In this document: positions 1 through 64,000 of the stretch, in pieces
How positions within the stretch are numbered: position 1 is the first letter of the stretch
Layout: the number at the start of each line of letters is the position of its first letter
Sequence record: PZ445488.1
Origin: a phage
DNA: 64,000 nt
Reading direction: 5' to 3' (one strand)
Notes under the pieces: generated by a model
Told to the model about the DNA's origin: nothing
Database searches by the model: none
What the model saw: the letters and a program-made list of their open reading frames with translations, nothing else
Program-made: the position numbers and the translations under genes

Positions 1-19
1 AAACATAATTTCCTCAATA

Positions 20-35
20 GGGAGCCGAAGCTCCC
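20..35 (-). terminator. GC-rich tetraloop hairpin gggagc-cgaa-gctccc downstream of ORF 43..408
   Basis: perfect inverted repeat read from sequence; minus-strand RNA carries a UUCG loop; same hairpin family recurs after many genes. Confidence 0.5.
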
Positions 36-42
36 AATTAAT

Positions 43-408
43 TTAGATATCAAATTCGTTAAGAACTACATCAAAGATTGCTTCGAGATGTTCAGGTTTA
101 GCTCGGTTACTCAGGATATGACGAATCCAAGTTTTAACCAGAAGTTTACGATTAACACCATTCCAGCAAGGATGAGTACCTAAATCACGCTGACGGAAAT
201 CATCATCTAATGCAATTTTAAAATTTGAACCTTCCATCGTGATTGAAACCGTGATACCATTTTCAAATCGCATATAAACGTAATTAGGAGTCATGCACTG
301 TTCGATTTCACAAACTGTACCGTTTTCGTGTTTCCATAAGCAAATAACTTCAGAAGAACCAGCAATACCGTTAGAAACATATTTGCGTTCGAAGTTGATG
401 TAGTTCAT
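43..408 (-). CDS. hypothetical early protein
   Basis: 121-aa ORF on the early-gene strand with own promoter upstream and hairpin downstream; no motif recognised. Confidence 0.5.
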   Translation of the reverse strand: MNYINFERKYVSNGIAGSSEVICLWKHENGTVCEIEQCMTPNYVYMRFENGITVSITMEGSNFKIALDDDFRQRDLGTHPCWNGVNRKLLVKTWIRHILSNRAKPEHLEAIFDVVLNEFDI

Positions 409-445
409 TTTATTCTCCAGATGTTTAAGTTGTTTATTGGTACAG

Positions 446-479
446 GTCTATAATAACATAACCTGTACCAAAGTAAACT
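446..479 (-). promoter_or_regulatory. T4-type early promoter (-35 GTTTAC, 17-nt spacer, -10 TATTAT)
   Basis: minus strand reads GTTTAC-N17-TATTATAG just upstream of ORF 43..408. Confidence 0.5.
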
Positions 480-482
480 GTT

Positions 483-851
483 TTATGCAACTTTAATCCA
501 ATTGTCTAAATTTAAAACACCTTTGGCTTTCATTTTTTCGATCAGGTTATCTGCTGTAATGCGTCCATTTTGATACCATGTAACATCTTCAGAGTAACCA
601 GTTTCTTCGTCAACATATGTTTCTGAACGAATTTTACCGGTAATAATAGTTTTTAATTCGTATGTGTCACCTGTGAAAAAGTTTGCTAACACAATTTTCC
701 AAGAGAAATCATCAGAAGGACCTTCAGGGGTCATACAACCTACGAACTCAAATTGCTCTTTGTATAACATCCACTGGAATTCTTTAATTTCGATAGCTTT
801 ATAACCATCGTGGTCTTTACATTTGATGTATGAGTTCAGATTGATTTTCAT
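483..851 (-). CDS. hypothetical early protein
   Basis: 122-aa ORF, early-gene orientation, promoter-like element upstream. Confidence 0.5.
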   Translation of the reverse strand: MKINLNSYIKCKDHDGYKAIEIKEFQWMLYKEQFEFVGCMTPEGPSDDFSWKIVLANFFTGDTYELKTIITGKIRSETYVDEETGYSEDVTWYQNGRITADNLIEKMKAKGVLNLDNWIKVA

Positions 852-888
852 TTTGTTCTCCGGTTTGTTTTATTGATTAGGTGGTACA

Positions 889-923
889 AGTCTATAGTAA
901 CACATCCTACAGGAGAGTAAACA
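889..923 (-). promoter_or_regulatory. T4-type early promoter (-35 GTTTAC, -10 TACTAT)
   Basis: GTTTAC-N17-TACTATAG on minus strand upstream of ORF 483..851. Confidence 0.45.
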
Positions 924-958
924 TCTTTTTAAACTTTTTCTGCCCTAAACGCACAAAA

Positions 959-976
959 GGGAGACCGAAGTCTCCC
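959..976 (-). terminator. tetraloop hairpin gggagac-cgaa-gtctccc
   Basis: perfect inverted repeat immediately after stop of small ORF 982..1161. Confidence 0.5.
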
Positions 977-981
977 TAAAA

Positions 982-1161
982 TTACGCAACAACCTTTCCA
1001 AAACGAGAAGCATCATCTCGAAGAACTGCACGTGCTCTGCGCATGATCTTCTCAACTGTTTGATTAATACGAGAGTTCGACCCACGCTTGTATCCAGCGC
1101 GTTTAGAGGTACCATCAACTTTCTTTTCAACTGCTTTCTTTGCTTTAGCTTGTTTTGCCAT
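982..1161 (-). CDS. small lysine/arginine-rich protein (59 aa), below ORF-track cutoff
   Basis: hand translation MAKQAKAKKAVEKKVDGTSKRAGYKRGSNSRINQ...; followed directly by hairpin; function unknown. Confidence 0.4.
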   Translation of the reverse strand: MAKQAKAKKAVEKKVDGTSKRAGYKRGSNSRINQTVEKIMRRARAVLRDDASRFGKVVA

Positions 1162-1424
1162 TATAAATTCTCTTTAAATGAAAATGCAGGACTTATTGAC
1201 ATTGCCTGCGCAAGCCCTCAAGGGGAACATAGGTTTTGGATATTTAACGACAGGATAACCATAAACCCGTCATCATACCAACCACGACTTAGACAGATAA
1301 CCTTTTTCTGACGCGTGATAGTACAAAATACATTCAAGAGGTACACCGTAAAACTGCCGGGGTCTTAAAACTATAATGATTCGCAAATCATTAATCAGAC
1401 AGTTCGACGGCTCCTCGATTTAAC

Positions 1425-1673
1425 TTACTTCAGGGTAATAATAAAATGACGTACTGCTTTACGAGCTGCTGAAGCCAAAGGCTTAGCATATTTCAGTTCA
1501 TCTTTTGCTTCCAGTTCAGTAGCCAGTGCGGCCTGTGCTGGGTTCAGATGTTTGAAATAACGCAGGATTTCAAGAGCTTCGGCTTCAACATCAATAGATG
1601 CGCCATAGTTTTCGTGACCGTTATTCCATGCGTTGCGTTGCAGTTCAAGAGCGTGTTGTAATTGTTTAATCAT
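1425..1673 (-). CDS. rIII: rIII-like lysis-inhibition accessory protein (assigned by size and synteny)
   Basis: 82 aa, matching T4 rIII length, immediately downstream of gene 31 as in T4; sequence identity not verified. Confidence 0.5.
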   Translation of the reverse strand: MIKQLQHALELQRNAWNNGHENYGASIDVEAEALEILRYFKHLNPAQAALATELEAKDELKYAKPLASAARKAVRHFIITLK

Positions 1674-1797
1674 TTTAAATTCTCAATTCGAGATAATATT
1701 TAGTAGCCACGTTCTTCTGAATTTCACCTTCTTTCGACAAGTCTCTCAGTTGTAGGCTACCGCTTAGAAGAGTGTTCTCTTCATATAGTTATTTATA

Positions 1798-2130
1798 TCA
1801 CTTATAAAGACACGGAATAGCTTTATAGTGGCATGTTACGAATTTCTGTTTAATTTCTTTAGGTTGTTTAAGACCCAAAGCCACAAATGGGTGTGGAACA
1901 TTTCGAATTTGTCCAACTGGTAGTGGAGTCAAATCACCGACTTCAACAAAACCTTCAGGAACATCAGGACCTACAGAATGAACTACACATAGTTCAGGAA
2001 CTTCACCTTGAACACGTTTACCAATCACAAGTCCTGATTCTGTAACTTCTTCATCACCTGCTTGAGCGGGTTCAGAAACCAAAATGACATATTCACCAAC
2101 AGCACGAATTGGGAGTTGTACTTCAGACAT
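1798..2130 (-). CDS. 31: gp31 co-chaperonin (GroES analogue for capsid folding)
   Basis: 110 aa; [28 protein letters not shown]... ...[15 protein letters not shown] closely matches remembered T4 gp31. Confidence 0.85.
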
Positions 2131-2187
2131 CTTATTTCCTTGTTGTTTGACGATAGATTAATAATACCATACTATTCGTAAAGCATA

Positions 2188-2496
2188 TTACATAAGAAGC
2201 AAACGTTCGACCGGAGTACCATCAACCGAAATTACTTTATCAAGACGGAAAGAACGCCACTGGCCTAACTTGGTATCAAATGCTCGAACTGATTCACGAG
2301 GTTCATAACGAACTTCTGTTGCCGGATTGTTATTTTCATATTTGACTTCAAGTTCATCGCGCGAAGCAAACATAGTGCGTACATCACCGTTAGCCTTTTC
2401 AAATACAACACAATGAACGCCTACAGACAGAATAGTTTTAATACGTTCACGAAGAACCATAGTTTCTTGTTCAGTTAAAATCATATTATTCACCAC
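2188..2496 (-). CDS. hypothetical protein (cd-proximal)
   Basis: 102-aa ORF between cd and gene 31; no motif recognised. Confidence 0.4.
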   Translation of the reverse strand: MVNNMILTEQETMVLRERIKTILSVGVHCVVFEKANGDVRTMFASRDELEVKYENNNPATEVRYEPRESVRAFDTKLGQWRSFRLDKVISVDGTPVERLLLM

Positions 2497-3067
2497 AAAA
2501 GTTTCGGATTTGTTCCCAATTCAGAGAACGAAGATTATTACGAGAGTACTGAATTACTTCAATACCAGCTTGTTTTAGAATATCTGCCCAATTTTCAGGA
2601 GATCGGTCGTATAATTCTGCGTATACGACCTTTTTAATACCTGACTGCGTAATAGCTTTAGTACAATCAGGACATGGAGAAAGCGTCGTATATAACGTAG
2701 CACCTTCAATAGAATTACCTTTACGAGCGGCAAACAAAATTGCATTCAATTCTGCATGGATTTCATTATTAGCAGACCATGCACTATGAGCAGCTCGATG
2801 TTCTTTGGCTAAAACAAAATTATCTACCCGTCCAAATGCTGTAGTGCCTTCTTTATGTCCAGCAACGATGACTGGGATTGGTTTATTCTTCAACCAACCA
2901 TTTTCAGATGCATGTTCGCAACAGTTAACGCCACCTGCAGGTGAACCGTTATATCCAGTAGAGATAATGCGTCCATCTTTTTCAATGACGGCACCAACTT
3001 TCCATGAACAACATTTTGATTCTTGAGAAATCAGATATGCAATCTGAAGGTATGTGCTAGCTTTCAT
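2486..3067 (-). CDS. cd: dCMP deaminase
   Basis: 193 aa; zinc-dependent cytidine/dCMP deaminase motifs (HAE...PCxxC) and T4 Cd-like sequence. Confidence 0.9.
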   Translation of the reverse strand: MKASTYLQIAYLISQESKCCSWKVGAVIEKDGRIISTGYNGSPAGGVNCCEHASENGWLKNKPIPVIVAGHKEGTTAFGRVDNFVLAKEHRAAHSAWSANNEIHAELNAILFAARKGNSIEGATLYTTLSPCPDCTKAITQSGIKKVVYAELYDRSPENWADILKQAGIEVIQYSRNNLRSLNWEQIRNFCGE

Positions 3068-4059
3068 TATTGAACCTTATTAATATAAGTTAACAGCTCT
3101 TTAGTTTGTTCCCAACTGATGCACGCATCGGTAACGGAAACGCCATAGGACATATTATCAGAAATTTTTTGATTTCCTTCATGTAGGAACGATTCTATCA
3201 TAATTCCTTTGACCAAATCATTAGCTGCTAAATTTTTACCAATACCAATTTGATTGCTATAATGCCCATCAGCGTTTGCATGGCTACAGTCAACCATTAC
3301 ATAATGATTCAGACCTACTGCCCTTGCTTTGTTAGAAGCTTCTTGAATATCAGAAGAATGATAGTTCGGGCCGTTGGTCCCGCCACGCAATACGATATGC
3401 GTATTCTGATTACCTTCAGCTTCAACAATGCCTACAGTACCATCGACGTCCATACCCATATACCGATGAGGCCAGGCGGCACTATACATCGCGTCTGTAG
3501 CTACTTTAATAGAACCATTGGTTGCGTTCTTAAAGCCTACGCACATCGGTAGACCTGAAGCAATTTCACGATGTGTCTGACTTTCAGTCGTACGGGCGCC
3601 AATAGCAACCCATGAGAAAATACCAGAAAGATACTTAATCGTGAATGGGTCTAATACTTCAGTTGCTAATGGAAGTCCCATACGTAGAAGTTTACGACAC
3701 AATGTTCGTGCAACTATAAGACCGTGGTTCATATCAAAACTTCCGTCAAGATATGGATCATTTACAAGACCTTTCCAACCTACGGTAGTTCGAGGCTTTT
3801 CAAAATAAACGCGCATCACTAACAGAACATTAGGAAGACGAGTTTGAAGTTCAGCCAGACGTTTGCCGTATTCAACAGCAGCAATAGGGTCATGAATTGA
3901 ACAAGGACCTACAACAATAAGTTTGCGTGGGTCTTCACCGTTCATAATCGAATTAACTTGTTCGCGATGAGAAGCCACTTGTGATGCGTAAGCTTCCGAC
4001 AAAGGAATAATCTCAGCCAGTTCTTTTGGAGAAATAAGTTTTCCGACGACAGGTAACAT
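3067..4059 (-). CDS. 3-deoxy-D-arabino-heptulosonate-7-phosphate (DAHP) synthase, AroG/AroF/AroH class I type
   Basis: 330 aa; LIVVGPCSIHD, RVYFEKPRTTVGWKGL, GARTTESQTHRE, CSHAN, IESFLHEGNQ and VTDAC motifs align with E. coli AroG catalytic residues. Confidence 0.85.
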   Translation of the reverse strand: MLPVVGKLISPKELAEIIPLSEAYASQVASHREQVNSIMNGEDPRKLIVVGPCSIHDPIAAVEYGKRLAELQTRLPNVLLVMRVYFEKPRTTVGWKGLVNDPYLDGSFDMNHGLIVARTLCRKLLRMGLPLATEVLDPFTIKYLSGIFSWVAIGARTTESQTHREIASGLPMCVGFKNATNGSIKVATDAMYSAAWPHRYMGMDVDGTVGIVEAEGNQNTHIVLRGGTNGPNYHSSDIQEASNKARAVGLNHYVMVDCSHANADGHYSNQIGIGKNLAANDLVKGIMIESFLHEGNQKISDNMSYGVSVTDACISWEQTKELLTYINKVQ

Positions 4060-4179
4060 AACAATCCTTAGGAGATATAAACAGATTCTGATTCAACAAT
4101 ACCTTTAACCGGATTAGACAGGCTAAGTTGGTAGTGCTCAGATTTATGACCATTCTCGATAGTAATGAGATAGCTCTCA

Positions 4180-4416
4180 TTATAGTGTTCCATATACTCG
4201 AGTTGCTTCAACAAGACCATCACTGCCTAATTTAAGATTAGTAATTTGGTCACCATCTTTAGGATTAACGATTATGAGAAAAGAACGTGGAGATTCTTGA
4301 ATAACTCGTAATGTTGCATCCTGGAAACGTTCAGACACTTTATTGATGAGTGCTTGAGCAAATTCTTTTACTTTAATCTGAAATTCGTGTACTGTAATTG
4401 GGTTTTCACTTAGCAT
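4180..4416 (-). CDS. hypothetical protein
   Basis: 78-aa ORF in early orientation. Confidence 0.35.
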   Translation of the reverse strand: MLSENPITVHEFQIKVKEFAQALINKVSERFQDATLRVIQESPRSFLIIVNPKDGDQITNLKLGSDGLVEATRVYGTL

Positions 4417-4476
4417 TTCTATTTCCTCATTTGTTGGTAGAGTTATAGTATCACAACTCCACCATGTTGTAAACCA

Positions 4477-4752
4477 TTAAATTGCTTTGCATTCAATTTT
4501 TTGTGTACCGAAATTGATATCACATTGGATAACTAAATCACCGTCAAGATCAAATACCACTATGACGTGTGCAGACCCAGGGAGAAGAGTAATAGCAATA
4601 GAATCTACTTGGTCTGGGAGCAAAGCATTGAGTACATGAGTTAGTTGAGCATGAACTCTGAGTTCGGCTGCATTATCAAGCACTTCAAACATATTATTAG
4701 CAATAATCTGACTGAAGACTACCTTTACAATTTCAGAATAAGTTGGGAACAT
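4477..4752 (-). CDS. hypothetical protein
   Basis: 91-aa ORF in early orientation. Confidence 0.35.
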   Translation of the reverse strand: MFPTYSEIVKVVFSQIIANNMFEVLDNAAELRVHAQLTHVLNALLPDQVDSIAITLLPGSAHVIVVFDLDGDLVIQCDINFGTQKIECKAI

Positions 4753-4759
4753 AATTACC

Positions 4760-4984
4760 TCAGTGTACAGTATTTACTTTAACTCGAACAACAAATCGCT
4801 CGGTCGGTTCACCTACAGGAACGAACTCTACATGATATTCGCCTTTGTAACGAGTATTCAGATCATTACGAATTCCTGCGAGTTTGTTTATTAATGTAGG
4901 ACTCATATTAAGTCCCACTAGTTTACGAAGCATTTTGTATGCTTCATCTTCGATTTCATGATGTTTATCGTACATAGTTTTCAT
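4760..4984 (-). CDS. hypothetical protein
   Basis: 74-aa ORF in early orientation. Confidence 0.35.
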   Translation of the reverse strand: MKTMYDKHHEIEDEAYKMLRKLVGLNMSPTLINKLAGIRNDLNTRYKGEYHVEFVPVGEPTERFVVRVKVNTVH

Positions 4985-5155
4985 TTAACCATTCAATTGC
5001 CTGGTCGACGTTATCAAATATACCACCGTCCAAACGTTCTTCATGCTCATAGTCCAGCACATCAATACCGAACTGTCCATTTACTAAAGGCCAGGCAACA
5101 AACAAATATTCTTTATGCCGTTCAATGGCCTCAATCACTTCATATAATCGTTTCA

Positions 5156-5156
<1 letters not shown>
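4965..5156 (-). CDS. hypothetical protein
   Basis: 63-aa ORF whose start abuts the pseT stop. Confidence 0.35.
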
Positions 5157-6242
<1,086 letters not shown>

Positions 6243-6243
<1 letters not shown>

Positions 6244-6542
6244 TATTTTATTCCTAAGAAAGTTTCAAGAATACGAATGTTATGCTCGCGCCGGTCTTTA
6301 TTAATTTCAGCAACGTTTTTATTAATTGATGTACTTCTAACGTTTGAAGAAATAAATTTAATAATATGACTTTTGAGTTGTTGCAAATCCAACCCTTTTT
6401 CTTTAGCCGCTTTACGAAGAGCTTTACCTGCTTCATCTAGTGCCTTTGCTGCATCTTCGTCACAATTGTCAAGTGACATTCCACGACAGATATCAATATA
6501 CTCATCCGACCGTTTGATGTAATTCTCTAGTAATGTTTTCAT
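6243..6542 (-). CDS. hypothetical protein
   Basis: 99-aa ORF with promoter-like element upstream. Confidence 0.4.
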
Positions 6543-6567
6543 TTAGATTTCCTCAATTATCCATAGG

Positions 6568-6600
6568 AGCATTATACTCTGCTCCCAAGAGTTTGTAAAC
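6568..6600 (-). promoter_or_regulatory. T4-type early promoter (GTTTAC-N18-TATAAT), member of a repeated promoter segment
   Basis: minus strand GTTTACaaactcttgggagcagagTATAATgct; near-identical copy at 36040..36079. Confidence 0.5.
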
Positions 6601-6824
6601 TATTTTACTAAAGATTCAATATACTCATGAAGAGCTTTAGTCGCTACTGCCCACTTGTTCTGATATTCATTTTTCAAATTAGCACGAGACTGAACTAACA
6701 AGCGGTCATTAGTCGGAGGCAAAGATTCTAATCGTTGAATCTGGCGTCCATAAATCATAGCCGCCATTTCAGAATCATAAATAAGCCCTTTAAGGTACTC
6801 GTGTTGTTCTTTAGTCATTGACAT
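6600..6824 (-). CDS. hypothetical protein
   Basis: 74-aa ORF. Confidence 0.35.
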   Translation of the reverse strand: MSMTKEQHEYLKGLIYDSEMAAMIYGRQIQRLESLPPTNDRLLVQSRANLKNEYQNKWAVATKALHEYIESLVK

Positions 6825-7105
6825 TTTTCCTCTTTTAAACCACTACGATAATAACATAACATAGTCTTCTGGTCATGTACATATCTTTTTACGTCGTTTA
6901 ACCAGATACGAAATTCTTGAGAGTCTTCAAATGGCATTCCAACCCATGGATTACCATCAATAACCTTTACTTGCCATTTCTGGTTATATTCAACAATAGA
7001 TTCAGGCCATGGCGGATGTAAAGTTTCTTTAGGGCTTAAGGGCACATCCTGGGCACATCCAGCCAAAATACCAATAGATAATACAACTGCGGCTAATTTA
7101 ATCAT
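6815..7105 (-). CDS. outer-membrane lipoprotein, candidate o-spanin (T4 pseT.2 position)
   Basis: 96 aa; signal peptide ending in lipobox LAGC; adjacent to a membrane-anchored partner; position matches the T4 spanin pair. Confidence 0.5.
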   Translation of the reverse strand: MIKLAAVVLSIGILAGCAQDVPLSPKETLHPPWPESIVEYNQKWQVKVIDGNPWVGMPFEDSQEFRIWLNDVKRYVHDQKTMLCYYRSGLKEEKCQ

Positions 7106-7458
7106 TCTGAGAGCTTCCTGAGGTCTTCTGCAAAGGAATCAAAGGACCTGTTGATTTGTTTTTCGACCAATCCTGGCTTACTTGCCACCACGTTCTTCTT
7201 CTTCGAATCCTGACGGAGCTTTTCATTTTCGGCCTTAAGTTGGTCAACTAAAACACGATTCTTATATGTCATTTCTTCTATAGACTGATACTGAACCTTG
7301 AAGTCATCTAACGCTTTAGCGTTGTTATTAGCAGTCTCTTTTACTGTAGCCAATTCGGTATTCAGCGAATCGACTTTATGGTTCAGAAATGCTATTGTTA
7401 CAGTAGCAACAACCGCAAAAGCTGCCACTACAATATATGATGCATTTACTTTAAGCAT
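7102..7458 (-). CDS. N-terminally membrane-anchored coiled-coil protein, candidate i-spanin (T4 pseT.3 position)
   Basis: 118 aa; hydrophobic N-terminal helix (YIVVAAFAVVATVTIAFL) then charged helical region; overlaps lipoprotein gene start. Confidence 0.5.
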   Translation of the reverse strand: MLKVNASYIVVAAFAVVATVTIAFLNHKVDSLNTELATVKETANNNAKALDDFKVQYQSIEEMTYKNRVLVDQLKAENEKLRQDSKKKNVVASKPGLVEKQINRSFDSFAEDLRKLSE

Positions 7459-7946
7459 GTTTGAATAATCTCAATGATTTCGTCTCGGGATAATCCATTG
7501 ATAAGAACTGTTTTAGGCCCATCAGTTTGGATTTTGTAGGTCTCAAACATTACACACAGCTCTTCTGCTGTATGATATGGACTTGAAATTCCGAGGCGGT
7601 TGAATTTGTCGGTAAGAGGGTCGCAAATAATGTAGAATTTTATACCTGCGATATGTACGTTGGGTTGACTAATATTAATGAACACATTAGCGTCATATTT
7701 AGTCAAATTGTTTTGAAGAAATTCTACCATAGCATTAACTGCTTCTGGCATCGCTTCGCGTTTCTCTTCAGCGTATCGGGTTGAATACTCTTTTTGTTTT
7801 ACTTTCTTTTTAAGATTTTTGGCCAGTGTAACACGAAGGTCAGTAAGATAACCAACTGGACGTCCTTTCTTAAAGACTCGGATTCCGTCAGTTGTGTCTC
7901 CAAAAGCGGTTACGACCATATCATTAGTGATCAATTGCATATTCAT
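7446..7946 (-). CDS. alc: Alc-like protein (assigned by synteny); start set at MNMQ
   Basis: ORF between pseT region and gene 63 as in T4; an early promoter at 7974..8007 lies inside the longer ORF-track version, supporting the internal start; about 166 aa. Confidence 0.45.
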   Translation of the reverse strand: MNMQLITNDMVVTAFGDTTDGIRVFKKGRPVGYLTDLRVTLAKNLKKKVKQKEYSTRYAEEKREAMPEAVNAMVEFLQNNLTKYDANVFINISQPNVHIAGIKFYIICDPLTDKFNRLGISSPYHTAEELCVMFETYKIQTDGPKTVLINGLSRDEIIEIIQTCLK

Positions 7947-7973
7947 AATTTTCTCCTCGTGTTGTTGATAAAA

Positions 7974-8007
7974 GCCATAGTAACACCTTCCTTGGTGTTT
8001 GTAAACC
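7974..8007 (-). promoter_or_regulatory. T4-type early promoter
   Basis: GTTTAC -35 and TACTAT-like -10 on minus strand between gene 63 stop and alc start. Confidence 0.45.
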
Positions 8008-8008
8008 A

Positions 8009-9142
<1,134 letters not shown>

Positions 9143-9188
9143 TCAGTTAGTTTTTTTAAATTGTACCACAATCCTTGTGGTATGTAAA

Positions 9189-9599
9189 CTACTTTTTCTT
9201 ATGTTGGATATTCCAAGGCGGGTTGAACTTTTTGATAAAAAGTGGTTCTTCAAGGTCCATTGTTGCGATGGTCATTGAACCAAGTTCGTTGGTGACTGAA
9301 AGGTCAAAACATTGGCGGGCCCAGAATTCAACCTTTTTGCCTTGCATTAAGGCATCCAAAATCATAAGTGATTTTCTTGAATCTGAAGTCTGGTCTTTTC
9401 GATTTATGGCTGTTCGATAATAGTTAATGCGTTTCTTTAAATTCTTGGTTTTACCAATATACACAAGTTCGTCATCTATAGCAATAGCGTATATGACATT
9501 TTTCTTATTAGGGGCATCAATGGTTTTAATTGTTGCATCTTCTAATAGCTCCAATTCTATATATTTAATAAAGGAATATTCGGCGGCAATATCTTTCAT
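9189..9599 (-). CDS. denA: endonuclease II (GIY-YIG family)
   Basis: 136 aa as in T4; GIY-YIG-like motif VIYAIAI...LVYIGKTKNLKKRINYY; syntenic. Confidence 0.8.
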   Translation of the reverse strand: MKDIAAEYSFIKYIELELLEDATIKTIDAPNKKNVIYAIAIDDELVYIGKTKNLKKRINYYRTAINRKDQTSDSRKSLMILDALMQGKKVEFWARQCFDLSVTNELGSMTIATMDLEEPLFIKKFNPPWNIQHKKK

Positions 9600-9607
9600 A
9601 ATAAAGT

Positions 9608-9621
9608 GGGACCGAAGTCCC
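9608..9621 (-). terminator. tetraloop hairpin gggac-cgaa-gtccc after nrdB
   Basis: inverted repeat between nrdB exon 2 stop and denA. Confidence 0.45.
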
Positions 9622-9625
9622 GTCC

Positions 9626-10105
9626 TTAGAAATATTTTTTGTATGAATTGATTACATTTTGGTCTACATCATTATCAATTTGTGCGACAAGATAAGAACT
9701 GATTTCAACTTCCTGAGGAGCTGCTTGAACTAAATCAGAGTTCAGATATTCACGAATCCAAGGATACGGATGCTTGGTCGGAGCATCAGTGATTGGGCAT
9801 GGCAAACCACACTGTTTCATACGAGACACGGTCAAGTAATCAACAAAAGCACACATACTCTGCGTATTGATACCTGGACATGTACCATCTTTAAAGAGGT
9901 GTGCAGCCCATTCCTTCTCTTGACTATTTACTTCCATAAAAATGTCAACTGCTTCTTGTTCACATTCTTTAGCAATTTGAACCCACTCATCACCGTCAGT
10001 ACCAGATTGAAGTTGACGGATAATGTACTGAGTACCCTTGAGATGGAGTTGTTCGTCACGAGCAATGAACTTCATAATCTTTGCATTGCCTTCCATGATT
10101 TCCAT
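9626..10105 (-). CDS. nrdB: ribonucleotide reductase small subunit, exon 2 (3' splice site approximate, within about 50 nt upstream of 10105)
   Basis: MEGNAKI...ARDEQLHL aligns with E. coli NrdB EXXH iron-ligand region; ORF-track Met is not a true start. Confidence 0.8.
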   Translation of the reverse strand: MEIMEGNAKIMKFIARDEQLHLKGTQYIIRQLQSGTDGDEWVQIAKECEQEAVDIFMEVNSQEKEWAAHLFKDGTCPGINTQSMCAFVDYLTVSRMKQCGLPCPITDAPTKHPYPWIREYLNSDLVQAAPQEVEISSYLVAQIDNDVDQNVINSYKKYF

Positions 10106-11217
10106 GTTCTTATGGAAGTTAAAGGTACCGTTATGTTCGATTGAGCTCGCTAATTCTCAACCCGTTCTCTTATGAACTGCTACATATTACTATGCAGACC
10201 AGACTATATCACAATCCCAGAGGGATTCTCCCCATTTCGAGTCGCTTGACCCTACGTCCGAAGACTAGTCGTTGAACCTTGCTTTGCAATTGTCGCCGTG
10301 CCATCGTTTATATGTTGATGGTGATAAATCTTTCTTATCACAATATGGACAATTCAATTGAATTCTATTTGGATTTAATTTACATCTGTCATTATGTTTT
10401 AGATAAAATCCAGGACCTTTACCAATGTGACCGCAGAAATCACATGTGATTTCTTTTTGTGCAGGATGGGTCCCGTTCTTAACCATTTCTAATGTTTTTG
10501 CTGATGTTCTTTTCTTATGGCCTTCTGACAAGAAATGATGTGAACCGTCATTTACCCGTTTTGATTGAGTTTCTGACTGCATTTTACCACCGCAAAATAC
10601 ATGAGTACCTTCTTTTATAGCTGCAATATTGCGTTCTTTAACTTTTGCAATATGCTCAGCTTGTTGAAAATTATGTATACCTAATGCAACTCTATTTAAA
10701 TTAGATTTACGCTGTATTTCACCGTCTAAAAGATGAAATGTACCATTTTCTATCTTAGATTTAATAGAGGCAATATTTTTAGCTCGTACTTCAGGGATAT
10801 TAAAAATCTGGATTTCTCTAGATTTTGCGGCTTTAGAAGCTAATTCAGAAATTTCTTCAGGAGAATATTTCATTCTAAGCTTTATAGCATGACAAGCCTG
10901 GTAATCTTTTTGAGCTAAATGTATATCATAATGTTCCTGTATAGAAAGGCACATCAAATTATCTAAATCATTATTTTCACGGTTACCGTCTTTATGATGG
11001 ATTTCGTATGTTCTTCCATCAGAATCTTTAGGTATAGGTCCGTTAGCATCTATCCAAATTTTTCTATAGTTCAATTGTGCATCCTCTTAAAAGTATAATC
11101 ATATTTATATTATACTAATTAAAGGTGCAAGCAAAACCTTGGCTGCTAGTTTTCCTATAAAGGACTTTCCAGCAATTAAAGGAGTTTTCTATAAACGTTA
11201 CCGTTTAAAGGCGCATT
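10106..11217 (-). mobile_element. group I intron in nrdB carrying an HNH homing endonuclease gene (boundaries approximate)
   Basis: conserved NrdB sequence is interrupted for about 1.1 kb; exon 1 ends in a stop right after RFYVSFA; a free-standing HNH ORF lies inside; T4/RB3 have an intron at this gene. Confidence 0.75.
10265..11074 (-). CDS. HNH homing endonuclease (I-TevIII-like), intron-encoded
   Basis: 269 aa; HNH motif EIHHKDGNRENNDLDNLMCLSIQEHYDIH; Cys-rich C-terminal region (CPYCDKK). Confidence 0.8.
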   Translation of the reverse strand: MNYRKIWIDANGPIPKDSDGRTYEIHHKDGNRENNDLDNLMCLSIQEHYDIHLAQKDYQACHAIKLRMKYSPEEISELASKAAKSREIQIFNIPEVRAKNIASIKSKIENGTFHLLDGEIQRKSNLNRVALGIHNFQQAEHIAKVKERNIAAIKEGTHVFCGGKMQSETQSKRVNDGSHHFLSEGHKKRTSAKTLEMVKNGTHPAQKEITCDFCGHIGKGPGFYLKHNDRCKLNPNRIQLNCPYCDKKDLSPSTYKRWHGDNCKARFND

Positions 11218-11895
11218 TTACGCAAAAGATACATAAAAACGAATAGCTTCTAAGGCATTAATAACGTGTAAACAGAGGTAAAGAGATTTCATTAAAGCAC
11301 GTTTAGCTTCGGCTTCTTGTTTAATAGCTCGGTTTAAACGAAAATCAGCATCAGGAGATTCTTTAGCTAGTTCTACAAATTCTTTAGCATTTTCCCATTC
11401 ACGGGTTTTAATCAGAACGTCATCATAATAACGTCCAATGGATTCAGCGCGTTTCATAATAGCTTCATCTAATACAATTTCATCAAATACCTTCGATGGA
11501 TCGGTATAAAGATTTCGCATAATATGAGTATACGAACGAGAGTGAATAGTTTCACTGAATGTCCATGTTGCGACCCATGTATCTAATGAAGGGTCAGAAA
11601 TAAGTGCCATAAGTACCGCAGATGGGGCCCTGCCTTGGATAGAATCTAATAATGATTGATACTTAAGATTGTTTGTAAAGATGTCCTGTTGGAACTGAGG
11701 AAGCTTATTGAACTGCGCGGAGTCCAACATCAAGTTTACCTCTTCTGGGCGCCAGAAAAACGACAATTGCTTTTCAATAAGTTCTTCGAAAACTTTATGA
11801 CGCTGAATATCATACCGTGCGAGGCCAAGACCAGAACCAAAGAACATCGGCTCATTCAAAACATCGACTTGTTGCGTGTTAAAAACTGTACTCAT
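11218..11895 (-). CDS. nrdB: ribonucleotide reductase small subunit, exon 1
   Basis: 225-aa N-terminal part ending ...EAIRFYVSFA followed by in-frame stop inside the intron. Confidence 0.85.
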   Translation of the reverse strand: MSTVFNTQQVDVLNEPMFFGSGLGLARYDIQRHKVFEELIEKQLSFFWRPEEVNLMLDSAQFNKLPQFQQDIFTNNLKYQSLLDSIQGRAPSAVLMALISDPSLDTWVATWTFSETIHSRSYTHIMRNLYTDPSKVFDEIVLDEAIMKRAESIGRYYDDVLIKTREWENAKEFVELAKESPDADFRLNRAIKQEAEAKRALMKSLYLCLHVINALEAIRFYVSFA

Positions 11896-11950
11896 TATAT
11901 TTTCTCACTTAGTTATTAACTCATCCATGAGTAAATTATAATCAAAAGTC

Positions 11951-14206
11951 TTAAAGCTTACAAGCAGAACAATCTTCAGCTTTAGGTGTTTCTAATTCAT
12001 AGTCATCTGTACCTGACCCATCACGAGTGTTATGATAGTAGAGGTTTTTTCCGCCAAAGTACCAGAAGTAAAGCAGATCGTCAAGCATTACCGACATTGG
12101 CACTTTACCTTTCTCAAATACTGCAGGGTCATAGTAAGTATTAGCAGAAGCAGATTGGCACACCCATTTCAACATGATAGCAACTTGAGTCAAATAAGGT
12201 TTATTACCTTTCTTAGCAAGTTTCCACGCGTAGTCGTAAAGACTCATGTTATGTTCGATATTAGGAACAACCTGACGGAAGTTGCCTTCTTTAGATTCTT
12301 TAATACTTACAGGTCCACGAGGTGGTTCTATACCGTTTGTGCTATTTGAGACTTGACTGCTTGATTCACATGGCATGAGAGCACTAAGTGTACTGTTACG
12401 AATTCCGTGTTCTTTGAGTTCAGCTCGAAGTTCTTCCCAGTCACAGACGTAGTTCGGGGCTGCGATTTGGTCAATCTTTTTATTGTACCAGTCGATAGGT
12501 AATTCGCCTCTAGACCATTTAGTGTCTGAATAATACTCACAAGGTCCTTTTTCTTTGGCGAGTTTGATTGAAGCTTTGATAAGGCCATATTGCAATCTCT
12601 CGAACAATTCATGAGTCAAATCGTTAGCGTCTTCATATGAAGCAAAGTTAGAAGCTAACCATGCAGCATAGTTCGTCACACCGACACCGAGATTTCGACG
12701 CTTTTTAGCTTTTAAAGCTTCTGGAACTGGATAATCTTGATAGTCTAACAGGTTATCAAGTGCACGTACTTGTACTTCAGCAAGTTCATTAATTTTATCT
12801 TGGTCTTGCCAATCAAATTTATCTAATACAAAAGCAGATAACGTGCATAAACCAATTTCAGCATCAGGACCATTCACATCATTAGTTGGAATAGCGATTT
12901 CACAACATAAGTTACTCTGTCGAATTGGAGCTTTTTCACGAATAAATGGAGTGTAGTTGTTCGTGTTATCAACAAACTGTGGATAAATTCGAGCAGTACC
13001 AGAACGTTCAGTCATGAACAATTCAAAGAGTTCTAGTGCTTTGATTCTTTTCTTTCTGATTGTTGGGTCTTTTTCAGCTTTCTCATAAAGCTCACGGAAT
13101 TTATCTTGATCTTCAAAGAATGAGTAATATAGTTCGCCTGACATTTCGTGAGGGCTAAATAAAGTAATATAATCATTTTTACCAAGGCGTTCCATCATGA
13201 GGTCATTAATCTGAATTCCATAGTCCATATGTCGAATACGGTTTTCATCCACGCCTTTGTTATTTTTCAGAACTAATAGGTTCTCTACTTCTAAGTGCCA
13301 CATCGGATAATACGCTGTAGCAGCACCACCACGAATACCACCTTGAGAACAAGATTTTACTGCAGTTTGGAAATGTTTCCAGAATGGAATAACACCCGTA
13401 TGTCGAACTTCACCCATACCGATCTTAGAACCTTCTGCACGAAGCATACCAACGTTGATACCGATACCAGCTCGTTTAGAAATATATTCAATAATTGATG
13501 CTGAAGTTTTGTTAATAGATTTTAACGAATCACCGGCTTCAATAACTACACAACTAGAGAACTGGCGAGTTGGAGTACGAGCACCTGCCATAATTGGAGT
13601 AGGCAATGAAACTTGATGAGTAGAAACGGCATCATAAAACCGAATAATATGTTTCAAACGGTCATGAGTTTCGTCTTGATGTAAGGCCATGCCAATAGCC
13701 ATGATAGCAAACTGTGGAGTTTCATAAATCTTCCCAGTTGTTTTATCTTTAACTAGATATTTTTCTTTAAGCTGCATAGCACCAGCGTAAGTCAGATCAA
13801 AATCTCGCTCATGTTTAATCCGAGAATCAAGATAAATGATTTCTTCTGCAGAATATCTAGATAACAACTCAGGACCATATTTGCCTTCATTAACACAATA
13901 CGAGATATGGTCGATAAAAGCAGGAGGTTCAAACTGACCATACACGTCTTTACGAAGCGCAAACATTAATCCTTTAGCGGCAACATATTGATAATCAGGT
14001 TCTTCAACAGAAATCGAGTTAGCTGCAACTTTAATACAAATCTTCTGAATATCTTTGGTGCTCATCCCGTCAACAAGATGGGTCTTAATTTCTTCGTACA
14101 ATTCATATGGGTCGATTTGTGTTCCTTCACATTGCCAAGTTAAGACTTGAATAATTTTCTGTGCATCAAAATTTTGTGATACACCACTGCTCTTAGTTAC
14201 TTGCAT
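11951..14206 (-). CDS. nrdA: ribonucleotide reductase large subunit
   Basis: 751 aa; class Ia RNR features (ATP-cone N-terminus, catalytic NLCCEI...CES region, C-terminal redox-active Cys pair). Confidence 0.95.
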   Translation of the reverse strand: MQVTKSSGVSQNFDAQKIIQVLTWQCEGTQIDPYELYEEIKTHLVDGMSTKDIQKICIKVAANSISVEEPDYQYVAAKGLMFALRKDVYGQFEPPAFIDHISYCVNEGKYGPELLSRYSAEEIIYLDSRIKHERDFDLTYAGAMQLKEKYLVKDKTTGKIYETPQFAIMAIGMALHQDETHDRLKHIIRFYDAVSTHQVSLPTPIMAGARTPTRQFSSCVVIEAGDSLKSINKTSASIIEYISKRAGIGINVGMLRAEGSKIGMGEVRHTGVIPFWKHFQTAVKSCSQGGIRGGAATAYYPMWHLEVENLLVLKNNKGVDENRIRHMDYGIQINDLMMERLGKNDYITLFSPHEMSGELYYSFFEDQDKFRELYEKAEKDPTIRKKRIKALELFELFMTERSGTARIYPQFVDNTNNYTPFIREKAPIRQSNLCCEIAIPTNDVNGPDAEIGLCTLSAFVLDKFDWQDQDKINELAEVQVRALDNLLDYQDYPVPEALKAKKRRNLGVGVTNYAAWLASNFASYEDANDLTHELFERLQYGLIKASIKLAKEKGPCEYYSDTKWSRGELPIDWYNKKIDQIAAPNYVCDWEELRAELKEHGIRNSTLSALMPCESSSQVSNSTNGIEPPRGPVSIKESKEGNFRQVVPNIEHNMSLYDYAWKLAKKGNKPYLTQVAIMLKWVCQSASANTYYDPAVFEKGKVPMSVMLDDLLYFWYFGGKNLYYHNTRDGSGTDDYELETPKAEDCSACKL

Positions 14207-14294
14207 TATATTCCTCAGTATAGGTTGATAGACATTACTCCAAACGGGATAGTATTTATCCCGTTAATTTATTATACACTTTTAAACTGAAGCG

Positions 14295-14549
14295 TTAATT
14301 ATTCTTAGCAATAATTTCTTTGTATTCTTTAGGTGTCAAGACTGTGATATTGAAATAAACCAACGGTTCTTTTTCCATACCGTAACCACCACAAAATTCA
14401 CGATATTCATAAATTCGTTCGTGTGAATGACAAATGAATCGTTCACCTTTAACTGTGATTTCACTATTTGGTGAAGGGATATCCAGTTCGGTAGGATTTT
14501 TCATTTCAAAAATTGTGGTGCCATATGAATTAATAAAACGTAAAATCAT
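14295..14549 (-). CDS. hypothetical protein (nrdA.1 position)
   Basis: 84-aa ORF between nrdA and td. Confidence 0.4.
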   Translation of the reverse strand: MILRFINSYGTTIFEMKNPTELDIPSPNSEITVKGERFICHSHERIYEYREFCGGYGMEKEPLVYFNITVLTPKEYKEIIAKNN

Positions 14550-15410
14550 TTATACCGCCATTTTAGCTTTGATAGTTGGATGAGATTCGTAATTTTTAAG
14601 AATGAAATCACTCGGATTCATATGCTCTGTTACCCAATGAAGCTGTAATGTCGTGCTCCAATCAGAGAATCCTTCAGGCCAATCAATTTTAAGTTCACAC
14701 AGTTCTTTAGGCTCACGACGAAGAACTTCTTTGCACTGCTCTACATGGTTGCTGTAGATATGCGTATTGCCGCCTGAGAATACTAAATCACCCGGGATAA
14801 GATTACACATCTTAGCCACAATATGCGTCAAGGCAGCGTACGAGGCAATGTTGAACGGCAGGCCCAAGAAAACATCTACACTGCGTTGATACCATTGTAA
14901 ATCAAGATGACCATTACGCACATTAAATTGATAGAACATATGACAAGGAGGAAGAGCCATTTGGTCAATTTCGGCAGGGTTCCAGGCAGAAACAATTTGA
15001 CGACGATCAGTTGGTAATTTTTTAATACGGTCGATTGTTTCAACTAATTGGTCCACACCACCGAAATCACGCCATTGTTTACCATATATAGGACCAAGTT
15101 CACCACTATGATAACCAAGGTCTTTTGCCTGATTTTCGTAATTATCGTCCCAAATAGTTTTACCTTCAATTAGACTACCATGAGTACGAAGACGTAATTC
15201 ATTAACATTAGTAGAACCGGACATGAACCACAGTAACTCGGCAATACAAGCTTTCCATGCTAATTTCTTAGTTGTTACTGCAGGGAATCCTTTAGTCAGG
15301 TCCCAACGTAATTTAGTTCCGAACAGGGCAATTGTTCCTGTGCCTGTACGGTCGTCTGTTTCGTAGCCATTTTCTAGGATATCATTAATCAGGTATTGGT
15401 ATTGTTTCAT
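14550..15410 (-). CDS. td: thymidylate synthase, uninterrupted (no td intron)
   Basis: 286 aa continuous ORF, same length as T4 TS; conserved ThyA regions including the active-site Cys in PCHMFYQF. Confidence 0.95.
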   Translation of the reverse strand: MKQYQYLINDILENGYETDDRTGTGTIALFGTKLRWDLTKGFPAVTTKKLAWKACIAELLWFMSGSTNVNELRLRTHGSLIEGKTIWDDNYENQAKDLGYHSGELGPIYGKQWRDFGGVDQLVETIDRIKKLPTDRRQIVSAWNPAEIDQMALPPCHMFYQFNVRNGHLDLQWYQRSVDVFLGLPFNIASYAALTHIVAKMCNLIPGDLVFSGGNTHIYSNHVEQCKEVLRREPKELCELKIDWPEGFSDWSTTLQLHWVTEHMNPSDFILKNYESHPTIKAKMAV

Positions 15411-15994
15411 TTATATACGCTCTCAGTAATTTCGGTGAGTTCATCGATTCTGTAGTAATGAGATTCTACCATAGAACGTTGAAGCATAATATCTTGGATG
15501 AAATCTTTATCAAGTTGAACATCGGAATTAACACGACATTTCTTAATGATTTTAGTCATCACAATTTCATCGGCATAAGGCAGTGCTTGTTTTAATAAGG
15601 CAGGACCGCCGATAACAGATACATCAACATGTTCAGTAGAAAGTTTAAACGGTACGTCTGTTGAAGGGCCGAACAAGTTAATTTCACTACCAGTCACCAG
15701 GGTAATAAATTCTGCTTGGGTGATATAGAACCGTGCAAGTTCATCAGTTTTAGTCCTAGGCAGTTTTCTGGCCATATCAGTGACAACCACATGAGTACGA
15801 TCTGGTAGTAGACGAGGTAATGACGCAAAAGTCTTAGCACCCATAACCAATACAGTGTTTTTAGTGCGAGCAACAAAGTTACTCATATCTTGTTTGATAT
15901 GCTTCCATGGAAGTCCATCACCTAATCCAAAAGCATATTCTAGTTTATCATCAACTGTTTTAGATGGTGCGCATGCGAATACTAATTTAAGCAT
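15407..15994 (-). CDS. frd: dihydrofolate reductase
   Basis: 195 aa; LGDGLPW and VLVMGAKTF motifs, T4 Frd-like. Confidence 0.9.
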   Translation of the reverse strand: MLKLVFACAPSKTVDDKLEYAFGLGDGLPWKHIKQDMSNFVARTKNTVLVMGAKTFASLPRLLPDRTHVVVTDMARKLPRTKTDELARFYITQAEFITLVTGSEINLFGPSTDVPFKLSTEHVDVSVIGGPALLKQALPYADEIVMTKIIKKCRVNSDVQLDKDFIQDIMLQRSMVESHYYRIDELTEITESVYK

Positions 15995-15996
15995 TT

Positions 15997-16245
15997 TTAT
16001 TTCCTCAGATTTTTCTTAACAACTTTCCAATCAGCTTTAAACGATTCAACATCAGAGTGGTGAATCCAGAATCCTGCACTTTCACCATCTTCATAGAGTG
16101 GACATCCATCACATTCTTCGTTCCAACCCATTTCACGTAAAGCTTCTTCAGCTTGTTCAAGGAGTTCAGCATCTTTACCAACGATGTTGAAGTACCATTT
16201 ACCTCTAACTTCTGAATCTTTGATGCTCTGGCGTTGCAATCTCAT
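15997..16245 (-). CDS. hypothetical protein (frd.1 position)
   Basis: 82-aa ORF. Confidence 0.4.
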   Translation of the reverse strand: MRLQRQSIKDSEVRGKWYFNIVGKDAELLEQAEEALREMGWNEECDGCPLYEDGESAGFWIHHSDVESFKADWKVVKKNLRK

Positions 16246-16308
16246 TTTATTCTCCTCTTCACTTTTATTTGATAGGACTACTATAACATAGCCCTATCTT
16301 GTTATAAA

Positions 16309-16701
16309 CTACTTTTTAAAAGTTTTTTGCAAAAGTTTGATGATTTCGTCGACGTTGGTTTCATCTACGATACAATGGATTTTTGTTACACCTAAAGTTA
16401 TACCTTCGTTAGTAGGTTGAGGCTTTACTAAATCTACCTCAGTAAAGTATTTGAACTCGTCAGGATAAATCTCAAAATAAGTTTCAATTTCACCACCGGC
16501 AGAACATACCGTACCATCTTCCATAGTTACACTTACTACGTTTGACGTATCGCTATCATAATCAGGTTCCATTCCGTTTACAACAAAACTAGGCCCGTGG
16601 AGTTCAATCAATTTTAACATCTTAGCATTATTGTGTGGTGCTTCTTGAACAAAGTCATCTTTAAATAAAGGGTTAATGATATAAGATTTTCCGATTTCCA
16701 T
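16309..16701 (-). CDS. hypothetical protein (frd.2 position)
   Basis: 130-aa ORF with promoter upstream. Confidence 0.4.
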   Translation of the reverse strand: MEIGKSYIINPLFKDDFVQEAPHNNAKMLKLIELHGPSFVVNGMEPDYDSDTSNVVSVTMEDGTVCSAGGEIETYFEIYPDEFKYFTEVDLVKPQPTNEGITLGVTKIHCIVDETNVDEIIKLLQKTFKK

Positions 16702-16726
16702 TTTGATTTCCTCATGTTGTTGATAA

Positions 16727-16760
16727 GTCTATACTAACACATCCAGGGAAGAAGTAAACA
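16727..16760 (-). promoter_or_regulatory. T4-type early promoter
   Basis: GTTTAC-N17-TAGTATAG on minus strand. Confidence 0.45.
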
Positions 16761-16792
16761 ACTTTTTTTCAGCAATTTACAGATACTCAAAA

Positions 16793-16810
16793 GGGAGACC
16801 GAAGTCTCCC
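16793..16810 (-). terminator. tetraloop hairpin gggagac-cgaa-gtctccc after gene 32
   Basis: perfect inverted repeat 7 nt after gp32 stop. Confidence 0.55.
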
Positions 16811-16816
16811 AATTTA

Positions 16817-17716
16817 TTATAGACCAGCTAACAGGTCATCGAGGTCGCCATCGTCAGAAGACGAGGAACTCATGAAGTCATCTTCAGTTTTTGCAGAACT
16901 AAAGGCTTCCATGTCTTTATCAAAATCGTCAAGGTCAGAAGCAACTTTATCTGCAACAGAAGCTGCTGCGGCTGCTGCACCACCAAGAGCGGCAGTACCA
17001 AGAACCTTAGCGAAAGATTCATTTAATTTTTCAAAGGACTTGAACTGGTCTTTAGCCGTCAAAGTAGTAAGGTCTACCATCTGGTCATATAGTTCTTTCT
17101 GGAATGCTTCGTCATTAATACGAGGAATTTCAGATTGACCCAAGAATTTAGATTCGTCATAGTTGCTAAAACCGGAAACCTGCTTAGCTTTCAGAACGAA
17201 GTTGGCACCTTCAAACGGGCAAGTAACATCAACCGGAGTTTCACCCATTTCGGTATCAACTGCAATCATTGCATTGATTTTGTCCCAAATCTTTTTACCG
17301 AAACGATATTTAAATACTTTACCTTCATTATCTGGAGCTTGAGGGTCTTTAACAACCAGAATATTAGCCCAATAAGAAGTTTTACGTTTCAGTTGAGAAT
17401 ATTCAGTTTTGTTGGTATTGTACAGGTCATTTTTACTAATGTACTGACATACAGGACAAGAGTCGTAATCACCATGTGTAGAAGAGCAATTTTCAATATA
17501 CCATTTACCATTTTTCTTGAAACCGTGGTTAACAAGAATTGCAAATGGTAGTGCGTCATCAGTTTTTGCTGGCAGGAAACGAATTACCGCTTGACCATTA
17601 CCTGATGCATCTAGCTTCAGCTTCCATTCGCCTTTATCTTCTGAAGAGAAACCTTTGTTACCGTTCAGTTTAGCCATTTGAGCAGCGAGGTCAGCAGTAG
17701 ATTTACGTTTAAACAT
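16817..17716 (-). CDS. 32: single-stranded DNA-binding protein gp32
   Basis: 299 aa; zinc-binding H-x-C-x-C-x-C region and acidic Ser/Asp-rich C-terminal tail; T4 gp32-like. Confidence 0.95.
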
Positions 17717-17800
17717 TATATTTACCTTTATTTAGATTATTTAGATTATTTAATTTATTTACAGTTGGTTGCTACGACACTTATACCTCGTAGCTGGTAT
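17717..17800 (-). promoter_or_regulatory. gene 32 translational operator (repeated AU-rich elements plus upstream stem/pseudoknot-like hairpin)
   Basis: mRNA leader contains stem GCUACGA...UCGUAGC followed by repeated UAAAUAA elements before the AUG; analogous to T4 gene 32 autoregulatory site. Confidence 0.45.
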
Positions 17801-17841
17801 GATTTATTTATAAAGTAATTTTAACACACAAGAAATAAAGC

Positions 17842-18495
17842 TTAATACTTACATGATTTGATTGTTTCTATGAACAATTTCTTAGCAGCATTTCCATCGA
17901 TTTGAAGTATTTTTCGATATGCCTTTAATTTGGTAGAATAATTTTGCCAGACTAAATTGTCAGTAAGTTCGTCATGCTTATCTATAATATTCAAGAATGA
18001 ATCCAACAACAAGAAGGTTTCAAATGAAATTATATTGCTTTGTAGCAATTTAAATATGTAGCTCGACTGAACTTTATTATTATAATCAAATATCTCTTGA
18101 AGCGCACTAACTTCCACTTTCTTACTGAAATAGTAGATGTTACGTACATCTTCAGCAAACGTCTCCTTGGCTTGTTTGAGACGTCCAATATATTCCCTAT
18201 AGAAAACTAATGCATCAGCGTCTGATATCTCACCAATCCATGCATCTTGGTTAGCAACTAAGTTACTGATGAATATCAAGGTGAGTTCCTTTAACTTATA
18301 TTTCTCTGCTAGTTTCTCAAAGAAATATTTATCTCGACGTTTTTGATACGCATTATCTGAAACACGCATGCACCAGTTATATTTGATTACGTCATACCGA
18401 CCATTAAAATGTTGTTTGCACATCAAGTATAGTTTGTATACCGATTTTCCGTTAATATAACGTTCTCCATCAGGAGGCATGCGTATTTTAATCAT
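17842..18495 (-). CDS. 59: helicase loader gp59
   Basis: 217 aa as in T4; syntenic next to gene 32. Confidence 0.8.
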   Translation of the reverse strand: MIKIRMPPDGERYINGKSVYKLYLMCKQHFNGRYDVIKYNWCMRVSDNAYQKRRDKYFFEKLAEKYKLKELTLIFISNLVANQDAWIGEISDADALVFYREYIGRLKQAKETFAEDVRNIYYFSKKVEVSALQEIFDYNNKVQSSYIFKLLQSNIISFETFLLLDSFLNIIDKHDELTDNLVWQNYSTKLKAYRKILQIDGNAAKKLFIETIKSCKY

Positions 18496-18830
18496 AATAA
18501 GAAATCTAACGTATTAGTTTTTTCACCACGAGCAACTGATGGGCGAAGCATGTTTTCGTCAATTGCTTCGCTTGTAATTTTTTCAACAATTCCTGTAGGA
18601 ATAAATTTAGCAAATTGCGTTTCTGGAATAGAATTTTCTTCCAAGAAAGCAGTTGTTGCTTCTAAATAAGACATACCAAATTGTTCAACCATAGATTCGA
18701 TAATGAATCCGTTTTCTTGACGGTCAAGCAATTTAGCGATATCATCTTTATCGTGTTTTACTGCTAATTCTTGTTCAGATAAACCGGCCTCATCAACCGG
18801 TTTAATATCACTTAGTGAAAACTGTGTCAT
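18492..18830 (-). CDS. 33: late-transcription co-activator gp33
   Basis: 112 aa; ...LDRQENGFIIE...EENSIPETQFAKFIP...KTNTLDFLL matches remembered T4 gp33. Confidence 0.85.
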   Translation of the reverse strand: MTQFSLSDIKPVDEAGLSEQELAVKHDKDDIAKLLDRQENGFIIESMVEQFGMSYLEATTAFLEENSIPETQFAKFIPTGIVEKITSEAIDENMLRPSVARGEKTNTLDFLL

Positions 18831-19077
18831 AAAGCTCGACTACCTCTTCGTTTTCAGCTTCAAATTGGTCACGAGCATCTTTATGATAAAGAGCTAACAA
18901 ACGATTAAACATTTTTCCATCGACACCAAGCTCTTCTTTAGCACGAGTACGAATGTCTTTAATCAGTTCATTATAACCAGAAATTTTAAGTTTGTTATCG
19001 GAAGCTTCCTTGACTAGTTTAGCCAGTTCTTCACCATGCACATCTTGATTAAATTCAACTGCTTCTTTCTTAGCCAT
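18808..19077 (-). CDS. dsbA: double-stranded DNA-binding protein DsbA
   Basis: 89 aa as in T4; syntenic between rnh and 33. Confidence 0.7.
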   Translation of the reverse strand: MAKKEAVEFNQDVHGEELAKLVKEASDNKLKISGYNELIKDIRTRAKEELGVDGKMFNRLLALYHKDARDQFEAENEEVVELYDTVFTK

Positions 19078-19084
19078 GTTTACC

Positions 19085-20002
19085 TCAGAATTCGTTAATT
19101 ACACTTGTTAATTTAGAAAGACCCGATTTTACAAAGTATGAATAAATCTTGCCTTTAGGTTGTTGTTTATACGAGTTATAATACTCTATAATGGTTGAAG
19201 CAATATTATCAGGGATATAATCAAAATCAATGAGAACCAAATTTTCTTGATACCGTTTATATTCTTCTGCGCTTAATAATACTTCAGCTTGAGAACGGTC
19301 ATTGGCAATTGCTTCAATAATCGATGTTTTCATACTCGGAGTTCGTTCACCATCAACTCTGGTAAACCAGAAGTCGCCACGAACTCGAACAGATGCAACA
19401 CCATCCTTACGGTCACCTTTAAGAATTTTAGTCATGCAATCAATTTCAGCAGAACCATTCTTAATTTTAACCCATTTTTTCTGAGGCGGAGACCACTGTT
19501 TAACGTTAGGATATTTGTGTAATTGTGTAAAGTCACCATCTGATGCAACAATACATACTTTATGTCCAGCTAATGACAAATATTTAGTTAATACACCGAT
19601 ATGGTCATCCGCTTCATACTTGTCAATGTCCATTACAACGTATGGCATGTATTTCTTAATCTCATCAACAACTTGATGGAGTGCAGTAAAATATCCTTCC
19701 CAATCCCACTTTGAAGCTTCACGATCGGTTTTACGATTTTTCTTGTAATAGTAAGCAAAATCACGTCGCCAATAACCTGAAGTAGCATTATCCATACACA
19801 ATACAAATTTTGTATAGCCTTGCTTACGGAACATCACTACGTTTTTACGAATTGAATTCAAGATTACATGGCGAACCATCGGAACAGTAATTTTATCGCC
19901 ATCTTCAAAGTTGTTTAACGCGGCTGCTAATGCAATGTTACTAAAGTCAGCAAGTGCAATACCTTCTTTGTAATCTTCATCCAACATCATTTCTAAATCC
20001 AT
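19085..20002 (-). CDS. rnh: RNase H (5'-3' exonuclease, FEN family)
   Basis: 305 aa as in T4; syntenic; acidic-residue pattern typical of FEN nucleases. Confidence 0.85.
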   Translation of the reverse strand: MDLEMMLDEDYKEGIALADFSNIALAAALNNFEDGDKITVPMVRHVILNSIRKNVVMFRKQGYTKFVLCMDNATSGYWRRDFAYYYKKNRKTDREASKWDWEGYFTALHQVVDEIKKYMPYVVMDIDKYEADDHIGVLTKYLSLAGHKVCIVASDGDFTQLHKYPNVKQWSPPQKKWVKIKNGSAEIDCMTKILKGDRKDGVASVRVRGDFWFTRVDGERTPSMKTSIIEAIANDRSQAEVLLSAEEYKRYQENLVLIDFDYIPDNIASTIIEYYNSYKQQPKGKIYSYFVKSGLSKLTSVINEF

Positions 20003-20030
20003 ATGAACCTCTTGTTCAGTTAGTCAACTT

Positions 20031-20064
20031 GACTATAGTAACACACTCATTTGAAAGCGTAAAC
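20031..20064 (-). promoter_or_regulatory. T4-type early promoter for rnh
   Basis: GTTTAC-N17/18-TACTATAG on minus strand. Confidence 0.45.
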
Positions 20065-20065
20065 T

Positions 20066-20073
20066 GGTATAAA
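20066..20073 (+). promoter_or_regulatory. late promoter TATAAATA for gene 34
   Basis: exact TATAAATA 33 nt upstream of gene 34 ATG. Confidence 0.6.
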
Positions 20074-20105
20074 TAAGTATTATTGAAACAATAAAGGAAA
20101 AACGA

Positions 20106-23100
20106 ATGGCCGACATCAAACGTAAGTTCAGAGCCGAAGACGGTCTGGACGCCGGTGGCGACAAGATTGTTAACGTAGCATTAGCCGACCGTACAGTAGG
20201 TACTGATGGCGTAAACGTTGACTTCCTGGTACAAGAAAACACCGTTCAAGTATATGATTCTACGCGTGGATACAACAAAGGATTTGTTGTTCTTTATGAC
20301 AACCGTTTATATCAAGCAATAAATGATATCGTGTCTCCTTCCGGGGCATTTAACCTTTTACAATGGCGTGCAGTTCGTACCGATGCACAATGGATAACTG
20401 TCGCTTCTGGGACTTATCAACTTTCTTCAGGTGAATCGATTTCGGTTAACACTGGTGCCGGCAATGATATGGTTTTTACATTGCCAAATACTCCAGTTGA
20501 TGGTGATACTGTTGTTTTGGCTGATATTGGTGGACGAACCGGGACAGTTAAAGTACAGATTAACGCGTCTGTACAGAGTATTTTAAACTTTAGAGGTGAA
20601 CAAGTTCGTACGGTTTTAATGACGCGCCCACGTTCACAACTATTGTTTGTGTTTAGTAATCGTTTGTGGCAGATGTATATTACCGATTATGGTAAAGAAT
20701 CAATCACTGTTACACCTGCGACACCATATCAAGCACAAGCAAATGATTTTATCGTTCGTCGTTTTACTAGTGCAGCACCAATCAACATTACACTTCCACG
20801 TAATGCTAACAACGGTGATATAATCAGCCTAGTCGATTTAGATAGATTAAACCCACTGTATCATACATTTGTTAAAACATTTGATGATACAACGTCTATT
20901 GGTGAAGTCGGGACTCATATTGCCGAAGGCAGAAATGACTCTGACGCGTTTTTTGTTTTTGATGCTGCAAATAGTTTATGGCGTATATGGGAAGGCGACC
21001 AGAAATCGCGTCTTCGTATTATCCGTGCGGATTCAAATATTCGTCCAAATGAAGAAGTTCTTATTTTTGGCACAAATAACGCTACAACCGGAACTATTAA
21101 TCTTACGCTGCCTACCGGAATTTTGAGTGGTGACACTGTTAAAATTTCAATGAACTACATGCGTAAAGGTCAAACAGTAAAAATTAAAGCTGCCGAAGGT
21201 GATACAATTGCTTCCACTGTTGCATTGCTTCAGTTCCCTAAACGTTCTGAATATCCACCTGATGCTCAATGGGTCTCTGTTACTGAACTAGAATTCAATG
21301 GCACTACTTCATATGTTCCTGTATTAGAATTAGCGTATATCGAAGACACCGTTGCTGGTACACGTTATTGGGTTGTGCAACAGAATGTCCCTACAGTAGA
21401 ACGTGTTGATGCTGGAACTGATGCTACACGAGCTCGTTTAGGTGTTATTGCTCTTGCTACTCAAGCGCAAGCAAATGTTGATTTAGAGAATACTCCAGCT
21501 AAAGAAGTGGCTATTACTCCTGAAACGTTGGCAAATCGTACAGCAACTGAAGCTCGACGTGGTATCGCTAAAATTGCTACAACAGCACAAGTTAACCAGA
21601 ATTCCACAGCAACATTTGTGGATGATACTATTGTTACGCCTAAAAAACTAAATGAGCGTACAGCAACTGAAACTCGTCGTGGTCTTGCTGAAATTGCTAC
21701 TCAGGCTGAAACAGATGCTGGTCTTGACGACACAACGATTATTACACCTAAGAAATTACAGGCACGTCAGGGTTCCGAAACACTATCTGGTATAGTTAAA
21801 TATGTATCAACTACTTCTGCTACTCCTGCTGAAACTCGTGGGACCGCAGGCACTAACGTTTATAATAAAACCGTAAATAATTTAACTATTTCTCCTAAAG
21901 CCCTTGACCAATATAAAGCAACTTATGCTCAACAAGGTGCGGTAATTTTAGCTATTGATAGTGAAGTAATTGCCGGACAATCTCAGTCTGGATACTCTCA
22001 CGCTGTAGTAACTCCTGAAACACTACATAAGAAAACTTCTACTGATGGACGTATTGGTTTAATTGAAATTGCTACGCAAGCAGAAACTAACACTGGAACT
22101 GATTATACTAGAGCAGTAACGCCTAAGACGTTAAATGATAGGAAAGCTACGGAAGGATTATCCGGCATAGCCGAAATTGCTACGCAAGTTGAATTTGATA
22201 CTGGAACTGATGATACTCGTATCTCGTCTCCACTGAAAATTAAAACTCATTTTAATTCTTCTGACCGTACCAGTGTTAATTCTGATTCCGGACTTATTGA
22301 AGAAGGAACCTTGTGGAACCATTATACTCTTGATATTTCTAAAGCAAATGAAACACAACGCGGTACGCTTCGCGTAGCGACCCAAGCAGAATCTAATGCA
22401 GGAACTTTAGATGATGTTCTTATTACTCCTAAAAAGCTTTTAGGAACTAAGTCCACTGAAACGTCTGAAGGCGTGATTAAGGTTGCTACTCAGGCTGAAA
22501 CTGTAACAGGAACTTCTGCTAATACTGCTGTATCTCCTAAGAATTTAAAATGGATTGTCCAGAATGAACCAACATGGGCTGCTACTACTGCAATAAGAGG
22601 TTTTGTTAAAACTTCATCTGGTTCAATTACATTCGTTGGTAATGATACAGTTGGTTCAACACAACCTTTAGAATCATATGAAAAAAATAGCTATGCTATA
22701 TCTCCATATGAATTAAACCGTGTACTTGCTAACTATTTGCCATTGAAAGCTAAAGCCGTAGATAGTAATCTGTTAGATGGTCTAGATTCTCTTCAGTTCA
22801 TCCGTAGAGACATCGACCAGACGGTTAATGGTTCTTTAAGTCTTACTAAACAGACCAACCTGAGTGCTCCTTTAGTATCTACAAGCACTGCTTCTTTTGG
22901 GTCCGAAGCATCTGTTACTCGTAGATTAACTCTTAATGACTCTAGCGGTTCCGAAATAGTTTTCACTAAAGGAACCCAATCTCTTAGTAATAAAGAGAAT
23001 TTCGTTGTTAGAGCATGGGGTAATAGCTCTACAGATGGTGCCCGTGATACAGTATTTGAAGCTGGTGACGAAACCGGATACCATTTCTATTCTCAGCGCG

Positions 23101-23939
23101 CTTCTGATAATAAAGTATCATTTAATATTAATGGAACACTTTATTCAACAGGTATTGTTTCTACAAATGGATTAAATGTTACAGGTGTTTCTACCTTTAC
23201 CGGGCCTATTAGTGCTACAGGTGAAATTGTTTCTAGTTCTCCTATTGCATTCAGAGCTATTAACGGTAACTATGGTGTTATGCTTTATAATGCTGGTGAC
23301 AATTCTTATATTGCATTAACTAACTCAGGTGACCAGACTGGGACGTTTAATAACTTACGCCCGATCACGATTAACAATGCCACAGGACTGGTTCGTCTTG
23401 ACAACGGTGTTCAAATCACAAGTGGTGCAACAATAACTACCGGCGGGTTAACTGTAAATAACAGGATTATTTCTAACGGCGTTAAAACTGCCACGGTTTA
23501 TACCGATAAACCAACAGCTTCTACTGTAGGTTTTTGGTCTATTGACATTAACGATTCTGCCGTATATAGCCAATTCCCTGGATACTGGACGCGTGATAAC
23601 AAAGGTAACCGTGACCAAGAAATTAAATATCCTGGTACTTTGACTCAATTCGGCAATAGCTTAGATTCGCTTTATCAGGATTGGATTTGTTATCCTACAG
23701 GTGCAAATGGTGGTAGTATTCGTTATACTCGTACCTGGCAGAAAAATAAAGATGCTTGGACTTCATTTGCAATGGTATTTGATAGTGGCAACCCACCTTC
23801 ACCTAGCGATGTCGGTGCTATCCCGTCTGATAATGCTGTTATTGGAAACCTTACTATTCGAGACTTCTTACAATTAGGAAATGTGAGAATTGTTCCAGAC
23901 CCGGTTAACAAAACAGTTAAATTTATATGGGTTGAATAA
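20106..23939 (+). CDS. 34: long tail fibre proximal subunit gp34
   Basis: 1277 aa; first gene of the plus-strand late block; repeated ATQAE/ETxxG segments typical of the gp34 shaft. Confidence 0.9.
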   Translation: MADIKRKFRAEDGLDAGGDKIVNVALADRTVGTDGVNVDFLVQENTVQVYDSTRGYNKGFVVLYDNRLYQAINDIVSPSGAFNLLQWRAVRTDAQWITVASGTYQLSSGESISVNTGAGNDMVFTLPNTPVDGDTVVLADIGGRTGTVKVQINASVQSILNFRGEQVRTVLMTRPRSQLLFVFSNRLWQMYITDYGKESITVTPATPYQAQANDFIVRRFTSAAPINITLPRNANNGDIISLVDLDRLNPLYHTFVKTFDDTTSIGEVGTHIAEGRNDSDAFFVFDAANSLWRIWEGDQKSRLRIIRADSNIRPNEEVLIFGTNNATTGTINLTLPTGILSGDTVKISMNYMRKGQTVKIKAAEGDTIASTVALLQFPKRSEYPPDAQWVSVTELEFNGTTSYVPVLELAYIEDTVAGTRYWVVQQNVPTVERVDAGTDATRARLGVIALATQAQANVDLENTPAKEVAITPETLANRTATEARRGIAKIATTAQVNQNSTATFVDDTIVTPKKLNERTATETRRGLAEIATQAETDAGLDDTTIITPKKLQARQGSETLSGIVKYVSTTSATPAETRGTAGTNVYNKTVNNLTISPKALDQYKATYAQQGAVILAIDSEVIAGQSQSGYSHAVVTPETLHKKTSTDGRIGLIEIATQAETNTGTDYTRAVTPKTLNDRKATEGLSGIAEIATQVEFDTGTDDTRISSPLKIKTHFNSSDRTSVNSDSGLIEEGTLWNHYTLDISKANETQRGTLRVATQAESNAGTLDDVLITPKKLLGTKSTETSEGVIKVATQAETVTGTSANTAVSPKNLKWIVQNEPTWAATTAIRGFVKTSSGSITFVGNDTVGSTQPLESYEKNSYAISPYELNRVLANYLPLKAKAVDSNLLDGLDSLQFIRRDIDQTVNGSLSLTKQTNLSAPLVSTSTASFGSEASVTRRLTLNDSSGSEIVFTKGTQSLSNKENFVVRAWGNSSTDGARDTVFEAGDETGYHFYSQRASDNKVSFNINGTLYSTGIVSTNGLNVTGVSTFTGPISATGEIVSSSPIAFRAINGNYGVMLYNAGDNSYIALTNSGDQTGTFNNLRPITINNATGLVRLDNGVQITSGATITTGGLTVNNRIISNGVKTATVYTDKPTASTVGFWSIDINDSAVYSQFPGYWTRDNKGNRDQEIKYPGTLTQFGNSLDSLYQDWICYPTGANGGSIRYTRTWQKNKDAWTSFAMVFDSGNPPSPSDVGAIPSDNAVIGNLTIRDFLQLGNVRIVPDPVNKTVKFIWVE

Positions 23940-23947
23940 GAGGTTAT

Positions 23948-25072
23948 ATGGAAAAATTTATGGCAAGGTTTGGACAGGGATACGTCCAAACGCCGTTTTT
24001 ATCGGAAAGCAATTCAGTTAGATTTAAACTAAGTATAGCGGGTTCATGCCCGCTTTCAACAACTAATCCGTATATTTTGTTCCAAAACGAGCCTTTAGGG
24101 TTGCAGTCTTTTGGTATTGGACTAAATGTTAGGGTAATAAATCCGGAAAATGGAACTATAGTTGATAGTAAATTATACAATTTTGCGCCTACAAATAATG
24201 CAACTTCGGCCGCGTTTATTTCGTTTGTTAATACATACGCAGATAATTTCATTTTCGCATTTATTTCTAATAACAAATTTAATTTGCCGCCAGAAATAAT
24301 TGGATGGTTTAAAGCTGCTGGGAGTTCAGTTATACCGTCAATTGAAGTTGCTAGTCTTGTTGATATTTCATATTCAGCGTTTTATGTTTCAGGTAAAAAT
24401 ACTATTGCATTAGAACACATAAAATACAGTAATAAGAAAACAATTTCTGATTACGCAACTCCATTAGATATTGTATATGACTCTATTGCTGATATAGGTG
24501 CTACCGGCTATCCTAGACGTACATATGAAGCTCTAGAAACGTTTTTATCTCCTGTTGGAGGAACTAACAATGAAATAAAAAGGGTGCCTACATCATCTCT
24601 TGTTACTCCTATCGCAAACTATGGATTAAAGCCTACAGATTTTCTTTATTTGAAATTTCAATTAATGGCTGATGAAGCATTACTAGAGGAAGGAACCACA
24701 AGACTTTCAATTCGTTTCTTTAAGACTCCATCTAGCTCTCCTATATTGTCTAAAGATATAAACTTTGATGGAACTGCTGGTGAATGGAAGTTATACGAAG
24801 AATACGTTGAAATACCAGCTGAAGCCGATGGCTTTACAGTATATTGTTACCGTACGGCCCCAGTCGGTCAAGGTGGACTAAGAAATGTTATTTTCACTGA
24901 AGTATCATGTAACGGAAGTATAGCAAAACCTGCCGAGTTTGGCCTAAACGGTATTCGTGCTAATTACATCGATGAATCATTAATCGGTAATGATATAATG
25001 GACTTGCCTACTCAGTTATCTAACGACACAGGTAAGGTATTTGGGCAGGAATTTAAAGAGTACACAGAATAA
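23948..25072 (+). CDS. 35: long tail fibre hinge protein gp35
   Basis: 374 aa, syntenic. Confidence 0.8.
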   Translation: MEKFMARFGQGYVQTPFLSESNSVRFKLSIAGSCPLSTTNPYILFQNEPLGLQSFGIGLNVRVINPENGTIVDSKLYNFAPTNNATSAAFISFVNTYADNFIFAFISNNKFNLPPEIIGWFKAAGSSVIPSIEVASLVDISYSAFYVSGKNTIALEHIKYSNKKTISDYATPLDIVYDSIADIGATGYPRRTYEALETFLSPVGGTNNEIKRVPTSSLVTPIANYGLKPTDFLYLKFQLMADEALLEEGTTRLSIRFFKTPSSSPILSKDINFDGTAGEWKLYEEYVEIPAEADGFTVYCYRTAPVGQGGLRNVIFTEVSCNGSIAKPAEFGLNGIRANYIDESLIGNDIMDLPTQLSNDTGKVFGQEFKEYTE

Positions 25073-25090
25073 AGGAGACTTCGGTCTCCT
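25073..25090 (+). terminator. tetraloop hairpin aggagac-uucg-gucuccu after gene 35
   Basis: perfect inverted repeat starting at the base after the gp35 stop. Confidence 0.5.
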
Positions 25091-25097
25091 TTTCGCG

Positions 25098-25105
25098 TAT
25101 AAATA
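25098..25105 (+). promoter_or_regulatory. late promoter TATAAATA for genes 36/37
   Basis: exact TATAAATA 26 nt upstream of gene 36 ATG. Confidence 0.6.
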
Positions 25106-25131
25106 CTTTAATATTAATAAGGAGACACGAA

Positions 25132-25788
25132 ATGGCCGATTTAAAAGCCGGAAGTACAGTTGGTGGTTCCGTCATATGGCATCAAGGCAATTTTCCTTTA
25201 ATGCCAGCTGGCGATGACATCCTATATAAAACATTTAAATTATACACCGAATATAACAAGCCAAAAGCGGCTGATAACGATTTCGTATCTAAAGCAAATG
25301 GTGGGACATATCTCAAAAAGGTAATCTTTAACGAAGGTGTTGCAGTCAAAACAGCAGATGACCAAACGAATGGTATTTTTTCTGGTGGTGGTGACGCCGC
25401 GACATTCGACCAAACAAACATGGATATTGTTTCGTGGTATGGTATTGGGTTTAAATCATCTCAAGGTACAGGTGAAAGAACTGTTGTAATTGATACTCGC
25501 ACCGGTAATATAAGTTCTAAAGGCGTTATTGAAGCATCTCAATTCAGAGCCACAACGTTAGCACCTTTAAATAATTACGACCTTACTCGCAAAGATTATG
25601 TTGATAGTCAAATAAATACAGTTAATGCTAATGCAAACAGTCGTGTACTCCGTTCAGGAGATACGATGACCGGCGCGCTAACAGCCCCAAACTTTTTCTC
25701 ACAGAATCCTGCATCTCAACCATCGCATGTTCCACGATTTGACCAAATTGTTATTAAGGATTCTGTTCAAGATTTCGGCTATTATTAA
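25132..25788 (+). CDS. 36: long tail fibre distal connector gp36
   Basis: 218 aa, syntenic. Confidence 0.8.
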   Translation: MADLKAGSTVGGSVIWHQGNFPLMPAGDDILYKTFKLYTEYNKPKAADNDFVSKANGGTYLKKVIFNEGVAVKTADDQTNGIFSGGGDAATFDQTNMDIVSWYGIGFKSSQGTGERTVVIDTRTGNISSKGVIEASQFRATTLAPLNNYDLTRKDYVDSQINTVNANANSRVLRSGDTMTGALTAPNFFSQNPASQPSHVPRFDQIVIKDSVQDFGYY

Positions 25789-25796
25789 GAGGACTT

Positions 25797-28700
25797 ATGG
25801 CTACTTTAAAACAAATACAATTTAAAAGAAGCAAAACTGCAGGAGCACGTCCTGCCGCTTCAGTATTAGCCGAAGGTGAATTGGCTATAAACTTAAAAGA
25901 CCGTGTACTTTTTACTAAAGATGACCAAGGAAATATTATTGATCTGGGTTTTGCTAAAGGTGGTAGTATTGACGGGAATGTTATTCATATAGGAAACTAT
26001 AATCAAACTGGTGATTATACTTTAAATGGCGTCTTCACTCAGACTGGTAATTTTAATTTAACTGGTATTGCTCGAGTAACTCGCGATATTATTGCCGCTG
26101 GGCCGATTATGACTGAAGGCGGAGAACTTATTACAAAAAGTTCAGGTACATCACATGTTCGTTTTCATGATTCAGCTGACCGTGAACGTGGAATCATTTT
26201 TTCTCCTGCTAATGATGGATTAACTACACAAGTAATTAATATTAGAGTTCAAGACTACGCAGCTGGTAGCGAAAGCACCTATGCATTTTCAGGCAGTGGA
26301 CAATTTATTTCACCTGAAGTATCGGCATGGAAATCTATGTCAACTCCTCAGATTTTGACTGACAAAGTCATTACAGACGGGAAGAAGGCAGGTGATTATG
26401 ACATCTATTCATTAGCAAATAATAATTCTAATACAGATAAAAATAATTTACGTGTTGTACGTACCGACCCAGCGGCCGCAATGCTCCATGAAATTTGTGA
26501 AAACAACGGCATCAGTTGGTATTCTGGTTCAACCCCTACTGATTATATGTTATCTTTTGCTTATTCCGGCGGTTTTCAAGCAGGCCATTCGATTGCAGTA
26601 GGTATGGAATCAGGGCCTATGACATATTCAACCTTAGGTAAAGGTTCTATTGTTCTTGGGGATAATGATACTGGATTTAAATGGCATCAAGACGGATATT
26701 ATTTCAGCGTTAATAATGGAACAAAAACGTTTTTATTTAATCCTAGCGAAACAACTAGCCTAAGAAAATTTGTAGCTGGATATTCTACTAATGGAACCGA
26801 TTTAACTACTCCTCCAACTGAAAACTATGCTCTTGCTACTGTTGTGACATATCACGATAATAACGCGTTTGGAGATGGTCAGACTCTTTTGGGATATTAT
26901 CAAGGCGGTAACTATCATCACTATTTCCGTGGTAAGGGTACCACAAACATTAATACTCATGGCGGTTTGTTGGTTACTCCTGGTAATATTGATGTTATTG
27001 GCGGTTCTGTTAATATAGATGGTAGAAATAATTCTTCTACACTAATGTTTAGAGGCAACACAACAGGATACAGCTCGGTTGATAATATGGATATTAAAGT
27101 TTGGGGTAATACGTTTGTTGATCCAAGCGGAGGTATCCGTAAAAACATTATGGAAATTTCTGATGCAACTAGCTGGATGAGCTATATTCAAAGACTTACT
27201 ACTGGCGAAGTAGAAATGAACGTTAATGGTTCATTTGAATCATCTGGTGTTACTGCTGGAGATAGAGGAGTTCACACAACAGGTGAAATTTCATCTGGAG
27301 CAGTGAATGCTCTTCGTATTTGGAACGCAGATTATGGAGCCATTTTTAGACGTTCAGAAGGAAGTCTTCATATTATTCCAACTGCTTATGGCGAAGGCAA
27401 AGATGGCGATATTGGTCCACTTCGCCCATTTAGTATGGCTTTAGATACTGGTAAAGTTACTATTCCAGATTTACAATCAAGTTACAATACGTTCGCTGCT
27501 AACGGTTATATTAAATTTGTTGGTCATGGAGCGGGTGCCGGCGGTTATGACATTCAATATGCTCAAGCGGCTCCTATTTTCCAGGAAATTGATGATGATG
27601 CTGTAAGCAAATATTATCCTATTGTTAAACAGAAGTTTTTAAACGGTAAATCTGTTTGGTCTTTAGGTACCGAAATTGAATCAGGTACATTCGTTATTCA
27701 TCATCTGAAAGAAGATGGTTCACAAGGCCATACATCAAGATTTAATATGGATGGTACAGTTAATTTCCCTGATAATGTTCTGGTCGGTGGTGGTGAAGCT
27801 GCTATTGCTCGTAATGGTAATATTTTCTCGGATATTTGGAAAACGTTTACTTCTGCAGGCGACGTAACTAATATTCGCGATGCAATAGCTACTCGTGTTG
27901 CCAAAGAAGGTGACACGATGACAGGTCGTTTAACTCTTAAAACCAACGCAGATGCTGTTGTTATTGATTATCCGGCAGATGAAGCGGGTTATGTTAAGGG
28001 TAAAAAAGGTGGTGCTGATAACTGGTATGTCGGTAACGGTGGTGCTGATGATGGTTTAGCCTTCTGGAGCTTCCAATCCAAAGGCGGTATTAATATTAAC
28101 CCTAATGGCGAGGTTATTCTATCTCCACAGGGCACTAGTATATTCAATATAAACCGCGACCGTATTCATATGAATGGTTCCAACTGGATTGCACATAAAT
28201 CTGGTAAGTGGGGCGACCAATGGGGCTTAGAAGCACCTTATTTCCTTGATTTTGGTAACGTTGGCGAAGACAGTTATTATCCTATCATTAAAGGCCGATC
28301 TTTAATTAGTGGTCAGGGTTATACTACTTCTGTTGAATTAGGCCTGCGTCGTACTCCACAAACATGGGGACAAGCGATAATTCGAGTTGGTAATGCCGAA
28401 GGCGCTGACGGTCCTGTAGGTATTTTCGAATTCCACTCTGACGGTAGATTTTACTCCCCGACTTTAGTCCAGACTCCTGCAATTGGTGTTGGTACTGATA
28501 ATGGACTTGGTGCTCCAAGTATTGCAATCGGTGATAATGACACGGGCTTATCACATGGTGGTGACGGTCGAGTTAATATGGTTGCTAACGGGATTCATAT
28601 TGCATCTTGGTCTAACTCTTACCATACTCATGAAGGTCTTTGGGGTACCAATGGTGCTTTGTGGACTGAAACAGGAAGAGCTATTATTTCTTTTGGCCAT

Positions 28701-29090
28701 TTAGTCCAACAAAGCGACGCCTATTCTACATATGTTCGAGACGTTTATGTTCGTTCTGATATTCGTGTTAAAAAAGACCTTGTTAAATTTGAAAATGCTT
28801 CCGAGAAGCTTTCTAAAATTAACGGTTACACTTATATGCAGAAACGTGGAACTGACGAAGAAGGTAACCAGAAATGGGAACCTAACGCCGGTTTGATAGC
28901 TCAAGAAGTTCAAGCTATTTTACCAGAATTAGTTGAAGGCGACCCTGATGGTGAAGCTTTACTTCGTTTGAACTATAACGGCGTAATTGGTTTAAATACA
29001 GCTGCAATCAATGAGCATACTGCAGAAATTGCAGAACTTAAGTCAGAGATTGAAGAGCTTAAAAATTTAGTTAAATCATTGTTAAAATAA
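25797..29090 (+). CDS. 37: long tail fibre distal subunit gp37 with C-terminal intramolecular-chaperone (peptidase S74-like) domain
   Basis: 1097 aa; C-terminus ...RSDIRVKKDL...INGYTYMQ... then coiled-coil tail resembles autoproteolytic chaperone domains of phage fibres. Confidence 0.85.
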   Translation: MATLKQIQFKRSKTAGARPAASVLAEGELAINLKDRVLFTKDDQGNIIDLGFAKGGSIDGNVIHIGNYNQTGDYTLNGVFTQTGNFNLTGIARVTRDIIAAGPIMTEGGELITKSSGTSHVRFHDSADRERGIIFSPANDGLTTQVINIRVQDYAAGSESTYAFSGSGQFISPEVSAWKSMSTPQILTDKVITDGKKAGDYDIYSLANNNSNTDKNNLRVVRTDPAAAMLHEICENNGISWYSGSTPTDYMLSFAYSGGFQAGHSIAVGMESGPMTYSTLGKGSIVLGDNDTGFKWHQDGYYFSVNNGTKTFLFNPSETTSLRKFVAGYSTNGTDLTTPPTENYALATVVTYHDNNAFGDGQTLLGYYQGGNYHHYFRGKGTTNINTHGGLLVTPGNIDVIGGSVNIDGRNNSSTLMFRGNTTGYSSVDNMDIKVWGNTFVDPSGGIRKNIMEISDATSWMSYIQRLTTGEVEMNVNGSFESSGVTAGDRGVHTTGEISSGAVNALRIWNADYGAIFRRSEGSLHIIPTAYGEGKDGDIGPLRPFSMALDTGKVTIPDLQSSYNTFAANGYIKFVGHGAGAGGYDIQYAQAAPIFQEIDDDAVSKYYPIVKQKFLNGKSVWSLGTEIESGTFVIHHLKEDGSQGHTSRFNMDGTVNFPDNVLVGGGEAAIARNGNIFSDIWKTFTSAGDVTNIRDAIATRVAKEGDTMTGRLTLKTNADAVVIDYPADEAGYVKGKKGGADNWYVGNGGADDGLAFWSFQSKGGININPNGEVILSPQGTSIFNINRDRIHMNGSNWIAHKSGKWGDQWGLEAPYFLDFGNVGEDSYYPIIKGRSLISGQGYTTSVELGLRRTPQTWGQAIIRVGNAEGADGPVGIFEFHSDGRFYSPTLVQTPAIGVGTDNGLGAPSIAIGDNDTGLSHGGDGRVNMVANGIHIASWSNSYHTHEGLWGTNGALWTETGRAIISFGHLVQQSDAYSTYVRDVYVRSDIRVKKDLVKFENASEKLSKINGYTYMQKRGTDEEGNQKWEPNAGLIAQEVQAILPELVEGDPDGEALLRLNYNGVIGLNTAAINEHTAEIAELKSEIEELKNLVKSLLK

Positions 29091-29096
29091 TAAGAG

Positions 29097-29110
29097 GGGC
29101 TGAAGCCCCT
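29097..29110 (+). terminator. hairpin ggggc-ugaa-gcccc after gene 37
   Basis: inverted repeat between gp37 stop and gp38 start. Confidence 0.4.
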
Positions 29111-29895
29111 TGGAGGTTTATATGGCAGTTGAAGGACCGTGGGTAGGATGGTCTGCGAGAGTACAAACTGGAGACCCTTGGATGGGTGGTGCCGCACAGA
29201 GATTGAGAATGGGAATTCCGTTTTGGATGAGTAATATGATAGGTCGATCTGTTGAAGTAATTCACACGCTTGGAGCAGACCATAACTTCAATGGCCAATG
29301 GTTCCGAGATAGATGTTTTGAGGCAGGTAGTGCACCTATAGTGTTTAATATCACTGGAAATTTAGTATCATATAGTAAAGATGTTCCATTATTCTTTATG
29401 TATGGCGATACGCCAAATGAATATGTTACTTTGAATATTCACGGTGGAGTTCATATGTGGGGACGAGGTGGTAACGGTACTGTAAACGGAAACCCAGGCA
29501 CAAATGGCGGCGATGTAATCCAAAATGATATCGGCGGAAGACTTCGTATTTGGAACTATGGCGTTATTGCATCAGGCGGCGGCGGTGGTGGTGCGGTGTC
29601 ATTACAGAATAGCTGGGCACCAAATGCTACAGCAGGTGGCGGTGGCGGCAGACCATTTGGCCTCGGCGGAGGCGGCGTTAATTGGCCTGGTGGTAATGCT
29701 AGTTATGACGCCCCGGGCGGCGCCGGTTACACTTCCCAATTCGGCGGTGGTAATGGCGGGGATGCTGGAGGTCGGGGCGGAGATGGATGGGGCAAACACT
29801 TATCTAGATCTGGGGGTGGTGCTCCTGGTAGAGCAGTATTCGGAAGTTCACCGACATGGGGTGCTACAGGCACAATTTACGGCTCCTGGATTTAA
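29110..29895 (+). CDS. 38: receptor-binding adhesin gp38 (T2-type, glycine-rich motifs)
   Basis: 261 aa; runs of GGGGGGA, AGGGGGR, GLGGGG, GGGNGG, GGRGGDG separated by short variable segments. Confidence 0.85.
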
Positions 29896-29913
29896 ACGAT
29901 AATACCTCTCAAT

Positions 29914-29921
29914 TATAAATA
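29914..29921 (+). promoter_or_regulatory. late promoter TATAAATA for t
   Basis: exact TATAAATA 20 nt upstream of holin ATG. Confidence 0.55.
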
Positions 29922-29940
29922 TTGATAAATGGGAGGTAAT

Positions 29941-30600
29941 ATGGCAGCACCTAGAATATCATTTTCGCCTAGTGATATTTTATTTGGGTTGCTAGACCGC
30001 ATTTTCAAAGATAACGCCTCTGGAAATATTCTTATTTCCAGAGTTGCTGTTGTAGTTCTTTTGTTCCTAATGGCACTAATATGGTACAAAGGGAATATTT
30101 TTATGGATTATTACGTGAGGTCGAAATATGATACTTACACAGAAGTAATTCAAAAAGAAAGAAATACACGATTTGAATCTGCGGCTTTAGAACAACTACA
30201 AATAGTCCACGTCACATCAAGGGCGGATTTTAGTTCGGTGTATTCTTTCAGACCTAAAAATCTAAATTATTTCGTCGACCTTATTGCGTATGAAGGTAAG
30301 TTACCTAGCACAGTAACTGAAAAATCTATGGGAGGATTTCCTGTTGATAAAACGACAGCAGAATATTCGGTCCATTTAAGTGGACTTCACTTTACTTCTA
30401 AAACAGATTTTGCTTTCTTACCTACCAAATCAAAAACTCCGGAACTGGCGTATATGTATAGTTGTCCTTACTTCAATTTGGATAACATATATGCGGGAAC
30501 TGTTTCTATGTATTGGTATAAGGGATCGGATGTGCTAAATGAAGAACGCTTGGCTGCAATATGCAACCAAGCAGCAAGGATATTAGGGCGGGCTAAATAA
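29941..30600 (+). CDS. t: holin T; start set at MAAPRISF
   Basis: 219 aa; MAAPRISFSPSDILFGLLDR...CPYFNLDNIYAGT...AARILGRAK matches remembered T4 holin. Confidence 0.9.
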   Translation: MAAPRISFSPSDILFGLLDRIFKDNASGNILISRVAVVVLLFLMALIWYKGNIFMDYYVRSKYDTYTEVIQKERNTRFESAALEQLQIVHVTSRADFSSVYSFRPKNLNYFVDLIAYEGKLPSTVTEKSMGGFPVDKTTAEYSVHLSGLHFTSKTDFAFLPTKSKTPELAYMYSCPYFNLDNIYAGTVSMYWYKGSDVLNEERLAAICNQAARILGRAK

Positions 30601-30873
30601 TTAGTTGTTAGAATACATCGTCAAATGGCGATAAATATTTTCAAAACCTTCATTGAATTCACTAATCAGTGTTTTCTTTTCTTCGGCAGTTAAATTCGTA
30701 ATTAGTTTTCTGAACGAATTCTGATTTAGCTGCCGACCATCTTTTTTAATTCCAATCTCATTCAAGAATCCGATGAAATTTGCTCGGTCTTCAACAATAT
30801 CTTCCCTCGAGAATTTAATCAAAATAGAAGCAACCGTAATAATTTCACGTACAATTTCAATATCTTTATTCAT
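30601..30873 (-). CDS. asiA: anti-sigma70 factor AsiA
   Basis: 90 aa; MNK-IDTVREIITVASILIKFSREDIVE-RANFI-FLNEIG... matches remembered T4 AsiA. Confidence 0.9.
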   Translation of the reverse strand: MNKDIEIVREIITVASILIKFSREDIVEDRANFIGFLNEIGIKKDGRQLNQNSFRKLITNLTAEEKKTLISEFNEGFENIYRHLTMYSNN

Positions 30874-30919
30874 AACGTTTTATTCATTCCATTTGGTTGA
30901 TATGAGTATAGTACCATTA

Positions 30920-31081
30920 TCAGTGTTGATTGTAAACAGCTTTTTCTACACTTTTAACGTAATCAGTGTAGTCTTCCTGTTCGTACGAGTGTAAGGCCAA
31001 GAACGTGGCTAATAGTTCATTATAGACTAAAGCCTCACGCTCACGTTCTGCCTCTACTACGTTCTGAAGATTATGGCTCAT
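30920..31081 (-). CDS. hypothetical small acidic protein (asiA-motA variable interval)
   Basis: 53 aa from internal Met MSHNLQ; start abuts upstream stop. Confidence 0.35.
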   Translation of the reverse strand: MSHNLQNVVEAEREREALVYNELLATFLALHSYEQEDYTDYVKSVEKAVYNQH

Positions 31082-31082
31082 A

Positions 31083-31469
31083 TCATTCCTTATAACTATC
31101 AATGTAGTCCTGTATGTCAAAGAATGACATTTCATATTCTAGGACATTAAGAGCCCGTTCTTCAGTATAGTCAGAACCAAATACGATAGTGATTTCACCA
31201 GGCTTCATATGATTGAAATCGACACTAAAAGGAATACGAGAACATACTTCGTCTGCCATATCTGCAACAACACTACGATACACTTCTCGGTTAACCTGAT
31301 AAAGCTCTGCAAGTTCTTCACAACGAATAACAAGTTCAGTGGCAGGATTTTCTTTGATTTTAGTAAGCATAGTCTTTACCCTTATGTTTTTGTTTGCGTT
31401 TAGATTGAAGTTCTGATTTCTTCTTGTCCTTATGGACAGAAGCCTTATTGAAATCGTGTTTTGCCACAA
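31083..31469 (-). CDS. hypothetical acidic protein at the T4 arn position (start uncertain)
   Basis: 128-aa ORF, acidic C-terminal half; position only, no sequence match to T4 Arn verified. Confidence 0.35.
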   Translation of the reverse strand: MWQNTISIRLLSIRTRRNQNFNLNANKNIRVKTMLTKIKENPATELVIRCEELAELYQVNREVYRSVVADMADEVCSRIPFSVDFNHMKPGEITIVFGSDYTEERALNVLEYEMSFFDIQDYIDSYKE

Positions 31470-31672
31470 GATTGTTCATAATGCTTTATAACCTCGTTTA
31501 AACATTTATCAGTAAAAGAAAACTTTTTAGCCACAGAACATTCGATAATGTGCTCTTTCAAATCTTTAGGGTCAGTATAACCCATCTCAGTAATAAAGTG
31601 GCGAATTAAAGCTTTATTCTTATCATTAACAGAATTAAAATAATCTGCTTTAGAATCAATTATTCTCATCAT
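31445..31672 (-). CDS. hypothetical protein
   Basis: 75-aa ORF. Confidence 0.35.
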   Translation of the reverse strand: MMRIIDSKADYFNSVNDKNKALIRHFITEMGYTDPKDLKEHIIECSVAKKFSFTDKCLNEVIKHYEQSCGKTRFQ

Positions 31673-31937
31673 CTAATTTCCTTAATTGATATTGCAACGA
31701 GCTAATAATTTCTTCGTTCATTTTAATATACATGTCGCGCAAGAAAGGTTTTAACCCATCACGAATAATTGCTAACGTATCACCTTTACATAAATTAACC
31801 AAATAAGGATGGTCTAAAGCATCCCAACCAGGCTGATTAGCATACATACCATAGTTTTCTTCCATCATATGATTAAGATGTTTGATATCTTGGATACGTG
31901 ATTCAATAGCATCTTTCTGAAGTTGTTTAATATTCAT
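31656..31937 (-). CDS. hypothetical protein
   Basis: 93-aa ORF. Confidence 0.35.
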   Translation of the reverse strand: MNIKQLQKDAIESRIQDIKHLNHMMEENYGMYANQPGWDALDHPYLVNLCKGDTLAIIRDGLKPFLRDMYIKMNEEIISSLQYQLRKLDDENN

Positions 31938-32398
31938 TAATACAGGTCCTCTGAATAAAGTTCTTTCTCACTTCCACCACGTTCAATACGTACCTGTCCA
32001 GCATACGTTGCAATAATCATTGCTTCTTCACGCGTCCAGTAATTAGAGTATTGGTCAATAAAGCCTTGGTCGTCACCACAAACTTGTTGCGAGACTAATT
32101 GAGGACCAACTATATCAAGTACTTCAGCCATATCTTTAGAGTAATGACGAACTCCAGGAATAACCAGAGTTCCACCGCTCTTCAATTTAAACCTATTAGC
32201 TGCACATACTATAACACGTTGAACTTTTTGGTCATTGTTCCAATAGCACGTTTGCCAACAGATTTCAGGAACTTCATTCATTATATCATCAGCAGAATAA
32301 TTATAACCGTATGACTGGAATTTTTCTGCTAGACTTTCAGGAGTCTCACGAGACAAGGCCAAATCTAATAGCTCTAAACGTTCTTTAAATGATTTCAT
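31937..32398 (-). CDS. hypothetical protein
   Basis: 153-aa ORF, no motif recognised. Confidence 0.4.
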
Positions 32399-32739
32399 TT
32401 AAACCATTCCTTAATACGTTGCCAAATAGATTTTTGTGCTTGTTTATTTACACCAATCGAACGAATAACCGGTTGTGACTGCTGATATTCTTTATAATCT
32501 TCTTTATAGATTTCGTAAGCTGCATCAACAAATGAACTGATCGCTGCCATAAAGTTTTTACGTATACCGCCAGGAGCTACTCCATTAGGGAATTCGGAAT
32601 TTTCGCGAATAATTAAATATAACCCAGCTCTAACTTTAACGATAGTTCCAAGATAAGCCCCGTGGTACCAAATATCCCATCCTTCCTGAGTAGGTTCTGC
32701 ACATTTACGAAGTTCGTTAATAATATTCAGCTTATTCAT
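32395..32739 (-). CDS. hypothetical protein
   Basis: 114-aa ORF. Confidence 0.4.
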
Positions 32740-32749
32740 TATGTATTCC

Positions 32750-33382
32750 TCACAGTACGTTAGTTACAAGGGTAATGATTTCTTTAGACACATTAGGGAA
32801 GTCAATGTAAGTATATTTACCACCGATCTTAATCTTAACATCATTTTCAAGAGAAGTAAACAGCTTTGATTCAGTTTCTGACATGTTGTATGCAAAGATT
32901 CTAAGAGCGCCATCTCGTCGAATTTCAATTTGGCGAATGCCTAGAACTCGTTTAGCGAATCGAACTTCTAAGTTACTACGGTTTTCACCAATTTCTTTAA
33001 CTTCAACTTTATCTTTAATATTTTCAAAAACAAAGTTTGCTAATTCATGCATTTCAGGAGTAACTCCACGTGCTTTTCTGGTGTTACGTTTCTGAAGAAG
33101 TTCTGGAGCATTTTCTTGAGCAAATAGGTCTGCAGCTTTTTGGATAATATCCATTGCTTCGCCGGTTGCCACAAGTCCATCACCAGATTTTTCGACTAAA
33201 CCTTTCTTAATCAATACACCAATGTTAGAGTTAACAACTGATGCATTGTATTCTGCTTCCAGAGCTTCACGGACATTGGCAGCAGTGGTGAAGTTGTTCT
33301 TAATGATATAAACCATTATTGCAGCAGTTTTTTCATTCAGAGTGTTTTCAGAAGCTTTGATGATGTAAGTAACTTTAGACAT
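32750..33382 (-). CDS. motA: middle-transcription activator MotA
   Basis: 210 aa; MSKVTYIIKAS...VVNSNIGVLIKKGLVEKSGDGL... matches remembered T4 MotA. Confidence 0.9.
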   Translation of the reverse strand: MSKVTYIIKASENTLNEKTAAIMVYIIKNNFTTAANVREALEAEYNASVVNSNIGVLIKKGLVEKSGDGLVATGEAMDIIQKAADLFAQENAPELLQKRNTRKARGVTPEMHELANFVFENIKDKVEVKEIGENRSNLEVRFAKRVLGIRQIEIRRDGALRIFAYNMSETESKLFTSLENDVKIKIGGKYTYIDFPNVSKEIITLVTNVL

Positions 33383-33415
33383 TTTATTTCTCCAAATTAG
33401 TATTTTTTTTTGATA

Positions 33416-33450
33416 GGTCTATAATATCATGTTTGAAGCAAAAGTAAACT
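33416..33450 (-). promoter_or_regulatory. early promoter for motA with MotA-box-like TGCTTCA in spacer; copy A of a duplicated promoter/leader
   Basis: GTTTACttttGCTTCAaacatgaTATTATAG on minus strand; duplicated at 33737..33771. Confidence 0.5.
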
Positions 33451-33486
33451 TTATTTTGGGCTCTTTTTCAAAAGCCCTGGTAAAAT

Positions 33487-33702
33487 TTACAAACTCATTT
33501 CTTTAATAAGGCTAATAAGTTTTGCCTTTTTAGAACGAAGCTTTTCTAAATGATACCCGTTTGAACCGCGAACAACTAAAGAATTGATTTCAACTTCTAA
33601 GAAATTTAATTCTTCAACAAGTGCTTTACGGGGAGCATTCATACCAGGTTTAACTTTACCGAAACGAGTAGTTGTGTTTTGGGTTAATTTCATTTTAGAC
33701 AT
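33487..33702 (-). CDS. hypothetical basic protein (71 aa) sharing leader and MSK start with motA
   Basis: identical 5' leader and ATGTCTAAA start as motA. Confidence 0.45.
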   Translation of the reverse strand: MSKMKLTQNTTTRFGKVKPGMNAPRKALVEELNFLEVEINSLVVRGSNGYHLEKLRSKKAKLISLIKEMSL

Positions 33703-33736
33703 TTTATTTCTCCAATTTGGTTGTTTTGTTTTGATA

Positions 33737-33771
33737 GGTCTATAATATCATGTTTGAAGCACATGTAAACT
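33737..33771 (-). promoter_or_regulatory. early promoter, copy B of duplicated promoter/leader
   Basis: GTTTACatgtGCTTCAaacatgaTATTATAG on minus strand. Confidence 0.5.
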
Positions 33772-33797
33772 GTTTTGTGAGGAAAAATGCACAAAAG

Positions 33798-33813
33798 GGA
33801 GCTTCGGCTCCCT
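33798..33813. other. tetraloop hairpin gggagc-uucg-gcuccc, exact reverse complement of hairpin 20..35
   Basis: perfect inverted repeat between gene 52 and downstream ORF; opposite orientation to other hairpins. Confidence 0.4.
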
Positions 33814-33888
33814 AATCATGTTTGTCCAACCAATACAACCAAATCACTAGTGCAGCTATTGCACTGAGAAATCCTAAGGCTAGGGCAC

Positions 33889-35214
33889 TCAAAGTGCCTC
33901 CAAGTCTTTAGTGTACTCTGTCACAACATCAGTAGACTTCCAATACTCATTTTCTTCTTTCTTAGCTTTAGCTTCTTCTGCTAGTTTACGTGCTTCATCG
34001 GAAGTGATATGGAAGATGTTAAGACCTACCAGTTTATCGACATGTTCTTTATACATTTCGATTTGTGCTAGCTCTTCGGTCAAAGCTTTACGAGTCTTGC
34101 CCTGAATCACAATTTCGCCACTGATAACTTTTTTGATGAAGTGTGCCTTAGCAAAAGCAAGTTTAAATGCTTTTTCAGATTCAAGGATTTTGTTGTCAAT
34201 ACGTTTCTGAACGTAAGTCTTACGGACTTCAACAAAATCTTTGATTAAGTCCACTACGTTATCGTAGACTGCTAATTTACCCTTTTCATTAATCACTGTG
34301 ATGTTTTGTGAACGACGTTCGATGAGACTAAAATCTTTCATGATTTTTTCATGACGTAGATCTTCATCATCAGGAAGCGAGTACTCTTTACGGAACTTCA
34401 CCTTAAACCCAAAGCCGTGTTCACCACAATCATCTTCCCATGAGATTAGACCTTTGTCTTCCAACGGGTCAAGAACCTTACTCACATACGTTTCACGGTC
34501 GAATTTATATGGGATTTCAGTTATCTGCATTTGAGTACGAGATGTGAACTTGTATGTTCCGTGAATCTCATAACGCCCATCAACTTCATGCACTTCACCA
34601 CGGAATTCCGGGAATTCAACTTTTGGCTTAGTGACATTTTTACCTTGAAGAGCTTGTAATACAGCCTTTTTGACTGATTTAAAACTATGAGGCAGAATAT
34701 TTGTTGCGTAACCGGTTGCAATACCAGAGACGCCATTCAAAAGAACTGTCGGAATAATAGGAAGATAGAATTTTGGTGGAACGTGTTCTTTATCTTCGTG
34801 AGCTGGAGCATATTCAGTATCTTTATATACGTTATAGAAATTTTTACTTACACGAGCAAAAATATAACGAGATGCTGCAGCTTTTTGGACTGTTCTAGAA
34901 CCAAAGTTGCCTTGGCCATCTAACAGTGGATAATTGTTGTTCCATGTGTTAGCCATTAATGCACCTGCATCTTGTGCAGAAGATTCACCATGGTGATAAC
35001 CTAAATCTGCAACACCGCCTGCAATTGACGCAAGTTTATGAAATTTTTCTTTATTACCACGAGCCAAATCTAATGCACGATGAACCACAAAACGTTGAAC
35101 CGGCTTAAATCCATCAATCATGTTTGGGATTGCACGGTTTTCAACGGTGTACATAGCATATGCTAAGGCTTCGTTATCAATAATACTTTTTAGATTACGA
35201 GAATTCAATTGCAT
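33889..35214 (-). CDS. 52: DNA topoisomerase II medium subunit gp52
   Basis: 441 aa; GyrA/ParC-like N-terminal region (AIPNMIDGFKPVQRFV, active-site Tyr region); T4 gp52-like. Confidence 0.9.
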   Translation of the reverse strand: MQLNSRNLKSIIDNEALAYAMYTVENRAIPNMIDGFKPVQRFVVHRALDLARGNKEKFHKLASIAGGVADLGYHHGESSAQDAGALMANTWNNNYPLLDGQGNFGSRTVQKAAASRYIFARVSKNFYNVYKDTEYAPAHEDKEHVPPKFYLPIIPTVLLNGVSGIATGYATNILPHSFKSVKKAVLQALQGKNVTKPKVEFPEFRGEVHEVDGRYEIHGTYKFTSRTQMQITEIPYKFDRETYVSKVLDPLEDKGLISWEDDCGEHGFGFKVKFRKEYSLPDDEDLRHEKIMKDFSLIERRSQNITVINEKGKLAVYDNVVDLIKDFVEVRKTYVQKRIDNKILESEKAFKLAFAKAHFIKKVISGEIVIQGKTRKALTEELAQIEMYKEHVDKLVGLNIFHITSDEARKLAEEAKAKKEENEYWKSTDVVTEYTKDLEAL

Positions 35215-35218
35215 ATTT

Positions 35219-35359
35219 TCACCATATTAATGAACGAATAACCATTATAACATCTGAAATGAAAAGCACTACTTGGATTAGTCCAAACATCACACCATAG
35301 TACAGAACCGTAAGCAACAACAAGAGCCCGAAGGCTCCTGCTAAGATTTTCTTAATCAT
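35219..35359 (-). CDS. small hydrophobic membrane protein (46 aa), T4 ac/stp interval
   Basis: hand translation MIKKILAGAFGLLLLLTVLYYGVMFGLIQVVLFISDVIMVIRSLIW; below ORF-track cutoff. Confidence 0.35.
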   Translation of the reverse strand: MIKKILAGAFGLLLLLTVLYYGVMFGLIQVVLFISDVIMVIRSLIW

Positions 35360-35505
35360 TACTCGCCTTTTAATACGTTAAGAAGAGCTAAGACCGCTAA
35401 GGTACCTTGTGATACAGCCTGTTGAAATACTGTTGTTTCGCCTGTAACTAAAGTGTTAACGAATAAAAACGACCAACACAGCAATGCAATAATCCATGCT
35501 ACCAT
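35359..35505 (-). CDS. small hydrophobic membrane protein (48 aa)
   Basis: hand translation MVAWIIALLCWSFLFVNTLVTGETTVFQQAVSQGTLAVLALLNVLKGE; stop overlaps next start (TAATG). Confidence 0.35.
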   Translation of the reverse strand: MVAWIIALLCWSFLFVNTLVTGETTVFQQAVSQGTLAVLALLNVLKGE

Positions 35506-35557
35506 TTTAATTACCTCAAAAATAAATTAAAGGCCTAACTTAATAGGCCTGTATAAA

Positions 35558-36004
35558 TTAGTAACTCTGCAGAATAAATTTGAAATTATCGGCCAGAAGA
35601 CGGTTCATTTCAGTGAGTGTTTGATATTCTGATGTATGGTTGCGAGTGAACGCTAGAGCCAATTGTCCTTTACCATAACCGGTAGTTAGGGGTTTCATGT
35701 TCTTAGCTGAAACAAAGATTACATCATATTCAATATTATTAGTGCCCATGGTACGGGCGAGTTGTGAGCGGCCTTGACGAATGTGAGAAAGAATTGCATC
35801 CAACCCTTGTTTAGAACGTTGACGTCCTACAAAGAATCGTGCTGCTACTTGTCGCCAATCAGATGAACCTTTAACAAAGAAGTAAAAACCTTCACGAGAA
35901 CGAAACTCTTTAGAAACTTCAGAACCGTATTCACCATTACGAACTACTGCAACAACTTCACCGCCAACTGCCAGAAGGTCTTTACGAGTTAAATATTTGG
36001 ACAT
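35558..36004 (-). CDS. ndd: nucleoid disruption protein Ndd
   Basis: 148 aa; ...RQRSKQG..A.LSHIRQ.RSQLART...[40 protein letters not shown] matches remembered T4 Ndd. Confidence 0.85.
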
Positions 36005-36046
36005 GCTAATTTCCTCAATTGATTAATGTTTTTGTAATCCATGAGA

Positions 36047-36078
36047 GCATTATACTCTGCTCTCAAGAGTTTGTACAA
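36047..36078 (-). promoter_or_regulatory. early promoter for ndd (variant -35 TGTACA, -10 TATAAT), repeated promoter segment
   Basis: near-identical to segment 6561..6600. Confidence 0.45.
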
Positions 36079-36080
36079 TT

Positions 36081-36281
36081 TTATTCGGTTATATCAGAAC
36101 GTTCAAAAAGCTCTTCAACAGTTAAACATTCAGTGTCATCCTCAATAAAGAATCGAGTCCAACACGTTGGGGCGATACAGTTATGAGTTTGTCCGGTGAT
36201 AGAAGCTACACGAATAAGCTGCTGACCATTATTCAGAACAAATTTTTCACCAATTTCAACATCTTTAAAAAGCTTAGCCAT
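36081..36281 (-). CDS. hypothetical protein
   Basis: 66-aa ORF with own promoter. Confidence 0.35.
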   Translation of the reverse strand: MAKLFKDVEIGEKFVLNNGQQLIRVASITGQTHNCIAPTCWTRFFIEDDTECLTVEELFERSDITE

Positions 36282-36307
36282 TTTGTGTTCCTCATGTTTT
36301 GATAGGA

Positions 36308-36340
36308 CTACTATACCATAATCCTATCGTGATGTAAACA
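36308..36340 (-). promoter_or_regulatory. T4-type early promoter
   Basis: GTTTAC-N18-TATAGT on minus strand. Confidence 0.45.
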
Positions 36341-36531
36341 ATTAAATTACATTAAAATATGTTAAAGCCAGCCATGTTCCAGTGAACGAACATGCAATGT
36401 AAAAACCCGTATCACAAATTGTTCTTAGTACAATAAGAAGTGCATTTTTCATAAGTACCTCAACACAATTGAAAATATTATACAAATCATTGGGATACTA
36501 AGCAACCATATTCCTATCCACATTTTAGAGC

Positions 36532-36795
36532 TCATATCTCAACTTCCGCGAGTTCCATATATCCTTTGTTGATAACCTCTTTAAGGTCTTTAGAAAGAAT
36601 AACACCAAAATGGTCGTTCATATGTCCATTAACTAAACGAGTTATTTCGGCTTCAGATGACATATAAGGCACGTCTGAGTCCCAATGAGATAGACCCAAA
36701 TGGGTATAAATCATCCCTTCGTCATCTGCAGTGTTGTACATTGAAACAAATTCGCCTGTTACTTTATGTTTTGCGTAGAAAAATTTAAATTTCAT
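36532..36795 (-). CDS. hypothetical protein
   Basis: 87-aa ORF with own promoter. Confidence 0.4.
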   Translation of the reverse strand: MKFKFFYAKHKVTGEFVSMYNTADDEGMIYTHLGLSHWDSDVPYMSSEAEITRLVNGHMNDHFGVILSKDLKEVINKGYMELAEVEI

Positions 36796-36818
36796 GATGT
36801 TATCCTCTTTTAGATAGG

Positions 36819-36852
36819 ACTACTATATCATAGTCCTACTTAGTTGTAAACA
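36819..36852 (-). promoter_or_regulatory. T4-type early promoter
   Basis: GTTTAC and TATAGT-like -10 on minus strand. Confidence 0.45.
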
Positions 36853-36863
36853 CTTTTGTGAAA

Positions 36864-37421
36864 TTAAAGATGAAGATACCACCCGTTGTAGTTGCTCTTG
36901 CGGACGATTTTCTTTAGGTCTTCATGGTCTCCCACGAACTTTATAGAATAAGAGAAGACGTCAGGTGAGGTTTCTTTGACATCTAATATAATAATGCAAT
37001 CTGCGACTCGATGGTTCAAGAAGGGCCCTATATTGATTCCATTACCACCCGGATAATCACCACTGTATCCTGTGGTAACCGAAATCCATTTCGAATCCAT
37101 CTGATGGGTCTTTACTTCTACGCGTAGACCACAGTACTTAGGATGAGCTAAAACGTCCCATGCATACGTGTACGGGTCTTCTACGTCTTCATTACCTTTA
37201 TTAACATATCCGTCTAGCCAATTTGCTACTACATACTCTGCAAAGACTGCAACCTTACAACGTCGAACAACGTCTTCTTTTATTTGACCTGGATCTTGTT
37301 TCAACGAGTACCGAGCAGTATCAGCGATCTTAACCTTCATTTCGCTAGTCAAAAACTCATTCGACAGGATAAATGTCGGAAGACTCTTCAGCCTCAACAG
37401 TCCCAAGTTCGTCTTTACCAT
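36864..37421 (-). CDS. denB: endonuclease IV; start set at MVKTNLGLL
   Basis: 185 aa; NLGLLRLKSLPTFILS.EFL.SEMKVKIADTARYSLKQ.PGQIKEDVVRRCKVAVFAEYVVANWLDGYVNKG matches remembered T4 DenB. Confidence 0.85.
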   Translation of the reverse strand: MVKTNLGLLRLKSLPTFILSNEFLTSEMKVKIADTARYSLKQDPGQIKEDVVRRCKVAVFAEYVVANWLDGYVNKGNEDVEDPYTYAWDVLAHPKYCGLRVEVKTHQMDSKWISVTTGYSGDYPGGNGINIGPFLNHRVADCIIILDVKETSPDVFSYSIKFVGDHEDLKKIVRKSNYNGWYLHL

Positions 37422-37644
37422 AGATACCTCTAATGTGTAGTTCGCCAAAATAAATGCGGTCACCTTCTTCAAGATATTCTGCATCTACCGGTGGGATTTC
37501 AATAACAACTTCGTCACATTCTAACCAGCCATAGTGTGCATCACCTGGGTGTTTTACCAATTTAGCGCAATACACTGATTTACATTTATGATGGCCACGA
37601 AGATTAGCGATTTTGGATTCTGATACGTCAAATGGATGAATCAT
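37357..37644 (-). CDS. hypothetical protein between rIIB and denB (start uncertain; 3' end overlaps denB start)
   Basis: 95 aa from internal Met MIHPFDVSE; Cys/His-containing. Confidence 0.35.
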   Translation of the reverse strand: MIHPFDVSESKIANLRGHHKCKSVYCAKLVKHPGDAHYGWLECDEVVIEIPPVDAEYLEEGDRIYFGELHIRGIYGKDELGTVEAEESSDIYPVE

Positions 37645-37665
37645 AATTACCCCTAAAGAAAAAAA

Positions 37666-37681
37666 GGGGACCGAAGTCCCC
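37666..37681 (-). terminator. tetraloop hairpin ggggac-cgaa-gucccc after rIIB
   Basis: perfect inverted repeat 6 nt after rIIB stop. Confidence 0.5.
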
Positions 37682-37686
37682 AATTA

Positions 37687-38622
37687 TTATTCTGCAAATA
37701 ATTCAGTAACGTCTGAAATTACTTCATAACGACAAGTACGCATCTTAGCATCACCATAGTCAACTGGGATGGATACAACATCACGTGGATGAACTTTAAC
37801 CTTCACAACTTTATCTGAGCTTGAACCAAAGTGGCGAATATAAGATTTAGCACAAACGTGGAGACCGCGAGAACAGGTTTGAGTATCATCGTCGTTAACT
37901 CGAGTACGAGGCATTGAAACAACTTTACCTGGGGAGTTATCAAATGTACCACTATAGCAGTCTAAATAGTCCTTACGAACTACTTTCCACGCATAGAAAT
38001 GACCATCTTCAGTGATTTCAATATCATTTGCAACCAAGAAGTCGAATAAACGTTGTACAGCTTTTTCGCTTGGGTTTTCTAACAGGTTTTCAAGGAACGG
38101 CAGATAGAATTTAAAGTCTTCGCCTTTTTCCATGGAATCAATAATACGATTAACCAAGCCAGAACGAATCTCTATACCTTGATAAAATAAACTACCACCT
38201 TCAATAACAACATTACCGTCAACAAACTTACTAATAGCTTTCTTGATGTTAATAAGTTCGACAGCTTTACTAAGGTTTCCTGCGACCAGATTAGCTTTAA
38301 TTTCTTCAAAATTTGCATGACTTGATGGGGTCGCATTGTATGCTACGCGTCCTTCAATAATTGAAATAAATTTAGATGACGCGTTCCATACTATTTCAGG
38401 ACGATGTCCGCCGATAATAGGTTCATTATTTTCTTGGACCTGTTCTTCGTCTTCAAATTCAGCTGCTTTCTCTTCAGCTTTAAAGTTCTTAACAATCTTA
38501 CGAAGAGTGTCAGTGGAAATATTGAAGTAATCAGCAATTTCCCGACGGGTCCATTGGCCTGATTTAACCAGACCGTAAGCTTCTAACTGTTCTTCTTGAG
38601 ACAAGCATTTAATATTGTACAT
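37687..38622 (-). CDS. rIIB: rIIB membrane-associated protein
   Basis: 311 aa, T4 RIIB-like, syntenic after rIIA. Confidence 0.9.
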   Translation of the reverse strand: MYNIKCLSQEEQLEAYGLVKSGQWTRREIADYFNISTDTLRKIVKNFKAEEKAAEFEDEEQVQENNEPIIGGHRPEIVWNASSKFISIIEGRVAYNATPSSHANFEEIKANLVAGNLSKAVELINIKKAISKFVDGNVVIEGGSLFYQGIEIRSGLVNRIIDSMEKGEDFKFYLPFLENLLENPSEKAVQRLFDFLVANDIEITEDGHFYAWKVVRKDYLDCYSGTFDNSPGKVVSMPRTRVNDDDTQTCSRGLHVCAKSYIRHFGSSSDKVVKVKVHPRDVVSIPVDYGDAKMRTCRYEVISDVTELFAE

Positions 38623-38631
38623 AATGTTTCC

Positions 38632-40845
38632 TTATTTGGCTGCTTCCACAGCCTTCATGAATTTAACGATTTGAGCGACTTGTTCTTTAGAAAGAGTACC
38701 ACGTCGTCCCATGTAGTCTGACACAATATGATAATTGGTTTCGAATTCAATAACCATTTTATCATCATTATCGTAAGCATTATCTTTAAGCTTATCGAAA
38801 ATTTTAGCACACAATTCTAACTTCTTATTCAGGTCTGTATTAGTAGCACCTGCGAATCGATTCCATCCCCAACGATTATTTACTGTTGAGAGTTTTGCAA
38901 AGTCTTTACTGATTTCTTTGTTCTTAGAGCTAAAATACTTACTAAGGAAGTTAAGCTCTTCATTACGAGTAATATGATTCAAATAAGGCTGTGCTCTACG
39001 ACTTGGTGATACATACTCATCATAATCTACTTTATCGATTAGCGTAATATAGTCATTAATTGATTTTTCGAACAAGCATTCTACTTCACCAAGTTTACGA
39101 ACTTTCTTAGCAATCTGTGGACGAACTACAGTGAACTCTTTAATACCTGACAAATCAGCAATACGGGTCAAGAAATTGGAGTCATAGTTCAACCAACCTT
39201 TATCTGCGTCAAGACATTCAGCATTAGAACGATTACGAACTATAGCATAACCTTGGATTTCATCTGCTTCACTTGCCGGAATAAAGAGGTCTTCTGATAC
39301 CCAAACATCGTTTTCATTCTTAAAGAATCGATGAGCACTTGGGGATTTAGGACGAGGCTCATTAGTCCGTTTCCTGACTTCAATCCATGGCTTAACGATT
39401 TGTAAAAGCTCTGAAGTCTTGTACATGTTAATGTTGTCGCCATCAAAGATAACTTTAAGGCGTTCCAGAAGTTTCATTGCATCTTCGTCTGTAGGGTCAA
39501 CGAATAGTACGCTTTTACCAAAACCGCGTGGAACTTTACCGGTTAATTTAACCTCGTCTTTAGACATTTCAATTGAATTAAGAGCTCGCATTAATGGAAC
39601 GCGTCCCTTAACGTCGTCAATAACAATTTCAACGTTTTTAATGTTAATGCCAATCAGGCTGTTAATTGAAATAGTTGATGATGAGCTACCACTTTCACGA
39701 ATACGACGAAGACGAGGGGATTCAACGATATCGTATACGACGCCAAGATTACACCACTCAGGCCCCATTTTAAAACGTTTGTACAACTCAGAATAAGTTA
39801 GTTGTTCTTTAGAGTATTTCAGTGATTCAATATTAGACCCGGCCTTTTCCATGTATTTACGAGCGGTATAGCCAAGAGAATCAATTTCACGGAACACATG
39901 ACGTGGGTATTTACAATCAATCCATTTCTTAGAATCTTCAGCGAACAATTTAGCATCGATTTCTGCAACGCGTTTATGGATATTTGCTACCGTACGTTTA
40001 TCAAATGACAATGCTTCACGAGACGGAGCTACATCTAGTTCACCCATAGGGAATTTAATATAAGCTGTAGTGCATCGTGTCATCATCCATGTTTGTTCTT
40101 TAATAACACTTCCGATTGGATATACAATACCACCGTAAACAGCCATGATATTACCGCGTTCACCCCATGGAGCTTCCTTGGCCAAATATACATCATCAAA
40201 TTCAGGGAAGTATTTAATATCTTTAACACCACGAACTTCTGCAATATCACCTAGAGGACGCATAACATATGCAATTTCGGATGCGAACTTTTCAAAATCT
40301 TCCGGGTTAACCGGTACGACTACTTCTACACCAGTACGGTCATCAGGACCCATCTTATCTACAAAGGTCGGCTTAATTTGTGGACCCGTATCATCTTGGT
40401 AGATTACGTAACCACGAACTTCGCCGTTGTGATAAGACGTAAGGTTAAACGTATCGGTATATGCTAGCGGAGCTTTAGAGCCGAGTCCGAATCCACCGAT
40501 GAAATCGTTACTCGATGTTTTAGTTGAAGCAAAATATGAGTTATAGATTCCTGGCTCTTCGTCATTACCTCGAATGGTGAAATCGCTCATACCAGGACCA
40601 AAGTCTCGAACTACAAAACGTGGGTCTAAACGACCTGGAGCCTGAACAATAAACTTATCAGTGCAACCGTTAAGAATTTGTCCATCGATACAGTTTGTAA
40701 TTAATTCACGTACACAAGCCAATTCTTTGTTTGTATAAAGGTCATTAGACAAAATCTTATAAACTTTGCTATTGCCTTGAATAGTGAATGCTGTGCTCTT
40801 ACCACCGGAACCAATAATCGTTTCTTTAGCAGTTTCAATAATCAT
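38632..40845 (-). CDS. rIIA: rIIA protein
   Basis: 737 aa; N-terminal GHKL-type ATPase-like region; T4 RIIA-like. Confidence 0.9.
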   Translation of the reverse strand: MIIETAKETIIGSGGKSTAFTIQGNSKVYKILSNDLYTNKELACVRELITNCIDGQILNGCTDKFIVQAPGRLDPRFVVRDFGPGMSDFTIRGNDEEPGIYNSYFASTKTSSNDFIGGFGLGSKAPLAYTDTFNLTSYHNGEVRGYVIYQDDTGPQIKPTFVDKMGPDDRTGVEVVVPVNPEDFEKFASEIAYVMRPLGDIAEVRGVKDIKYFPEFDDVYLAKEAPWGERGNIMAVYGGIVYPIGSVIKEQTWMMTRCTTAYIKFPMGELDVAPSREALSFDKRTVANIHKRVAEIDAKLFAEDSKKWIDCKYPRHVFREIDSLGYTARKYMEKAGSNIESLKYSKEQLTYSELYKRFKMGPEWCNLGVVYDIVESPRLRRIRESGSSSSTISINSLIGINIKNVEIVIDDVKGRVPLMRALNSIEMSKDEVKLTGKVPRGFGKSVLFVDPTDEDAMKLLERLKVIFDGDNINMYKTSELLQIVKPWIEVRKRTNEPRPKSPSAHRFFKNENDVWVSEDLFIPASEADEIQGYAIVRNRSNAECLDADKGWLNYDSNFLTRIADLSGIKEFTVVRPQIAKKVRKLGEVECLFEKSINDYITLIDKVDYDEYVSPSRRAQPYLNHITRNEELNFLSKYFSSKNKEISKDFAKLSTVNNRWGWNRFAGATNTDLNKKLELCAKIFDKLKDNAYDNDDKMVIEFETNYHIVSDYMGRRGTLSKEQVAQIVKFMKAVEAAK

Positions 40846-40857
40846 ATTTTTCTCTCA

Positions 40858-41058
40858 TCACAAGTTACGTTTAAAAATTTCTGCTACTTCAAGAAGTTCT
40901 TCTTTAGTAGCTGTATCGGTTTGTATTTTATATCGAATTTCTTTAAAGCGTTCTTTAAAGGACTCTGCTGACTCTATATCAAAAAATCTTTGGATAAGCC
41001 GGAATTCCCGGAGCACTGCTTTATCAAAAAGTTCCAAGTCCACGTTATATGTTCTCAT
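40858..41058 (-). CDS. hypothetical protein (rIIA.1 position)
   Basis: 66-aa ORF. Confidence 0.4.
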   Translation of the reverse strand: MRTYNVDLELFDKAVLREFRLIQRFFDIESAESFKERFKEIRYKIQTDTATKEELLEVAEIFKRNL

Positions 41059-41150
41059 AATATTCTCTTCAGTAGATTCCTAGGGCACTATTACTAAAGA
41101 CCATATAATCTATCATCTTATGGGTAATAGTGCCTCAGGCGATTCAGGAT

Positions 41151-42251
41151 TTACGCTGTGAAGATTTTATCCCACATCGCAACAACTGCATCTCGGTTAT
41201 ACTTCTTCCATACTGCTTCAGCACGTTTAACTCGAGCTTCGTATGTGTCAGTGAATTCTAATACAGCTTTTGCGTAAAGCGCAACTACTTCTTTCTTAGG
41301 AGTAGAGGAATCAATTTCTACACGCACAGTATCTGGGTCATATTCGAATGTCGCGTGCGGATAATCCTTAAAAACTAACTGAATTACAGGGACACCTTTA
41401 GAGATGGCTTCAATAGAACTATTCTCTACCGTACCCGTGTCAGGACACGTATTGATAAGTGCTTTAGCTGTTTTAAGACGTTCCATGATTTCACTGTGTG
41501 GAGCATCAATAATAACAGGATACTTAGCCGGTGGTGCCCATTTACTAGGACAGTATCCTACACCATTTTCGCCTAGTGCTTTAATCGCTTCAAGAGCAAC
41601 ATCAGTACGACGCATTTTAGTGTCATAACGTTGTGCACTAATAATCAGATCAGTCGCCGGAAGAACTTCAGGTTTATCATTCAAACAAATAACCGGATAA
41701 TCTTCGGCTTCAAACAACGGATTTGCTCGCCAATAATCATAATCAATTTTGTCAGTCAGACCTGAAGTCATATAACAATATTTGCGTTCAAATTCACGGA
41801 AGGCTTTAGTAGGAGCATAACTCTTACCACCGTTCTTATGAATTTGAATAGTCTGGTCCCAAATTTGAACAATGCCACGAGATACCGGTTCAAATGGTGT
41901 TGCCATAAAATTCTTATGAACTTTAGAGAGACCCGCGTCTTTAATTGCCTGAACGGTTAGTTTGGTCGGTTCCATAGTAACAACAAAATCGTATTCATGG
42001 ATGCCGGCTAGTTCAACAATCTTACGAGCCATAGTATAACTCATACCTAGACTGAATTTAGTCAGATGACCAACAGGATGATGATTAACCTTCCAATCAC
42101 CAAATGTGTCATTATCAAAGCCGATATAATCAATATCAGCACCGATAGAAACTAAATATTTCAACACATTTAAATGTACTGCTTCAAGACCACCTTGTAC
42201 ACGTTCTGGGTTAAATGGGACTGCGCGAGATGGGATAAACATAACTTTCAT
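41151..42251 (-). CDS. GT-B-fold glycosyltransferase (GT4-like); candidate DNA hydroxymethylcytosine sugar transferase
   Basis: 366 aa; N-terminal MKVMFIPSRAVPFNPERVQGGLEAVHLNVLKYL resembles the GT4 pattern; C-terminal TGTVENSSIEAISKGVPVIQ resembles the EX7E/EAMAxGxPVI donor-binding motif; no similarity to T4 alpha- or beta-GT. Confidence 0.6.
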   Translation of the reverse strand: MKVMFIPSRAVPFNPERVQGGLEAVHLNVLKYLVSIGADIDYIGFDNDTFGDWKVNHHPVGHLTKFSLGMSYTMARKIVELAGIHEYDFVVTMEPTKLTVQAIKDAGLSKVHKNFMATPFEPVSRGIVQIWDQTIQIHKNGGKSYAPTKAFREFERKYCYMTSGLTDKIDYDYWRANPLFEAEDYPVICLNDKPEVLPATDLIISAQRYDTKMRRTDVALEAIKALGENGVGYCPSKWAPPAKYPVIIDAPHSEIMERLKTAKALINTCPDTGTVENSSIEAISKGVPVIQLVFKDYPHATFEYDPDTVRVEIDSSTPKKEVVALYAKAVLEFTDTYEARVKRAEAVWKKYNRDAVVAMWDKIFTA

Positions 42252-42277
42252 AATTAAGCCTTATTAAAATTAAAATG

Positions 42278-42295
42278 AAGCTCCCGAAGGAGCTT
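42278..42295 (-). terminator. tetraloop hairpin overlapping the gene 39 stop codon
   Basis: aagcucc-uucg-ggagcuu in minus-strand RNA. Confidence 0.45.
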
Positions 42296-44114
42296 AGGAC
42301 ATCCATTCTTTACGAAGTTCTGAATCATCACCCAACAACATTTCAAAGAGTTCTTTCCAATTTTCAGGAAGTTTAACTACGTCGTACACAGGGTTCTGAA
42401 TCATTTCACGATACTCTGACTTTTCAAGGGAGCCCAATCCCTTGATGTATCGAATACTATGCTTAGGCAGCGTATCTTTAACTTCTTCATACTCAGCTAC
42501 AGTATAAAACCATTTTTGAGTTTTGCCAATTTGTGCAATAATTACAGGTGTTTTAACAAAGCGAATACGTCCTTGTTCAAACAATTCAGGCCAATTACTA
42601 AAGAAAGCAAGCAAAGCAGGATAAATACTTCCAAGGCCGTCATGATCGGCATCGGTCATAATTGCAATATTACGATAGTTCGTATTCTCTGCCTTTTCAC
42701 CAAGAATAAGACCTGTGATAGCACAGATATCAAAGAGCTCTTTGTTCTTCATCATATCAGCATATGACATACCCCAGCTATTCATCACCTTACCACGTAA
42801 TGGGAATCCGCCGTGTAGTTCACGGTCACGAACATCAATGAGATAACCAATTGCCGAATCACCTTCTGTTAAGAACAATGTCGTATCTGCATCTTTACCA
42901 CATTGGTTAGCTTTAATATGCTTATGAACCTTAGCTTTAGTTGCCTTTTTAGCTGCTTTAGTTTCTGCGGCCTTTTCTGCTGCCAATTTACGAGCTAATG
43001 CTGCTTCAATTATAGGCATTAAAACTGCTTCAGAATTCAAAATATTTTTTGCCAATTTTTTGGTATCTAATTTAATATGCGTCCGAATTTCGCCATAAGG
43101 ACTTGTTAAACGCTCTTTGGTTTGGGAATCAAAACGAAGGTTCTTCATTCCACGAACGAACATTAAGAGAGTGAGACATTCCTTGATGCGCGCTTTAGTC
43201 ACGTCGATTTTATATTTGCGTTTAATAGCCGGAATTAATTCTTCGCAAATGTCGTCCATCACACATTCAATGTGATGACCGCCATTTTTGGTATGGATGT
43301 TATTAACATAAGTTAAATGACGGAAGCCATCTGGTGACCGACCAATGGCAATAGAGCATCCATCTTGTTCTTGAATGACGGTCTCTTCATCAAATTGTTT
43401 AGCAAACTTCTTAAAGTTACCTTTAATCCTTTTGCCATTAAATTTAAATTCAATACCAGGATAAACGACTGCCAATGTTTGGAGCCGGTCTATAGTAATA
43501 TCTTGGTATATTTTTTCAAATTGATTCATTTCAAAATGAGAGAAATCAGGAATAAACTCGACCTTAGTCCCGTTGTTTTTAGACGGCTTAGATTTCCAAG
43601 AAATATTATCAGCATTATTAGAACAATTAACTGTCAATTCGTTTTTACCATCTGAAGTAGTGCCAACAAAAGAGACAGAAAAAATATTTGTTAATGAAGA
43701 ACCGACACCGTTTTGTCCACCCGTAACACGTTCTTTGTCGTCACCAAAGTTGCCACCAGCTTTTGTACGTGTCCACGCCGCAACTGGTCCTGGAATTTCT
43801 TCTCCTTCAGGAGTAATAACTGTTTCTTGAGGAATACCTCGTCCATTATCTTCAACAGTCACTTTATTAGAATTTAAATCAATACTAACAGAAATTTTAT
43901 TAGCATATTTGAAATTGGTTCGAATAGCTTCATCTACCGAGTTGTCAATAATTTCATCAATTAATTTGAGAACACCTGCAACATATTTAACCTTTTTAAA
44001 TTCACCGAATAGGAAACGTTCTTGTTCTTCATTGGCAACACTTCCAATATACATGCCAGGACGCTTCAAACAATGCTCTTTATCAGATAGCATTTCAATT
44101 TTATTATCAATCAT
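42294..44114 (-). CDS. 39: DNA topoisomerase II large subunit, fused 39/60 form; start set at MIDNKIEM
   Basis: 606 aa continuous ORF; GyrB-like ATPase and Toprim regions; longer than T4 gp39 alone, consistent with the unsplit form. Confidence 0.9.
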   Translation of the reverse strand: MIDNKIEMLSDKEHCLKRPGMYIGSVANEEQERFLFGEFKKVKYVAGVLKLIDEIIDNSVDEAIRTNFKYANKISVSIDLNSNKVTVEDNGRGIPQETVITPEGEEIPGPVAAWTRTKAGGNFGDDKERVTGGQNGVGSSLTNIFSVSFVGTTSDGKNELTVNCSNNADNISWKSKPSKNNGTKVEFIPDFSHFEMNQFEKIYQDITIDRLQTLAVVYPGIEFKFNGKRIKGNFKKFAKQFDEETVIQEQDGCSIAIGRSPDGFRHLTYVNNIHTKNGGHHIECVMDDICEELIPAIKRKYKIDVTKARIKECLTLLMFVRGMKNLRFDSQTKERLTSPYGEIRTHIKLDTKKLAKNILNSEAVLMPIIEAALARKLAAEKAAETKAAKKATKAKVHKHIKANQCGKDADTTLFLTEGDSAIGYLIDVRDRELHGGFPLRGKVMNSWGMSYADMMKNKELFDICAITGLILGEKAENTNYRNIAIMTDADHDGLGSIYPALLAFFSNWPELFEQGRIRFVKTPVIIAQIGKTQKWFYTVAEYEEVKDTLPKHSIRYIKGLGSLEKSEYREMIQNPVYDVVKLPENWKELFEMLLGDDSELRKEWMS

Positions 44115-44790
44115 TAGATTTTCTCTCAAATTGCATGACTATATTTTTGTATGAACCTTCCGGAAATCCACGTTTAACGCTTTCTTTAGCAAATTTACCG
44201 ACCTTTGGTTTATCCAATTCTAACCATAATTTATATAAAGAAGATTCATATTCCCATACAGGACTTTTACGATTTTTAAGCCCACACTTTATAAGCGCTT
44301 CCTTTGTATGTTTCTTATTATAAAATGGATTGTTTTTGCCACTCATTGCTTTAGAATGTTCAGGGCGCTTAATTCCATACATCGGATTAAGATCGCCTTT
44401 CTTGATAATTGATTGTAGTTCAATAGTTTCTTCAGAGTGATTGTGTCCATAAAATGGATTTAACTCTTTTGAAACATCCATACCAAAGCACCCATCGACT
44501 GTGGCATAAGACATGTTGAAAAATTTTTCAGATTTAACCACATTATGCAATTTCTGGTAATACAACTCACAAAACGTCGCTTCTTCACGTGTATCAAATT
44601 CGCCAATAATACATGAATCAAATAAATGAGGATTATCTTTTATCTCTTTATCATAAATTTGTTTATATTTTTTCGACTTTACCGTACCATGATAGTAACT
44701 GTTTGTATGTTTATCAAGATAAGTAGACCCTATATAAAACGGTGGCAACTTATCGCCTGTGTATATTGTTAAGTATGTTATGTATTTCAT
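44107..44790 (-). CDS. putative homing endonuclease-like protein (degenerate GIY-YIG N-terminus with NUMOD3-type repeats)
   Basis: 227 aa; N-terminal YLTIYTGDKLPPFYIGST; repeats NPFYGHNHSEETIE, NPMYGIKRPEHSKAMSGKNNPFYNKKHTKEA resemble NUMOD3 modules of Seg/Tev-type endonucleases. Confidence 0.5.
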   Translation of the reverse strand: MKYITYLTIYTGDKLPPFYIGSTYLDKHTNSYYHGTVKSKKYKQIYDKEIKDNPHLFDSCIIGEFDTREEATFCELYYQKLHNVVKSEKFFNMSYATVDGCFGMDVSKELNPFYGHNHSEETIELQSIIKKGDLNPMYGIKRPEHSKAMSGKNNPFYNKKHTKEALIKCGLKNRKSPVWEYESSLYKLWLELDKPKVGKFAKESVKRGFPEGSYKNIVMQFERKSND

Positions 44791-44825
44791 AAAGGTATTC
44801 TATCATCCGAAATCTAAAGCAAAAA

Positions 44826-44837
44826 GGGCCGAAGCCC
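44826..44837 (-). terminator. short hairpin gggc-cgaa-gccc
   Basis: inverted repeat directly after stop of ORF 44838..45260. Confidence 0.35.
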
Positions 44838-45260
44838 TTATTTAAATTTAATTTTCTGAAGTGCATCAATTGCAGCCAGACGCCCTTGTTCACTTTTAAC
44901 TGTAATGACCACATCACCTGATACGATCACCGAACCATCAACAAATTCTATAGAGCCTTTTTTGAAATCAACTGACGTAGGTTCCGGAACTTCTTCAAAG
45001 AATTTAAATTCTGCACCATAAAGCAGAATATCACCTTGCATACTATGAATAGTTCGGCCATAATCGCCTACGGCTTCTACAGCAATAACCGAAACGCCGT
45101 AACCAATCATCTCTTCCACAATAAAATCTTTGGACAATAAAGTAGTATGCAGATTAGTATTAAGACGTTTACCAGTCGTATTAAGAATTCTCAAGAAATT
45201 ATCTTCTTGTCCTTTGATAATACGATATTTCTTACCAACTTCAAAACCTTTAAAAGCCAT
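44838..45260 (-). CDS. hypothetical protein
   Basis: 140-aa ORF. Confidence 0.45.
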   Translation of the reverse strand: MAFKGFEVGKKYRIIKGQEDNFLRILNTTGKRLNTNLHTTLLSKDFIVEEMIGYGVSVIAVEAVGDYGRTIHSMQGDILLYGAEFKFFEEVPEPTSVDFKKGSIEFVDGSVIVSGDVVITVKSEQGRLAAIDALQKIKFK

Positions 45261-45262
45261 AA

Positions 45263-45442
45263 TTAACCCTTTTTAAGTAAGTCGTAAAAACCACCGTTCA
45301 CATGTTTAGGAGCAGAAACCCGACGAGTAGACAGACGATGACATTCAGGGCAAACATCGTTTTCTCGTTCAGAAATTCTTTTAATTTTTTCATATTCATG
45401 GCCGCAATCTTCAGATTGGCATTTATAGTCGTATAACGGCAT
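45263..45442 (-). CDS. FmdB-like zinc-ribbon protein (59 aa), below ORF-track cutoff
   Basis: hand translation MPLYDYKCQSEDCGHEYEKIKRISERENDVCPECHRLSTRR...; CxxC-x18-CPEC pattern with MP-YxY-C start. Confidence 0.5.
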   Translation of the reverse strand: MPLYDYKCQSEDCGHEYEKIKRISERENDVCPECHRLSTRRVSAPKHVNGGFYDLLKKG

Positions 45443-45447
45443 TATTA

Positions 45448-45876
45448 TTATTCCTTAAAATGTGCTTTCAACATTTGATACAAAGACCATGCCTGGTCGT
45501 TATTTTTGATAGTAATCGTCATCACCGGAAATTCAGACAATTCGTCAAGTTCACCAGAATCTTGCTCTTCGGACGCTTGATACGGATTTCCAACTTCATC
45601 AAAAAACTCTGCTTCATTCGTGGAGAGCCAGATAAAGTTTTCATCAAGGATATCACCACCTGTCGCGTATCCAACCATGCCAGTAGATGTCACAATTTTA
45701 GTAGGACGACCAAGATGGTCAACATCTAATACTTTAAATGGTTCCATGCCAAGACGTCGTGCATAAATCCCATTATCGGTGTGGTCCTTAATAAACTCTT
45801 CTTGGGCACGTTTATCTTTAAATTGGTACCACGAGTTAACGCGGAATTTATTAGCCATTAGTAAGTTTCCTTCCAA
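45448..45876 (-). CDS. hypothetical protein
   Basis: 142-aa ORF, acidic C-terminal region. Confidence 0.45.
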
Positions 45877-46130
45877 TAAGTTGTACCGTTTTCAGTGATT
45901 TCACGGAAGATACCGTAGATAGGCATTTCATCACCGAGTTTTTCGTAAACGTAAACCACTTCAGTGTAGCATAAAAATCCGGTCCAGTTTTTCTGTACAA
46001 CAACTAAATCAGGATTAAACAGAACATCTTCAAACTCATCGATGTTTGAATCAGTAGTTACGTTTTTAATGATTTGACGTTTCATAATATTCTCCTCTTG
46101 TTTTGATAGGTCTATAGTATCATAGACCAT
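45858..46130 (-). CDS. hypothetical protein
   Basis: 90-aa ORF. Confidence 0.4.
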
Positions 46131-46142
46131 AGTTGTTGTACA

Positions 46143-46667
46143 TCATTTTAGCAAAATAAAATCAACTTGTTCTGCCAATGAACGTCTAAACATTAATTGA
46201 CAACTTCCGAGGATGAAATCAGGTGCTTCATAGACCGCGATGTAGTATCCTTTAGCTTTCAAGAGTTCAACATCCACCTGGTCATCAAACCATGCATAAA
46301 CCGCGTCAACGCTTTCAAATCCAAAATAGAACCCTTGAGCCCAATCTTCACTCAATTCAAATGTGTACTCAATTCTATGGTATCTTAAGATATTTTGTTC
46401 AAGAAGTTTGTCTTCATTTACTGTAGGACGATTAGGGACATTATAGTTGTCGCCGTGATGGTAGAAGTTACCTGAGAGTATTCCATGCTTATCAAGGAAC
46501 TCCCATGTTTCTTCAGAGTTGTCAGTGCCAGACCAACCGTAAGGTGAGCGAGGTTCTTTATTCCAAGAGGTTTCCCAAATTCTGACGGCTTTACCGTCTT
46601 CGATAACAATTCCTGGTAATGATTCACGTTGAGTACAAAAACTACGTTCTACGCGGTAAACTAACAT
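46143..46667 (-). CDS. hypothetical protein
   Basis: 174-aa ORF, no motif recognised. Confidence 0.45.
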   Translation of the reverse strand: MLVYRVERSFCTQRESLPGIVIEDGKAVRIWETSWNKEPRSPYGWSGTDNSEETWEFLDKHGILSGNFYHHGDNYNVPNRPTVNEDKLLEQNILRYHRIEYTFELSEDWAQGFYFGFESVDAVYAWFDDQVDVELLKAKGYYIAVYEAPDFILGSCQLMFRRSLAEQVDFILLK

Positions 46668-46726
46668 ATTATTCTCCTCTGGTTGATATGGTTATAATAT
46701 CAAAACCAGAGGAGAAGTAAACAACT

Positions 46727-47146
46727 TTATGCGAAAGCAGCTGGGCTATATTTTTTAATTTGGAATTCAGGAACTACCATGAACTGACCAGCGAAAACGA
46801 TGTTATAAAGCTTAACACCATCTTCTACCCAACGGTCGCTAATAAATCCGGCGATTTGCTTAGTTTTCCATGGCGTTCCATCAGTTGCCGCAGCAATAGT
46901 GAATTCATGGTCTTTTTCAACAGAAACTGATCTGCATAGTCCCCATTTGAACGCTTTTTCTTCTGGCTCAATGAACTGGCTTGAGACGTAGCCAATATTA
47001 CCATTAGCATCACGAACTTTAACTTGGTTACGACCAAAAACCGGATCACTCACAGAAAGAACTTCAACCAACTTCCCGGCAACTTTAGAGCGAGAAGCAA
47101 CAGATACATATACGTAATCACCTGTAGAGAGATTTACAATATTCAT
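46727..47146 (-). CDS. paralogue family member 1 (unknown function)
   Basis: 139 aa; shares SRSKVAGKLVEV and C-terminal FISDRWVEDGVKLYNIVFAG motifs with the next two ORFs. Confidence 0.55.
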   Translation of the reverse strand: MNIVNLSTGDYVYVSVASRSKVAGKLVEVLSVSDPVFGRNQVKVRDANGNIGYVSSQFIEPEEKAFKWGLCRSVSVEKDHEFTIAAATDGTPWKTKQIAGFISDRWVEDGVKLYNIVFAGQFMVVPEFQIKKYSPAAFA

Positions 47147-47155
47147 AATAATTCC

Positions 47156-47641
47156 TTAAGCTTTACGAGGAGACACATAGCGAGTGATTTCAGATTCTTT
47201 AACAACTCTGAAGTCACCTAAGAATATGATATTGTATAACTTTTCACCATCTTCAACCCATTGGTCACTAATGAAGCCGCACATAGTATCAGTTTTGCTT
47301 GGATAACCGTATTCATCGATGAAGTCAAATTCTTTATCAGTCTGGAATTCAACGCCTTTGCAAAGGGCCCATTTGAACTGTACATTATGCTCTGTGGATT
47401 CAACTTTTTCTCTTGAAGCAAAAGCACTACTCACAGGCGTTTCCAAGAACTTTGCACGAACATAAGCAAATTTGGTTTCCTGTGTCCCAAAACTAGGAAT
47501 AATACGAACTTTTACCTCAGAATCTTCATCTTTAACGCCTTCTTTAAGTTGAATACTTACAACTTCGACCAATTTTCCTGCGGCTTTAGAACGAGATTTG
47601 TTAGATACGCGAACGATTTCACCAATAATACCAAGATTCAT
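47156..47641 (-). CDS. paralogue family member 2; start set at MNLGIIGEI
   Basis: 161 aa; SRSKAAGKLVEV ... FISDQWVEDGEKLYNIIFLGDF; promoter lies inside the longer ORF-track version. Confidence 0.55.
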   Translation of the reverse strand: MNLGIIGEIVRVSNKSRSKAAGKLVEVVSIQLKEGVKDEDSEVKVRIIPSFGTQETKFAYVRAKFLETPVSSAFASREKVESTEHNVQFKWALCKGVEFQTDKEFDFIDEYGYPSKTDTMCGFISDQWVEDGEKLYNIIFLGDFRVVKESEITRYVSPRKA

Positions 47642-47668
47642 AATTTCTCTCTCTTTGTTTAAATTGAA

Positions 47669-47700
47669 TTCATTATACTCCATCCATCCTTGGATATACA
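47669..47700 (-). promoter_or_regulatory. early-type promoter (TGTATA-N17-TATAAT) for paralogue 2
   Basis: shares core attatactcca-ccatccttgg with 48228..48260. Confidence 0.45.
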
Positions 47701-47703
47701 ACA

Positions 47704-48198
47704 TTAATTAAGGATATTAACCACAGCACTACGTGGAACTACACTAAAATCACCTGCATGAACAACGTTCAGAAGTTCAACACCGTCTTCAATCCACTGG
47801 TCAGTTACCCATCCATTTACTGGACCTGCGAACGGGCGTCGAATTGAAACATATTTACACAGCAAATCAGTAGGCTCAATAGGCTTAATCAGAGTACCGT
47901 ACATACAAGCGATATCCATATCAATACAGATGTCTTTAACGGGTTCTACTTCTTCAATCAACAGTTCAAAGTCTGTGCTTGGAAGGGCGGTAGTAGAAAT
48001 TGTACCATATGAATTTTTAATTTCTAAGAATAACCAAGGGCCTTCAGCTTGTTTGATGAAGTTAACAATAGTGAAACTATTGCCTTGAGTGGCACCTAAA
48101 ATTTCACAAAACTTTTCGTAAGCTCGCACTGAAGCACTGTACCAGTTGATTTGTTTTTCGTCTTTCAGGATGTAAGTAGCCGTAGTATTGATATTCAT
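47704..48198 (-). CDS. paralogue family member 3
   Basis: 164 aa; C-terminal WVTDQWIEDGVELLNVVHAGDFSVVP matches the family motif. Confidence 0.5.
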   Translation of the reverse strand: MNINTTATYILKDEKQINWYSASVRAYEKFCEILGATQGNSFTIVNFIKQAEGPWLFLEIKNSYGTISTTALPSTDFELLIEEVEPVKDICIDMDIACMYGTLIKPIEPTDLLCKYVSIRRPFAGPVNGWVTDQWIEDGVELLNVVHAGDFSVVPRSAVVNILN

Positions 48199-48227
48199 AA
48201 TGTTTTTCCTGTTTGGTTAAGATAGAA

Positions 48228-48260
48228 AGATTATACTCCAACCATCCTTGGTTGTAAACT
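48228..48260 (-). promoter_or_regulatory. early promoter (GTTTAC-N18-TATAAT) for paralogue 3
   Basis: duplicated promoter segment. Confidence 0.45.
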
Positions 48261-48264
48261 GGTT

Positions 48265-48942
48265 TTATCGCTGTTTTACACTTATCGGGTCAGGATTCTC
48301 AGGGACATCTTCAAGGCCAAGCGCATAACGCTGAGCATATTTTAACATCAAAATATCTTTAGCACAATCGTGAATACTATCATGGGCAACGAATCCTTTT
48401 AGCGTACCCATCGGTAATGGACACATACTTAATCCTCGTGTCAACGAGTAAGCTTCGATTGCCGTACGAATATCACGTTGAGCCCAGAATTTAACAGGTT
48501 CTAATTTATCGGTATCAATATCTGGTTCAAGAACACCTTCATCACGATAGAGGTCACGAATCAAATCGACCAAGATCGGGAAGTCAAAGCTCATACCACG
48601 GCACCACATCTGTGATTTCCATTGGTCAACTTTATTAGCTCGACAATAATCTAAAAAGATTTTAATGCCTTCAAGCGTAGTGACATCGTCTTCAGACGGA
48701 GCCAGGTTTTTACGTGCTTCTGCTGATTGTTCTTTCCACCATTTCATAGTGGATTTAGCGAAAACTCGCTTCCCTTTTTGAGAAGCTAAATTAAATTTAA
48801 TTCGCTTACCTCGTTGAACAAGTTCTTCAAATGTTTCAACAACTTCAGGGTCGGAATTATATGCAATAACCGCAAGGTCAATAACAGCCGCTTTTGATGT
48901 ATTGCCGAATGTTTCAAAATCTATAATAACATCAGTGCTCAT
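48265..48942 (-). CDS. dexA: exonuclease A (DnaQ-like 3'-5' exonuclease)
   Basis: 225 aa; N-terminal IIDFETFG Exo I motif; syntenic before dda. Confidence 0.8.
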   Translation of the reverse strand: MSTDVIIDFETFGNTSKAAVIDLAVIAYNSDPEVVETFEELVQRGKRIKFNLASQKGKRVFAKSTMKWWKEQSAEARKNLAPSEDDVTTLEGIKIFLDYCRANKVDQWKSQMWCRGMSFDFPILVDLIRDLYRDEGVLEPDIDTDKLEPVKFWAQRDIRTAIEAYSLTRGLSMCPLPMGTLKGFVAHDSIHDCAKDILMLKYAQRYALGLEDVPENPDPISVKQR

Positions 48943-48951
48943 AATTTTCTC

Positions 48952-50265
48952 TCAAATAAAATGGACGTCAAAACGACCGCGAGTTGTGCCGACATACAAT
49001 AACTGTTTAGCTAATTCTGAATCAGCATAATGGATACACGGTGTATAAACAAAGGCCGTGTCAACAGACATACCCTGGGCCTTATGGAAGGTTGATACTG
49101 GTAGTGCCTTCACCTTAGTGAACATACGTTTAGCATCCCAGAATTCACTCCATGGAGCTTTACCACCTTTATTCCAGAATTTGTATGTTTCTGCTGTCTT
49201 AGCCAAAAACAAATTGAATTTATAAAGCTCTTCTTCAGAAGAAATAACCTTTATATCCTCGCGGACGTATTCTTCATCATCCACATATGTTTCTACTGTA
49301 AGATTCCAATATCGTATCATATACTCGCCTGAAACACCACGTGCTTTAACGAATGTAGACGTTTCTACAGCATCTCGAATACGAACGAATTGCCCGTTAT
49401 TGAAAAGCATTTCGGTCATATTTTTGCCATCTAGCTTATACGTCTTGGTAAACGGCTCTTGTAGAACAATGACCTCGTCTTTAATAAATGGTTTTTCTGT
49501 TTCGAGAAGTTTTCGGCGAATAATTGAATTCAACTTATCTACTGACTTATTTGTGAATGCCATCATTCGATTTTCGAAAAGGTCTTCAGGAGTTTTAACG
49601 ACGTTAAAATAGTTCATCATATACGATTTAAGGTCTGTATATCCATGAACACCGTGCCCATCAACTACTTTATCGTAAATCCATTTGCCATTACGAATAT
49701 CAGTCGCAACATCAATAATTGGTGCATTGCTACGTTTAACTTCTGTAAGGTTGCATTGCACGAAGTCTTTGTGAGTGAAGAAAGGACTTAGATACGCAGT
49801 TGATTCGCCTGGGTCTACCGGTCGAATTTGACATCGGTCGCCGATTCCAATTACTGTGCACCATTTAGGGATACTAGCTAACATTATTTTAAACAGAGAA
49901 CGGTCACACATTGACGCTTCATCAAATAACAGTACACGACACAAGGCTAAGTCGGGAACCTTTTTCTGTTCAAATAATACGTTTTCTTCGTATGTAGTTG
50001 GGTTGATTTTAAGAATGCTATGAATAGTCGATGCTTCTTGACCTGCAAGTTTGCTTAGAACCTTTTTAGCAGCGTGTGTAGGGGCTGCTAAAATAATACC
50101 TGATTCTCCAGAAGAAATAAGGGCTTCAACGATGAATCTAGTAAGGGTTGTTTTACCTGTACCAGCAGGCCCATTAATAGTTACGTGATGTTTCTTTTCT
50201 TTAATAGCTTTCATAACAACGTTGAAGGCGTTTTTCTGGCCTTCGGTCAAATCGTCAAATGTCAT
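48952..50265 (-). CDS. dda: Dda DNA helicase (SF1B)
   Basis: 437 aa; Walker A GPAGTGKTT, LLFDEASM, C-terminal VGTTRGR motifs. Confidence 0.9.
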   Translation of the reverse strand: MTFDDLTEGQKNAFNVVMKAIKEKKHHVTINGPAGTGKTTLTRFIVEALISSGESGIILAAPTHAAKKVLSKLAGQEASTIHSILKINPTTYEENVLFEQKKVPDLALCRVLLFDEASMCDRSLFKIMLASIPKWCTVIGIGDRCQIRPVDPGESTAYLSPFFTHKDFVQCNLTEVKRSNAPIIDVATDIRNGKWIYDKVVDGHGVHGYTDLKSYMMNYFNVVKTPEDLFENRMMAFTNKSVDKLNSIIRRKLLETEKPFIKDEVIVLQEPFTKTYKLDGKNMTEMLFNNGQFVRIRDAVETSTFVKARGVSGEYMIRYWNLTVETYVDDEEYVREDIKVISSEEELYKFNLFLAKTAETYKFWNKGGKAPWSEFWDAKRMFTKVKALPVSTFHKAQGMSVDTAFVYTPCIHYADSELAKQLLYVGTTRGRFDVHFI

Positions 50266-50573
50266 CGTAAAGTCCCTGCAATTGGAATACTAACAATACG
50301 ACCCGTGTCCAGGATTCGTTGATATAATCTTTGCGTCTCCGCATCTAGTTTAACGTGTTTCATTTCAAGCTTATTAAACCAGAACTTACGCGGAGTTTCG
50401 ACCATTCTTAGAACTCCCATTTTTAAATCTGTTTTATACTGTGTTTTCAAAGTATCGAAAACTTTATCTGCAATATCCTTTCTAAAAAATACTGCAGGAC
50501 GATGTTCATCAAGTGGAACCGGGACAGTAAATCCTTCCATATCTCGATAAACTATTGCATATACATAAACCAT
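50262..50573 (-). CDS. hypothetical protein (dda.1 position)
   Basis: 103-aa ORF. Confidence 0.4.
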   Translation of the reverse strand: MVYVYAIVYRDMEGFTVPVPLDEHRPAVFFRKDIADKVFDTLKTQYKTDLKMGVLRMVETPRKFWFNKLEMKHVKLDAETQRLYQRILDTGRIVSIPIAGTLR

Positions 50574-50575
50574 AA

Positions 50576-51324
50576 TTAACCTTTAATCAGTTGGAATAAT
50601 GATGCGCTAAGTGGTAAGCCACGTTTCAATTTTAATTTACCAATGAAACCAATCTTTTCAAAACGTTGCAGACCTTGGATAACTTTATCATATGTATCGA
50701 AAAGCGATTCAGCGTCAGTTAATTTAGTTTTAGTTTTCCAGTCAGAGCCTTTAAGAAGAACATTGAGTTTAGTAAGTTCATGTCCTTCCGCTTGATGTGA
50801 ACCATTAATGCGTGCTTTCAAAGCAACAATTCTAAGTTTAGATTCGTTAGATAAAGGTTGATTTTTCATCATGTTCGCCATATGCTTAACACGATTTTCA
50901 CGTTTTGCTCGGATTTTTAAAATAGTACCATAAACCTTTTTAATTTGGGCCCATTTCTTCTCGTCGAGATTAAGTTTCTCTACTTTACGGACAGAAGGAT
51001 TAGCGATACGTCTTGCAATGGCATCACGTTTCTCAATAAGTTCTTCTAATGTTAAATCAGAACGAGCCGTGTTATATTTTTTCTTAACTGGGATAACATT
51101 ACCTTTAATGTATCCTATATCGTTATTAAAACGTTCTAAGGATAATTTCTCACCTTCAACAGAGTTATTGAAAGATTCACCTGAGTAAGCGCAGACCTTT
51201 TGATCAAGAATGTTTTTAAGGTAATTAAAGTCTAAGTTAAAATCCTTAGAGCGTCTCTTCGCAGAAGCTCTGGTGTGGTAAAGACGACGATTGATTTTTT
51301 TTTAATTTTATTATTTGATAACAT
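50576..51324 (-). CDS. srd-position gene interrupted by a -1 frame change at an A9 run near codon 10 (about 249 aa if read through)
   Basis: ATG at 51322-51324 opens MLSNNKIKKK then frame closes after 25 codons; the long ORF 50576..51301 is in the -1 frame and joins if the A9 run (51295-51303) is read as A10; identity with T4 Srd not verified. Confidence 0.4.
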
Positions 51325-51477
51325 AATATTTTCCTCTGTCTTACGGACGTTAAGGTCATTTAGCTGATAAGCTTATAATATCATGCCCTCAGGTAGTGTA
51401 CACTCTTTTTTCATAAAATGCTTTAATTTTTTATGTGTTATAATGGTTTTGAGTTCCATCCGGTTATTCCAATCCAG

Positions 51478-52086
51478 TCAGTAACCGACAATAGACAGAT
51501 TCCAGATTGTATAACGTCCATCTTGAATAATAGAATCTACACGCAGTGTAGTCCCTATAGGGAGCATAAATTCACATTCGTCAGATATAAGTCTAGCATT
51601 AGACCGTCTTGTCGCTTCAGGGAAAGCTCCATTGAACTCACAAGATGGCGCAGCCAGAATCATGTTAAGCATATGTTCACGGAAGTTGAAAGCAAATGGT
51701 GCATCTTTGATGCAGAACATATTAAATGTTCCATAAAAATTATATGAAGCGAAGTTACGTGCTACACCGAACACTGGACTAAAGCTCATTACTCTGTCAA
51801 ATTTAATAATACTACCAATGCCTTTATCAACAAGTGTGGCCATAGTTTTCTTAGAGATTCCACGATACATTGTCTCAGGAACTGAAGACGTCCAATTTCT
51901 ACGAACAATTGCACTTAAATCTTGTTGAATGCTATCAGGCTTGTTTTCCATACACTGCCATAGTACACTTTGTTCAATGTCGCTGAATTGCTCATCGATT
52001 TTGTACTGAAGCATATCTTGATAATCCGGGCATTGAGCACGACGAACCATTTCTTCAATTTCACACTCGTTATACGGCATAAACAT
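51478..52086 (-). CDS. modA: ADP-ribosyltransferase, ModA/ModB family
   Basis: 202 aa; Arg (YRG), Ser-x-Ser-like (FSP) and E-x-E (ECEFM) signature elements; which paralogue is modA versus modB is by position only. Confidence 0.6.
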   Translation of the reverse strand: MFMPYNECEIEEMVRRAQCPDYQDMLQYKIDEQFSDIEQSVLWQCMENKPDSIQQDLSAIVRRNWTSSVPETMYRGISKKTMATLVDKGIGSIIKFDRVMSFSPVFGVARNFASYNFYGTFNMFCIKDAPFAFNFREHMLNMILAAPSCEFNGAFPEATRRSNARLISDECEFMLPIGTTLRVDSIIQDGRYTIWNLSIVGY

Positions 52087-52143
52087 TTAGGTTTCTCCTG
52101 TGGTTGATAAAGGTATAGTATCATCATCGGAAGAGTTTGTACA

Positions 52144-52725
52144 CTAAAAATTCAACATTTTCAAATGAATGATTTTGTATAACCGAGATAAAGGGTCATA
52201 TTCTAAGTCTTCAATTTCTACAATCTCAAATCTAGAGATACCTGAGACCATATATTCTTGTTCAGATTCAATCATATCTAGGACGTCAACACGTTTTTCT
52301 TCCATAACATGCTTAGGGTTCTTTCCGGCGAGTACAATGTTAATCATGTTTTGGTAGTAATCAAAAATGAATGGAGCATTCCTGAGACTAAGAATAGTGT
52401 ACGTCTGATATTCCCAACTCCCAGAGAACTGTCTGGCCGTACCAAAGTCTGTTGTAAACGATGTTACTCGTCCAGGAGACCAATGGCATCCAACAGAAAG
52501 AAGGGAAAGACGTTCTACTTCTTCTGGAGTTACACCACGATAGAGTTCTACTGGTACTGTAGAAGTCATATGCTTACGAACAAGATGGTCTAATTCATAG
52601 TGGAAATCTGGGTCTTCCTTATAATCAGTGCAAGCCCAGAGAATGTTTTGTTCTTGTTTAGTGAATTTATCATCAATTAGTGCTGCGAGATATTCGCGTT
52701 CTTGAAGTTCAGATTGACATGTCAT
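52144..52725 (-). CDS. modB: ADP-ribosyltransferase, ModA/ModB family
   Basis: 193 aa; paralogue of previous ORF (LYRG, WSP, EQEYM). Confidence 0.6.
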   Translation of the reverse strand: MTCQSELQEREYLAALIDDKFTKQEQNILWACTDYKEDPDFHYELDHLVRKHMTSTVPVELYRGVTPEEVERLSLLSVGCHWSPGRVTSFTTDFGTARQFSGSWEYQTYTILSLRNAPFIFDYYQNMINIVLAGKNPKHVMEEKRVDVLDMIESEQEYMVSGISRFEIVEIEDLEYDPLSRLYKIIHLKMLNF

Positions 52726-52941
52726 GATAGACCTCCATTTAAAGATAAGCCTATCATAACACGAGAGGAGGGAATGTAAACTACTTTTTAAGCTTTCCTA
52801 CTAAAGGTCCATCAGGGCCAGGTTGTTCTAACATGAATAACGATGCTTTAAAAAGCAATGTCAACCCTTTCACCATTCGATACCATGTCTCAAAGTCTTT
52901 TTCCTTGATTTCTAGTAAGAATTTCTCTTTAAATTTCTCTT

Positions 52942-53130
52942 TCATTTCCAAGGACTCCATGGTGGAGGGTCGTCATAATAAGAGGCAAGGTCTTTCAGGG
53001 CTTCAACAGGTAAACTAAAGCCGTGTCGTTGTATAATACTATCTAGTTCATCGACAAGTTCACTACGATGCACTTTAGGAGCCTTGACTTCAGGCTCATC
53101 AAACATACTCATAAGGTCCATATTATTCAC
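52942..53130 (-). CDS. hypothetical protein
   Basis: 62-aa ORF. Confidence 0.3.
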   Translation of the reverse strand: MNNMDLMSMFDEPEVKAPKVHRSELVDELDSIIQRHGFSLPVEALKDLASYYDDPPPWSPWK

Positions 53131-53587
53131 CTAAATAAAAACTAGCAGGTTCAGAGAATGTTTCTAGTGCTACACCTTTTGTCTTAAAAAATTTCCAAAT
53201 AGCTCGTTGCAAATGGATTAAATCTGCTAATGATGTAATAAAGTATTTTTTGGCAAAATATGTATGGTCTCGCTTTTCAAACAGGTCTAAACGCTTTTCA
53301 GGATTCACATAAACAGCATTTTCTGTAGATTCATACCCTAAGTCCTTTATGCCTTCTTCAAGACTAAACGGAGAATTTTTAGAATGAGTAATAGCTCCAA
53401 CTCGCTCTACACGAATTTTGTAACCTTTAGGAATCTGCAATTTGCAGAATTCTTCTACGATATATTGCGGATTATTTAGACTTTTGTTAATGAGAATAGC
53501 TATTTCTAGTGGAGTCTTATCTTCTACTGGTATATGTTTAAATGACTTGGCTTCAAGCAAATACATTTTAAATAACATAGCATCCAT
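53123..53587 (-). CDS. hypothetical protein
   Basis: 154-aa ORF. Confidence 0.4.
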   Translation of the reverse strand: MDAMLFKMYLLEAKSFKHIPVEDKTPLEIAILINKSLNNPQYIVEEFCKLQIPKGYKIRVERVGAITHSKNSPFSLEEGIKDLGYESTENAVYVNPEKRLDLFEKRDHTYFAKKYFITSLADLIHLQRAIWKFFKTKGVALETFSEPASFYLGE

Positions 53588-53762
53588 TATAATTTCCTCG
53601 ATGGTTCACCCATATAAAGTTTTACAATACGTTCGCCTTCATCTTCGACGAGCTTTTCTTCATGTTTCTGGAATTCTTTAGCCATATTCTCTTCAAGAAC
53701 ATCCAGCCAATCTTCTGGACCGACACCATCATTCCAGCTTTTAAACCATTTTACTATTCTGT

Positions 53763-53951
53763 TCATTCGCAGCTCCCTGAGTCCGAACTACAATCGGAAT
53801 AACTTGAACCAGAATCTCCAGACCAGGATGATACGTAAGAATGATTATAACTTGAAGAGTTTGAAGCAGACTTAGGACGAATAACTTCTTCCATCATGAC
53901 GTCACCAATATATTCCCAACTTTTTTCATGTGTATCAGGAATAGGCATCAT
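53763..53951 (-). CDS. small protein with serine-rich acidic C-terminal tail; start set at MMPIPD
   Basis: C-terminus SASNSSSYNHSYVSSWSGDSGSSYSDCSSDSGSCE; GAAGG ribosome-binding site before the internal ATG. Confidence 0.4.
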   Translation of the reverse strand: MMPIPDTHEKSWEYIGDVMMEEVIRPKSASNSSSYNHSYVSSWSGDSGSSYSDCSSDSGSCE

Positions 53952-53964
53952 ACCTTCGCCTGGT

Positions 53965-54192
53965 TTAACAACAAATAACTTCTTCAGCATCGTAAGCATT
54001 AATTGTTCCTCGAACAAAACGAACACCACCATCATCCCAACGGATTTCGGCATTAAATTTGACGTCTTCACCATCCATCATGAATGAGTGTACGACTACG
54101 TCATCATAATATCCAAGACCGTATTTCAGCGAAACTTCTTGTGCAATCAAAGCGCCTAATGTGTTATTAGGTTTAATCCAACGATTTAACAT
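53965..54192 (-). CDS. hypothetical protein
   Basis: 75-aa ORF. Confidence 0.35.
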   Translation of the reverse strand: MLNRWIKPNNTLGALIAQEVSLKYGLGYYDDVVVHSFMMDGEDVKFNAEIRWDDGGVRFVRGTINAYDAEEVICC

Positions 54193-54265
54193 AATGTTCT
54201 CCTCTTGAGTAAGTAAGAATATCTTAACATAGTTTTTAGTGGATGTAAACTCTAGAAACGAAAAA

Positions 54266-54285
54266 AGGAATCCCGAAGGATTCCT
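54266..54285 (-). terminator. tetraloop hairpin aggaaucc-uucg-ggauuccu after soc
   Basis: perfect 8-bp inverted repeat 9 nt after soc stop. Confidence 0.5.
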
Positions 54286-54293
54286 TAAATTAT

Positions 54294-54530
54294 TTAACCA
54301 CTTACTGGTGTAGGGGTAAACATTGCAGCGTTCTTAGTTTTCCAAGTTGCTGCATCAGAAACGACATCAGAATAAGCTGCCTTTTCTGATGGAAAGATTT
54401 GGTAATGAGAATCTGCAATCCGATGTTCGTTTGAATAAATCTCAAACGGTACAGAAACTTCCATACCTTTAACTTCTTTACCTTCACCCGCAGGATGCGT
54501 AAAGGTTTTGATGTTTACATAACCACCCAT
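54294..54530 (-). CDS. soc: small outer capsid protein Soc
   Basis: 78 aa; GYVNIKTF ... HYQ.FPSEKAAYS matches remembered T4 Soc; TATAAATA late promoter upstream. Confidence 0.85.
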   Translation of the reverse strand: MGGYVNIKTFTHPAGEGKEVKGMEVSVPFEIYSNEHRIADSHYQIFPSEKAAYSDVVSDAATWKTKNAAMFTPTPVSG

Positions 54531-54562
54531 AATTAACTCCTTTGTTGTTTAATTACAGGTGT

Positions 54563-54570
54563 ATTTATAA
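54563..54570 (-). promoter_or_regulatory. late promoter TATAAATA for soc
   Basis: exact TATAAATA on minus strand about 31 nt upstream of soc ATG. Confidence 0.55.
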
Positions 54571-54575
54571 CTTAA

Positions 54576-55097
54576 TTAGTAACCATTATCCTGACGTTCA
54601 AAGTTGTGTTGGTTTTTCAAGTAGTAAAGTTTAAAGATTTCTTCAGCCGAAAGACCTAGACCTTGGAACATATTTAGAACGAAATGCAGAATATCAATCA
54701 TTTCAAATTTAATTTCAAGCTGGTCTTCAGGAGACAGTTCATCAATACGACGATTTCGATATTCAGCATGTTGTGCCTTCCACGGCTTCCATACACTGCT
54801 GGCGGCTTTTTCACCATTGCTCATACCACCAAGTGAAGTCAGCAGTTCACGGAATTCATCATCAATATAATCTTTCTGATTACGCAGCCAATCAACAACA
54901 TCACCAGCAGTGGCCAATTCATCAGGATGTTTGTTATGTTCAGGCTTGTCATTTGCCAGACGAACCTGTAAAGATTTTTGCATATCAAGCATTACCTGCA
55001 GTGGGTCTTTATCTTCGTGAATCAGAGCATTAAAATAAGCTTCTTCTGCTTTATCAACACCAGAAATAAGTTGTGAACATTCATTAAAGTGCGCCAT
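54576..55097 (-). CDS. 56: dCTPase/dUTPase gp56 (MazG-like); start set at MAHFNEC
   Basis: MAHFNEC...DPLQVMLDMQ...ELATAGDVV.W.R.QKD.IDDEFRELLTSLG matches remembered T4 gp56. Confidence 0.85.
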   Translation of the reverse strand: MAHFNECSQLISGVDKAEEAYFNALIHEDKDPLQVMLDMQKSLQVRLANDKPEHNKHPDELATAGDVVDWLRNQKDYIDDEFRELLTSLGGMSNGEKAASSVWKPWKAQHAEYRNRRIDELSPEDQLEIKFEMIDILHFVLNMFQGLGLSAEEIFKLYYLKNQHNFERQDNGY

Positions 55098-55185
55098 TAT
55101 TTTTCCTTTCAATTCAGTATAAGAGAGTTAATTCTAACATTAATTTTATAAAGCGTAATAAATAATAGGTAACCAAGGAGATATT

Positions 55186-55383
55186 ATGTTTAAACTTCCA
55201 TCGTTAATCAACGCTATTAAAGGCAATAAAAAGAAAACTGCTATCGCTGCAATAGTTGTAGGCGGCATTATTTCATGGAACTTCGGGATTGCACCATTGT
55301 TAGTTGCCCATGGTATTATAGTTCCTTCTGTTCCATTGGATACTGTAGTTGATTTGGCCTTTGCTATTATAGGACTTGTTTAA
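55186..55383 (+). CDS. small hydrophobic membrane protein encoded opposite to flanking early genes
   Basis: 65 aa; strong ribosome-binding site AAGGAG 6 nt before ATG; two hydrophobic segments. Confidence 0.45.
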   Translation: MFKLPSLINAIKGNKKKTAIAAIVVGGIISWNFGIAPLLVAHGIIVPSVPLDTVVDLAFAIIGLV

Positions 55384-56402
55384 ATCTTCGAATAACGAGA
55401 TAATCTCATTTTAGCATGCAACCCACTTGAAATATTCTGTTTCATATATTCTAAAATTTCTTGTGGTGTTGCATTTTCTTTCATTACCATATCATTCACA
55501 TCCTTTGAACTCCATGGAGCTCGGTCCCAGAACATAACACGTTCGCCTGCATCTACTAATCGCTTCATACGAGCTATAGTATCCGGATGCCTAGGTTCAT
55601 TATCCATTACCCATACCCGACGTTCTTTAAATGGTACCACATCTAAATCTATTGAGCCGCCTGTAATAGCGATTGCGTTTGGTATGAATAAACTATCAAT
55701 AGGACCTTCCATTACCCAGACGTCTCCTTCCTTAACACGTTCAACACCATAAATTTTTGTTGCAGACTCAAAAGCTTTAATAGTGATATATTTCTGAGGA
55801 GCATCTTTGCGAAGTGCACGTCCTTGAAATGACTCAGCCTTCCCGTCTTTATTAAAAATAGGAATCACTAAACGCGGTTCTGGAATCTCTTTCTTATACG
55901 TGCCTGGTTGAATCTTGTTGACCAATTTAGGCCATTCTAATGTGAACCATAATCTGTTCCATGATTCTTTAGGAATACACCGGGACTTAACATATTTCAC
56001 AATAGGATGCTCTTCAGGCAACTTGTCCAGACGAGAACAAGACGGCAAAGAATTTATAGTCTTTTTCTCCGGTTCTGGTTTATGTTCAGGAACCTTTTCA
56101 ATCTTTGGTTCCATTCTAGCTTTTTCTTTACGAACTTCCATTAGATATTCACGATAAAGCTCTTCGTCATACTCTTTTAAGTATCCGGAAATTGTATTAT
56201 GATATTGACAGTTATAGCAATGCACATTACCTGGAGTACCGCCATAATACCATCCGCGAGCTTTCATTGCATCTGTCTGGGAGTCGCCACAAACCGGGCA
56301 TCGAAATGTTAATTTAAATGTGCTTGAATTATTGATTTGTCTAAAACGAGGTAGGTGAGAAAACGCACGATAAGCAAATTCATTATCTATCCATTCAGCC
56401 AT
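55380..56402 (-). CDS. 61: DNA primase gp61
   Basis: 340 aa; EWIDNEFAYRA...STFKL.FRCPVCGDS zinc ribbon and Toprim region match remembered T4 gp61. Confidence 0.9.
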   Translation of the reverse strand: MAEWIDNEFAYRAFSHLPRFRQINNSSTFKLTFRCPVCGDSQTDAMKARGWYYGGTPGNVHCYNCQYHNTISGYLKEYDEELYREYLMEVRKEKARMEPKIEKVPEHKPEPEKKTINSLPSCSRLDKLPEEHPIVKYVKSRCIPKESWNRLWFTLEWPKLVNKIQPGTYKKEIPEPRLVIPIFNKDGKAESFQGRALRKDAPQKYITIKAFESATKIYGVERVKEGDVWVMEGPIDSLFIPNAIAITGGSIDLDVVPFKERRVWVMDNEPRHPDTIARMKRLVDAGERVMFWDRAPWSSKDVNDMVMKENATPQEILEYMKQNISSGLHAKMRLSRYSKI

Positions 56403-56441
56403 AGTATTCTCCAGAGGCCTTAAATTAATAAGGCCATCATA

Positions 56442-56936
56442 TCACAACTTATTAATATTTACTTTAATTCGCTTTCTTTTCTTGGAAGGAATTTGTTCTG
56501 GACCTTTATTTACGACTGCACCTGTAGTTGTTCCTGATGCAATAGCTTGAGGACTGCCACCTGAATCACCAGCAACCATATCCTCAAATAAAGGGAGTTC
56601 TTTAAATATTTCTTTCTGTTGTTCTTCAGTAATGTTATAGCGTGAAGCTACAGCACTCCAGGCAGACATCATTGAGGCCATTCCATTAAGACCTGGAACA
56701 GTACTCATCATTCGCTTCATTGAACGAACTGAAGCATGAAAAGGTGTATAAGCCGCTTTCTCTTCGGGAGTAGAAGGACGTTTAAGAACACTTCCACGTT
56801 CGTCGATTATTTTGGCTTCGTACGCTTTCCATTCGGTAAAAGGTTTTTGCATTAGTCGAATAAACTTATATGCGTAAACAGAATCTATTGCAGTGTTAAT
56901 AATACCCATAGGTACCTCCTGAGTATATTTAATCAA
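56442..56936 (-). CDS. hypothetical protein (61.1 position)
   Basis: 164-aa ORF; C-terminal basic KKRKRIK tail. Confidence 0.4.
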   Translation of the reverse strand: MIKYTQEVPMGIINTAIDSVYAYKFIRLMQKPFTEWKAYEAKIIDERGSVLKRPSTPEEKAAYTPFHASVRSMKRMMSTVPGLNGMASMMSAWSAVASRYNITEEQQKEIFKELPLFEDMVAGDSGGSPQAIASGTTTGAVVNKGPEQIPSKKRKRIKVNINKL

Positions 56937-57126
56937 TCACAAAGATCGCTTTATCACCGTTCGCATCTGTGACTTCATATGTAGTGTCTTCATAGTGTGG
57001 AATATTCCAAATTACACCATCATTAGCTTTTACGCTAATATGGTATTGGTGTTTTGAAACAACTTCATAATCTTCAAAACTTGTAAAAACACTAATTTTA
57101 GAACCAGTGCAAATTGCAGTAGTCAT
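56929..57126 (-). CDS. hypothetical protein
   Basis: 65-aa ORF. Confidence 0.3.
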   Translation of the reverse strand: MTTAICTGSKISVFTSFEDYEVVSKHQYHISVKANDGVIWNIPHYEDTTYEVTDANGDKAIFVID

Positions 57127-57127
57127 T

Positions 57128-57787
57128 TTAACCTCGATTCATAAATGCATTAAATATTTGGTCATCAACAGAAATTTCTAATTCGACTTCAATTGTTTCA
57201 GCCTTTTCTTCAGGTGGTAATTCGTATCCACACACTACAATTTTTTCATCGATATCAAAATATACAGAAGCAATACGATTAATGTTACTTTCAGTTAAGT
57301 CTAAATCAACATCAACATCTTTTTGACCTACACTTAAAGGATAACTAATACGAGTTATTTTATTATCTTTAACAAAGAGTCCACCAACATACTCTGTACT
57401 ACGTTTGAAGTTTACACGTTTCCGAATTGAAAGATATGATACATCTTTACCGTGAGCTCGGCTCATAGGACATAATGAATAACTAGAATAAGAGATGTCA
57501 AATCCTACGCCTTCAACATGTGCTAGAGTATCATGAGTAAACCAATTATAGTCGTATGCCAAATCCATTAAATTATAATATGTGAAAGGCACTGGATTAA
57601 CATCATATGTTGTACCTTTAAAATCTGCCCAGGCAACGATTTCGTTATCTTTAACAATTACAAAAATTACACCAATATGGTATCCGTTATTATTTTCATT
57701 CGGCGTTATATTATAACATTGTGCATTAGGAAATTTACCATATTTAAATGGCGCGTTTTTGTGCATGTAATAAATCATATTATTCAC
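57128..57787 (-). CDS. hypothetical protein
   Basis: 219-aa ORF, no motif recognised. Confidence 0.45.
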   Translation of the reverse strand: MNNMIYYMHKNAPFKYGKFPNAQCYNITPNENNNGYHIGVIFVIVKDNEIVAWADFKGTTYDVNPVPFTYYNLMDLAYDYNWFTHDTLAHVEGVGFDISYSSYSLCPMSRAHGKDVSYLSIRKRVNFKRSTEYVGGLFVKDNKITRISYPLSVGQKDVDVDLDLTESNINRIASVYFDIDEKIVVCGYELPPEEKAETIEVELEISVDDQIFNAFMNRG

Positions 57788-58073
57788 CTGTGATTTCGGT
57801 TACGATATCTTTGTTATCGAAATTAGGGTCACAATACAAAACATAGTTGTACTGCATGATACCGCCAGACTTAAGTTGTTCAACAACTTTATTAACCATA
57901 TTAGGACGGTCTCGTTTAGTGATGTTCATGATATCAGAGAAGATTTGTTGTTCAACATCTTCTTGATTTGCAGTCATTGACCACTCACAGAGGTCTTTAT
58001 CATAACCTGCTGTAACTGGAGCTGGTGCACATGATACTGCAAGTAAGATTGCTGCCAATGATAACTTTTTCAT
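57780..58073 (-). CDS. sp: spackle periplasmic protein (superinfection exclusion)
   Basis: 97 aa; signal peptide then AGYDKDLCEWSMTA...IMNI.KRDRP...QLKSGG.MQYNYVLYCD matches remembered T4 Sp. Confidence 0.85.
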   Translation of the reverse strand: MKKLSLAAILLAVSCAPAPVTAGYDKDLCEWSMTANQEDVEQQIFSDIMNITKRDRPNMVNKVVEQLKSGGIMQYNYVLYCDPNFDNKDIVTEITGE

Positions 58074-58136
58074 TTTAACTCCTTAGTTGATTTGATAGGA
58101 CTACTATACTATAGTCCATCTATAATGTAAACAAGT

Positions 58137-58385
58137 TTATTCTTTTTCGCGAATAATAATTACTTGTTGAGGCTGCTGAGCAGATTTCTTTTCGGCAACG
58201 ATAGACCAAATTAAAGTTCCAATCCAACCAATCATCGTCCAGTTAAAGAGTAAAGATACAAAGAAGATTGCTGTTGTGCTTTTTGTGCCACGAATAAGTG
58301 CGATTACCCAAGGCAACATGTAAATGATGATTGAACCAATACCTGCGATTAAAACTGCTACTGAACTAGCTACGAATAATTCCAT
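58137..58385 (-). CDS. small two-helix inner-membrane protein
   Basis: 82 aa; two hydrophobic segments (VAVLIAGIGSIIIYMLPWVIALI and AIFFVSLLFNWTMIGWIGTLIWSIV). Confidence 0.5.
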   Translation of the reverse strand: MELFVASSVAVLIAGIGSIIIYMLPWVIALIRGTKSTTAIFFVSLLFNWTMIGWIGTLIWSIVAEKKSAQQPQQVIIIREKE

Positions 58386-58446
58386 GTTAATTTCCTCTTG
58401 ATTTGTTATGTTTATAGTATCTTATTTTAACTTTGGTGTAAACCGA

Positions 58447-58815
58447 TTAATTAAATTTGTTTAAACGTTCAATACACTGGACATAGTTATTCGCGATTTG
58501 TTTCTGGGAAGGCTCTTTACCAGTTGTTTCAACATAGCGAATGAATGCGATTTCAGTAGCCTGTAGACAATGTTCTTTAACGCGTTGTTCTTTTGACAAT
58601 GCTACAGTATCAGAATCACGATAACGTTGAGCATGAGCATCAGCTTTAATCATTCGATTACCTACAGTAACCGGGTCTTCCACTTCAACTTTAGGTTGGT
58701 CATACTGTTTAACATTCGGATTGTAAATCAATTGGCCAACGTTATTAGGGATAAAGCCATGAGCACCACATCCGGTTAATCCAAATACCATTGCTAAAGT
58801 GATTAATTTTTTCAT
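58447..58815 (-). CDS. lipoprotein (signal peptide with lipobox LTGC)
   Basis: 122 aa; MKKLITLAMVFGLTGCGA... Confidence 0.55.
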   Translation of the reverse strand: MKKLITLAMVFGLTGCGAHGFIPNNVGQLIYNPNVKQYDQPKVEVEDPVTVGNRMIKADAHAQRYRDSDTVALSKEQRVKEHCLQATEIAFIRYVETTGKEPSQKQIANNYVQCIERLNKFN

Positions 58816-58885
58816 TTCAATTTCCTCTGTAGTTGATAGAAAGATAGTAACGCAGTATGTGGTGCTTGTAAACAGTTATTTAAAA

Positions 58886-59095
58886 TTATTGAAAATCTGC
58901 TTCGAAAACTTTCTCGTCATTAACAAATGCTTTAACTAATGCGTTGTTCACTTCGGCAAGTTGTACCGTAACCCACTCGATTTCTTCGCGATCACCTGAT
59001 AACATGATATCTTTAGTGAACATCTCACCGCTTTTAAACCAACCGATAAAAGTAACTTTAGTTAATTTGCCCATATTTCCTCGCAAAATGCCCAT
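58886..59095 (-). CDS. hypothetical protein
   Basis: 69-aa ORF. Confidence 0.3.
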   Translation of the reverse strand: MGILRGNMGKLTKVTFIGWFKSGEMFTKDIMLSGDREEIEWVTVQLAEVNNALVKAFVNDEKVFEADFQ

Positions 59096-59388
59096 TCAGC
59101 GTGATAAACTGTAGCACCTTTAGTATCATTCATTTGAACTACGTCTACTGGAGAAATTACTCGATAGAGACGTGGTTCACCTCCATAAGAGCGTGCTGCT
59201 CGTCCTGCATAAATCTTTGCTAAACCGATATCTTCAGTAAAGAATACACGATTCAAGTTTTTCTTACGTCCAGTTTCAGACAGAACTCCTGTTTCTTCAG
59301 GAGGACAAAGCATGTTTTCGATGTTAGCTGAACTACTTGAACCGTGATAAAAAATCTTAAATTCTGCTTTGCAATCGATGGTTTCCAT
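59062..59388 (-). CDS. hypothetical protein
   Basis: 108-aa ORF with promoter upstream. Confidence 0.4.
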   Translation of the reverse strand: METIDCKAEFKIFYHGSSSSANIENMLCPPEETGVLSETGRKKNLNRVFFTEDIGLAKIYAGRAARSYGGEPRLYRVISPVDVVQMNDTKGATVYHAEWAFCEEIWAN

Positions 59389-59453
59389 TTTGTTCTCCTC
59401 TTGGTTGGTGTAAGTACATCATATCATGCCTAGAGGAAGATGTAAACCCCGAA

Positions 59454-59471
59454 AGGAGACCGAAGTCTCCT
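59454..59471 (-). terminator. tetraloop hairpin aggagac-cgaa-gtctcct after gene 41
   Basis: perfect inverted repeat 5 nt after gp41 stop, followed by a GTTTAC promoter. Confidence 0.5.
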
Positions 59472-59476
59472 TTTTA

Positions 59477-60919
59477 TTAAAATTTTAACTCATTGGCTAA
59501 GCTATCTAGGTCAGCACGTGTTGCTTTGGCTTTACCTACGCGTTCCGTACGATTCACCTCTGCCTGACGCATCTGAGCACCTGCGTTTTCATTTACTGTG
59601 TTAGGTGTGTTCATGCCTTCTTGCTCAATCTCAATCCATTTCTGGTTGCCTTTACGTACACCCATCAAGAACTTGTTCCACTTATTCTTATCACCGTATC
59701 GTGATTTGATTTGTTTGATAAGTTGTTGTTCAGCTTGTGCAAGTTCTTCGGTTTCAATTACGGCCAACATGAAATCTGCCGTTGCTGGTAAACCTGCTGA
59801 TTCTGCGATATCACTCATGTTCATGTCTGAAGCATCCCATGCTGCACGTCCTACTTGGGCTGCAGTCCATAGAACTGTTTCAGATTCTACTGCTAATGCA
59901 CGAAGTTCTTCTGCGATAGCTTTAACTAATGTGTAGCTATTTTCAGTGTAAACTCTGATACGACAAGACCCACAAATACCTAAGTAATCAACCATGATTA
60001 CAGATGGCACAAAGTTCTTCTTAAGTTTTAACTCATTAAGCAATGCACGGAATGTATTAGCATTAGCTCCACCAGTAGGATACTGTTTAACTACTAAACG
60101 TCCTAATGTGGATTTTGAACGCCATTTTTCCATCTTGGCTTTATATTCAGCATAAGATACGTTACCATCATCGATATCATCGAGCGATACGTCAAGCATA
60201 TTTGCATCTATACGCTTAGCACAAACTTCTTCAGCCATTTCCATGGAAATATAAAGAACATTATGTCCTGTTTGAAGATAATCTGCAGCAAGTGAACAAA
60301 GGCCTAAAGATTTACCAACGTTAACACCGGCCATTAAAACGTTCAGTGTACCTGTTTCTGCGCCACCTTTGGTGATTTTATTAAGAATGTTTAATTTGAA
60401 CGGGACCTTACGTGCTTTATTTAGATAAGAAAGCCAGCGTGCTTCATAGTCTTCCATCCAGTCATGTCCAACATAACTATCAAACGAAATTGAAAGTGCT
60501 TGACGCATAATATCAGGAATAGCTCCTACGTCAGGCATTTTCTTGTTACGTTGTTCTGGAGGTAGTTCAGCATTAGACTGAATCTCAATGATTTTGGATG
60601 TAGCATTATACATCGCTTTTTGCTGGACATATTTCTCAGTTTCTTTAACCAACCATTCGTGGTCTTCAGGAGTATCAGCCAATTTTTCAATTAGGTCTGA
60701 AGTTCCTTTATATTCGGCTTCAGTTAAAGAACTGTTATCTAAAGCCACCTTTAACGCATTGATAGATGGCATTGCATTATATTCGTTAACGTGGCTCTTT
60801 ATAATTTTAAAGACGTTTTTTGCCGGTCCACGCTCAAAATACTCAGAATCCATATAAGGCCAGACCTTAGAAAAATAAGCCTGGTCATATACTAGATGAG
60901 ACAAAATAATTTCTACCAC
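59477..60919 (-). CDS. 41: replicative DNA helicase gp41 (DnaB family)
   Basis: 480 aa; Walker A GVNVGKS, RecA-like core; T4 gp41-like. Confidence 0.9.
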   Translation of the reverse strand: MVEIILSHLVYDQAYFSKVWPYMDSEYFERGPAKNVFKIIKSHVNEYNAMPSINALKVALDNSSLTEAEYKGTSDLIEKLADTPEDHEWLVKETEKYVQQKAMYNATSKIIEIQSNAELPPEQRNKKMPDVGAIPDIMRQALSISFDSYVGHDWMEDYEARWLSYLNKARKVPFKLNILNKITKGGAETGTLNVLMAGVNVGKSLGLCSLAADYLQTGHNVLYISMEMAEEVCAKRIDANMLDVSLDDIDDGNVSYAEYKAKMEKWRSKSTLGRLVVKQYPTGGANANTFRALLNELKLKKNFVPSVIMVDYLGICGSCRIRVYTENSYTLVKAIAEELRALAVESETVLWTAAQVGRAAWDASDMNMSDIAESAGLPATADFMLAVIETEELAQAEQQLIKQIKSRYGDKNKWNKFLMGVRKGNQKWIEIEQEGMNTPNTVNENAGAQMRQAEVNRTERVGKAKATRADLDSLANELKF

Positions 60920-60928
60920 GATAACTCC

Positions 60929-61270
60929 TTAAAAGAATTTAAATTTTTTCTTGGTTCGTTCATTAAAAGCTTGTTGTACTTGCATTGTAACACATTTTTC
61001 AACATGTGGTGCAAGTTCTGCTTTTCTGTCCTGGTCAAGAACTGCAAAGTCCATTACGATTTTACCATCAACCCAGTCTAGTTTTGTAATATAGACTATA
61101 TGATGAGAACCATCTTCAAGTGTAATCAGAATCTCTTGAATGACATTTTCCATTGCTGAACGGATAATTTTAAGAGATTCATTAAACACTCGTTCTTTGC
61201 GAATGTCTTCCCCTTCCGAAGAAGGGGATTCATCAACGATTTCTAGATTTAAATCATCGAGATTATTCAT
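60929..61270 (-). CDS. 40: gp40-position protein (head vertex assembly chaperone in T4); start set at MNNLDD to avoid 150-nt overlap with uvsX
   Basis: syntenic between uvsX and 41; assignment by position only. Confidence 0.45.
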   Translation of the reverse strand: MNNLDDLNLEIVDESPSSEGEDIRKERVFNESLKIIRSAMENVIQEILITLEDGSHHIVYITKLDWVDGKIVMDFAVLDQDRKAELAPHVEKCVTMQVQQAFNERTKKKFKFF

Positions 61271-62435
61271 CGAAATCTTCCATTTCGTCAAGGTCGTTTT
61301 CAATATCTGCTGCAGACGGAGCATCAGAAGCTTTAACAGGAACTTTAGTTGTTGCTTTGCAATTAATAAGGTCGTTAACAGCGTCATCAACTTCTTTAAT
61401 AGAAGAGATAGCACCTAGTTTATATTTAGTTTCAATTGCATCTCGGAAAGGTTTGTGTTTAAACAACGGTCCCCAGAATTCTACACAATCAGTAGCTTTA
61501 GCACGCCACGATTTCTCTTCACGAATCATTTCACCTGTTTCTTCGTCAAGGAATTCACGAGCATACCAACCAGCTTTAGGCTTAACAACAAATCCAATTT
61601 CAGTTGCCATTTCTAACAAGCCACTGAATGGATCAATACCGCCATCAAAATTAACCGTGATTGGGAAAGTAGATTTCTCTTTAACTGTACGAGATTTTTC
61701 TGCTTTCAACGTGAAGTCATAACCGGTCAATTCTGTACCTTCTTTAACCTGACGTTTAGAGATAAAGAATACAGTGTTAGCAGAGTAAAGAATACCTGTA
61801 CCACCACCCATAATCTCTTTAGGATATAGTCCGCCGATTTCCATTGCTGTATGGTTGATTGCAACACACGGAATATCTTTAATAGTCAGATAAGGAGTCA
61901 CAATGCGGAACAGAGATTTAAGTGCCTTAGCACGAGACATATCACCTACAACTTTCTCGTTCAATGCATCTTCGGTTTCTTTCTTAGATGCAGTATTACC
62001 GATTGAATCGATAAAGATAATAACTTTATCACCGCGTTCAATAGCATCAAGCTGATTAGTCATATCGACTTTAAGTTGTTCGACAGACTGAATTGGTGTA
62101 TGAACTACGCGGTCCAAATCAACACCCATTGAACGAAAATAAGATTCTGAAGCACCAAATTCAGAATCATAGAACAAACAAATTGCATCTTTATATTTCT
62201 TCATATACGCTGCAACCATAGTTAGTCCAAACAGCGTTTTAAAGTGTTTAGAAGGAGCAGCAAAAATAGTTAAGCCTGATTGCAATCCTGCATTCAGAGA
62301 ACCACCTAGTGCGATATTCAACATCGGAATACGAGTAGGGACTTCATCACGATTATTAAACAGCTTAGACTTAGTCAAGTCTGCAGTCATTTTAGAAGTA
62401 GAAGCTTTAATCAGACGAGATTTTAAATCAGACAT
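61263..62435 (-). CDS. uvsX: UvsX recombinase (RecA family)
   Basis: 390 aa; Walker A APSKHFKT, acidic C-terminal tail; T4 UvsX-like. Confidence 0.9.
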   Translation of the reverse strand: MSDLKSRLIKASTSKMTADLTKSKLFNNRDEVPTRIPMLNIALGGSLNAGLQSGLTIFAAPSKHFKTLFGLTMVAAYMKKYKDAICLFYDSEFGASESYFRSMGVDLDRVVHTPIQSVEQLKVDMTNQLDAIERGDKVIIFIDSIGNTASKKETEDALNEKVVGDMSRAKALKSLFRIVTPYLTIKDIPCVAINHTAMEIGGLYPKEIMGGGTGILYSANTVFFISKRQVKEGTELTGYDFTLKAEKSRTVKEKSTFPITVNFDGGIDPFSGLLEMATEIGFVVKPKAGWYAREFLDEETGEMIREEKSWRAKATDCVEFWGPLFKHKPFRDAIETKYKLGAISSIKEVDDAVNDLINCKATTKVPVKASDAPSAADIENDLDEMEDFDE

Positions 62436-62533
62436 TGTATTTTTCCATAGGCATCATTATATTTTACTCATGTTTAAAAGATAAGATGATTATATACTAA
62501 GGGTTATACAGCATTTAAAACTTTAAATGGCTC

Positions 62534-63082
62534 TTAACGAGCCCATTTGATGATTTCTGTAATCAAACCATTACGTTCGCTTGCATTAAATCCTATAACT
62601 TTGTTAGCACCATCATGATTAAGTAATTGATATGTTTGGATTTTGTTATGAATTGCAAACTCTTCAAAATGTGAAATGACTGTATTAAAACCGAATGAAG
62701 ACAAAGTAATAAGGTCGTCTTCAAAACTTTCAGTCATTTCGTTACGTGTTAAAATAATTGTGAACACATCATGGTTTTGGCAAAGACGAACATAATCCTG
62801 CTCATAAACATCAAGAACAGAGTCCGCATCTTGACGAATACGTCCATAAACCCAGTTACTAATATATCCACGGTCTAACAGATAAATCTTAGTAGGGTCT
62901 AAATAATTCAACATCGTTTCGAAACAGCCAACTTCATTTCGAGACTTAACATCGAAACGTCCATCAACTGTTCGTTTAGGGAAATCAATCTTTACATATC
63001 TTTCACTAATTTCCATTATGTCATTAATGAAAGTTGTTTTACCGGCATTATCCGGGCCATCTACTAAAATAATTTTAGCCAT
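62534..63082 (-). CDS. P-loop nucleotide/nucleoside kinase-like protein (thymidylate-kinase-like) at the T4 beta-gt locus
   Basis: 182 aa; P-loop VDGPDNAGKTT and LLDRGYIS (DRY-like) motif. Confidence 0.55.
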   Translation of the reverse strand: MAKIILVDGPDNAGKTTFINDIMEISERYVKIDFPKRTVDGRFDVKSRNEVGCFETMLNYLDPTKIYLLDRGYISNWVYGRIRQDADSVLDVYEQDYVRLCQNHDVFTIILTRNEMTESFEDDLITLSSFGFNTVISHFEEFAIHNKIQTYQLLNHDGANKVIGFNASERNGLITEIIKWAR

Positions 63083-63083
63083 T

Positions 63084-63983
63084 TTATTCCTCGATTACGA
63101 CATCTTCGTATTTAGGTATATTATACGGCGAAGAAATTAAAGCGTTAAAGTAGATGAACTCACCAAGACCTGGATGGAATACTTCTTCAGGATTTTCGAA
63201 ATATTGAATCTTCGGGCGTCCTTTAAGAATTTTATAGTACTCAGTTTTAGTTGGTTTAAAAATTCGAATCAGCGCTTCTTCAGGATACTTATTTCTGTCG
63301 AAGCTATTATTTGGATCGGTTATATAAAGCGGTTGGCCTAATTGAATTGCACATTCAACCACTTGTTCAAAACGATAGCACGGGTCACTAATTCGAAATG
63401 GATGAAAAATACCATCTAGATGAATAGGAGCCAAATCACCTACAAGACGCTGCATGATGGAAGGACGTATAACTTTCTGAGTTACGATAATCTTATTACC
63501 ATCTGCACCGGCGTTAACCAGCACTTCTTTTTGACGTTCATTCAACACAGTAGTTTGAAGTGAACGATTAACCGACAACATATCGGTTTTTAAGAATTCG
63601 TCAATATAAAAACGTGGTTTATTAGGGTCTGCCGTGATATTGAAATTGAATTCTACATCAAAAGCGCCGTCATATCCAGTGATATCTGTTATTAGAAAAT
63701 CACAATCATAATAAGCAATTAATGAATCAACCACAAATTCATTTTCAGACCAGAAATATTTACGAGTGTTATACGCGTTATCTTTATACCATAATGGAAC
63801 AAACTTAAATTCCGGGAAAAGACGTTCACATTCTTTAATATCAGATGCATTACGTGGATATGTAATCACATCACCTGGATTAGCACGGTGCAAATGAAGT
63901 TGGAAGTTGCCATCCTTAAGGATAGCATACTGTCCAGTTTCATAAGACCGCATACTCAAGATTGGTACGCGGAAAATAGCCAT
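63084..63983 (-). CDS. hypothetical 299-aa protein at the T4 beta-gt locus
   Basis: complete ORF, no similarity to T4 beta-GT or dCMP hydroxymethylase recognised. Confidence 0.5.
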   Translation of the reverse strand: MAIFRVPILSMRSYETGQYAILKDGNFQLHLHRANPGDVITYPRNASDIKECERLFPEFKFVPLWYKDNAYNTRKYFWSENEFVVDSLIAYYDCDFLITDITGYDGAFDVEFNFNITADPNKPRFYIDEFLKTDMLSVNRSLQTTVLNERQKEVLVNAGADGNKIIVTQKVIRPSIMQRLVGDLAPIHLDGIFHPFRISDPCYRFEQVVECAIQLGQPLYITDPNNSFDRNKYPEEALIRIFKPTKTEYYKILKGRPKIQYFENPEEVFHPGLGEFIYFNALISSPYNIPKYEDVVIEE

Positions 63984-64000
63984 TAGTCAAGGAATCCTTT

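Follow-up and report, generated by a model that had tools for sequence, protein, structure and literature searches.

The DNA analysed here is a 64,000-nucleotide stretch of a phage (sequence record PZ445488.1), which we call the window. Its topoisomerase locus carries an uninterrupted gene 39, a glycosyltransferase (GT) gene on the downstream side, and, on the upstream side, a predicted GIY-YIG endonuclease gene that abuts a foreign 5' portion of gene 39. We are highly confident that the best overall explanation of this locus combines an ancestral unsplit gene 39, a GT cassette of the genus Mosigvirus, and a chimera linked to the endonuclease. The part of this reading that concerns the unsplit gene, the lack of a translational bypass, and the RB69-type GT is correct but ordinary and already known, and RB69 carries an annotation of the complete arrangement, which has also been treated in the literature.

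The window is placed by its sequence in an RB69-like phage of the genus Mosigvirus, within the HX01/CEV1 lineage. It shows 98% nucleotide identity with HX01, the available CEV1 fragments are 100% identical to it, and its gene order is that of RB69. The order rIIA, rIIA.1, ORF003c, 39 is the same in RB69, HX01, and Shf125875 (NC_004928; NC_018855; NC_025437), and the RB69-type locus of Mosigvirus also matches the window in gene sizes (606 and 366 aa), intergenic hairpin, and spacers (Table 1). In T4 the neighbours of the locus are shared as well, with rIIA.1 on the downstream side and 39.2, goF, and cef on the other. One difference from RB69 and most Mosigviruses is an extra GIY-YIG gene of 684 nt upstream of gene 39, which is also found in HX01.

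Table 1. Features of the topoisomerase locus and of the partner glycosyltransferase gene (positions in the window).
Feature	Position	Strand	Basis
rIIA	38632–40845	minus	Collinear with the HX01 and RB69 rIIA annotation
rIIA.1	40858–41058	minus	Pfam T4_RIIA1, E = 2e-30; 100% identical to RB69 rIIA.1
GT-B/GT4 glycosyltransferase, 366 aa, homologue of RB69 ORF003c (gp3)	41151–42251	minus	98.9% identity; PDB 9IQZ/9IR0; PHROG 8302
Terminator-like hairpin with UUCG tetraloop and T-rich tail	42278–42295	minus	Terminator scan and sequence; identical in RB69
Gene 39 ('60plus39', Topo2L), predicted topoisomerase II large subunit, uninterrupted, 606 aa and stop	42294–44114	minus	ORF list, BLASTP, Pfam
Codons 474–606 and stop of gene 39, equivalent of T4 gene 60	42294–42695	minus	T4 gp60 residues 27–159, 86% identity, E = 2e-87
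'Parental' segment of 63 nt with intact Toprim DADHDG motif; place of the ~1.1-kb MobA element in T4	42628–42690	minus	blastn gap
5' block of gene 39 (codons ~1–380, ATPase and transducer), of another allele class than in other Mosigviruses; probable co-conversion tract	42969–44114	minus	Identity drop
Predicted free-standing GIY-YIG (Seg-type) homing endonuclease gene, 227 aa	44107–44790	minus	Its 3' end overlaps the gene 39 start by 8 nt
UUCG hairpin (44824–44839), then MotA-box-like TGCTTTA (44815–44821) and TAGAAT -10 element (44797–44802); probable middle promoter	44797–44839	minus	Terminator scan and sequence
Homologue of RB69 ORF005c, 140 aa	44838–45260	minus	91.5% identical to RB69p005
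Intact 299-aa ORF equivalent to RB69 gp46:47, proposed first DNA arabinosyltransferase	63084–63983	minus	Identity to RB69p047 and RB69p046

Two putative regulatory regions frame the gene. The hairpin located directly 3' of the gene 39 stop codon resembles a terminator and may separate gene 39 from the GT cassette. On the upstream side, the MotA-box-like and -10 elements are spaced by 12 nt, and RB69 shares the sequence of this region as far as the start of the endonuclease gene. By comparison with the consensus of T4 middle promoters, the region is probably a middle promoter, which would now drive both the endonuclease gene and gene 39. In phages lacking the GIY-YIG gene, the immediate upstream neighbour of gene 39 is the ORF005c homologue.

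Gene 39 is a single open reading frame whose 606 codons cover what T4 divides between genes 39 and 60, in agreement with the original prediction made for this locus. Its product has the size and position of RB69p004 and begins with MIDNKIEMLSD, compared with MIKNEIKILSD in T4. The minus-strand frame extends from 42294 to 44129 and would encode 611 aa from a TTG codon. We rejected this start: every homologue starts at the position of the ATG at 44114, which gives 606 aa, and positions 44115–44129 lie inside the endonuclease gene. In BLASTP searches, residues 1–475 matched residues 1–473 of T4 gp39 (76% identity, E = 0), and the following residues, encoded by codons 474–606, matched T4 gp60 (Table 1) and showed 97–100% amino acid identity to their counterparts in RB69 and Shf125875. 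The fused form had been tied to an alignment of the C-terminal ~90 residues with gp60. It stands because the C-terminal residues do align, but the length was underestimated, since the alignment covers 133 residues.

The domains of the product are those of one continuous chain. A GHKL ATPase domain is followed by a transducer domain (the second domain of GyrB), with Pfam matches above the gathering score for both HATPase_c (7.7e-10, aa 51–190) and DNA_gyraseB (5.7e-13, aa 265–386). The matches to Toprim and TOPRIM_C fall slightly under their cutoffs, and the acidic motifs of Toprim can be read in the single chain (LTEGDSAIGY, and MTDADHDG at aa 486–493). The whole product (residues 1–606) aligns with residues 1–604 of T6 gp39 (8YLU_C, E = 0). 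These results identify it as a predicted GyrB/ParE-like subunit of a type IIA topoisomerase, with ATPase, transducer, and Toprim modules. The topoisomerase of T2 and T6 is a two-subunit enzyme (PMC11461880), and its gp39 is a single chain of ~605 aa (8YLU and related cryo-EM entries, PMC11461880), as in the window. T2 and T6 belong to a different genus, and RB32, a Tequatrovirus with a fused gene, has neither a GT nor an endonuclease gene beside gene 39.

Genes 39 and 60 of T4 encode together the same enzyme subunit as gene 39 of the window, and their organisation, with the MobA element and a translational bypass of 50 nt, was reportedly described by Bonocora et al. in 2011. The window differs from T4 by the absence of the split, the extension peptides, the bypass cassette, mobA, and 60.1. 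Two blastn blocks (42300–42627 matching T4 2467–2794, and 42691–44114 matching T4 3911–5328) leave between them only the 63-nt parental segment. By BLASTP, the 43 C-terminal residues of T4 gp39 and the 26 N-terminal residues of gp60 have no counterpart in the window's gene 39. The T4 60.1–mobA segment has no tblastx match anywhere in the window, and a blastn-short search of the whole 64 kb with the T4 bypass cassette returned nothing but chance matches, none longer than 13 nt. The codon of Gly493, GGC (42636–42638), occupies the position of the T4 take-off codon. It lies in a continuous frame (GAC GGC CTT GGA), and Leu-Gly-Ser follows directly. The window shows no 50-nt coding gap with a stop and a hairpin after a GGA take-off codon, no HNH gene mobA inside gene 39, and no split into two Topo2L ORFs with element-derived extensions, the gene being a single ORF. 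The expectation that the locus would lack a bypass element was therefore borne out by the continuous frame and by the lack of any substantial match to the cassette.

The T4 sequences left unmatched, i.e., the 43-aa tail of gp39 and the 26-aa head of gp60, agree with the model proposed for the MobA element, which includes parental genomes lacking the insert (bioRxiv 10.1101/2022.08.31.505936). The 63-nt length of the parental segment agrees with the deletion of 55–75 nt given in the same work, and the window keeps uninterrupted the region where MobA reportedly nicked T2 (bioRxiv 10.1101/2022.08.31.505936).

The fused gene is widespread. A 131-aa probe spanning the junction was continuous in 1,880 of the 1,968 phage records and was covered at 52% in T4. 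The annotations of RB69 and RB32 name the gene '60plus39' or mention the split found in T4. The fused form is therefore no special feature of this genome: it is the ancestral condition and the prevailing one, from which T4 departs through the insertion of the MobA element. The direction of this evolution is one that we infer: the T4 split with its 50-nt bypass would be derived, resulting from the insertion of a ~1.1-kb MobA element into the Toprim-coding region. The element would never have entered the lineage of the window, or would have left no trace in it, so that translation of gene 39 would be ordinary and collinear. One could propose instead that the fused gene is secondary: the MobA/bypass element would have been present in an ancestor and then removed precisely, perhaps through gene conversion with an uninterrupted allele as template. 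We regard this as very improbable. Recombination is rampant at the gene 39 locus, and lineages in which the endonuclease or the bypass disappeared once the element had inserted were reported (bioRxiv 10.1101/2022.08.31.505936), but the window contains no remnant of the C-terminal and N-terminal extensions, and its parental segment is intact. Furthermore, gene 39 is in its 3' third 99–100% identical to RB69-type genes, which are likewise free of the element, and no Mosigvirus record among the matches listed has a split gene. We thus retain the ancestral unsplit state.

The neighbouring gene had been predicted to encode a glycosyltransferase, and this was confirmed. The protein aligns with RB69 ORF003c (RB69p003) over 366/366 aa with 98.9% identity, in the company of the same neighbours, and is near-identical to PDB 9IQZ (E = 1e-248), an entry named 'Glycosyltransferase subfamily 4-like N-terminal domain-containing protein'. 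It has the two Rossmann-like domains of the GT-B fold. There was no match to it in Pfam or NCBIfam, and its identification comes from the comparison with RB69 and the PDB sequence search. A literature search on the PDB code 9IQZ returned only unrelated work. RB69 ORF003c/gp3 is described as a putative beta-arabinosyltransferase 2 (PMC6024577; PMC13326640; PMC13390438), with a proposed role in adding a second arabinose onto arabinosylated 5-hydroxycytosine in DNA (PMC13326640). The window shows no notable difference from this system: the protein is near-identical, the locus is the same, and the partner GT is present. This partner is the 299-aa ORF, whose residues 1–181 are 98.9% identical to RB69p047 and residues 184–299 are 99.1% identical to RB69p046, the split between 46 and 47 in RB69 being a sequencing error (PMC13326640). 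The homologues of RB69 gp45 and gp46:47 lie at 62534–63983, and the counterparts of gp48–55 would fall past the end of the window. The GT next to gene 39 is accordingly a putative second DNA arabinosyltransferase, which would act after the first one, encoded 21 kb away.

Using tblastn, we found the GT in 156 Mosigvirus-type records at identities of at least 90%. Homologues with ~43% identity are present in 56 records of Acinetobacter phages at other genome positions, inside the main modification cluster and away from the topoisomerase gene. The nearest relatives with some experimental study are gp76/gp77 of Acinetobacter phage DLP3. The presence of the GT at the site between the topoisomerase gene and rIIA.1 is confined to Mosigvirus, and in T4 and RB32 this spacer is empty and has 54 nt. 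We compared the spacers of T4, RB32, JS98, RB69, and the window in search of the insertion point and found no recognisable homology between genera. In the Mosigvirus lineage, the GT gene forms an additional one-gene cassette between the stop codon of the topoisomerase gene and rIIA.1.

The original prediction went further and placed the GT in the site of gene 60, which it would have replaced together with the endonuclease of that locus. The idea comes naturally from the map, since the GT lies between the homologue of gene 39 and rIIA.1, where T4 has 60, 60.1, and mobA. It is already refuted by the gp60 alignment and the RB32 map, and we give it almost no credence: the equivalent of gp60 is kept whole as codons 474–606, the GT is in the spacer between the topoisomerase gene and rIIA.1, and its presence there is limited to Mosigvirus. 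RB32 combines a fused gene with a mere 54-nt spacer before rIIA.1 and has no GT, which shows that a phage can have the unsplit gene irrespective of whether it carries the GT. The endonuclease gene of the T4 locus is also mobA and not, as had been stated, mobE, which is located between nrdA and nrdB (PMC2988022, Table 1).

The gene overlapping the start of gene 39 encodes a 227-aa protein with a predicted GIY-YIG catalytic fold. Across 50 homologues, residues Y6, Y19-I20-G21, E75, and N92 show little or no variation, whereas we saw no invariant Arg. The protein had no match to Pfam PF01541 even at E-values up to 1, and the match to TIGR01453 (2.7e-4) was under the cutoff, while NUMOD3 was matched in three stretches (4.8e-11). 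The N-terminal GIY-YIG-like fold, NUMOD3 linker, and C-terminal helical DNA-binding region resemble those of SegA-G, SegH, and I-TevI (PMC2988022), from which the protein differs by a catalytic domain too divergent for PF01541. Like other Seg-type genes (PMC2988022), this one is promoterless, overlaps its neighbour, has a patchy distribution, and adjoins a divergent tract in a conserved gene. Its site, between ORF005/39.1 and 39, has no endonuclease gene in T4. Among the matches listed, nine Mosigvirus records carry the gene and about 150 have the locus without it. The site is also occupied in Bp7, TG1, and phages of Klebsiella, Enterobacter, Proteus, and Providencia, and the 8-nt overlap with gene 39 is kept in Bp7 and TG1. 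Such sporadic presence at a fixed site, with divergence in the adjoining conserved gene, is typical of homing endonucleases, and we class the product as a predicted Seg-type homing endonuclease. At the other end of gene 39, phages of the AV115 group have an HNH-type endonuclease gene, and in AV115 itself the adjoining 3' end of gene 39 is locally divergent.

The divergence next to the GIY-YIG gene was analysed in a sample of 11 genomes. Compared with RB69, Shf125875, and JK45, the 5' block has a nucleotide identity of 63–82%, down from about 99%, and the last dense cluster of mismatches ends at gene nt 1112–1153 (window ~42969–43003). Over aa 1–372, identity is 67–68% to RB69 and Shf125875, 85% to Bp7 (Dhakavirus), 83% to VR26, and 81% to TG1. 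The same mosaic is observed within Dhakavirus when Bp7 is compared with JS98, with a breakpoint at gene nt ~1100–1150. We searched the phage collection for a donor of the endonuclease gene and gene 39 block outside Mosigvirus with at least 90% nucleotide identity and found none; the best match was Bp7, at 76.9%. Phages lacking the GIY-YIG gene can also have a gene 39 of this allele class, and VR26 has an endonuclease VII-type ORF at the position in question.

These observations suggest that the 5' block probably arose by co-conversion with the homing endonuclease gene upstream of it, the association between the two being correlative. The sub-lineage would have gained the GIY-YIG gene together with ~1.1 kb of the donor's gene 39 (codons ~1–380), and repair initiated by the endonuclease would have created the mosaic. 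The topoisomerase would therefore be a chimera, with a foreign ATPase/transducer and a native Toprim module. We lean, by a little, towards a more general scenario in which the GIY-YIG gene and the first ~1.1 kb of gene 39 travel as a unit between T4-like genera, grafting the donor's ATPase/transducer onto the recipient's Toprim at a fixed and conserved junction near codons 372–385. The two deep classes of N-terminal alleles would then be kept apart by homing and by the resistance of target sites to cleavage, and not by phylogeny.

A simpler possibility is that the divergent 5' two-thirds result from ordinary homologous recombination, or from selection on the ATPase domain (e.g., to escape a host factor), and that the endonuclease gene is merely adjacent. 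The alleles of the same class in VR26 and other phages without the GIY-YIG gene fit this explanation, and so does the position of the breakpoint, since the sequence there is highly conserved and recombination of any kind would be resolved in it. It accounts less well for a foreign block that begins exactly at the endonuclease gene and extends in one direction into gene 39, for the 8-nt overlap maintained in Bp7 and TG1, and for the independent recurrence of both the association and the breakpoint in Dhakavirus (Bp7 versus JS98). The concurrence of an HNH-type gene and local divergence at the 3' end in AV115 also speaks against it. Recombination without a role of the endonuclease is thus rather unlikely, even if it deserves serious consideration.

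The junction had been proposed to be a hotspot for gene exchange, and the flanks of gene 39 indeed vary greatly between related phages. The GIY-YIG gene at the start of gene 39 and the ~1.1 kb of foreign sequence adjoining it add to this picture. The finding of a fused gene has by itself little weight, because this state is normal outside T4, is annotated in RB69 and RB32, and is represented by the solved structure from T6. Its main value lies in the correct annotation of the locus: collinear translation of gene 39, an uninterrupted region of MobA insertion, and the presence of the two putative DNA arabinosyltransferase genes in the window. More notable than the unsplit gene are the endonuclease gene and the foreign block of gene 39. 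Across T4-like phages, three endonuclease insertion points surround or split gene 39, and the upstream endonuclease gene is tied to the wholesale exchange of the ATPase module in two genera. This may be of modest use for the study of homing endonucleases and phage mosaicism, as a natural system to analyse co-conversion tracts and the function of chimeric topoisomerases. If the proposed scenario is true, an endonuclease would have driven the exchange of a domain within an essential enzyme, and this at a locus famed for the MobA/bypass element.

The large subunit of topoisomerase II is encoded in the window by one uninterrupted gene 39, and the ORF list agrees with the original prediction of a single ORF of 606 codons. 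The protein contains GHKL ATPase, GyrB transducer, Toprim and TOPRIM_C domains (Pfam), has sub-threshold matches to GyrB/ParE models spread over its whole length (NCBIfam), and matches PHROG 543 ('DNA topoisomerase II large subunit') over residues 1-606 (E = 9e-284). It aligns end to end with the T6 gp39 chain of a solved structure (8YLU_C). We took T4 gp39 and gp60 from NC_000866, removed the bypass, and compared them with this protein by BLASTP. T4 gp39 1-473 matches residues 1-475 at 76% identity, and gp60 27-159 matches residues 474-606 at 86% (E = 2e-87). Because of the latter match, the C-terminus does align with gp60 as predicted, but the equivalent stretch has 133 residues rather than about 90.

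Two parts of the T4 proteins, the final 43 aa of gp39 and the initial 26 aa of gp60, have no BLASTP counterpart in the window protein; in the model of the MobA element, the homing-endonuclease insert that splits the T4 gene, such extensions are element-derived (bioRxiv 10.1101/2022.08.31.505936). At the DNA level, T4 2467-2794 aligns with window 42300-42627 and T4 3911-5328 with 42691-44114. The unaligned gap between the two T4 blocks implies that 63 nt (42628-42690) occupy the place where T4 carries the inserted element of ~1.1 kb. The reading frame is unbroken across the Toprim DADHDG motif, and Leu-Gly-Ser directly follows Gly493 (GGC, 42636-42638). The T4 60.1-mobA segment gave no tblastx match in the window. 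The continuous frame past Gly493, together with the fact that matches to the T4 bypass cassette in the entire window are at chance level (13 nt at most), bears out the predicted lack of a translational bypass element, which is expected for a fused gene.

The region was assigned to Mosigvirus by megablast, with 98% identity to HX01 over 4.5 kb, ~150 more RB69-like records covering 84% of the query, and CEV1 fragments at 100% identity. RB69 has the identical order (rIIA, rIIA.1, ORF003c of 366 aa, gene 39 of 606 aa, ORF005c, 39.2, goF, cef), and its annotation already remarks on the T4 insertion splitting the large subunit; Shf125875 and RB32 use the gene name '60plus39'. A 131-aa junction probe (window residues 430-560) that bridges the T4 split point aligns without a break in 1880 of 1968 phage records, T4 covering only 52% of it, and the T2 and T6 enzymes are described as two-subunit (PMC11461880). 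Taken together, these annotations, the probe and the T2 and T6 enzymes indicate that the fused gene 39 is the ancestral and prevailing state. The topoisomerase/glycosyltransferase feature is the ordinary RB69-like arrangement, already annotated and published. The observation was borne out, and its interpretation only partly.

Features of the locus and its surroundings (L004, L005, L009 and L014 are comparison loci in AV115, JK45, VR26 and JS98, in their own coordinates)
Feature	Position	Strand	Remark
Glycosyltransferase (GT) ORF, 366 aa	41151-42251	-	
UUCG-tetraloop hairpin, T-rich tail	42278-42295	-	Directly after gene 39 stop (terminator scan)
Gene 39 ORF	42294..44129	-	ATG at 44114, 606 codons (ORF list)
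Predicted GIY-YIG/NUMOD3 homing endonuclease gene, 227 aa	44107-44790	-	Three NUMOD3 motifs (Pfam)
TGCTTTA box and TAGAAT element	44797-44821		12 nt apart
UUCG-tetraloop hairpin, T-rich tail	44824-44839	-	Directly after ORF005 stop (terminator scan)
Three tandem paralogous ORFs	46727-48198	-	139, 182, 164 aa
RB69p045 homologue, thymidylate-kinase-like	62534-63082	-	Adjoins 299-aa ORF
RB69 gp46:47 homologue, intact, 299 aa	63084-63983	-	RB69p047 + RB69p046; proposed first arabinosyltransferase
AV115-group second endonuclease gene, HNH + NUMOD3, 265 aa	L004 2995-3792	-	Between gene 39 stop and GT
JK45 extra ORF, 136 aa	L005 1852-2262	-	Between GT and rIIA.1
VR26 ORF, 252 aa, endonuclease VII-type	L009 4622-5380	-	Upstream of gene 39
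JS98 gene 39-rIIA.1 'intergenic' stretch, 588 nt	L014 2437-3024		Unannotated

The neighbouring gene is indeed a glycosyltransferase: its product is 98.9% identical to RB69 ORF003c and differs very little from PDB 9IQZ/9IR0 ('Glycosyltransferase subfamily 4-like N-terminal domain-containing protein'). It had been placed in the site that holds gene 60 and mobE in T4. This is incorrect on both counts, because the equivalent of gene 60 is retained within gene 39, at its 3' end, and the T4 locus contains 60, 60.1 and mobA, mobE lying between nrdA and nrdB (PMC2988022 Table 1). The GT lies between the topoisomerase stop codon and rIIA.1, in a spacer that is empty (54 nt) in T4 and also in the fused-gene Tequatrovirus RB32; fusion state and GT presence are independent characters.

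Thomas et al. 2018 proposed that ORF003c is the RB69 arabinosyltransferase and has a GT-B fold (PMC6024577). A 2026 NAR paper revised the modified base to arabinosylated 5-hydroxycytosine and proposed gp46:47 to be the first transferase and gp3 (ORF003c) the second (PMC13326640). The intact 299-aa ORF supports the published view that the RB69 46/47 split is a sequencing error; the window ends within this arabinosylation cluster. By tblastn, the GT is found at ≥90% identity in 156 Mosigvirus-type records and at ~43% in 56 Acinetobacter phage records. The Acinetobacter homologues lie at about 35-40 kb in records starting at the usual origin, and in Lazarus, the one such phage examined, no GT adjoins the topoisomerase gene.

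The junction is an exchange hotspot, as proposed, and a broader one: the topoisomerase-rIIA.1 interval, the upstream flank and the gene interior all vary. The interval holds two small ORFs in Dhakavirus, Gaprivervirus and Gelderlandvirus, the GT in Mosigvirus, the GT and, in tandem, a partial copy that repeats the GT's C-terminal 130 aa (99% identity) in JK45, and the GT and an HNH endonuclease gene abutting gene 39 in the AV115 group of Mosigvirus. The latter gene shares 1 nt with the gene 39 stop, its catalytic N-terminus (first 71 aa) is 59% identical to S16 MobA, and the AV115 gene 39 is locally divergent at its 3' end (92% aa over residues 494-606). The JS98 stretch resembles, by position and length, a Bp7 stretch with two annotated small ORFs (66 and 107 aa). 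The gene itself is interrupted by the MobA element in T4 and S16. Upstream, T4, RB32, RB69 and JS98 have 39.1 or ORF005 alone, and the window, HX01, Bp7, TG1 and many Klebsiella, Enterobacter, Proteus and Providencia phages have a GIY-YIG gene. In VR26 (Gaprivervirus), that position is taken by an ORF whose C-terminus carries an endonuclease VII domain (5e-18, Pfam), suggesting that nucleases of different families substitute for one another at the site upstream of gene 39.

The GIY-YIG gene and the start of gene 39 have 8 nt in common. On the minus strand, the ORF005 hairpin is closely followed by a TGCTTTA box and then a TAGAAT element; by the T4 middle-promoter consensus, we take the former as MotA-box-like and the latter as a -10 element. 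Together they look like a candidate MotA-dependent middle promoter, from which transcription would now pass the endonuclease gene and reach gene 39. The hairpin/box sequence is common to RB69 up to the start of the endonuclease gene, which begins 7 nt past the -10 element with no obvious ribosome-binding site before it. Separately, the paralogues at 46727-48198 have a common C-terminal motif (GFISD[RQ]WVEDG.KLYN..F.G.F.VV); two of the three are annotated as MotB-like in HX01, and T4 has a single motB there.

RB69, Shf125875 and JK45 lack the endonuclease gene, and both flanks otherwise continue unchanged. Sliding identity to these phages is 95-100% from rIIA to ~43000, falls to 63-82% in the first ~1.1 kb of gene 39 (42969-44114), up to the endonuclease gene, and is back at 93-100% upstream of it. 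The mismatch density shifts at gene nt ~1112-1153 (window ~42969-43003). Over residues 1-372, the protein shares 67-68% identity with RB69 and Shf125875, against 81% with TG1, 83% with VR26 and 85% with Bp7 (Dhakavirus). Its residues 385-470 show no difference from RB69 (100% identity), and the gene beyond the divergent 5' part is 97-100% RB69-like; the large subunit is therefore a chimera. Within Dhakavirus, identity between Bp7 (endonuclease gene present; L007, its comparison locus, 3500-5288) and JS98 (endonuclease gene absent) is 87-98% in the surroundings of the locus and drops to 64-80% across the first ~1.1 kb of gene 39, next to the endonuclease gene, with the same breakpoint position; the N-terminal module of JS98 falls in one group with that of RB69 (84%). 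The mosaic pattern recurs there independently.

The simplest reading is that the endonuclease initiated double-strand-break repair, which would have co-converted the neighbouring gene 39 from a donor of another lineage and given the topoisomerase an ATPase/transducer module of foreign origin. We infer such co-conversion from the mosaic. Gene 39 alleles of the same class also occur without the GIY-YIG gene, so plain recombination, without endonuclease action, stays a live rival. The module swap in gene 39, linked to the endonuclease gene, adds a new case to a known phenomenon and is the only part of these observations that might repay more work.

Follow-up and report, generated by a model that had tools for sequence, protein, structure and literature searches.

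The motB.1, motB and motB-like early genes of an RB69-like phage and their duplicated promoter cassette

Three adjacent small genes whose products resemble each other, two of them preceded by the same promoter core, raise the question of which family they belong to, how they are expressed and exchanged among phages, and what they might do during infection. The window analyzed here, a 64-kb stretch of phage DNA (PZ445488.1), belongs to a Mosigvirus, an RB69-like T-even phage. A preliminary description placed the trio correctly, both in its coordinates and in assigning it to an early region: all three genes are on the minus strand, like all genes at this locus, and are situated between dexA and cef on the same strand, within the early, non-essential region from dexA to gene 39. 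The gene order, dda-dexA-motB.1-motB-motB-like-motB.2-cef, is that of RB69, PhAPEC2 and OLB35 and is comparable with that of T4; ORF3, ORF2 and ORF1 are the motB.1, motB and motB-like early genes, previously described, of RB69-type (T4-like) phages (Table 1). The next gene, ORF0, matches phrog_1106 and gave no match in Pfam; its name notwithstanding, this MotB.2 homolog has no sequence relationship to the MotB family.

Table 1. Coordinates in the window of the motB-family genes, their promoters and the associated repeats.
Feature	Coordinates	Strand	Evidence
P1, preceding ORF3; canonical early promoter of T4 type, GTTTAC(A)-17/18-TATAAT	48230..48259	-	11/12 sigma-70 consensus
48-nt cassette copy B	48209..48256	-	Repeat search, 75% identity to copy A
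ORF3, MotB.1 ortholog, 164 aa	47704..48198	-	PF17613 35.3 bits; phrog_2333 E=1.3e-82
P2, second core copy (putative promoter), upstream of ORF2	47672..47702	-	Perfect -10 TATAAT, weak -35 TGTATA
48-nt cassette copy A (promoter spacer, -10, 5'UTR)	47651..47698	-	Repeat search, 75% identity, spacing 558 nt
ORF2, MotB ortholog, 161 aa	47156..47641	-	PF17613 E=2e-53, 181 bits
ORF1, second MotB-like copy, 139 aa	46727..47146	-	PF17613 75.6 bits; phrog_1671 E=6.6e-51
Hairpin cassette upstream of the motB.2 homolog (ORF0), at the downstream end of the trio	46672..46722	-	dG -25.5 kcal/mol, z=-6.8
ORF0, MotB.2 homolog, 174 aa	46143..46667	-	33% identity to T4 MotB.2, E=2e-15

The products of the three genes all score above the gathering cut-off of Pfam PF17613 (motB), which is 25 bits for the whole protein, and PHROG 1671 and 2333 represent the same family. 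ORF1 and ORF2 share 42% identity over 153 aa (E=4e-29), and the match of ORF3 to ORF2 and ORF1 is limited to the last 29-36 residues, with 42-55% identity (E=4e-10 and 1e-10, respectively); a profile-profile comparison of the two subfamilies (hhalign) gave a probability of 99.9% (E=1e-32). The pairwise alignments thus bear out the earlier proposal of three tandem paralogs and the significance of their motif similarity, although the motifs differ in their distribution: the C-terminal one is present in all three products, whereas SRSK-AGKLVEV is found in ORF1 and ORF2 and is missing from ORF3, which has a different N-terminal domain. Membership of a known housekeeping family had been named as an outcome that would speak against the proposal; the family is indeed a known one, MotB, but not a housekeeping one.

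Each protein consists of two small beta-barrel domains and a disordered linker. The C-terminal barrel is common to all three and contains in each case the core D-x-W-x-E-D-G-x-x-L-x-N-V-V, within the shared motif G-[FWY]-[IV]-[ST]-D-x-W-[VI]-E-D-G-x-x-L-x-N-[IV]-[IV]. An HMM of this domain identified exactly three copies in the whole 64 kb, those of ORF1, ORF2 and ORF3, and no additional ones. When sought beyond the T4-like phages, the domain yielded 28 matches among 1.84 billion representatives, two of which, long bacterial repeat proteins, were discarded as false positives, and the family is limited to 26 small phage-type clusters. Sequence searches of solved structures returned nothing beyond a match to staphylokinase (E=0.59), which we attribute to chance, and the matches among predicted viral structures (BFVD) were exclusively T4-like relatives of unknown function. 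The common C-terminal domain of MotB and MotB.1, and the presence in RB69 of two motB genes plus motB.1, have already been published (PMC7827196 for the RB69 gene set). The identity of the trio, its shared domain and its RB69-type arrangement are, then, already known and carry little weight as a discovery; the by-products of the analysis are useful for work on T4 early genes.

ORF2 is 57% identical to T4 MotB (E=2e-59), and the homology begins at the ATG at position 47641, which is preceded by a GAGAGAG ribosome binding site. The KOW-like N-terminal domain of the MotB family (SRSKAAGKLVEV) is present in ORF2 and ORF1, followed in ORF2 by a disordered linker (aa 70-85) and the C-terminal beta-barrel (AF2 model, pLDDT 79.6), whereas in ORF1 the linker that leads to the common C-terminal domain is short. 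The N-terminal domain of ORF2 has a pI of 9.45; the whole protein, however, has a pI of 5.6 and a net charge of -2, against 9.2 and +6 for T4 MotB. Because ORF2 is much less basic, it may not coat DNA strongly and non-specifically, and the DNA-coating model of T4 MotB should not be transferred to the window ortholog without a test. ORF1 starts 9 nt past the stop codon of ORF2 and has no promoter of its own. Sequences of its subtype, at >=80% identity, occur in 208 of 761 phage records, with none between 60% and 80%; the subtype is a discrete clade, identities being either at least 80% or below 60%.

ORF3 contains a GoF/LSm-like N-terminal domain (aa 1-85), a disordered linker (86-108) and a MotB-type C-terminal beta-barrel (109-164). 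In the AF2 model (pLDDT 78.5) the N-terminal domain has strands at residues 8-11, 42-49, 55-61, 67-73 and 80-83, with a pLDDT of about 85, and hhalign aligned it with GoF over 76 columns with a probability of 80% (E=1.4e-5). There is, therefore, moderate support for homology of this five-stranded antiparallel beta domain to the N-terminal domain of GoF, in line with PMC12152347. The protein is acidic (pI 4.5, net charge -9) and is 37% identical to the reference MotB.1 of T4 and 46% identical to that of resequenced T4. The reference T4 protein (119 aa) represents a 143-aa protein cut short by a frameshift, and the RB69 reference motB.1 is split by two extra bases into 132 aa and 29 aa, whereas motB.1 is one intact ORF in the window; the 119-aa MotB.1 of T4 and the 29-aa peptide of RB69 are frameshift artifacts of one intact gene. 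These artifacts affect the reading of the published "Category 3" class and of the published MotB.1 experiments. In the published list, RB69 is credited with a pair of motB genes, a single motB.1 and a 29-aa peptide (PMC7827196). For T4, deletion of motB.1 caused no phenotype and MotB.1 had no effect in an RNA reporter assay (PMC12152347), the construct for which followed the reference annotation that we found to be truncated.

As the preliminary description had noticed, the genes for ORF3 and ORF2 are preceded by the same promoter core. Both contain a 22-mer with 21 specified bases, CCAAGGATGGNTGGAGTATAAT (minus strand, 47672-47693 and 48230-48251), which is found nowhere else in the window, even allowing three mismatches, and for which 0 chance matches are expected. 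P1 is the best sigma-70 match in the 44-51 kb region, one of the 14 GTTTAC-type promoters of the window, and is conserved in seven Mosigvirus loci. The -35 hexamer of P2 (4/6) adjoins the stop codon of ORF3. The P1 and P2 spacers are identical at 16 of 18 positions, the joint highest value among the 78 pairs of early promoters in the window, for which the median is 7. The 48-nt duplication, the largest direct repeat in 44-51 kb, comprises promoter, 5'UTR and ribosome binding site, and is an ordinary T4-type early-promoter cassette. Given its poor -35, P2 is a putative promoter, and conservation of its core could alternatively reflect processing by RegB.

The minus strand showed no terminator-like site in the interval 46700-48260. 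The P1 and P2 intergenic RNAs did not fold better than shuffled sequences (z = 0.26 and 1.22), and the search for known RNA families gave only a sub-threshold match to Y RNA (26 bits versus a threshold of 38). A 5-bp hairpin (AACCA/TGGTT versus ATCCA/TGGAT) seems at first to show a compensatory change, but gene conversion accounts for it better, since AV110 has a P1-type P2 and a mismatched P1. A MotA-box middle promoter was also rejected, the single weak GCTT...TAnnnT match at the ORF2/ORF1 junction being unconvincing. The hairpin cassette upstream of ORF0 contains an early promoter (GTTTAC-17-TATTAT) with its -10 in the loop, and its 3' arm holds the ribosome binding site, or RegB-like site, GGAGAATAATA; hairpins of this architecture, but with another stem sequence, occur in T4, SA21RB and RB69.

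Relatives of the phage illustrate how the duplicated cassette recombines. In JM17, motB lies directly after dexA, ORF3 is absent and there is one chimeric P1/P2 cassette; dexA-motB junctions of this type, lacking motB.1, occur in about 20 of 166 related phage records (ca. 12%), and these Mosigvirus records retain both KOW-type copies. In AV110, the spacer of P2 has been converted to the P1 type. Comparison of these sequences shows the P1/P2 cassette to be a substrate for homologous recombination, in which recombination between the copies removes or adds motB.1, and, together with the conserved C-terminal domain, an anchor for the exchange of motB alleles. With motB.1 situated between P1 and P2, the locus is a clean natural example of gene loss via cassette recombination. 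The values of dN/dS for the three genes (0.13, 0.22 and 0.13) exclude positive selection: selection is purifying, and not diversifying as had been supposed for the family. Relative to the genes on either side, dS is elevated 3-4-fold in ORF2 and ORF1, matching their raised divergence, and a patch at 47380-47680 shows 43-85% identity to other Mosigviruses and 85-86% to T4. The divergence of ORF2 and ORF1 maps to this patch and comes from mosaic exchange with T4-type alleles.

We consider it probable that the locus comprises a MotB-family trio that is expressed early, includes proteins functioning like T4 MotB and possesses a recombining promoter cassette. Since there is no terminator between the genes, transcription from P1 would run through all three, and the weaker, internal P2 would boost ORF2 and the translationally coupled ORF1. 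By analogy with T4 MotB, ORF2, and probably ORF1, would be made in quantity in the first minutes of infection; their basic KOW domain would bind DNA without sequence specificity, and they may change the placement of H-NS/StpA on DNA, leading to a better phage yield. ORF3 probably has a different role exerted via its LSm-like head, and its shared C-terminal barrel could engage the same partner or mediate self-association. We infer the function of the trio from that of T4 MotB, a DNA-binding protein that is abundant early in infection and remodels H-NS. DNA compaction by MotB is also said to have been described by Son et al. in NAR in 2021 (as cited in PMC12152347 and PMC13096335). T4 MotB, the characterized member, is toxic, co-purifies with H-NS/StpA, binds DNA non-specifically, alters H-NS footprints and doubles the burst size (PMC6070864, PMC7827196), and a role in host takeover, as had been suggested, fits these properties.

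The repeated core also lends itself to a reading at the RNA level. The T4 motB mRNA serves as a model substrate for RegB, which cleaves it in the GGAG of the leader GGAGUAUAAAA (PMC1702504), and the mapped cleavage site in this leader resembles, and aligns with, the GGAGTATAAT part of P2. On this reading, the main reason for conservation of the core GGAGTATAAT would be cleavage of read-through early mRNA by the RegB/S1 endoribonuclease, leading to post-transcriptional shut-off of the genes, and at least P2 would not be a promoter; the weak -35 of P2 is in its favor, yet we regard this as unlikely. RegB/S1 sites are characterized by an unstructured intergenic GGAG and by an A-rich tail of 7 nt, in which positions 6, 8 and 11 are A and C does not occur (GGAGAAUAAAA; PMC1702504). 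Both cores score 8/11 against GGAGAAUAAAA, but at position 11, where A is favored and C excluded, P1 has C and P2 has G; the ribosome binding sites of ORF0 (GGAGAATAATA) and cef score 10/11 and 9/11. Moreover, the GTTTAC -35 of P1 is perfect and properly spaced, P1 has the sigma-70 match given in Table 1, the TATAAT hexamer, correctly distanced from AT-rich DNA upstream, looks like a -10, and the roles of RegB site and promoter are compatible.

Other readings concern the proteins. The C-terminal domain common to all three, the same architecture of ORF1 and ORF2 and the reported high abundance of MotB (PMC7827196) would agree with a simple amplification of dosage, in which three redundant DNA-coating nucleoid proteins only raise MotB activity. 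This is very improbable in view of the unrelated N-terminal domain and the acidity of ORF3, of the low identity of ORF1 and ORF2, of the purifying selection that maintains each subtype, of the discreteness of the ORF1 clade, and of the relatives that lost motB.1 and kept both KOW-type copies. That one or more of the genes, most likely that for ORF3/MotB.1, encode an anti-defense or RNA-directed factor whose LSm-like head acts on RNA or on a host immune protein is highly improbable: the N-terminal domain of ORF3 does fall within the GoF/Frd.2 LSm-like family (PMC12152347), a GoF mutant stabilizes an mRNA, ORF3 is acidic, and the presence of motB.1 varies among close relatives, as often occurs with accessory counter-defense genes, but the published MotB.1 results were negative, albeit with a construct that followed the truncated annotation, no homolog has a known anti-defense role and the family is confined to few, small phage-type clusters. 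No evidence was found for the anti-defense role raised in the preliminary description. Finally, the C-terminal barrel might be a Tudor/SH3-like docking or oligomerization module bringing interchangeable heads (KOW in ORF1 and ORF2, LSm in ORF3) to a common target or into mixed nucleoid oligomers; the trio would then be a combinatorial "chromatin toolkit", with recombination in the promoter cassettes and at the C-terminal domain boundary resetting its composition, and the null results with MotB.1 would stem in part from a truncated ORF without the module. We think this quite unlikely to hold, and retain the T4-MotB-like early trio as the preferred explanation.

Compared with T4 MotB (PF17613), ORF2 is alike in length, two-domain layout, genomic neighborhood and early promoter, but is far less basic, and its 5' half is a T4-like mosaic patch within an RB69-like gene; ORF1 is a paralog of the same layout with a much shorter linker, and has no counterpart in T4. 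The H-NS antagonists gp5.5 of T7 and Arn of T4 share the proposed outcome, an early relief or alteration of H-NS action, although they bind H-NS directly, whereas MotB reaches it only through DNA (PMC7827196), and they have no relationship to MotB in sequence or fold. The motB cluster of RB69 (NC_004928: RB69p010, p011, p012 and p013) agrees exactly with the window in gene order and in its P1/P2 cassettes, but the N-terminal half of the window motB is T4-like and not RB69-like. ORF3 is an ortholog of T4 MotB.1, of the GoF/MotB.1/Frd.2 LSm-like family (PMC12152347), with a GoF-type five-stranded N-terminal and a MotB-type C-terminal domain. Both genes adjoin motB; that for ORF3 follows dexA directly and has its own promoter, P1, whereas T4 motB.1 follows motB.2 and lacks a promoter, and the linker of ORF3 carries an insert of roughly 20 aa (IDMDIACMYGTLIKP) that T4 MotB.1 does not have.

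Recombination at early-promoter cassettes has already been published for the promoter-early stem-loops, or PeSLs (PMC2839356, PMC4122927), which give rise to excised mini-circles during infection (PMC2839356). The sequence TTTACW-N17-TAYWAT, followed by a ribosome binding site and ATG, which characterizes PeSL promoters, is matched in full by P1, and by P2 with a perfect -10 and a 4/6 -35. The stem-loop that defines PeSLs is not significant in P1 and P2, and is present in the cassette upstream of motB.2. PeSLs are likewise repeated cassettes of early promoter and ribosome binding site, placed on either side of a variable ORF within a hyperplastic region; as here, one chimeric cassette remains in relatives without the ORF, the crossover lying between -10 and ribosome binding site.

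The tandem paralogy proposed in the preliminary description is real: ORF1 and ORF2 align over their full length (42% identity, E=4e-29), and the match of ORF3 to the other two is confined to the last 29-36 residues (E=1e-10 and 4e-10). The C-terminal motifs described as common are present in all three products, but SRSK-AGKLVEV occurs only in ORF1 and ORF2. The three ORFs pass the cut-off for Pfam motB (PF17613), the ORF3 and ORF2 families match in a profile-profile comparison (probability 99.9%, E=1e-32), and an HMM of the shared C-terminal domain identified these three ORFs, and no others, in the 64-kb window. ORF2 is the MotB orthologue (57% identity to T4 MotB, E=2e-59); ORF3, belonging to phrog_2333 and with 37-46% identity to T4 MotB.1, is the MotB.1 orthologue; and ORF1 is a second MotB-like gene missing from T4, found at an identity of at least 80% in 208 of 761 phage records, the remaining matches (<60%) being motB itself. 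The C-terminal domain family is narrow, with 28 cluster representatives at E=0.001 among 1.84 billion proteins; two of these, long bacterial repeat proteins, were discarded as false positives, and the others have 43-251 aa, with the domain placed by the alignment coordinates obtained at the C-terminal end or close to it. The MotB/MotB.1 content of the trio is already in the literature, and the gene identities agree with published work (Patterson-West et al., 2021; Kim et al.), which described a KOW-like N-terminal domain, a C-terminal domain common to MotB and MotB.1 and, in RB69, two motB genes, one motB.1 and a 29-aa peptide (Patterson-West et al., 2021; PMC7827196). Residues 92-106 of ORF3 (47881-47925, minus strand), in a disordered linker (pLDDT ~41), contain the short motif IDMDIACMYGTLIKP, which is absent from T4 MotB.1, recurs in other MotB.1 subfamilies after the KOW domain or N-terminally (e.g., IDFDVASMYGTLIKPLEIKE), and may be a mobile short linear motif.

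Two reference sequences contain frameshifts in motB.1. The T4 record NC_000866.4 has one extra G (ca. 2292-2320, GGATTGGAAGATGG versus GGATTGAAGATGG; cf. 2498-2929 in T4 OZ209023.1), so that the reference MotB.1 (119 aa) terminates with GRWR, most of the shared C-terminal domain being lost. This G is missing in 13/13 other T4, T4T, RB55 and RB59 records, where motB.1 encodes 143 aa; the corresponding protein P0011 is on 256 contigs. The 13.8-kDa monomer reported in published MotB.1 work has the size of the frameshift-truncated ORF. In RB69 (NC_004928.1, 3877-4373), the 164-aa gene is broken by two extra bases into RB69p013 (132 aa) and RB69p012 (29 aa). RB69p012 corresponds to the "29-aa Category 3 peptide" of PMC7827196 and is thus probably a reference artefact.

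Every gene in 44-51 kb lies on the minus strand, and a 2.9-kb stretch around the trio shows 98% identity to Escherichia phage OLB35 and 94% to PhAPEC2, both Mosigvirus (RB69 group, T-even phages). Gene order is exactly that annotated in RB69 and PhAPEC2, and differs from that of T4 (dda-dexA.2-dexA.1-dexA-motB.2-motB.1-motB-cef). The two goF-like paralogues (23% mutual identity) have an LSm-like N-terminal domain in common with ORF3, so that five genes in 3.4 kb are assembled from a small set of shuffled small-barrel modules. A 227-aa ORF (44107-44790, minus strand) located between the second goF-like gene and gene 39 resembles, by its NUMOD3 motifs and GIY-YIG-like N-terminus, a Seg-type homing endonuclease; this site has only ~64 nt in 7/7 related Mosigvirus loci examined, indicating an insertion specific to this phage lineage.

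Features of the motB region in transcription order, with promoters and substitution rates across eight Mosigvirus loci
Feature	Coordinates	Strand	Description	dN/dS	dS
dda	48952-50265	-	first in order		
dexA	48265-48942	-	after dda		
P1	48230-48259	-	canonical T4 early promoter; 11/12 sigma-70, best match of the region		
ORF3	47704-48198	-	MotB.1 orthologue, after dexA	0.13	0.12
P2	47672-47702	-	perfect -10; weak -35 abutting the ORF3 stop codon		
ORF2	47156-47641	-	MotB orthologue, after ORF3	0.22	0.44
ORF1	46727-47146	-	second MotB-like gene, after ORF2	0.13	0.35
ORF0	46143-46667	-	motB.2 homologue, after ORF1		
cef		-	after ORF0		
goF-like genes	45448-45858 and 44838-45260	-	two genes, after cef		
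Flanking genes				0.02-0.14	0.08-0.15

The duplicated promoter cores reported upstream of ORF3 and ORF2 were confirmed: the common 22-mer occurs solely at these two sites, with 0 expected by chance, and forms part of a 48-nt direct repeat with 75% identity; no larger direct repeat exists in 44-51 kb. The spacers of P1 and P2 are identical at 16/18 positions, a value not exceeded by any of the 78 GTTTAC-type promoter pairs of the window (median 7); the pair 33421-33449 / 33742-33770 matches just as closely, so near-identical early-promoter cassettes characterize this genome as a whole. Terminator-like sites were not found on the coding strand from 48260 to 46700, and ORF1 starts 9 nt past the ORF2 stop codon, which overlaps the ORF1 ribosome binding site. 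Given this organization, the canonical P1 and the weak -35 of P2, the trio is probably transcribed from P1 as a single early operon, with a boost from the internal P2. Many database records place the motB start at an upstream ATG overlapping the motB.1 stop (47642-47704), giving 172-175 aa, which would place P2 within the coding region; the ATG at 47641 (161 aa) is favoured by the ribosome binding site and by homology to T4 MotB.

T4 MotB is reported to be an abundant early protein, toxic when expressed alone, that binds modified or unmodified DNA without sequence specificity; H-NS and StpA co-purify with it via DNA, and it overrides the H-NS footprint at proV, raises the expression of part of the H-NS regulon and doubles the burst size (PMC6070864, PMC7827196). 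ORF2 is far less basic than T4 MotB (pI 5.6 vs. 9.2) but retains a basic KOW domain (pI 9.45), and ORF3 is acidic throughout (pI 4.5). By homology to T4 MotB, and with these charges taken into account, ORF2 is assigned a DNA-binding role with moderate confidence and ORF1 with lower confidence; ORF3 is expected to differ.

The earlier interpretation of the trio is partly right, in that an early host-takeover family fits, but the family is not diversifying in the sense of positive selection, with dN/dS of 0.13-0.22 for the three genes. The higher dS of ORF2 and ORF1 instead points to older alleles imported by recombination, as supported by sliding comparisons. Positions 47380-47680, corresponding to the 5′ half of motB (KOW domain and linker) and delimited by P2 and the N-/C-terminal domain boundary, show no more than 43-85% identity to other Mosigviruses, with 47501-47620 showing 85-86% identity to T4; ORF1 and the 3′ end of ORF2 match some of the Tequatroviruses at 75-95% identity, with no alignment in the flanks of these phages. 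Modules are thus exchanged by way of homology anchors provided by the promoter cassette and the conserved C-terminal domain.

The motB.2 homologue is preceded by a strong hairpin (46672-46722, minus strand; dG -25.5 kcal/mol, z=-6.8) containing an early promoter (GTTTAC-17-TATTAT), with the -10 within the loop, and a ribosome binding site and RegB-like site (GGAGAATAATA) in the 3′ arm. This ribosome binding site would be occluded in read-through transcripts but accessible in those begun within the hairpin. The layout is shared by T4, SA21RB and RB69, although their stem sequences differ, and it moves with motB.2 despite the different position of this gene in T4, where the upstream GGAU is a mapped site for the endoribonuclease RegB (PMC1702504). 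The translation-initiation region of cef (46083-46108) repeats, at 90% identity, the one in front of the motB.2 homologue (46665-46716), AAC[A/C]AGAGGAGAATA[T/A]TATG, and shows 95% complementarity to the 5′ arm of the upstream hairpin at a distance of 589 nt; their RegB-like GGAG sites score 9/11 (cef) and 10/11 (motB.2 homologue).

The repeated core could also have a double role, as -10 and as a processing site in read-through transcripts. The T4 motB mRNA is a classic RegB/S1 substrate, cut in its leader at GGAGUAUAAAA (PMC1702504), to which the P2 core GGAGTATAATG corresponds, scoring 8/11 against the RegB consensus.

Early promoters with near identity extending from the spacer to the twelfth transcribed base also form the groups 33421-33449 / 33742-33770 and 36310-36339 / 36822-36851 / 58103-58132; several of them have a stem bracketing the -10 (TAGGACTA...TAGTCCTA), and these groups are candidate cassettes of the PeSL (promoter-early stem-loop) type. 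In JM17 (Mosigvirus), motB directly follows dexA, and the only cassette between them matches P1 exactly as far as the -10, followed by a mostly P2-like 5′UTR with a short P1-like patch; this type of junction is present in ~20/166 related records, and in AV110 the P2 spacer is converted to the P1 type. Among PeSLs, an ORF that has a cassette on either side in one phage gives way in another to one chimeric cassette, whose crossover lies between the -10 and the ribosome binding site (Arbiol et al., 2010; Comeau et al., 2014). Unlike true PeSLs, P1 and P2 have no stem-loop; the P1/P2 locus nevertheless shows the same pattern of two cassettes versus one chimeric cassette.

Follow-up and report, generated by a model that had tools for sequence, protein, structure and literature searches.

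A run of nine adenines, apparently private to the strain, interrupts srd in the sequence of Escherichia phage CEV1

Slippery runs and the Srd protein in described systems

Homopolymer frameshifts of the Streisinger type are classical in the T-even phages, where rII and lysozyme contain the known hotspots. They arise by the gain or loss of a base in a run during replication. A-runs can also lead to a change of frame when a gene is expressed. In E. coli, the heptamer C-AAA-AAA near a start codon, as in the attB1 site of pDEST17, gives 25-60% of the -1 trans-frame product with no dedicated stimulators, although these values were obtained under T7-driven overexpression and may not hold in other settings (PMC1851650). 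The A_AAA_AAG heptamer of E. coli dnaX, on the other hand, is conserved and is flanked by a Shine-Dalgarno-like element on its 5' side and a hairpin on its 3' side.

A second route is slippage of the RNA polymerase. Transcriptional slippage in bacteria becomes significant at nine A or T residues (PMC1088944), and the E. coli enzyme slips only weakly on poly(A), with slippage detectable once there are 8 A's or more (PMC6260861). The A11 run of Citrobacter rodentium tssM1 is the worked example of slippage rescue (PMC4256274), and A9 runs have been described in Thermus dnaX and in IS elements (PMC1088944). In these cases, at least nine A's on the sense strand precede a premature stop, and one added A restores the frame. 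The runs are conserved or required, and both products are functional.

The gene considered here belongs to the family of Srd (dda.2) of phage T4. T4 Srd is an early protein that stimulates host RNase E; according to Qi et al. 2015, as cited in three papers (PMC7430671, PMC4980113, PMC9409239), it reportedly binds the catalytic half of the enzyme and speeds the decay of host mRNA. It had earlier been proposed as a sigma-70/sigma-S decoy (PMC7430671, PMC4980113).

The srd locus of CEV1 and its relatives

The window, i.e., the whole stretch of 64,000 nucleotides that was analysed, comes from Escherichia phage CEV1, an RB69-like Mosigvirus of the species Mosigvirus utam. The gene interrupted in it is, judged by homology, srd, the RB69-group orthologue of T4 Srd. 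It occupies the conserved position of srd in the order modB (52144-52725), modA (51478-52086), srd, dda.1 (50262-50573) and dda (48952-50265), all on the minus strand; as in T4, it lies between modA and dda.1/dda. Over a 1.1-kb region here, about 158 phage records show 98% identity, and they carry an intact 747-nt CDS annotated as 'Srd anti-sigma factor'. With its frame repaired, the CEV1 protein matches PHROG 1400, also named 'Srd anti-sigma factor', over residues 5-249 (E=1.8e-97). It is 92-98% identical to the closest full-length RB69-group clusters (P0005-P0011) and 68% identical to cluster P0015, which we take to be the T4-type Srd cluster. A Pfam search with Srd returned no family and one sub-threshold hit to Ribosomal_S21.

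A separate observation concerns the fold of the protein. The N-terminal ~100 residues of Srd also match the PHROGs of HNH endonucleases and endonuclease VII, with E values from 2e-18 to 6e-11. By eye, the motif SLERFNN..GY..GNVIPV..KYN can be recognised, with an arginine at the place where HNH nucleases have their first histidine. From these matches, Srd may be a degenerate HNH-fold protein.

What distinguishes CEV1 from T4 is that its ORF is split after codon 10 by the A9 run. Upstream of the gene, a promoter-like site (TGTACA, a 16-nt spacer and TATTAT, with TG; 51375..51402, minus strand) is called from its consensus match, and its sequence is common to the relatives. The Shine-Dalgarno sequence GAGG (51336-51333, minus strand) lies 8 nt 5' of the start codon and is identical in all aligned relatives. 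The minus-strand ATG at 51324-51322 opens M-L-S-N-N-K-I and is followed, at codons 8-10, by nine A's at 51303-51295 (T9 on the plus strand). The sequence confirms in this the original prediction, which had reported the start codon, the reading MLSNNKIKKK and the run. Frame 0 then continues for 20 codons past the last AAA, and not for the 15 codons given there, up to the TAG at 51234-51232. The frame-0 ORF (51232..51324, minus strand) is 30 aa long (MLSNNKIKKKSIVVFTTPELLRRDALRILT), and its first 7-10 residues alone match Srd.

The body of srd lies in the -1 frame (50576..51301, minus strand). This frame is closed on its 5' side by the TAA at 51304-51302, remains open from 51301 to 50579 and stops with the TAA at 50578-50576. 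It contains 241 sense codons. Instead of one uninterrupted ORF of ~248 aa, the CEV1 gene consists of 30 codons in frame 0 and 241 codons in frame -1. Chance does not account for the open -1 frame, which is ~98% identical to the annotated srd of RB69-like phages and matches PHROG 1400. Since it lacks ATG, GTG and TTG codons upstream of 50881, the ORF listing shows just a 101-aa ORF in this frame.

At the run itself, the slippery heptamer A_AAA_AAA and the slippage-prone A9 noted in the original prediction are indeed present. A3_A4A5A6_A7A8A9 (51301-51295) fits X_XXY_YYZ and is phased with the zero frame (codons AAA AAA AAA). The site shares with pDEST17 attB1 and E. coli dnaX a lysine-codon heptamer near the start, a downstream ORF in the -1 frame and E. 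coli as the host; however, the stimulatory elements and the conservation seen in dnaX have no counterpart in CEV1. Similarly, it shares with tssM1 and the Thermus dnaX and IS runs the stretch of at least nine sense A's before a premature stop and the repair by one added A. In contrast to those conserved or required runs with two functional products, the CEV1 run is strain-private and encodes a 30-aa stub in frame 0. The window strongly avoids long homopolymers: six runs of at least 7 are present against ~26 expected from base composition, with none of length 8 and two of length 9. The presence of A9 within a coding region is therefore exceptional here.

The original prediction had proposed a comparison of the run length with related phages. 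In RB69, vB_EQ1, LH01, SA79RD, F2 and HX01, the corresponding codons read ATT AAC AAA ATC (I-N-K-I), whereas CEV1 reads ATT AAA AAA AAA TC. The difference is a C->A substitution together with two extra A's, and not one missing A. The sequence confirms the earlier statement that A10 would mend the frame, and A7 would do so as well. Explicit alignments of 12 relatives and three IMG/VR or metagenome copies gave AACAAAA or AATAAAA in every case. A 101-nt query centred on the A9 retrieved 153 full-coverage phage records, none above 96% identity; each of the 30 listed aligns over 99 nt with 96.0% identity, as expected from AACAAAA together with a G/T difference close by (GAC). The same-species phage Shf125875 is among the records without the A9. 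Variable-gap DNA scans for any run length found one copy in IMG/VR and two in JGI metagenomes, all AACAAAA. Neither the A9 nor the two-frame arrangement occurs among the ~153 full-length phage records or the IMG/VR and metagenome copies found, in which srd is intact at 747 nt. In an exact protein look-up, the 30-aa frame-0 peptide was absent from every public assembly. Going by these comparisons, the A9 run is private to CEV1.

The protein family gives a similar picture. The N-termini of Srd homologues read INKI, IRKI or IKKI, and an extra residue at the run is never seen among the close homologues. In the 249-aa homologues, the additional residue sits at the extreme N-terminus (MKLSNN) and not at the run. 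The first invariant residue across the homologues is R14, just 3' of the A9 site.

In the 749 nt compared with the 12 relatives, the private changes of CEV1 srd are the A9, an adjacent Asp->Tyr and two synonymous sites. Five codons past the A9, where all close homologues have Asp or Glu, CEV1 has the Asp->Tyr change (GAC->TAC; 51278..51280, minus strand). The same change is found in a contig of the 2014 CEV1 draft, and it is therefore not an artefact of the present assembly. No second stop or indel was found in the 241 downstream codons, so the change in srd is recent (or not real). A long-standing pseudogene was considered and rejected, as srd shows just one lesion, with all 241 codons open and no private downstream changes beyond those just named.

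The other 9-mer of the window is intergenic, at 33403-33411, with T9 on the plus strand and A9 on the motA strand. It lies 21 nt upstream of the motA ATG (33382) and just downstream of a TATTAT -10-like element. In HX01 this run reads AAAACAAA, with a single C interrupting it, whereas CEV1 has the A9, again private to CEV1. Among 206 interrupted A/T runs alignable to HX01, 177 are unchanged, 27 show ordinary substitutions and 2 have become pure, namely those in srd and in the motA leader. A systematic artefact that purifies A..C..A runs (e.g., a modified cytosine) is ruled out by these counts. That both runs are exactly nine long may be a coincidence, the effect of a read length ceiling or the result of selection.

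Explanations of the run in srd

The reading that we favour, with about even confidence, is that the A9 is a real replication-slippage frameshift allele of srd, an early accessory gene, and that it is strain-private and recent. We infer that nine is the true majority length of the run in the phage stock. In the proposed course of events, the ancestral ATT AAC AAA ATC would have lost its interrupting C (C->A) at codons 8-10, and the pure A-run would then have gained A's by replication slippage. Nine A's would put the conserved body of srd in the -1 frame. The outcome would be an ordinary Streisinger-type allele with no evolved recoding device. As in the classical mutations, a replicating T-even-type phage would have altered the length of an A-run in a non-essential gene; there would be no difference in kind, with the path of C-loss and later expansion reconstructed from the relatives.

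Such a lesion is probably leaky, because the phased A_AAA_AAA heptamer is combined with a 9-A run. A few ribosomes would slip by -1 and a few transcripts would gain one A. Either route would give the same 249-aa Srd (...IKKKINRR...), with ...NNKIKKKINRRLYH... as the junction across the run, and this product would differ from that of the relatives only in the poorly conserved N-terminal leader. Some full-length Srd is thus probably still made from the A9 allele.

The promoter-like site, the Shine-Dalgarno sequence, the ATG and the 241 codons are all intact, which is consistent with a real and recent allele. Furthermore, srd is found broken elsewhere. An exact protein look-up found the 101-aa C-terminal fragment called as a gene of its own on seven other contigs, and their alignment showed independent lesions at other positions of srd. 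In OR352945.1 (phage AV115), the lesion is A6->A5 in AAG AAA AAA TAT; in SRR6379779, AG is deleted from AGAG; and in DRR869236, one A is deleted from TTTAATTAC. In two ENA contigs (ERZ27296274 and ERZ1745232), the 5' half of srd is replaced by 61 nt of unrelated sequence, for which no match was found in the phage collection. Some of these lesions may also be errors. Taken together, they suggest that srd is recurrently disrupted in RB69-like phages and readily lost during propagation. Mutants of srd are probably viable, and the isolates that carry a broken copy fit an accessory gene that is dispensable to the phage.

Certain findings weigh against a real A9. Broken srd is rare overall, the distinction between 9 and 10 bases is the hardest homopolymer call for most platforms, and the length of exactly nine in both private runs could hint at a read length ceiling. 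It is quite possible, though not our first choice, that the run was miscalled and the consensus lost one A. The true run would then be A10 (ATT AAA AAA AAA ATC), encoding an intact 249-aa Srd with one extra Lys. One base would restore the frame, in what is the longest coding homopolymer of the window, and the rest of srd is pristine. The distant homologues P0016 and P0018 carry an extra residue in this very alignment column and evidently tolerate it.

The 2014 CEV1 draft also points to trouble at this place. All 14 contigs of the draft, which is marked UNVERIFIED and has names of the form contig000NN, were mapped onto the window, and six holes were found within it. One of them, of 13 nt (51294-51306), covers ATT-A9-T exactly at the srd site. 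On one side of the hole, KM389397.1 ('UNVERIFIED: Escherichia phage CEV1 clone contig00012') starts one base past the T adjoining the A9; on the other side, KM389390.1 (contig00005) stops four bases short of the run. Over 3,542 and 12,694 nt, respectively, the two contigs agree with the window without a mismatch or gap, and on this account the window is identified as CEV1. The remaining holes are of 440 nt (9795-10234, in the nrdB region), 78 nt (17719-17796), 127 nt (23892-24018), 150 nt (33338-33487) and 18 nt (43713-43730). The last of these (TTGTCCACCCGTAACACG) contains no homopolymer or obvious repeat. As draft holes also occur in such places, the hole at the A9 is suggestive of trouble and not specific evidence of a miscall. 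The 9-mer of the motA leader was considered as a control for the draft and set aside: the 150-nt hole in which it sits coincides with a local repeat, and it is uninformative on homopolymers.

Independent assemblies were sought through exact copies of ModA and Dda and through the contigs with the 101-aa fragment. CEV1-identical contigs were found in SRR547807 and SRR1518976, and none of them spans the A9. A Logan contig from SRR547807 starts inside the A6 run of srd, which adds to the case for a miscall. A search of the literature for a finished CEV1 genome found nothing.

The quality of the window, however, argues the other way. It differs from the draft contigs by three indels and six substitutions and is therefore not the draft stitched together. 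In all three indels, the draft is one base short at a homopolymer (TT->T, T6->T5 and A5->A4, at window positions 14367, 16323 and 23742; contigs KM389394.1 and KM389395.1). This undercalling in the draft is in keeping with a miscall at the A9, but the window corrects these errors. It agrees with HX01 at every testable difference, i.e., at the five of five alignable to HX01, including two homopolymer sites; at a sixth, the window version sits in an open 1,288-codon frame. Among the 113 HX01 ORFs matched in the window, 107 are full-length in a single frame, and a simple frameshift accounts for none of the six exceptions. Owing to the agreement with HX01 and the intactness of the ORFs, the window is taken as the more accurate assembly, with homopolymers up to 7 correct. 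It holds no other coding run of at least 8 that could serve as a control for the A9 call. The 2014 draft is not to be used for judging reading frames.

One of the six exceptions is nrdB (9626-11895, minus strand), which is split into 11218-11895 and ~9626-10126 by a 1.1-kb insert and is uninterrupted in HX01. The insert carries a 269-aa HNH-type endonuclease ORF (10265-11074, EIHHKDGNRENN...), in which three of the six substitutions between window and draft fall. It looks like a mobile intron or a homing-endonuclease insertion; an Rfam search of the split nrdB found no group I intron at the gathering threshold.

Exact look-ups of the A10 and A7 products and of the ancestral-type product with CEV1 residues found none of them among ~15 billion proteins. 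This is weak evidence against a miscall, as CEV1 is barely represented there, and only by draft contigs. The sequencing error put forward in the original prediction is quite possible, although the 64-kb window itself has no other simple gene frameshift. The real allele is placed first because the window is the better assembly and srd has been lost elsewhere; this weighting is tempered by the fragile call between 9 and 10 and by the failure of the draft at the site.

The original prediction had also allowed for production of the full-length protein by recoding. A recoding signal on which the phage relies is not supported by the analysis, and it is improbable that the A9 is kept to set a low, tunable level of Srd, by programmed -1 frameshifting or transcriptional slippage, or to turn srd on and off as the run varies in length among the phages of a population. 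Such a role would suit the phased heptamer and the 9-A run, and uses of this kind have been published for the A11 of tssM (PMC4256274) and the A9 of Thermus dnaX and IS elements (PMC1088944). The second private A9, of the same origin, lies in the 5' leader of motA, another regulator of the takeover of host transcription, and the draft hole could reflect a real heterogeneity of length in the stock. The tract, however, is present in none of the ~153 relatives, the same species included. Of the features expected at a programmed -1 site, the phased heptamer is present, whereas conservation and stimulatory elements are lacking. The 70 nt downstream have a folding energy of -13.2 kcal/mol, which 33 of 200 shuffles equal or better (z=-1.08), so that no significant structure is seen. 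The sequence 3' of the A9 is nearly identical to that of relatives which need no frameshift. No internal Shine-Dalgarno-like element precedes the run, as the 21 nt from the ATG to the run hold just the G of the ATG itself. For programmed transcriptional slippage, a run of at least 9 A or T is present, but neither a conserved tract nor a pair of functional products is found; the frame-0 product is a 30-aa peptide without a counterpart on record. Other lineages break srd at non-slippery sites, which fits simple loss and not regulation. It can be said with high confidence that the A9 is not an evolved recoding element.

A still bolder proposal is that the A9 tracts of srd and the motA leader are hypermutable, slippage-prone 'dimmer' elements, a contingency-locus strategy in a lytic T-even-type phage. 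We give it very little credence. If true, it would provide a low, heritable-but-reversible expression of two regulators of host-transcription takeover.

Least probable of all is that a truncated product with residual Srd function is made, either the 101-aa C-terminal fragment (50576..50881, minus strand, first ATG at 50881) or a re-initiation fragment. The 101-aa fragment is the sole conventional ORF left in the -1 frame, and gene callers give it in other assemblies with a broken srd as well. However, its ATG has no apparent Shine-Dalgarno in front of it (...CGTGTTAAGCATATGGCG), and it lacks residues 14-107, i.e., the most conserved N-terminal half with most of the invariant columns. Intact genomes never have it as a gene of its own; it is confined to those with a disrupted srd.

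Meaning for CEV1 and for Srd

The locus calls for caution in annotation. A phased heptamer, a 9-A run and a long -1 frame together mimic recoding, and it is the relatives that reveal either an accident in one strain or a miscall of one base. CEV1 srd should be flagged as frameshifted or in need of verification, and not annotated as a programmed frameshift. CEV1 is a phage that has been studied for the control of E. coli O157:H7. With the A9 as a real allele, it may be a natural srd hypomorph and could then be useful for understanding the role of Srd-stimulated RNase E outside T4.

Follow-up and report, generated by a model that had tools for sequence, protein, structure and literature searches.

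A conserved opposite-strand gene between genes 56 and 61 of T-even-type phages and its predicted membrane or secreted product

Introduction

Why should one short ORF run against the direction of all the genes around it? The DNA analyzed here is a 64,000-nucleotide stretch of a phage genome (sequence record PZ445488.1), referred to below as the window. A reading of its letters by themselves had drawn attention to a 65-aa ORF on the plus strand, quoting its translation, and had pointed to an AAGGAG at good spacing ahead of it and to neighbors that are all on the minus strand. These observations hold. The ORF is found in the ORF list at 55186..55383 on the plus strand, with an ATG start and the stop codon included. 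The Shine-Dalgarno sequence AAGGAG, read from the sequence, lies at 55175..55180 on the same strand, 5 nt ahead of the ATG. Every substantial neighboring ORF, gene 56 and gene 61 among them, is on the minus strand.

Such an ORF raises three questions: whether it is a gene, when it would be expressed, and what its product might do. We propose that it is a genuine gene of the phrog_2024 family that forms a unit of its own on the late strand and encodes an inner membrane protein. As a whole, this model appears to us to be a good deal more probable than the readings that compete with it, which are weighed below.

Genomic context

The 2-kb stretch around the ORF is 100% identical to Escherichia phage CEV1 and has 97–99% identity to about 150 further Mosigvirus (RB69-like) genomes. 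By sequence, the window is Mosigvirus (RB69-like). The divergent neighbor of the ORF is gene 56 (dCTPase/dUTPase; 54576..55097, minus strand), and the two ATG codons are 88 nt apart. The convergent neighbor is gene 61 (DNA primase; 55380..56402, minus strand). Both neighbors were identified by PHROG/Pfam matches together with the annotation of a 97.6%-identical phage, mar005P1. The genes soc, modA/modB, sp and imm are farther from the ORF and every one of them is on the minus strand.

The sequence-only reading had placed the ORF in the gap between genes 56 and 61. It does lie between the two genes but is not wholly inside the gap, since it has a 4-nt convergent overlap with gene 61. The overlap consists of the palindrome TTAA (55380..55383), which is common to the TAA stops of the small ORF on the plus strand and of gene 61 on the minus strand. 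The stop-overlap with gene 61 is arranged likewise in T4, Dhakavirus and the Enterobacter phage. In Gaprivervirus, gene 61 is overlapped by a second paralog instead.

A sigma-70-like promoter match, TTGATT-17-CATAAT, is located on the minus strand at 55183..55211, within the 5' end of the ORF. Its agreement with the consensus (9/12) is all that marks it as a promoter, and sigma-70-like matches show no enrichment over shuffled sequence. This candidate may serve gene 56 and is therefore context, outside the small gene proper.

Conservation and selection

The 65-aa product matches the phrog_2024 profile end to end, residues 1–65 aligning with positions 1–65 of 65 (E = 1.9e-27, 95.8 bits). To examine selection, 15 distinct sequences belonging to Mosigvirus, Tequatrovirus and Gaprivervirus were aligned by codon. 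Codon positions 1, 2 and 3 vary in 46, 22 and 62 of 66 columns. Within genera dN/dS is 0.04–0.2. Between genera the synonymous sites are saturated, and the proteins are still 45–55% identical. Nei-Gojobori counts gave 31.5 synonymous and 18.5 non-synonymous differences between the window and L016 (Fisher p = 8e-12), 13 and 4 between the window and L005 (p = 4e-6), and 37 and 24 between L014 and L016 (p = 7e-14). On these comparisons of sequence, the ORF is under purifying selection.

As a control on the selection test, all six frames were compared. The ORF frame is stop-free in 12/12 lineages tested, and each of the other frames is interrupted in some lineages. In the antisense frame whose wobble positions coincide with those of the ORF, pN/pS was 0.15–0.36, compared with 0.10–0.22 in the ORF frame. 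Because the antisense values are only slightly higher, dN/dS alone was dropped as proof of the coding strand. The ORF is assigned to the plus strand because of the stop codons, the start codon with its ribosome-binding site, and synteny. AAGGAG(G) or GGAGG is present at the matching position in all orthologs.

The open frame, profile match, selection and synteny identify 55186..55383 as the CDS of a 65-aa protein of the phrog_2024 family, subfamily A. Judged by sequence, it is a genuine, vertically inherited and strongly conserved gene of T-even-type phages (Tevenvirinae).

Distribution and paralogs

The ORF occurs in about 1000 Tevenvirinae genomes of at least six lineages. It is invariably on the opposite strand, between gene 61 and either gene 56 or dam, the DNA adenine methylase gene. 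A tblastn search with the ORF returned 693–750 subfamily-A matches from the phage collection, which also yields 122 subfamily-B and 163 JD18-type matches. At the Mosigvirus level there are 155 hits to the ORF (at least 80% identity) and 155 hits to the primase (at least 95%), and all primase-carrying records carry the ORF. An opposite-strand ORF of 63–66 aa occupies the same place in Dhakavirus (dhabil), Jiaodavirus (JD18) and an Enterobacter phage (MY742). These positional orthologs match both the family profile built for this analysis and phrog_2024, the latter with E values of 1e-15 to 1e-28. The position is thus conserved in the window, mar005P1, T4, Gaprivervirus, Dhakavirus, Jiaodavirus, the Enterobacter phage and further loci. 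Orthologs are detectable at 20–30% identity with the same length and hydropathy. No family member was present at this locus in the genomes checked from Winklervirus, Krischvirus, Biquartavirus, Lazarusvirus and Slopekvirus, and an HMM search of all six-frame ORFs revealed no paralog elsewhere in the window.

Only three full-length 50%-identity clusters came out when 1.84 billion representative proteins were searched with a profile. In that search the divergent subfamilies score 25–33 bits, which is too low at that size, and they were recovered by synteny. A profile-seeded search recovered 120 clusters with proteins of 41–74 aa. The identifiable sources of these clusters are T4-like phages or enterobacterial assemblies that apparently contain one, and none of the 120 has an informative name. 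Their longest contigs mostly measure 160–175 kb.

The family has two paralogous subfamilies. Subfamily A is found in T4, Mosigvirus and Gaprivervirus, and subfamily B in Dhakavirus and many Klebsiella phages. Both can stand in tandem, with A leading in Gaprivervirus TH41 and VR26 and B leading in ESCO47-like phages. In certain Gaprivervirus genomes B is reduced to a decayed remnant. In the B-A tandem, the A gene has an 8-nt overlap with the end of B, suggesting that the two may be translationally coupled.

The family is already catalogued in PHROGs as phrog_2024, where it is listed with "unknown function", and so it is not new as a sequence feature. The PHROG includes VR7ORF033w, VR26_031/032 and hundreds of entries named "hypothetical protein". 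Its members come from Tequatrovirus, Mosigvirus, Gaprivervirus, Dhakavirus and Jiaodavirus and are 62–69 aa long. The ORF in the window differs from them in nothing.

A putative late promoter

A late-promoter box, AATAAATA, is located at 55157..55164 on the plus strand, 21 nt before the ATG. It is the TATAAATA consensus with A at −13. In T4, TATAAATA at −13 to −6 constitutes the late promoter, and 50 listed T4 sites include 32 that are perfect and 9 with A at −13, the most frequent departure from the consensus (PMC2988020). The −13 position is poorly conserved in RB69 and other relatives (PMC1524935). A dRNA-seq study of T4 counts 150 phage transcription start sites, 22 of which are antisense (bioRxiv 10.1101/2024.04.04.588121).

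An [N]ATAAATA box is found 12–33 nt ahead of the ATG in 14/15 lineages, in flanks that are unalignable between genera. The box is AATAAATA in the window, GATAAATA in T4, CATAAATA in Gaprivervirus and a perfect TATAAATA in three other lineages. The T4 box is located at about 17702–17709 of NC_000866, and a transcript from it would start near 17715. Subfamily A boxes never have the consensus T at −13. In the ESCO47-like B-A tandem, the box precedes the upstream paralog and is absent directly before the A gene. JD18 and the Enterobacter phage have their nearest box 12–15 nt from the ATG, which would place the transcript start at or inside the Shine-Dalgarno sequence. VATAAATA is three-fold depleted in the window, with 7 occurrences found and 21.0 ± 4.5 expected. 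The same layout of box, Shine-Dalgarno sequence and ATG also stands ahead of soc (box 54562–54569, minus strand) and ahead of large plus-strand ORFs in the window.

The ORF has what marks a late gene of the T4 type, the class that depends on gp55, gp33 and gp45: a TATAAATA-type box close to the gene, some 6 nt ahead of where the transcript would start. With this T4-type box conserved upstream, the ORF probably comes on late, under a late promoter of its own. It would form a small transcription unit of its own on the "late" strand, set within a block of early and middle genes. Transcription from the gp55-type late promoter box AATAAATA is predicted to start at about 55170–55171. The resulting transcript would have a 16-nt leader bearing AAGGAG, and the protein would be made late in infection. 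An intrinsic terminator was sought downstream of the ORF and none was found; therefore a late transcript would run antisense into gene 61.

The soc gene offers an analogy, though a regulatory one only. Also a late gene, it has a TATAAATA promoter to itself within this block of early genes. In the window its box is 31 nt ahead of the soc ATG and about 600 nt from the small ORF. Unlike the small ORF, soc is on the early-gene strand and encodes a soluble capsid decoration protein, and the two have no sequence relationship.

Predicted architecture and topology of the product

The 65-aa protein has a GRAVY of 1.24. An AlphaFold2 model built on a 16-sequence alignment has a mean pLDDT of 81 and places helices at residues 3–11, 15–41 and 51–62. 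Residues 1–17 (55236 marks the end of their codons, which begin at 55186, plus strand) contain a short amphipathic helix and the basic cluster KGNKKK. With a net charge of +5, this part is predicted either to stay in the cytoplasm or to act as a signal-peptide n-region. Residues 18–41 (55237..55308, plus strand) form a hydrophobic helix with a Kyte-Doolittle mean of 1.9, which may be a transmembrane segment or the h- and c-regions of a signal peptide. Residues 42–65 (55309..55380, plus strand) make up the hydrophobic tail HGIIVPSVPLDTVVDLAFAIIGLV, which contains two conserved acidic residues and the helix at 51–62 and is predicted to be periplasmic. In the window this tail of 24 C-terminal residues has a Kyte-Doolittle value of 1.7 and a net charge of −2.

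Family-wide, the net charge is +1 to +6 in the N-terminus and −2 to 0 in the tail. Because of this charge distribution and the positive-inside rule, the N-terminus is predicted to be cytoplasmic and the tail periplasmic. Across 28 diverse members, W31, N32 and P37 never vary, and A39 and P47 hardly do. The unvarying Trp-Asn pair halfway along the helix suggests binding of another membrane protein, or self-association. A SAR (signal-anchor-release) domain, whose transmembrane segment would abound in weakly hydrophobic Gly/Ala/Ser/Thr residues, was considered and rejected, as the Gly/Ala/Ser/Thr fraction (0.17–0.42) and the mean Kyte-Doolittle value (1.3–2.4) are neither consistent nor weakly hydrophobic across the family.

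By its sequence characteristics, the product is predicted to be a tiny membrane (or secreted) protein. We favor a protein that is targeted to the inner membrane with its basic N-terminus in the cytoplasm. Residues 18–41 would span the membrane and the acidic, hydrophobic tail would face the periplasm. The tail would stay anchored or, less likely, be freed by signal peptidase I.

We wondered how well the second of these outcomes agrees with the family, since a conserved P-x-[A/L]-x-[A/S/T] closes the helix, with [H/N/Q]-G next to it, and this motif conforms to the −3/−1 rule for signal peptidase I. Residues 1–41 would then be a cleavable Sec signal peptide, and the released 24-residue peptide HGIIVPSVPLDTVVDLAFAIIGLV would be the active species, in the periplasm or the outer leaflet. 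The basic n-region, the hydrophobic core and a helix-breaking Pro at −5 all fit. Every ortholog has small or aliphatic residues at −3 and −1. The residues ahead of H-G are A-I-A in T4, A-L-A in Gaprivervirus, A-S-A in JD18 and L-V-A in the window, where the full motif is P-L-L-V-A. Furthermore, T4 and Mosigvirus agree best over residues 42–65, and their hydrophobic cores have drifted apart in the manner of signal peptides.

The T4 antiholin RI provides a comparison. Like the ORF product it is a small T-even envelope protein whose hydrophobic N-terminus ends in S/A-P-x-x-x-A before a polar residue. Its c-region, SPSIEA before N, is cleaved experimentally and an aliphatic −3 residue is tolerated (PMC8385771); the T4 homolog of the ORF has the comparable SPVAIA before HG. 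RI differs in having a 73-residue soluble domain that binds holin T, whereas the ORF product has a 24-residue hydrophobic tail. In the ORF product, the basic n-region is also much longer and the core is more hydrophobic (Kyte-Doolittle 1.9–2.4, versus 1.38 in RI). Homology between the two was rejected, as BLASTP gave E = 0.31 over an alignment of only 6 residues.

Three features of the family argue against cleavage. The hydrophobic stretch of 18–19 residues with a 5-residue c-region is over-long for a signal peptide and nearer to a signal anchor. The invariance of W31-N32 across all genera would be unusual in a disposable signal peptide. In many members of subfamily B, the −1 residue is Thr. 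Cleavage of the protein by signal peptidase I is consequently a possibility that we consider doubtful, and a released peptide as the active species is doubtful to the same degree. The anchored inner membrane protein is the reading carried forward here.

Candidate functions

Because expression is likely to be late, a role in the envelope or at the lysis stage is plausible. The cell envelope late in infection is the most likely setting, with a role in lysis timing, lysis inhibition or superinfection exclusion, but any such assignment is a guess, and one of rather low probability.

The sequence-only reading had likened the ORF to small membrane toxins or lysis-timing peptides. The part of this that stands is a gene for a small hydrophobic protein with a strong ribosome-binding site. 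The toxin and lysis-timing parts drew no support from any of the tests made, and scans of Pfam, NCBIfam and PADLOC gave no match to a holin or a toxin. More broadly, no match to a family of known function was obtained from Pfam, NCBIfam, PADLOC, a PDB sequence profile search or Foldseek against PDB. Foldseek against BFVD returned only members of the same family. Rfam contained nothing relevant, the sole hit being a chance sub-threshold miRNA in gene 56. Holin profiles of Pfam/NCBIfam gave no hit at E up to 10 with the window, T4, Gaprivervirus or subfamily-B proteins. In the toxin families there was only a trace of Ldr_toxin with homolog P0007 (E = 0.1, 13.1 bits versus a cut-off of 27), and none with the window protein.

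Could the product nevertheless be a small membrane toxin, similar to a holin or a type I toxin, that depolarizes the membrane and fixes or tunes the time of lysis? In favor of this, it is small and very hydrophobic, it is built around a single helix, and its expression is probably late. Homologs bear the label "holin" in two database records. No profile match reproduces these labels, and the one in BFVD/UniRef belongs to a member of the same family and is without independent support. A 2025 paper on in-silico "holins" deals with another family.

The C-terminus of holins is hydrophilic and charged, and the majority cross the membrane at least twice. The small holins T7 gp17.5 and lambda S are likewise small late phage membrane proteins. 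The ORF product differs from them in its N-terminal charge and hydrophobic C-terminus. In place of a transmembrane segment followed by a charged hydrophilic C-terminal domain, it has one helix, a hydrophobic C-terminus and an N-terminal charge cluster. Moreover, T4-type phages already have a holin, T, of 218 aa, and the window contains a 218-aa ORF behind a perfect TATAAATA at 25132. The small ORF is unlinked to any lysis gene.

Type I toxins such as Ldr, Hok and TisB are short hydrophobic single-helix peptides encoded opposite overlapping transcripts. The ORF is similarly short, hydrophobic, single-helix and antisense-placed. It lies antisense to read-through transcripts of gene 61, so that antisense control is conceivable. 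No specific small RNA was identified as a dedicated antisense RNA for the ORF, and Rfam again gave nothing relevant. Type I toxins belong to chromosomal or plasmid toxin-antitoxin loci, whereas the ORF is in a predicted late-gene context of a lytic phage and matches none of their families, apart from the sub-cut-off Ldr_toxin trace with one homolog. We therefore regard a depolarizing toxin or holin as unlikely.

Alternative readings of the locus

The predicted late transcript raises the question of whether its RNA, and not the protein, is the product under selection. A late antisense RNA entering the 3' end of gene 61 could shut off the primase or collide with early transcription, and the ORF would then be secondary. 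The lack of a downstream terminator means that a late transcript must enter gene 61 antisense, and the 4-nt convergent overlap with gene 61 is kept in several genera. Such an RNA would leave unexplained the purifying selection at the amino acid level and the conserved ATG and Shine-Dalgarno sequence. Nor would it explain the hydropathy profile retained at 20–27% identity or the tandem protein paralogs. An RNA as the principal product is improbable on this evidence, although an RNA role and a protein role are not mutually exclusive and can coexist.

It is more improbable still that the conservation belongs to the minus strand, whether as a read-through extension of the primase or as another minus-strand coding element. 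The frame in phase with gene 61 is stop-free over 55186–55380 in the window, Mosigvirus, T4 and ESCO47, and antisense pN/pS is low as noted above. Wobble positions are common to the two frames, so that low antisense pN/pS is an expected by-product of selection on the plus frame. The minus-strand frame contains 1–2 stops in 6/12 lineages, including Gaprivervirus, L014, Dhakavirus, Jiaodavirus and the Enterobacter phage, and in Gaprivervirus the ORF and gene 61 are parted by another gene. The plus frame has the lower pN/pS in 5/7 pairs, including all four Mosigvirus-type pairs; in the T4-group pair L002 and L007 the antisense frame is slightly lower (0.10 versus 0.14). Finally, the start codon and ribosome-binding site are conserved for the plus frame alone.

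A chance ORF in a spacer conserved for promoters or other signals of genes 56 and 61 might be imagined from the sigma-70-like minus-strand match and from the curated T4 reference, which leaves the region non-coding, but it is effectively refuted by the codon-position pattern, by synonymous saturation with a conserved protein, by a frame that is open in all lineages and by distant orthologs of unchanged length and hydropathy. The protein-coding gene on the plus strand is the reading that agrees with these comparisons.

Discussion

The gene has a counterpart in T4 itself. The T4 homolog, 66 aa long and 54% identical, occupies plus-strand positions 17738–17938 of NC_000866, where its neighbors are dam and gene 61. 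The RefSeq record NC_000866 has no annotation for it, while automated annotation of a different T4 record does call it. The exact T4 protein sequence is present in the protein collection solely from read-archive assemblies. Likewise, no CDS is annotated over the copies in JS98, JS10, IME08 and SP18 in the records examined. Full-text literature searches found no study of this ORF. A gene missing from the T4 reference is overlooked by analyses limited to the reference gene list.

The gene brings together features that are a rare combination among T-even genes. It is near-universal in Tevenvirinae, it has an apparent late promoter within an early-gene block, and its product is predicted to be a membrane or secreted protein. 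It is also a cheap and well-defined knockout target for studies of lysis inhibition, superinfection exclusion and late envelope events.

We offer one further idea, as speculation with a slim chance of being correct. The phrog_2024 proteins may be the precursor form of a short hydrophobic peptide whose export takes place late in infection, or a membrane-embedded partner of the holin/antiholin or exclusion machinery. If so, the gene would have been overlooked in 60 years of T4 genetics because it is unannotated, tiny and nearly invisible to tryptic proteomics, the protein being expected to yield a single usable tryptic peptide. It would then be an unrecognized part of T-even lysis inhibition, superinfection signalling or envelope remodelling.

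Arrangement of the locus and its paralogs

The phrog_2024 family comprises two paralogous subfamilies, A and B, which occur as tandem pairs (locus L011 2001-2198 and 2207-2407; L031 995-1192 and 1201-1401; L016 1805-2008 and 2001-2198). In Gaprivervirus (TH41, VR26) the A copy comes first and the B copy second; ESCO47-like relatives of Mosigvirus have B ahead of A. Most other genera retain a single subfamily, either A or B. CJ20, EAWsc9, RZ and SP18 keep a decayed remnant of B, which accounts for the 118-nt gap preceding their primase gene.

The neighborhood of the small ORF varies with dam. In T4, dam (together with segF) is inserted between the small ORF and gene 56, whereas some Tequatrovirus genomes lack dam and the small ORF adjoins gene 56 as it does in the window (L006, L009 and L010 versus L002, the T4 locus, and L007). 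The small ORF and its late box are kept in both arrangements, with or without dam. In the Krischvirus KFS-EC, primase is followed by 590 nt of unannotated sequence (L022 2230-2820), in which neither a phrog_2024 member nor a convincing ORF was found.

Annotation in public records

The T4 homolog, a 66-aa plus-strand ORF (L002 3739-3939, equivalent to NC_000866 17738-17938), is unannotated in the RefSeq T4 genome, where the 309-bp interval between dam and gene 61 stands as non-coding. Likewise, the records of JS98, JS10, IME08 and SP18 have no CDS annotated over their copies. Other members carry misleading names (for example at L018 2529-2729 and L017 2001-2198, and protein P0130): "dCTP pyrophosphatase" in phage dhabil and Salmonella phages, "DNA packaging ATPase" in Klebsiella phage SAKp28, "holin family protein" in EAWsc9 and "Holin" in the UniRef entry for OE5505. 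Truncated or frameshifted copies are found in the records of phage ERS-1, T4_ev240 and several short metagenomic contigs (L013 1992-2162; proteins P0034-P0038), and may reflect either errors of sequencing or genuine losses.

Late-promoter boxes in the window

Late-promoter boxes were counted over the whole 64-kb window and compared with shuffled sequences. VATAAATA, the late box with a first base other than T, is depleted approximately three-fold (7 versus 21.0 ± 4.5 expected), and the perfect box TATAAATA is about as frequent as expected (7 versus 7.5). These counts suggest selection against stray late-promoter-like sites.

One perfect TATAAATA lies on the minus strand at 54562-54569, 31 nt upstream of the soc ATG (54530). 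This is a second predicted late promoter within the early block, about 600 nt from the box of the small ORF and on the opposite strand. Another, at 25098-25105 on the plus strand, is 26 nt upstream of a 218-aa plus-strand ORF that begins at 25132, a candidate for holin T by its size, which equals that of the T4 protein. A similar layout is seen for a 1277-aa ORF at 20068 and a 223-aa ORF at 29914.

The minus strand of the small ORF

The minus-strand frame that extends gene 61 beyond its stop is free of stops across the whole small ORF (55186-55380), and this is also the case in T4. Read-through extension of gene 61 is improbable. The frame runs antisense to the small ORF with wobble positions aligned and is interrupted by stops in other genera; its openness is probably a by-product. 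The minus strand also holds a sigma-70-like promoter match, TTGATT-17-CATAAT (55183-55211), located within the small ORF's 5'-terminal part and oriented toward gene 56. If this match is real, an early promoter and a late gene would share the same DNA.
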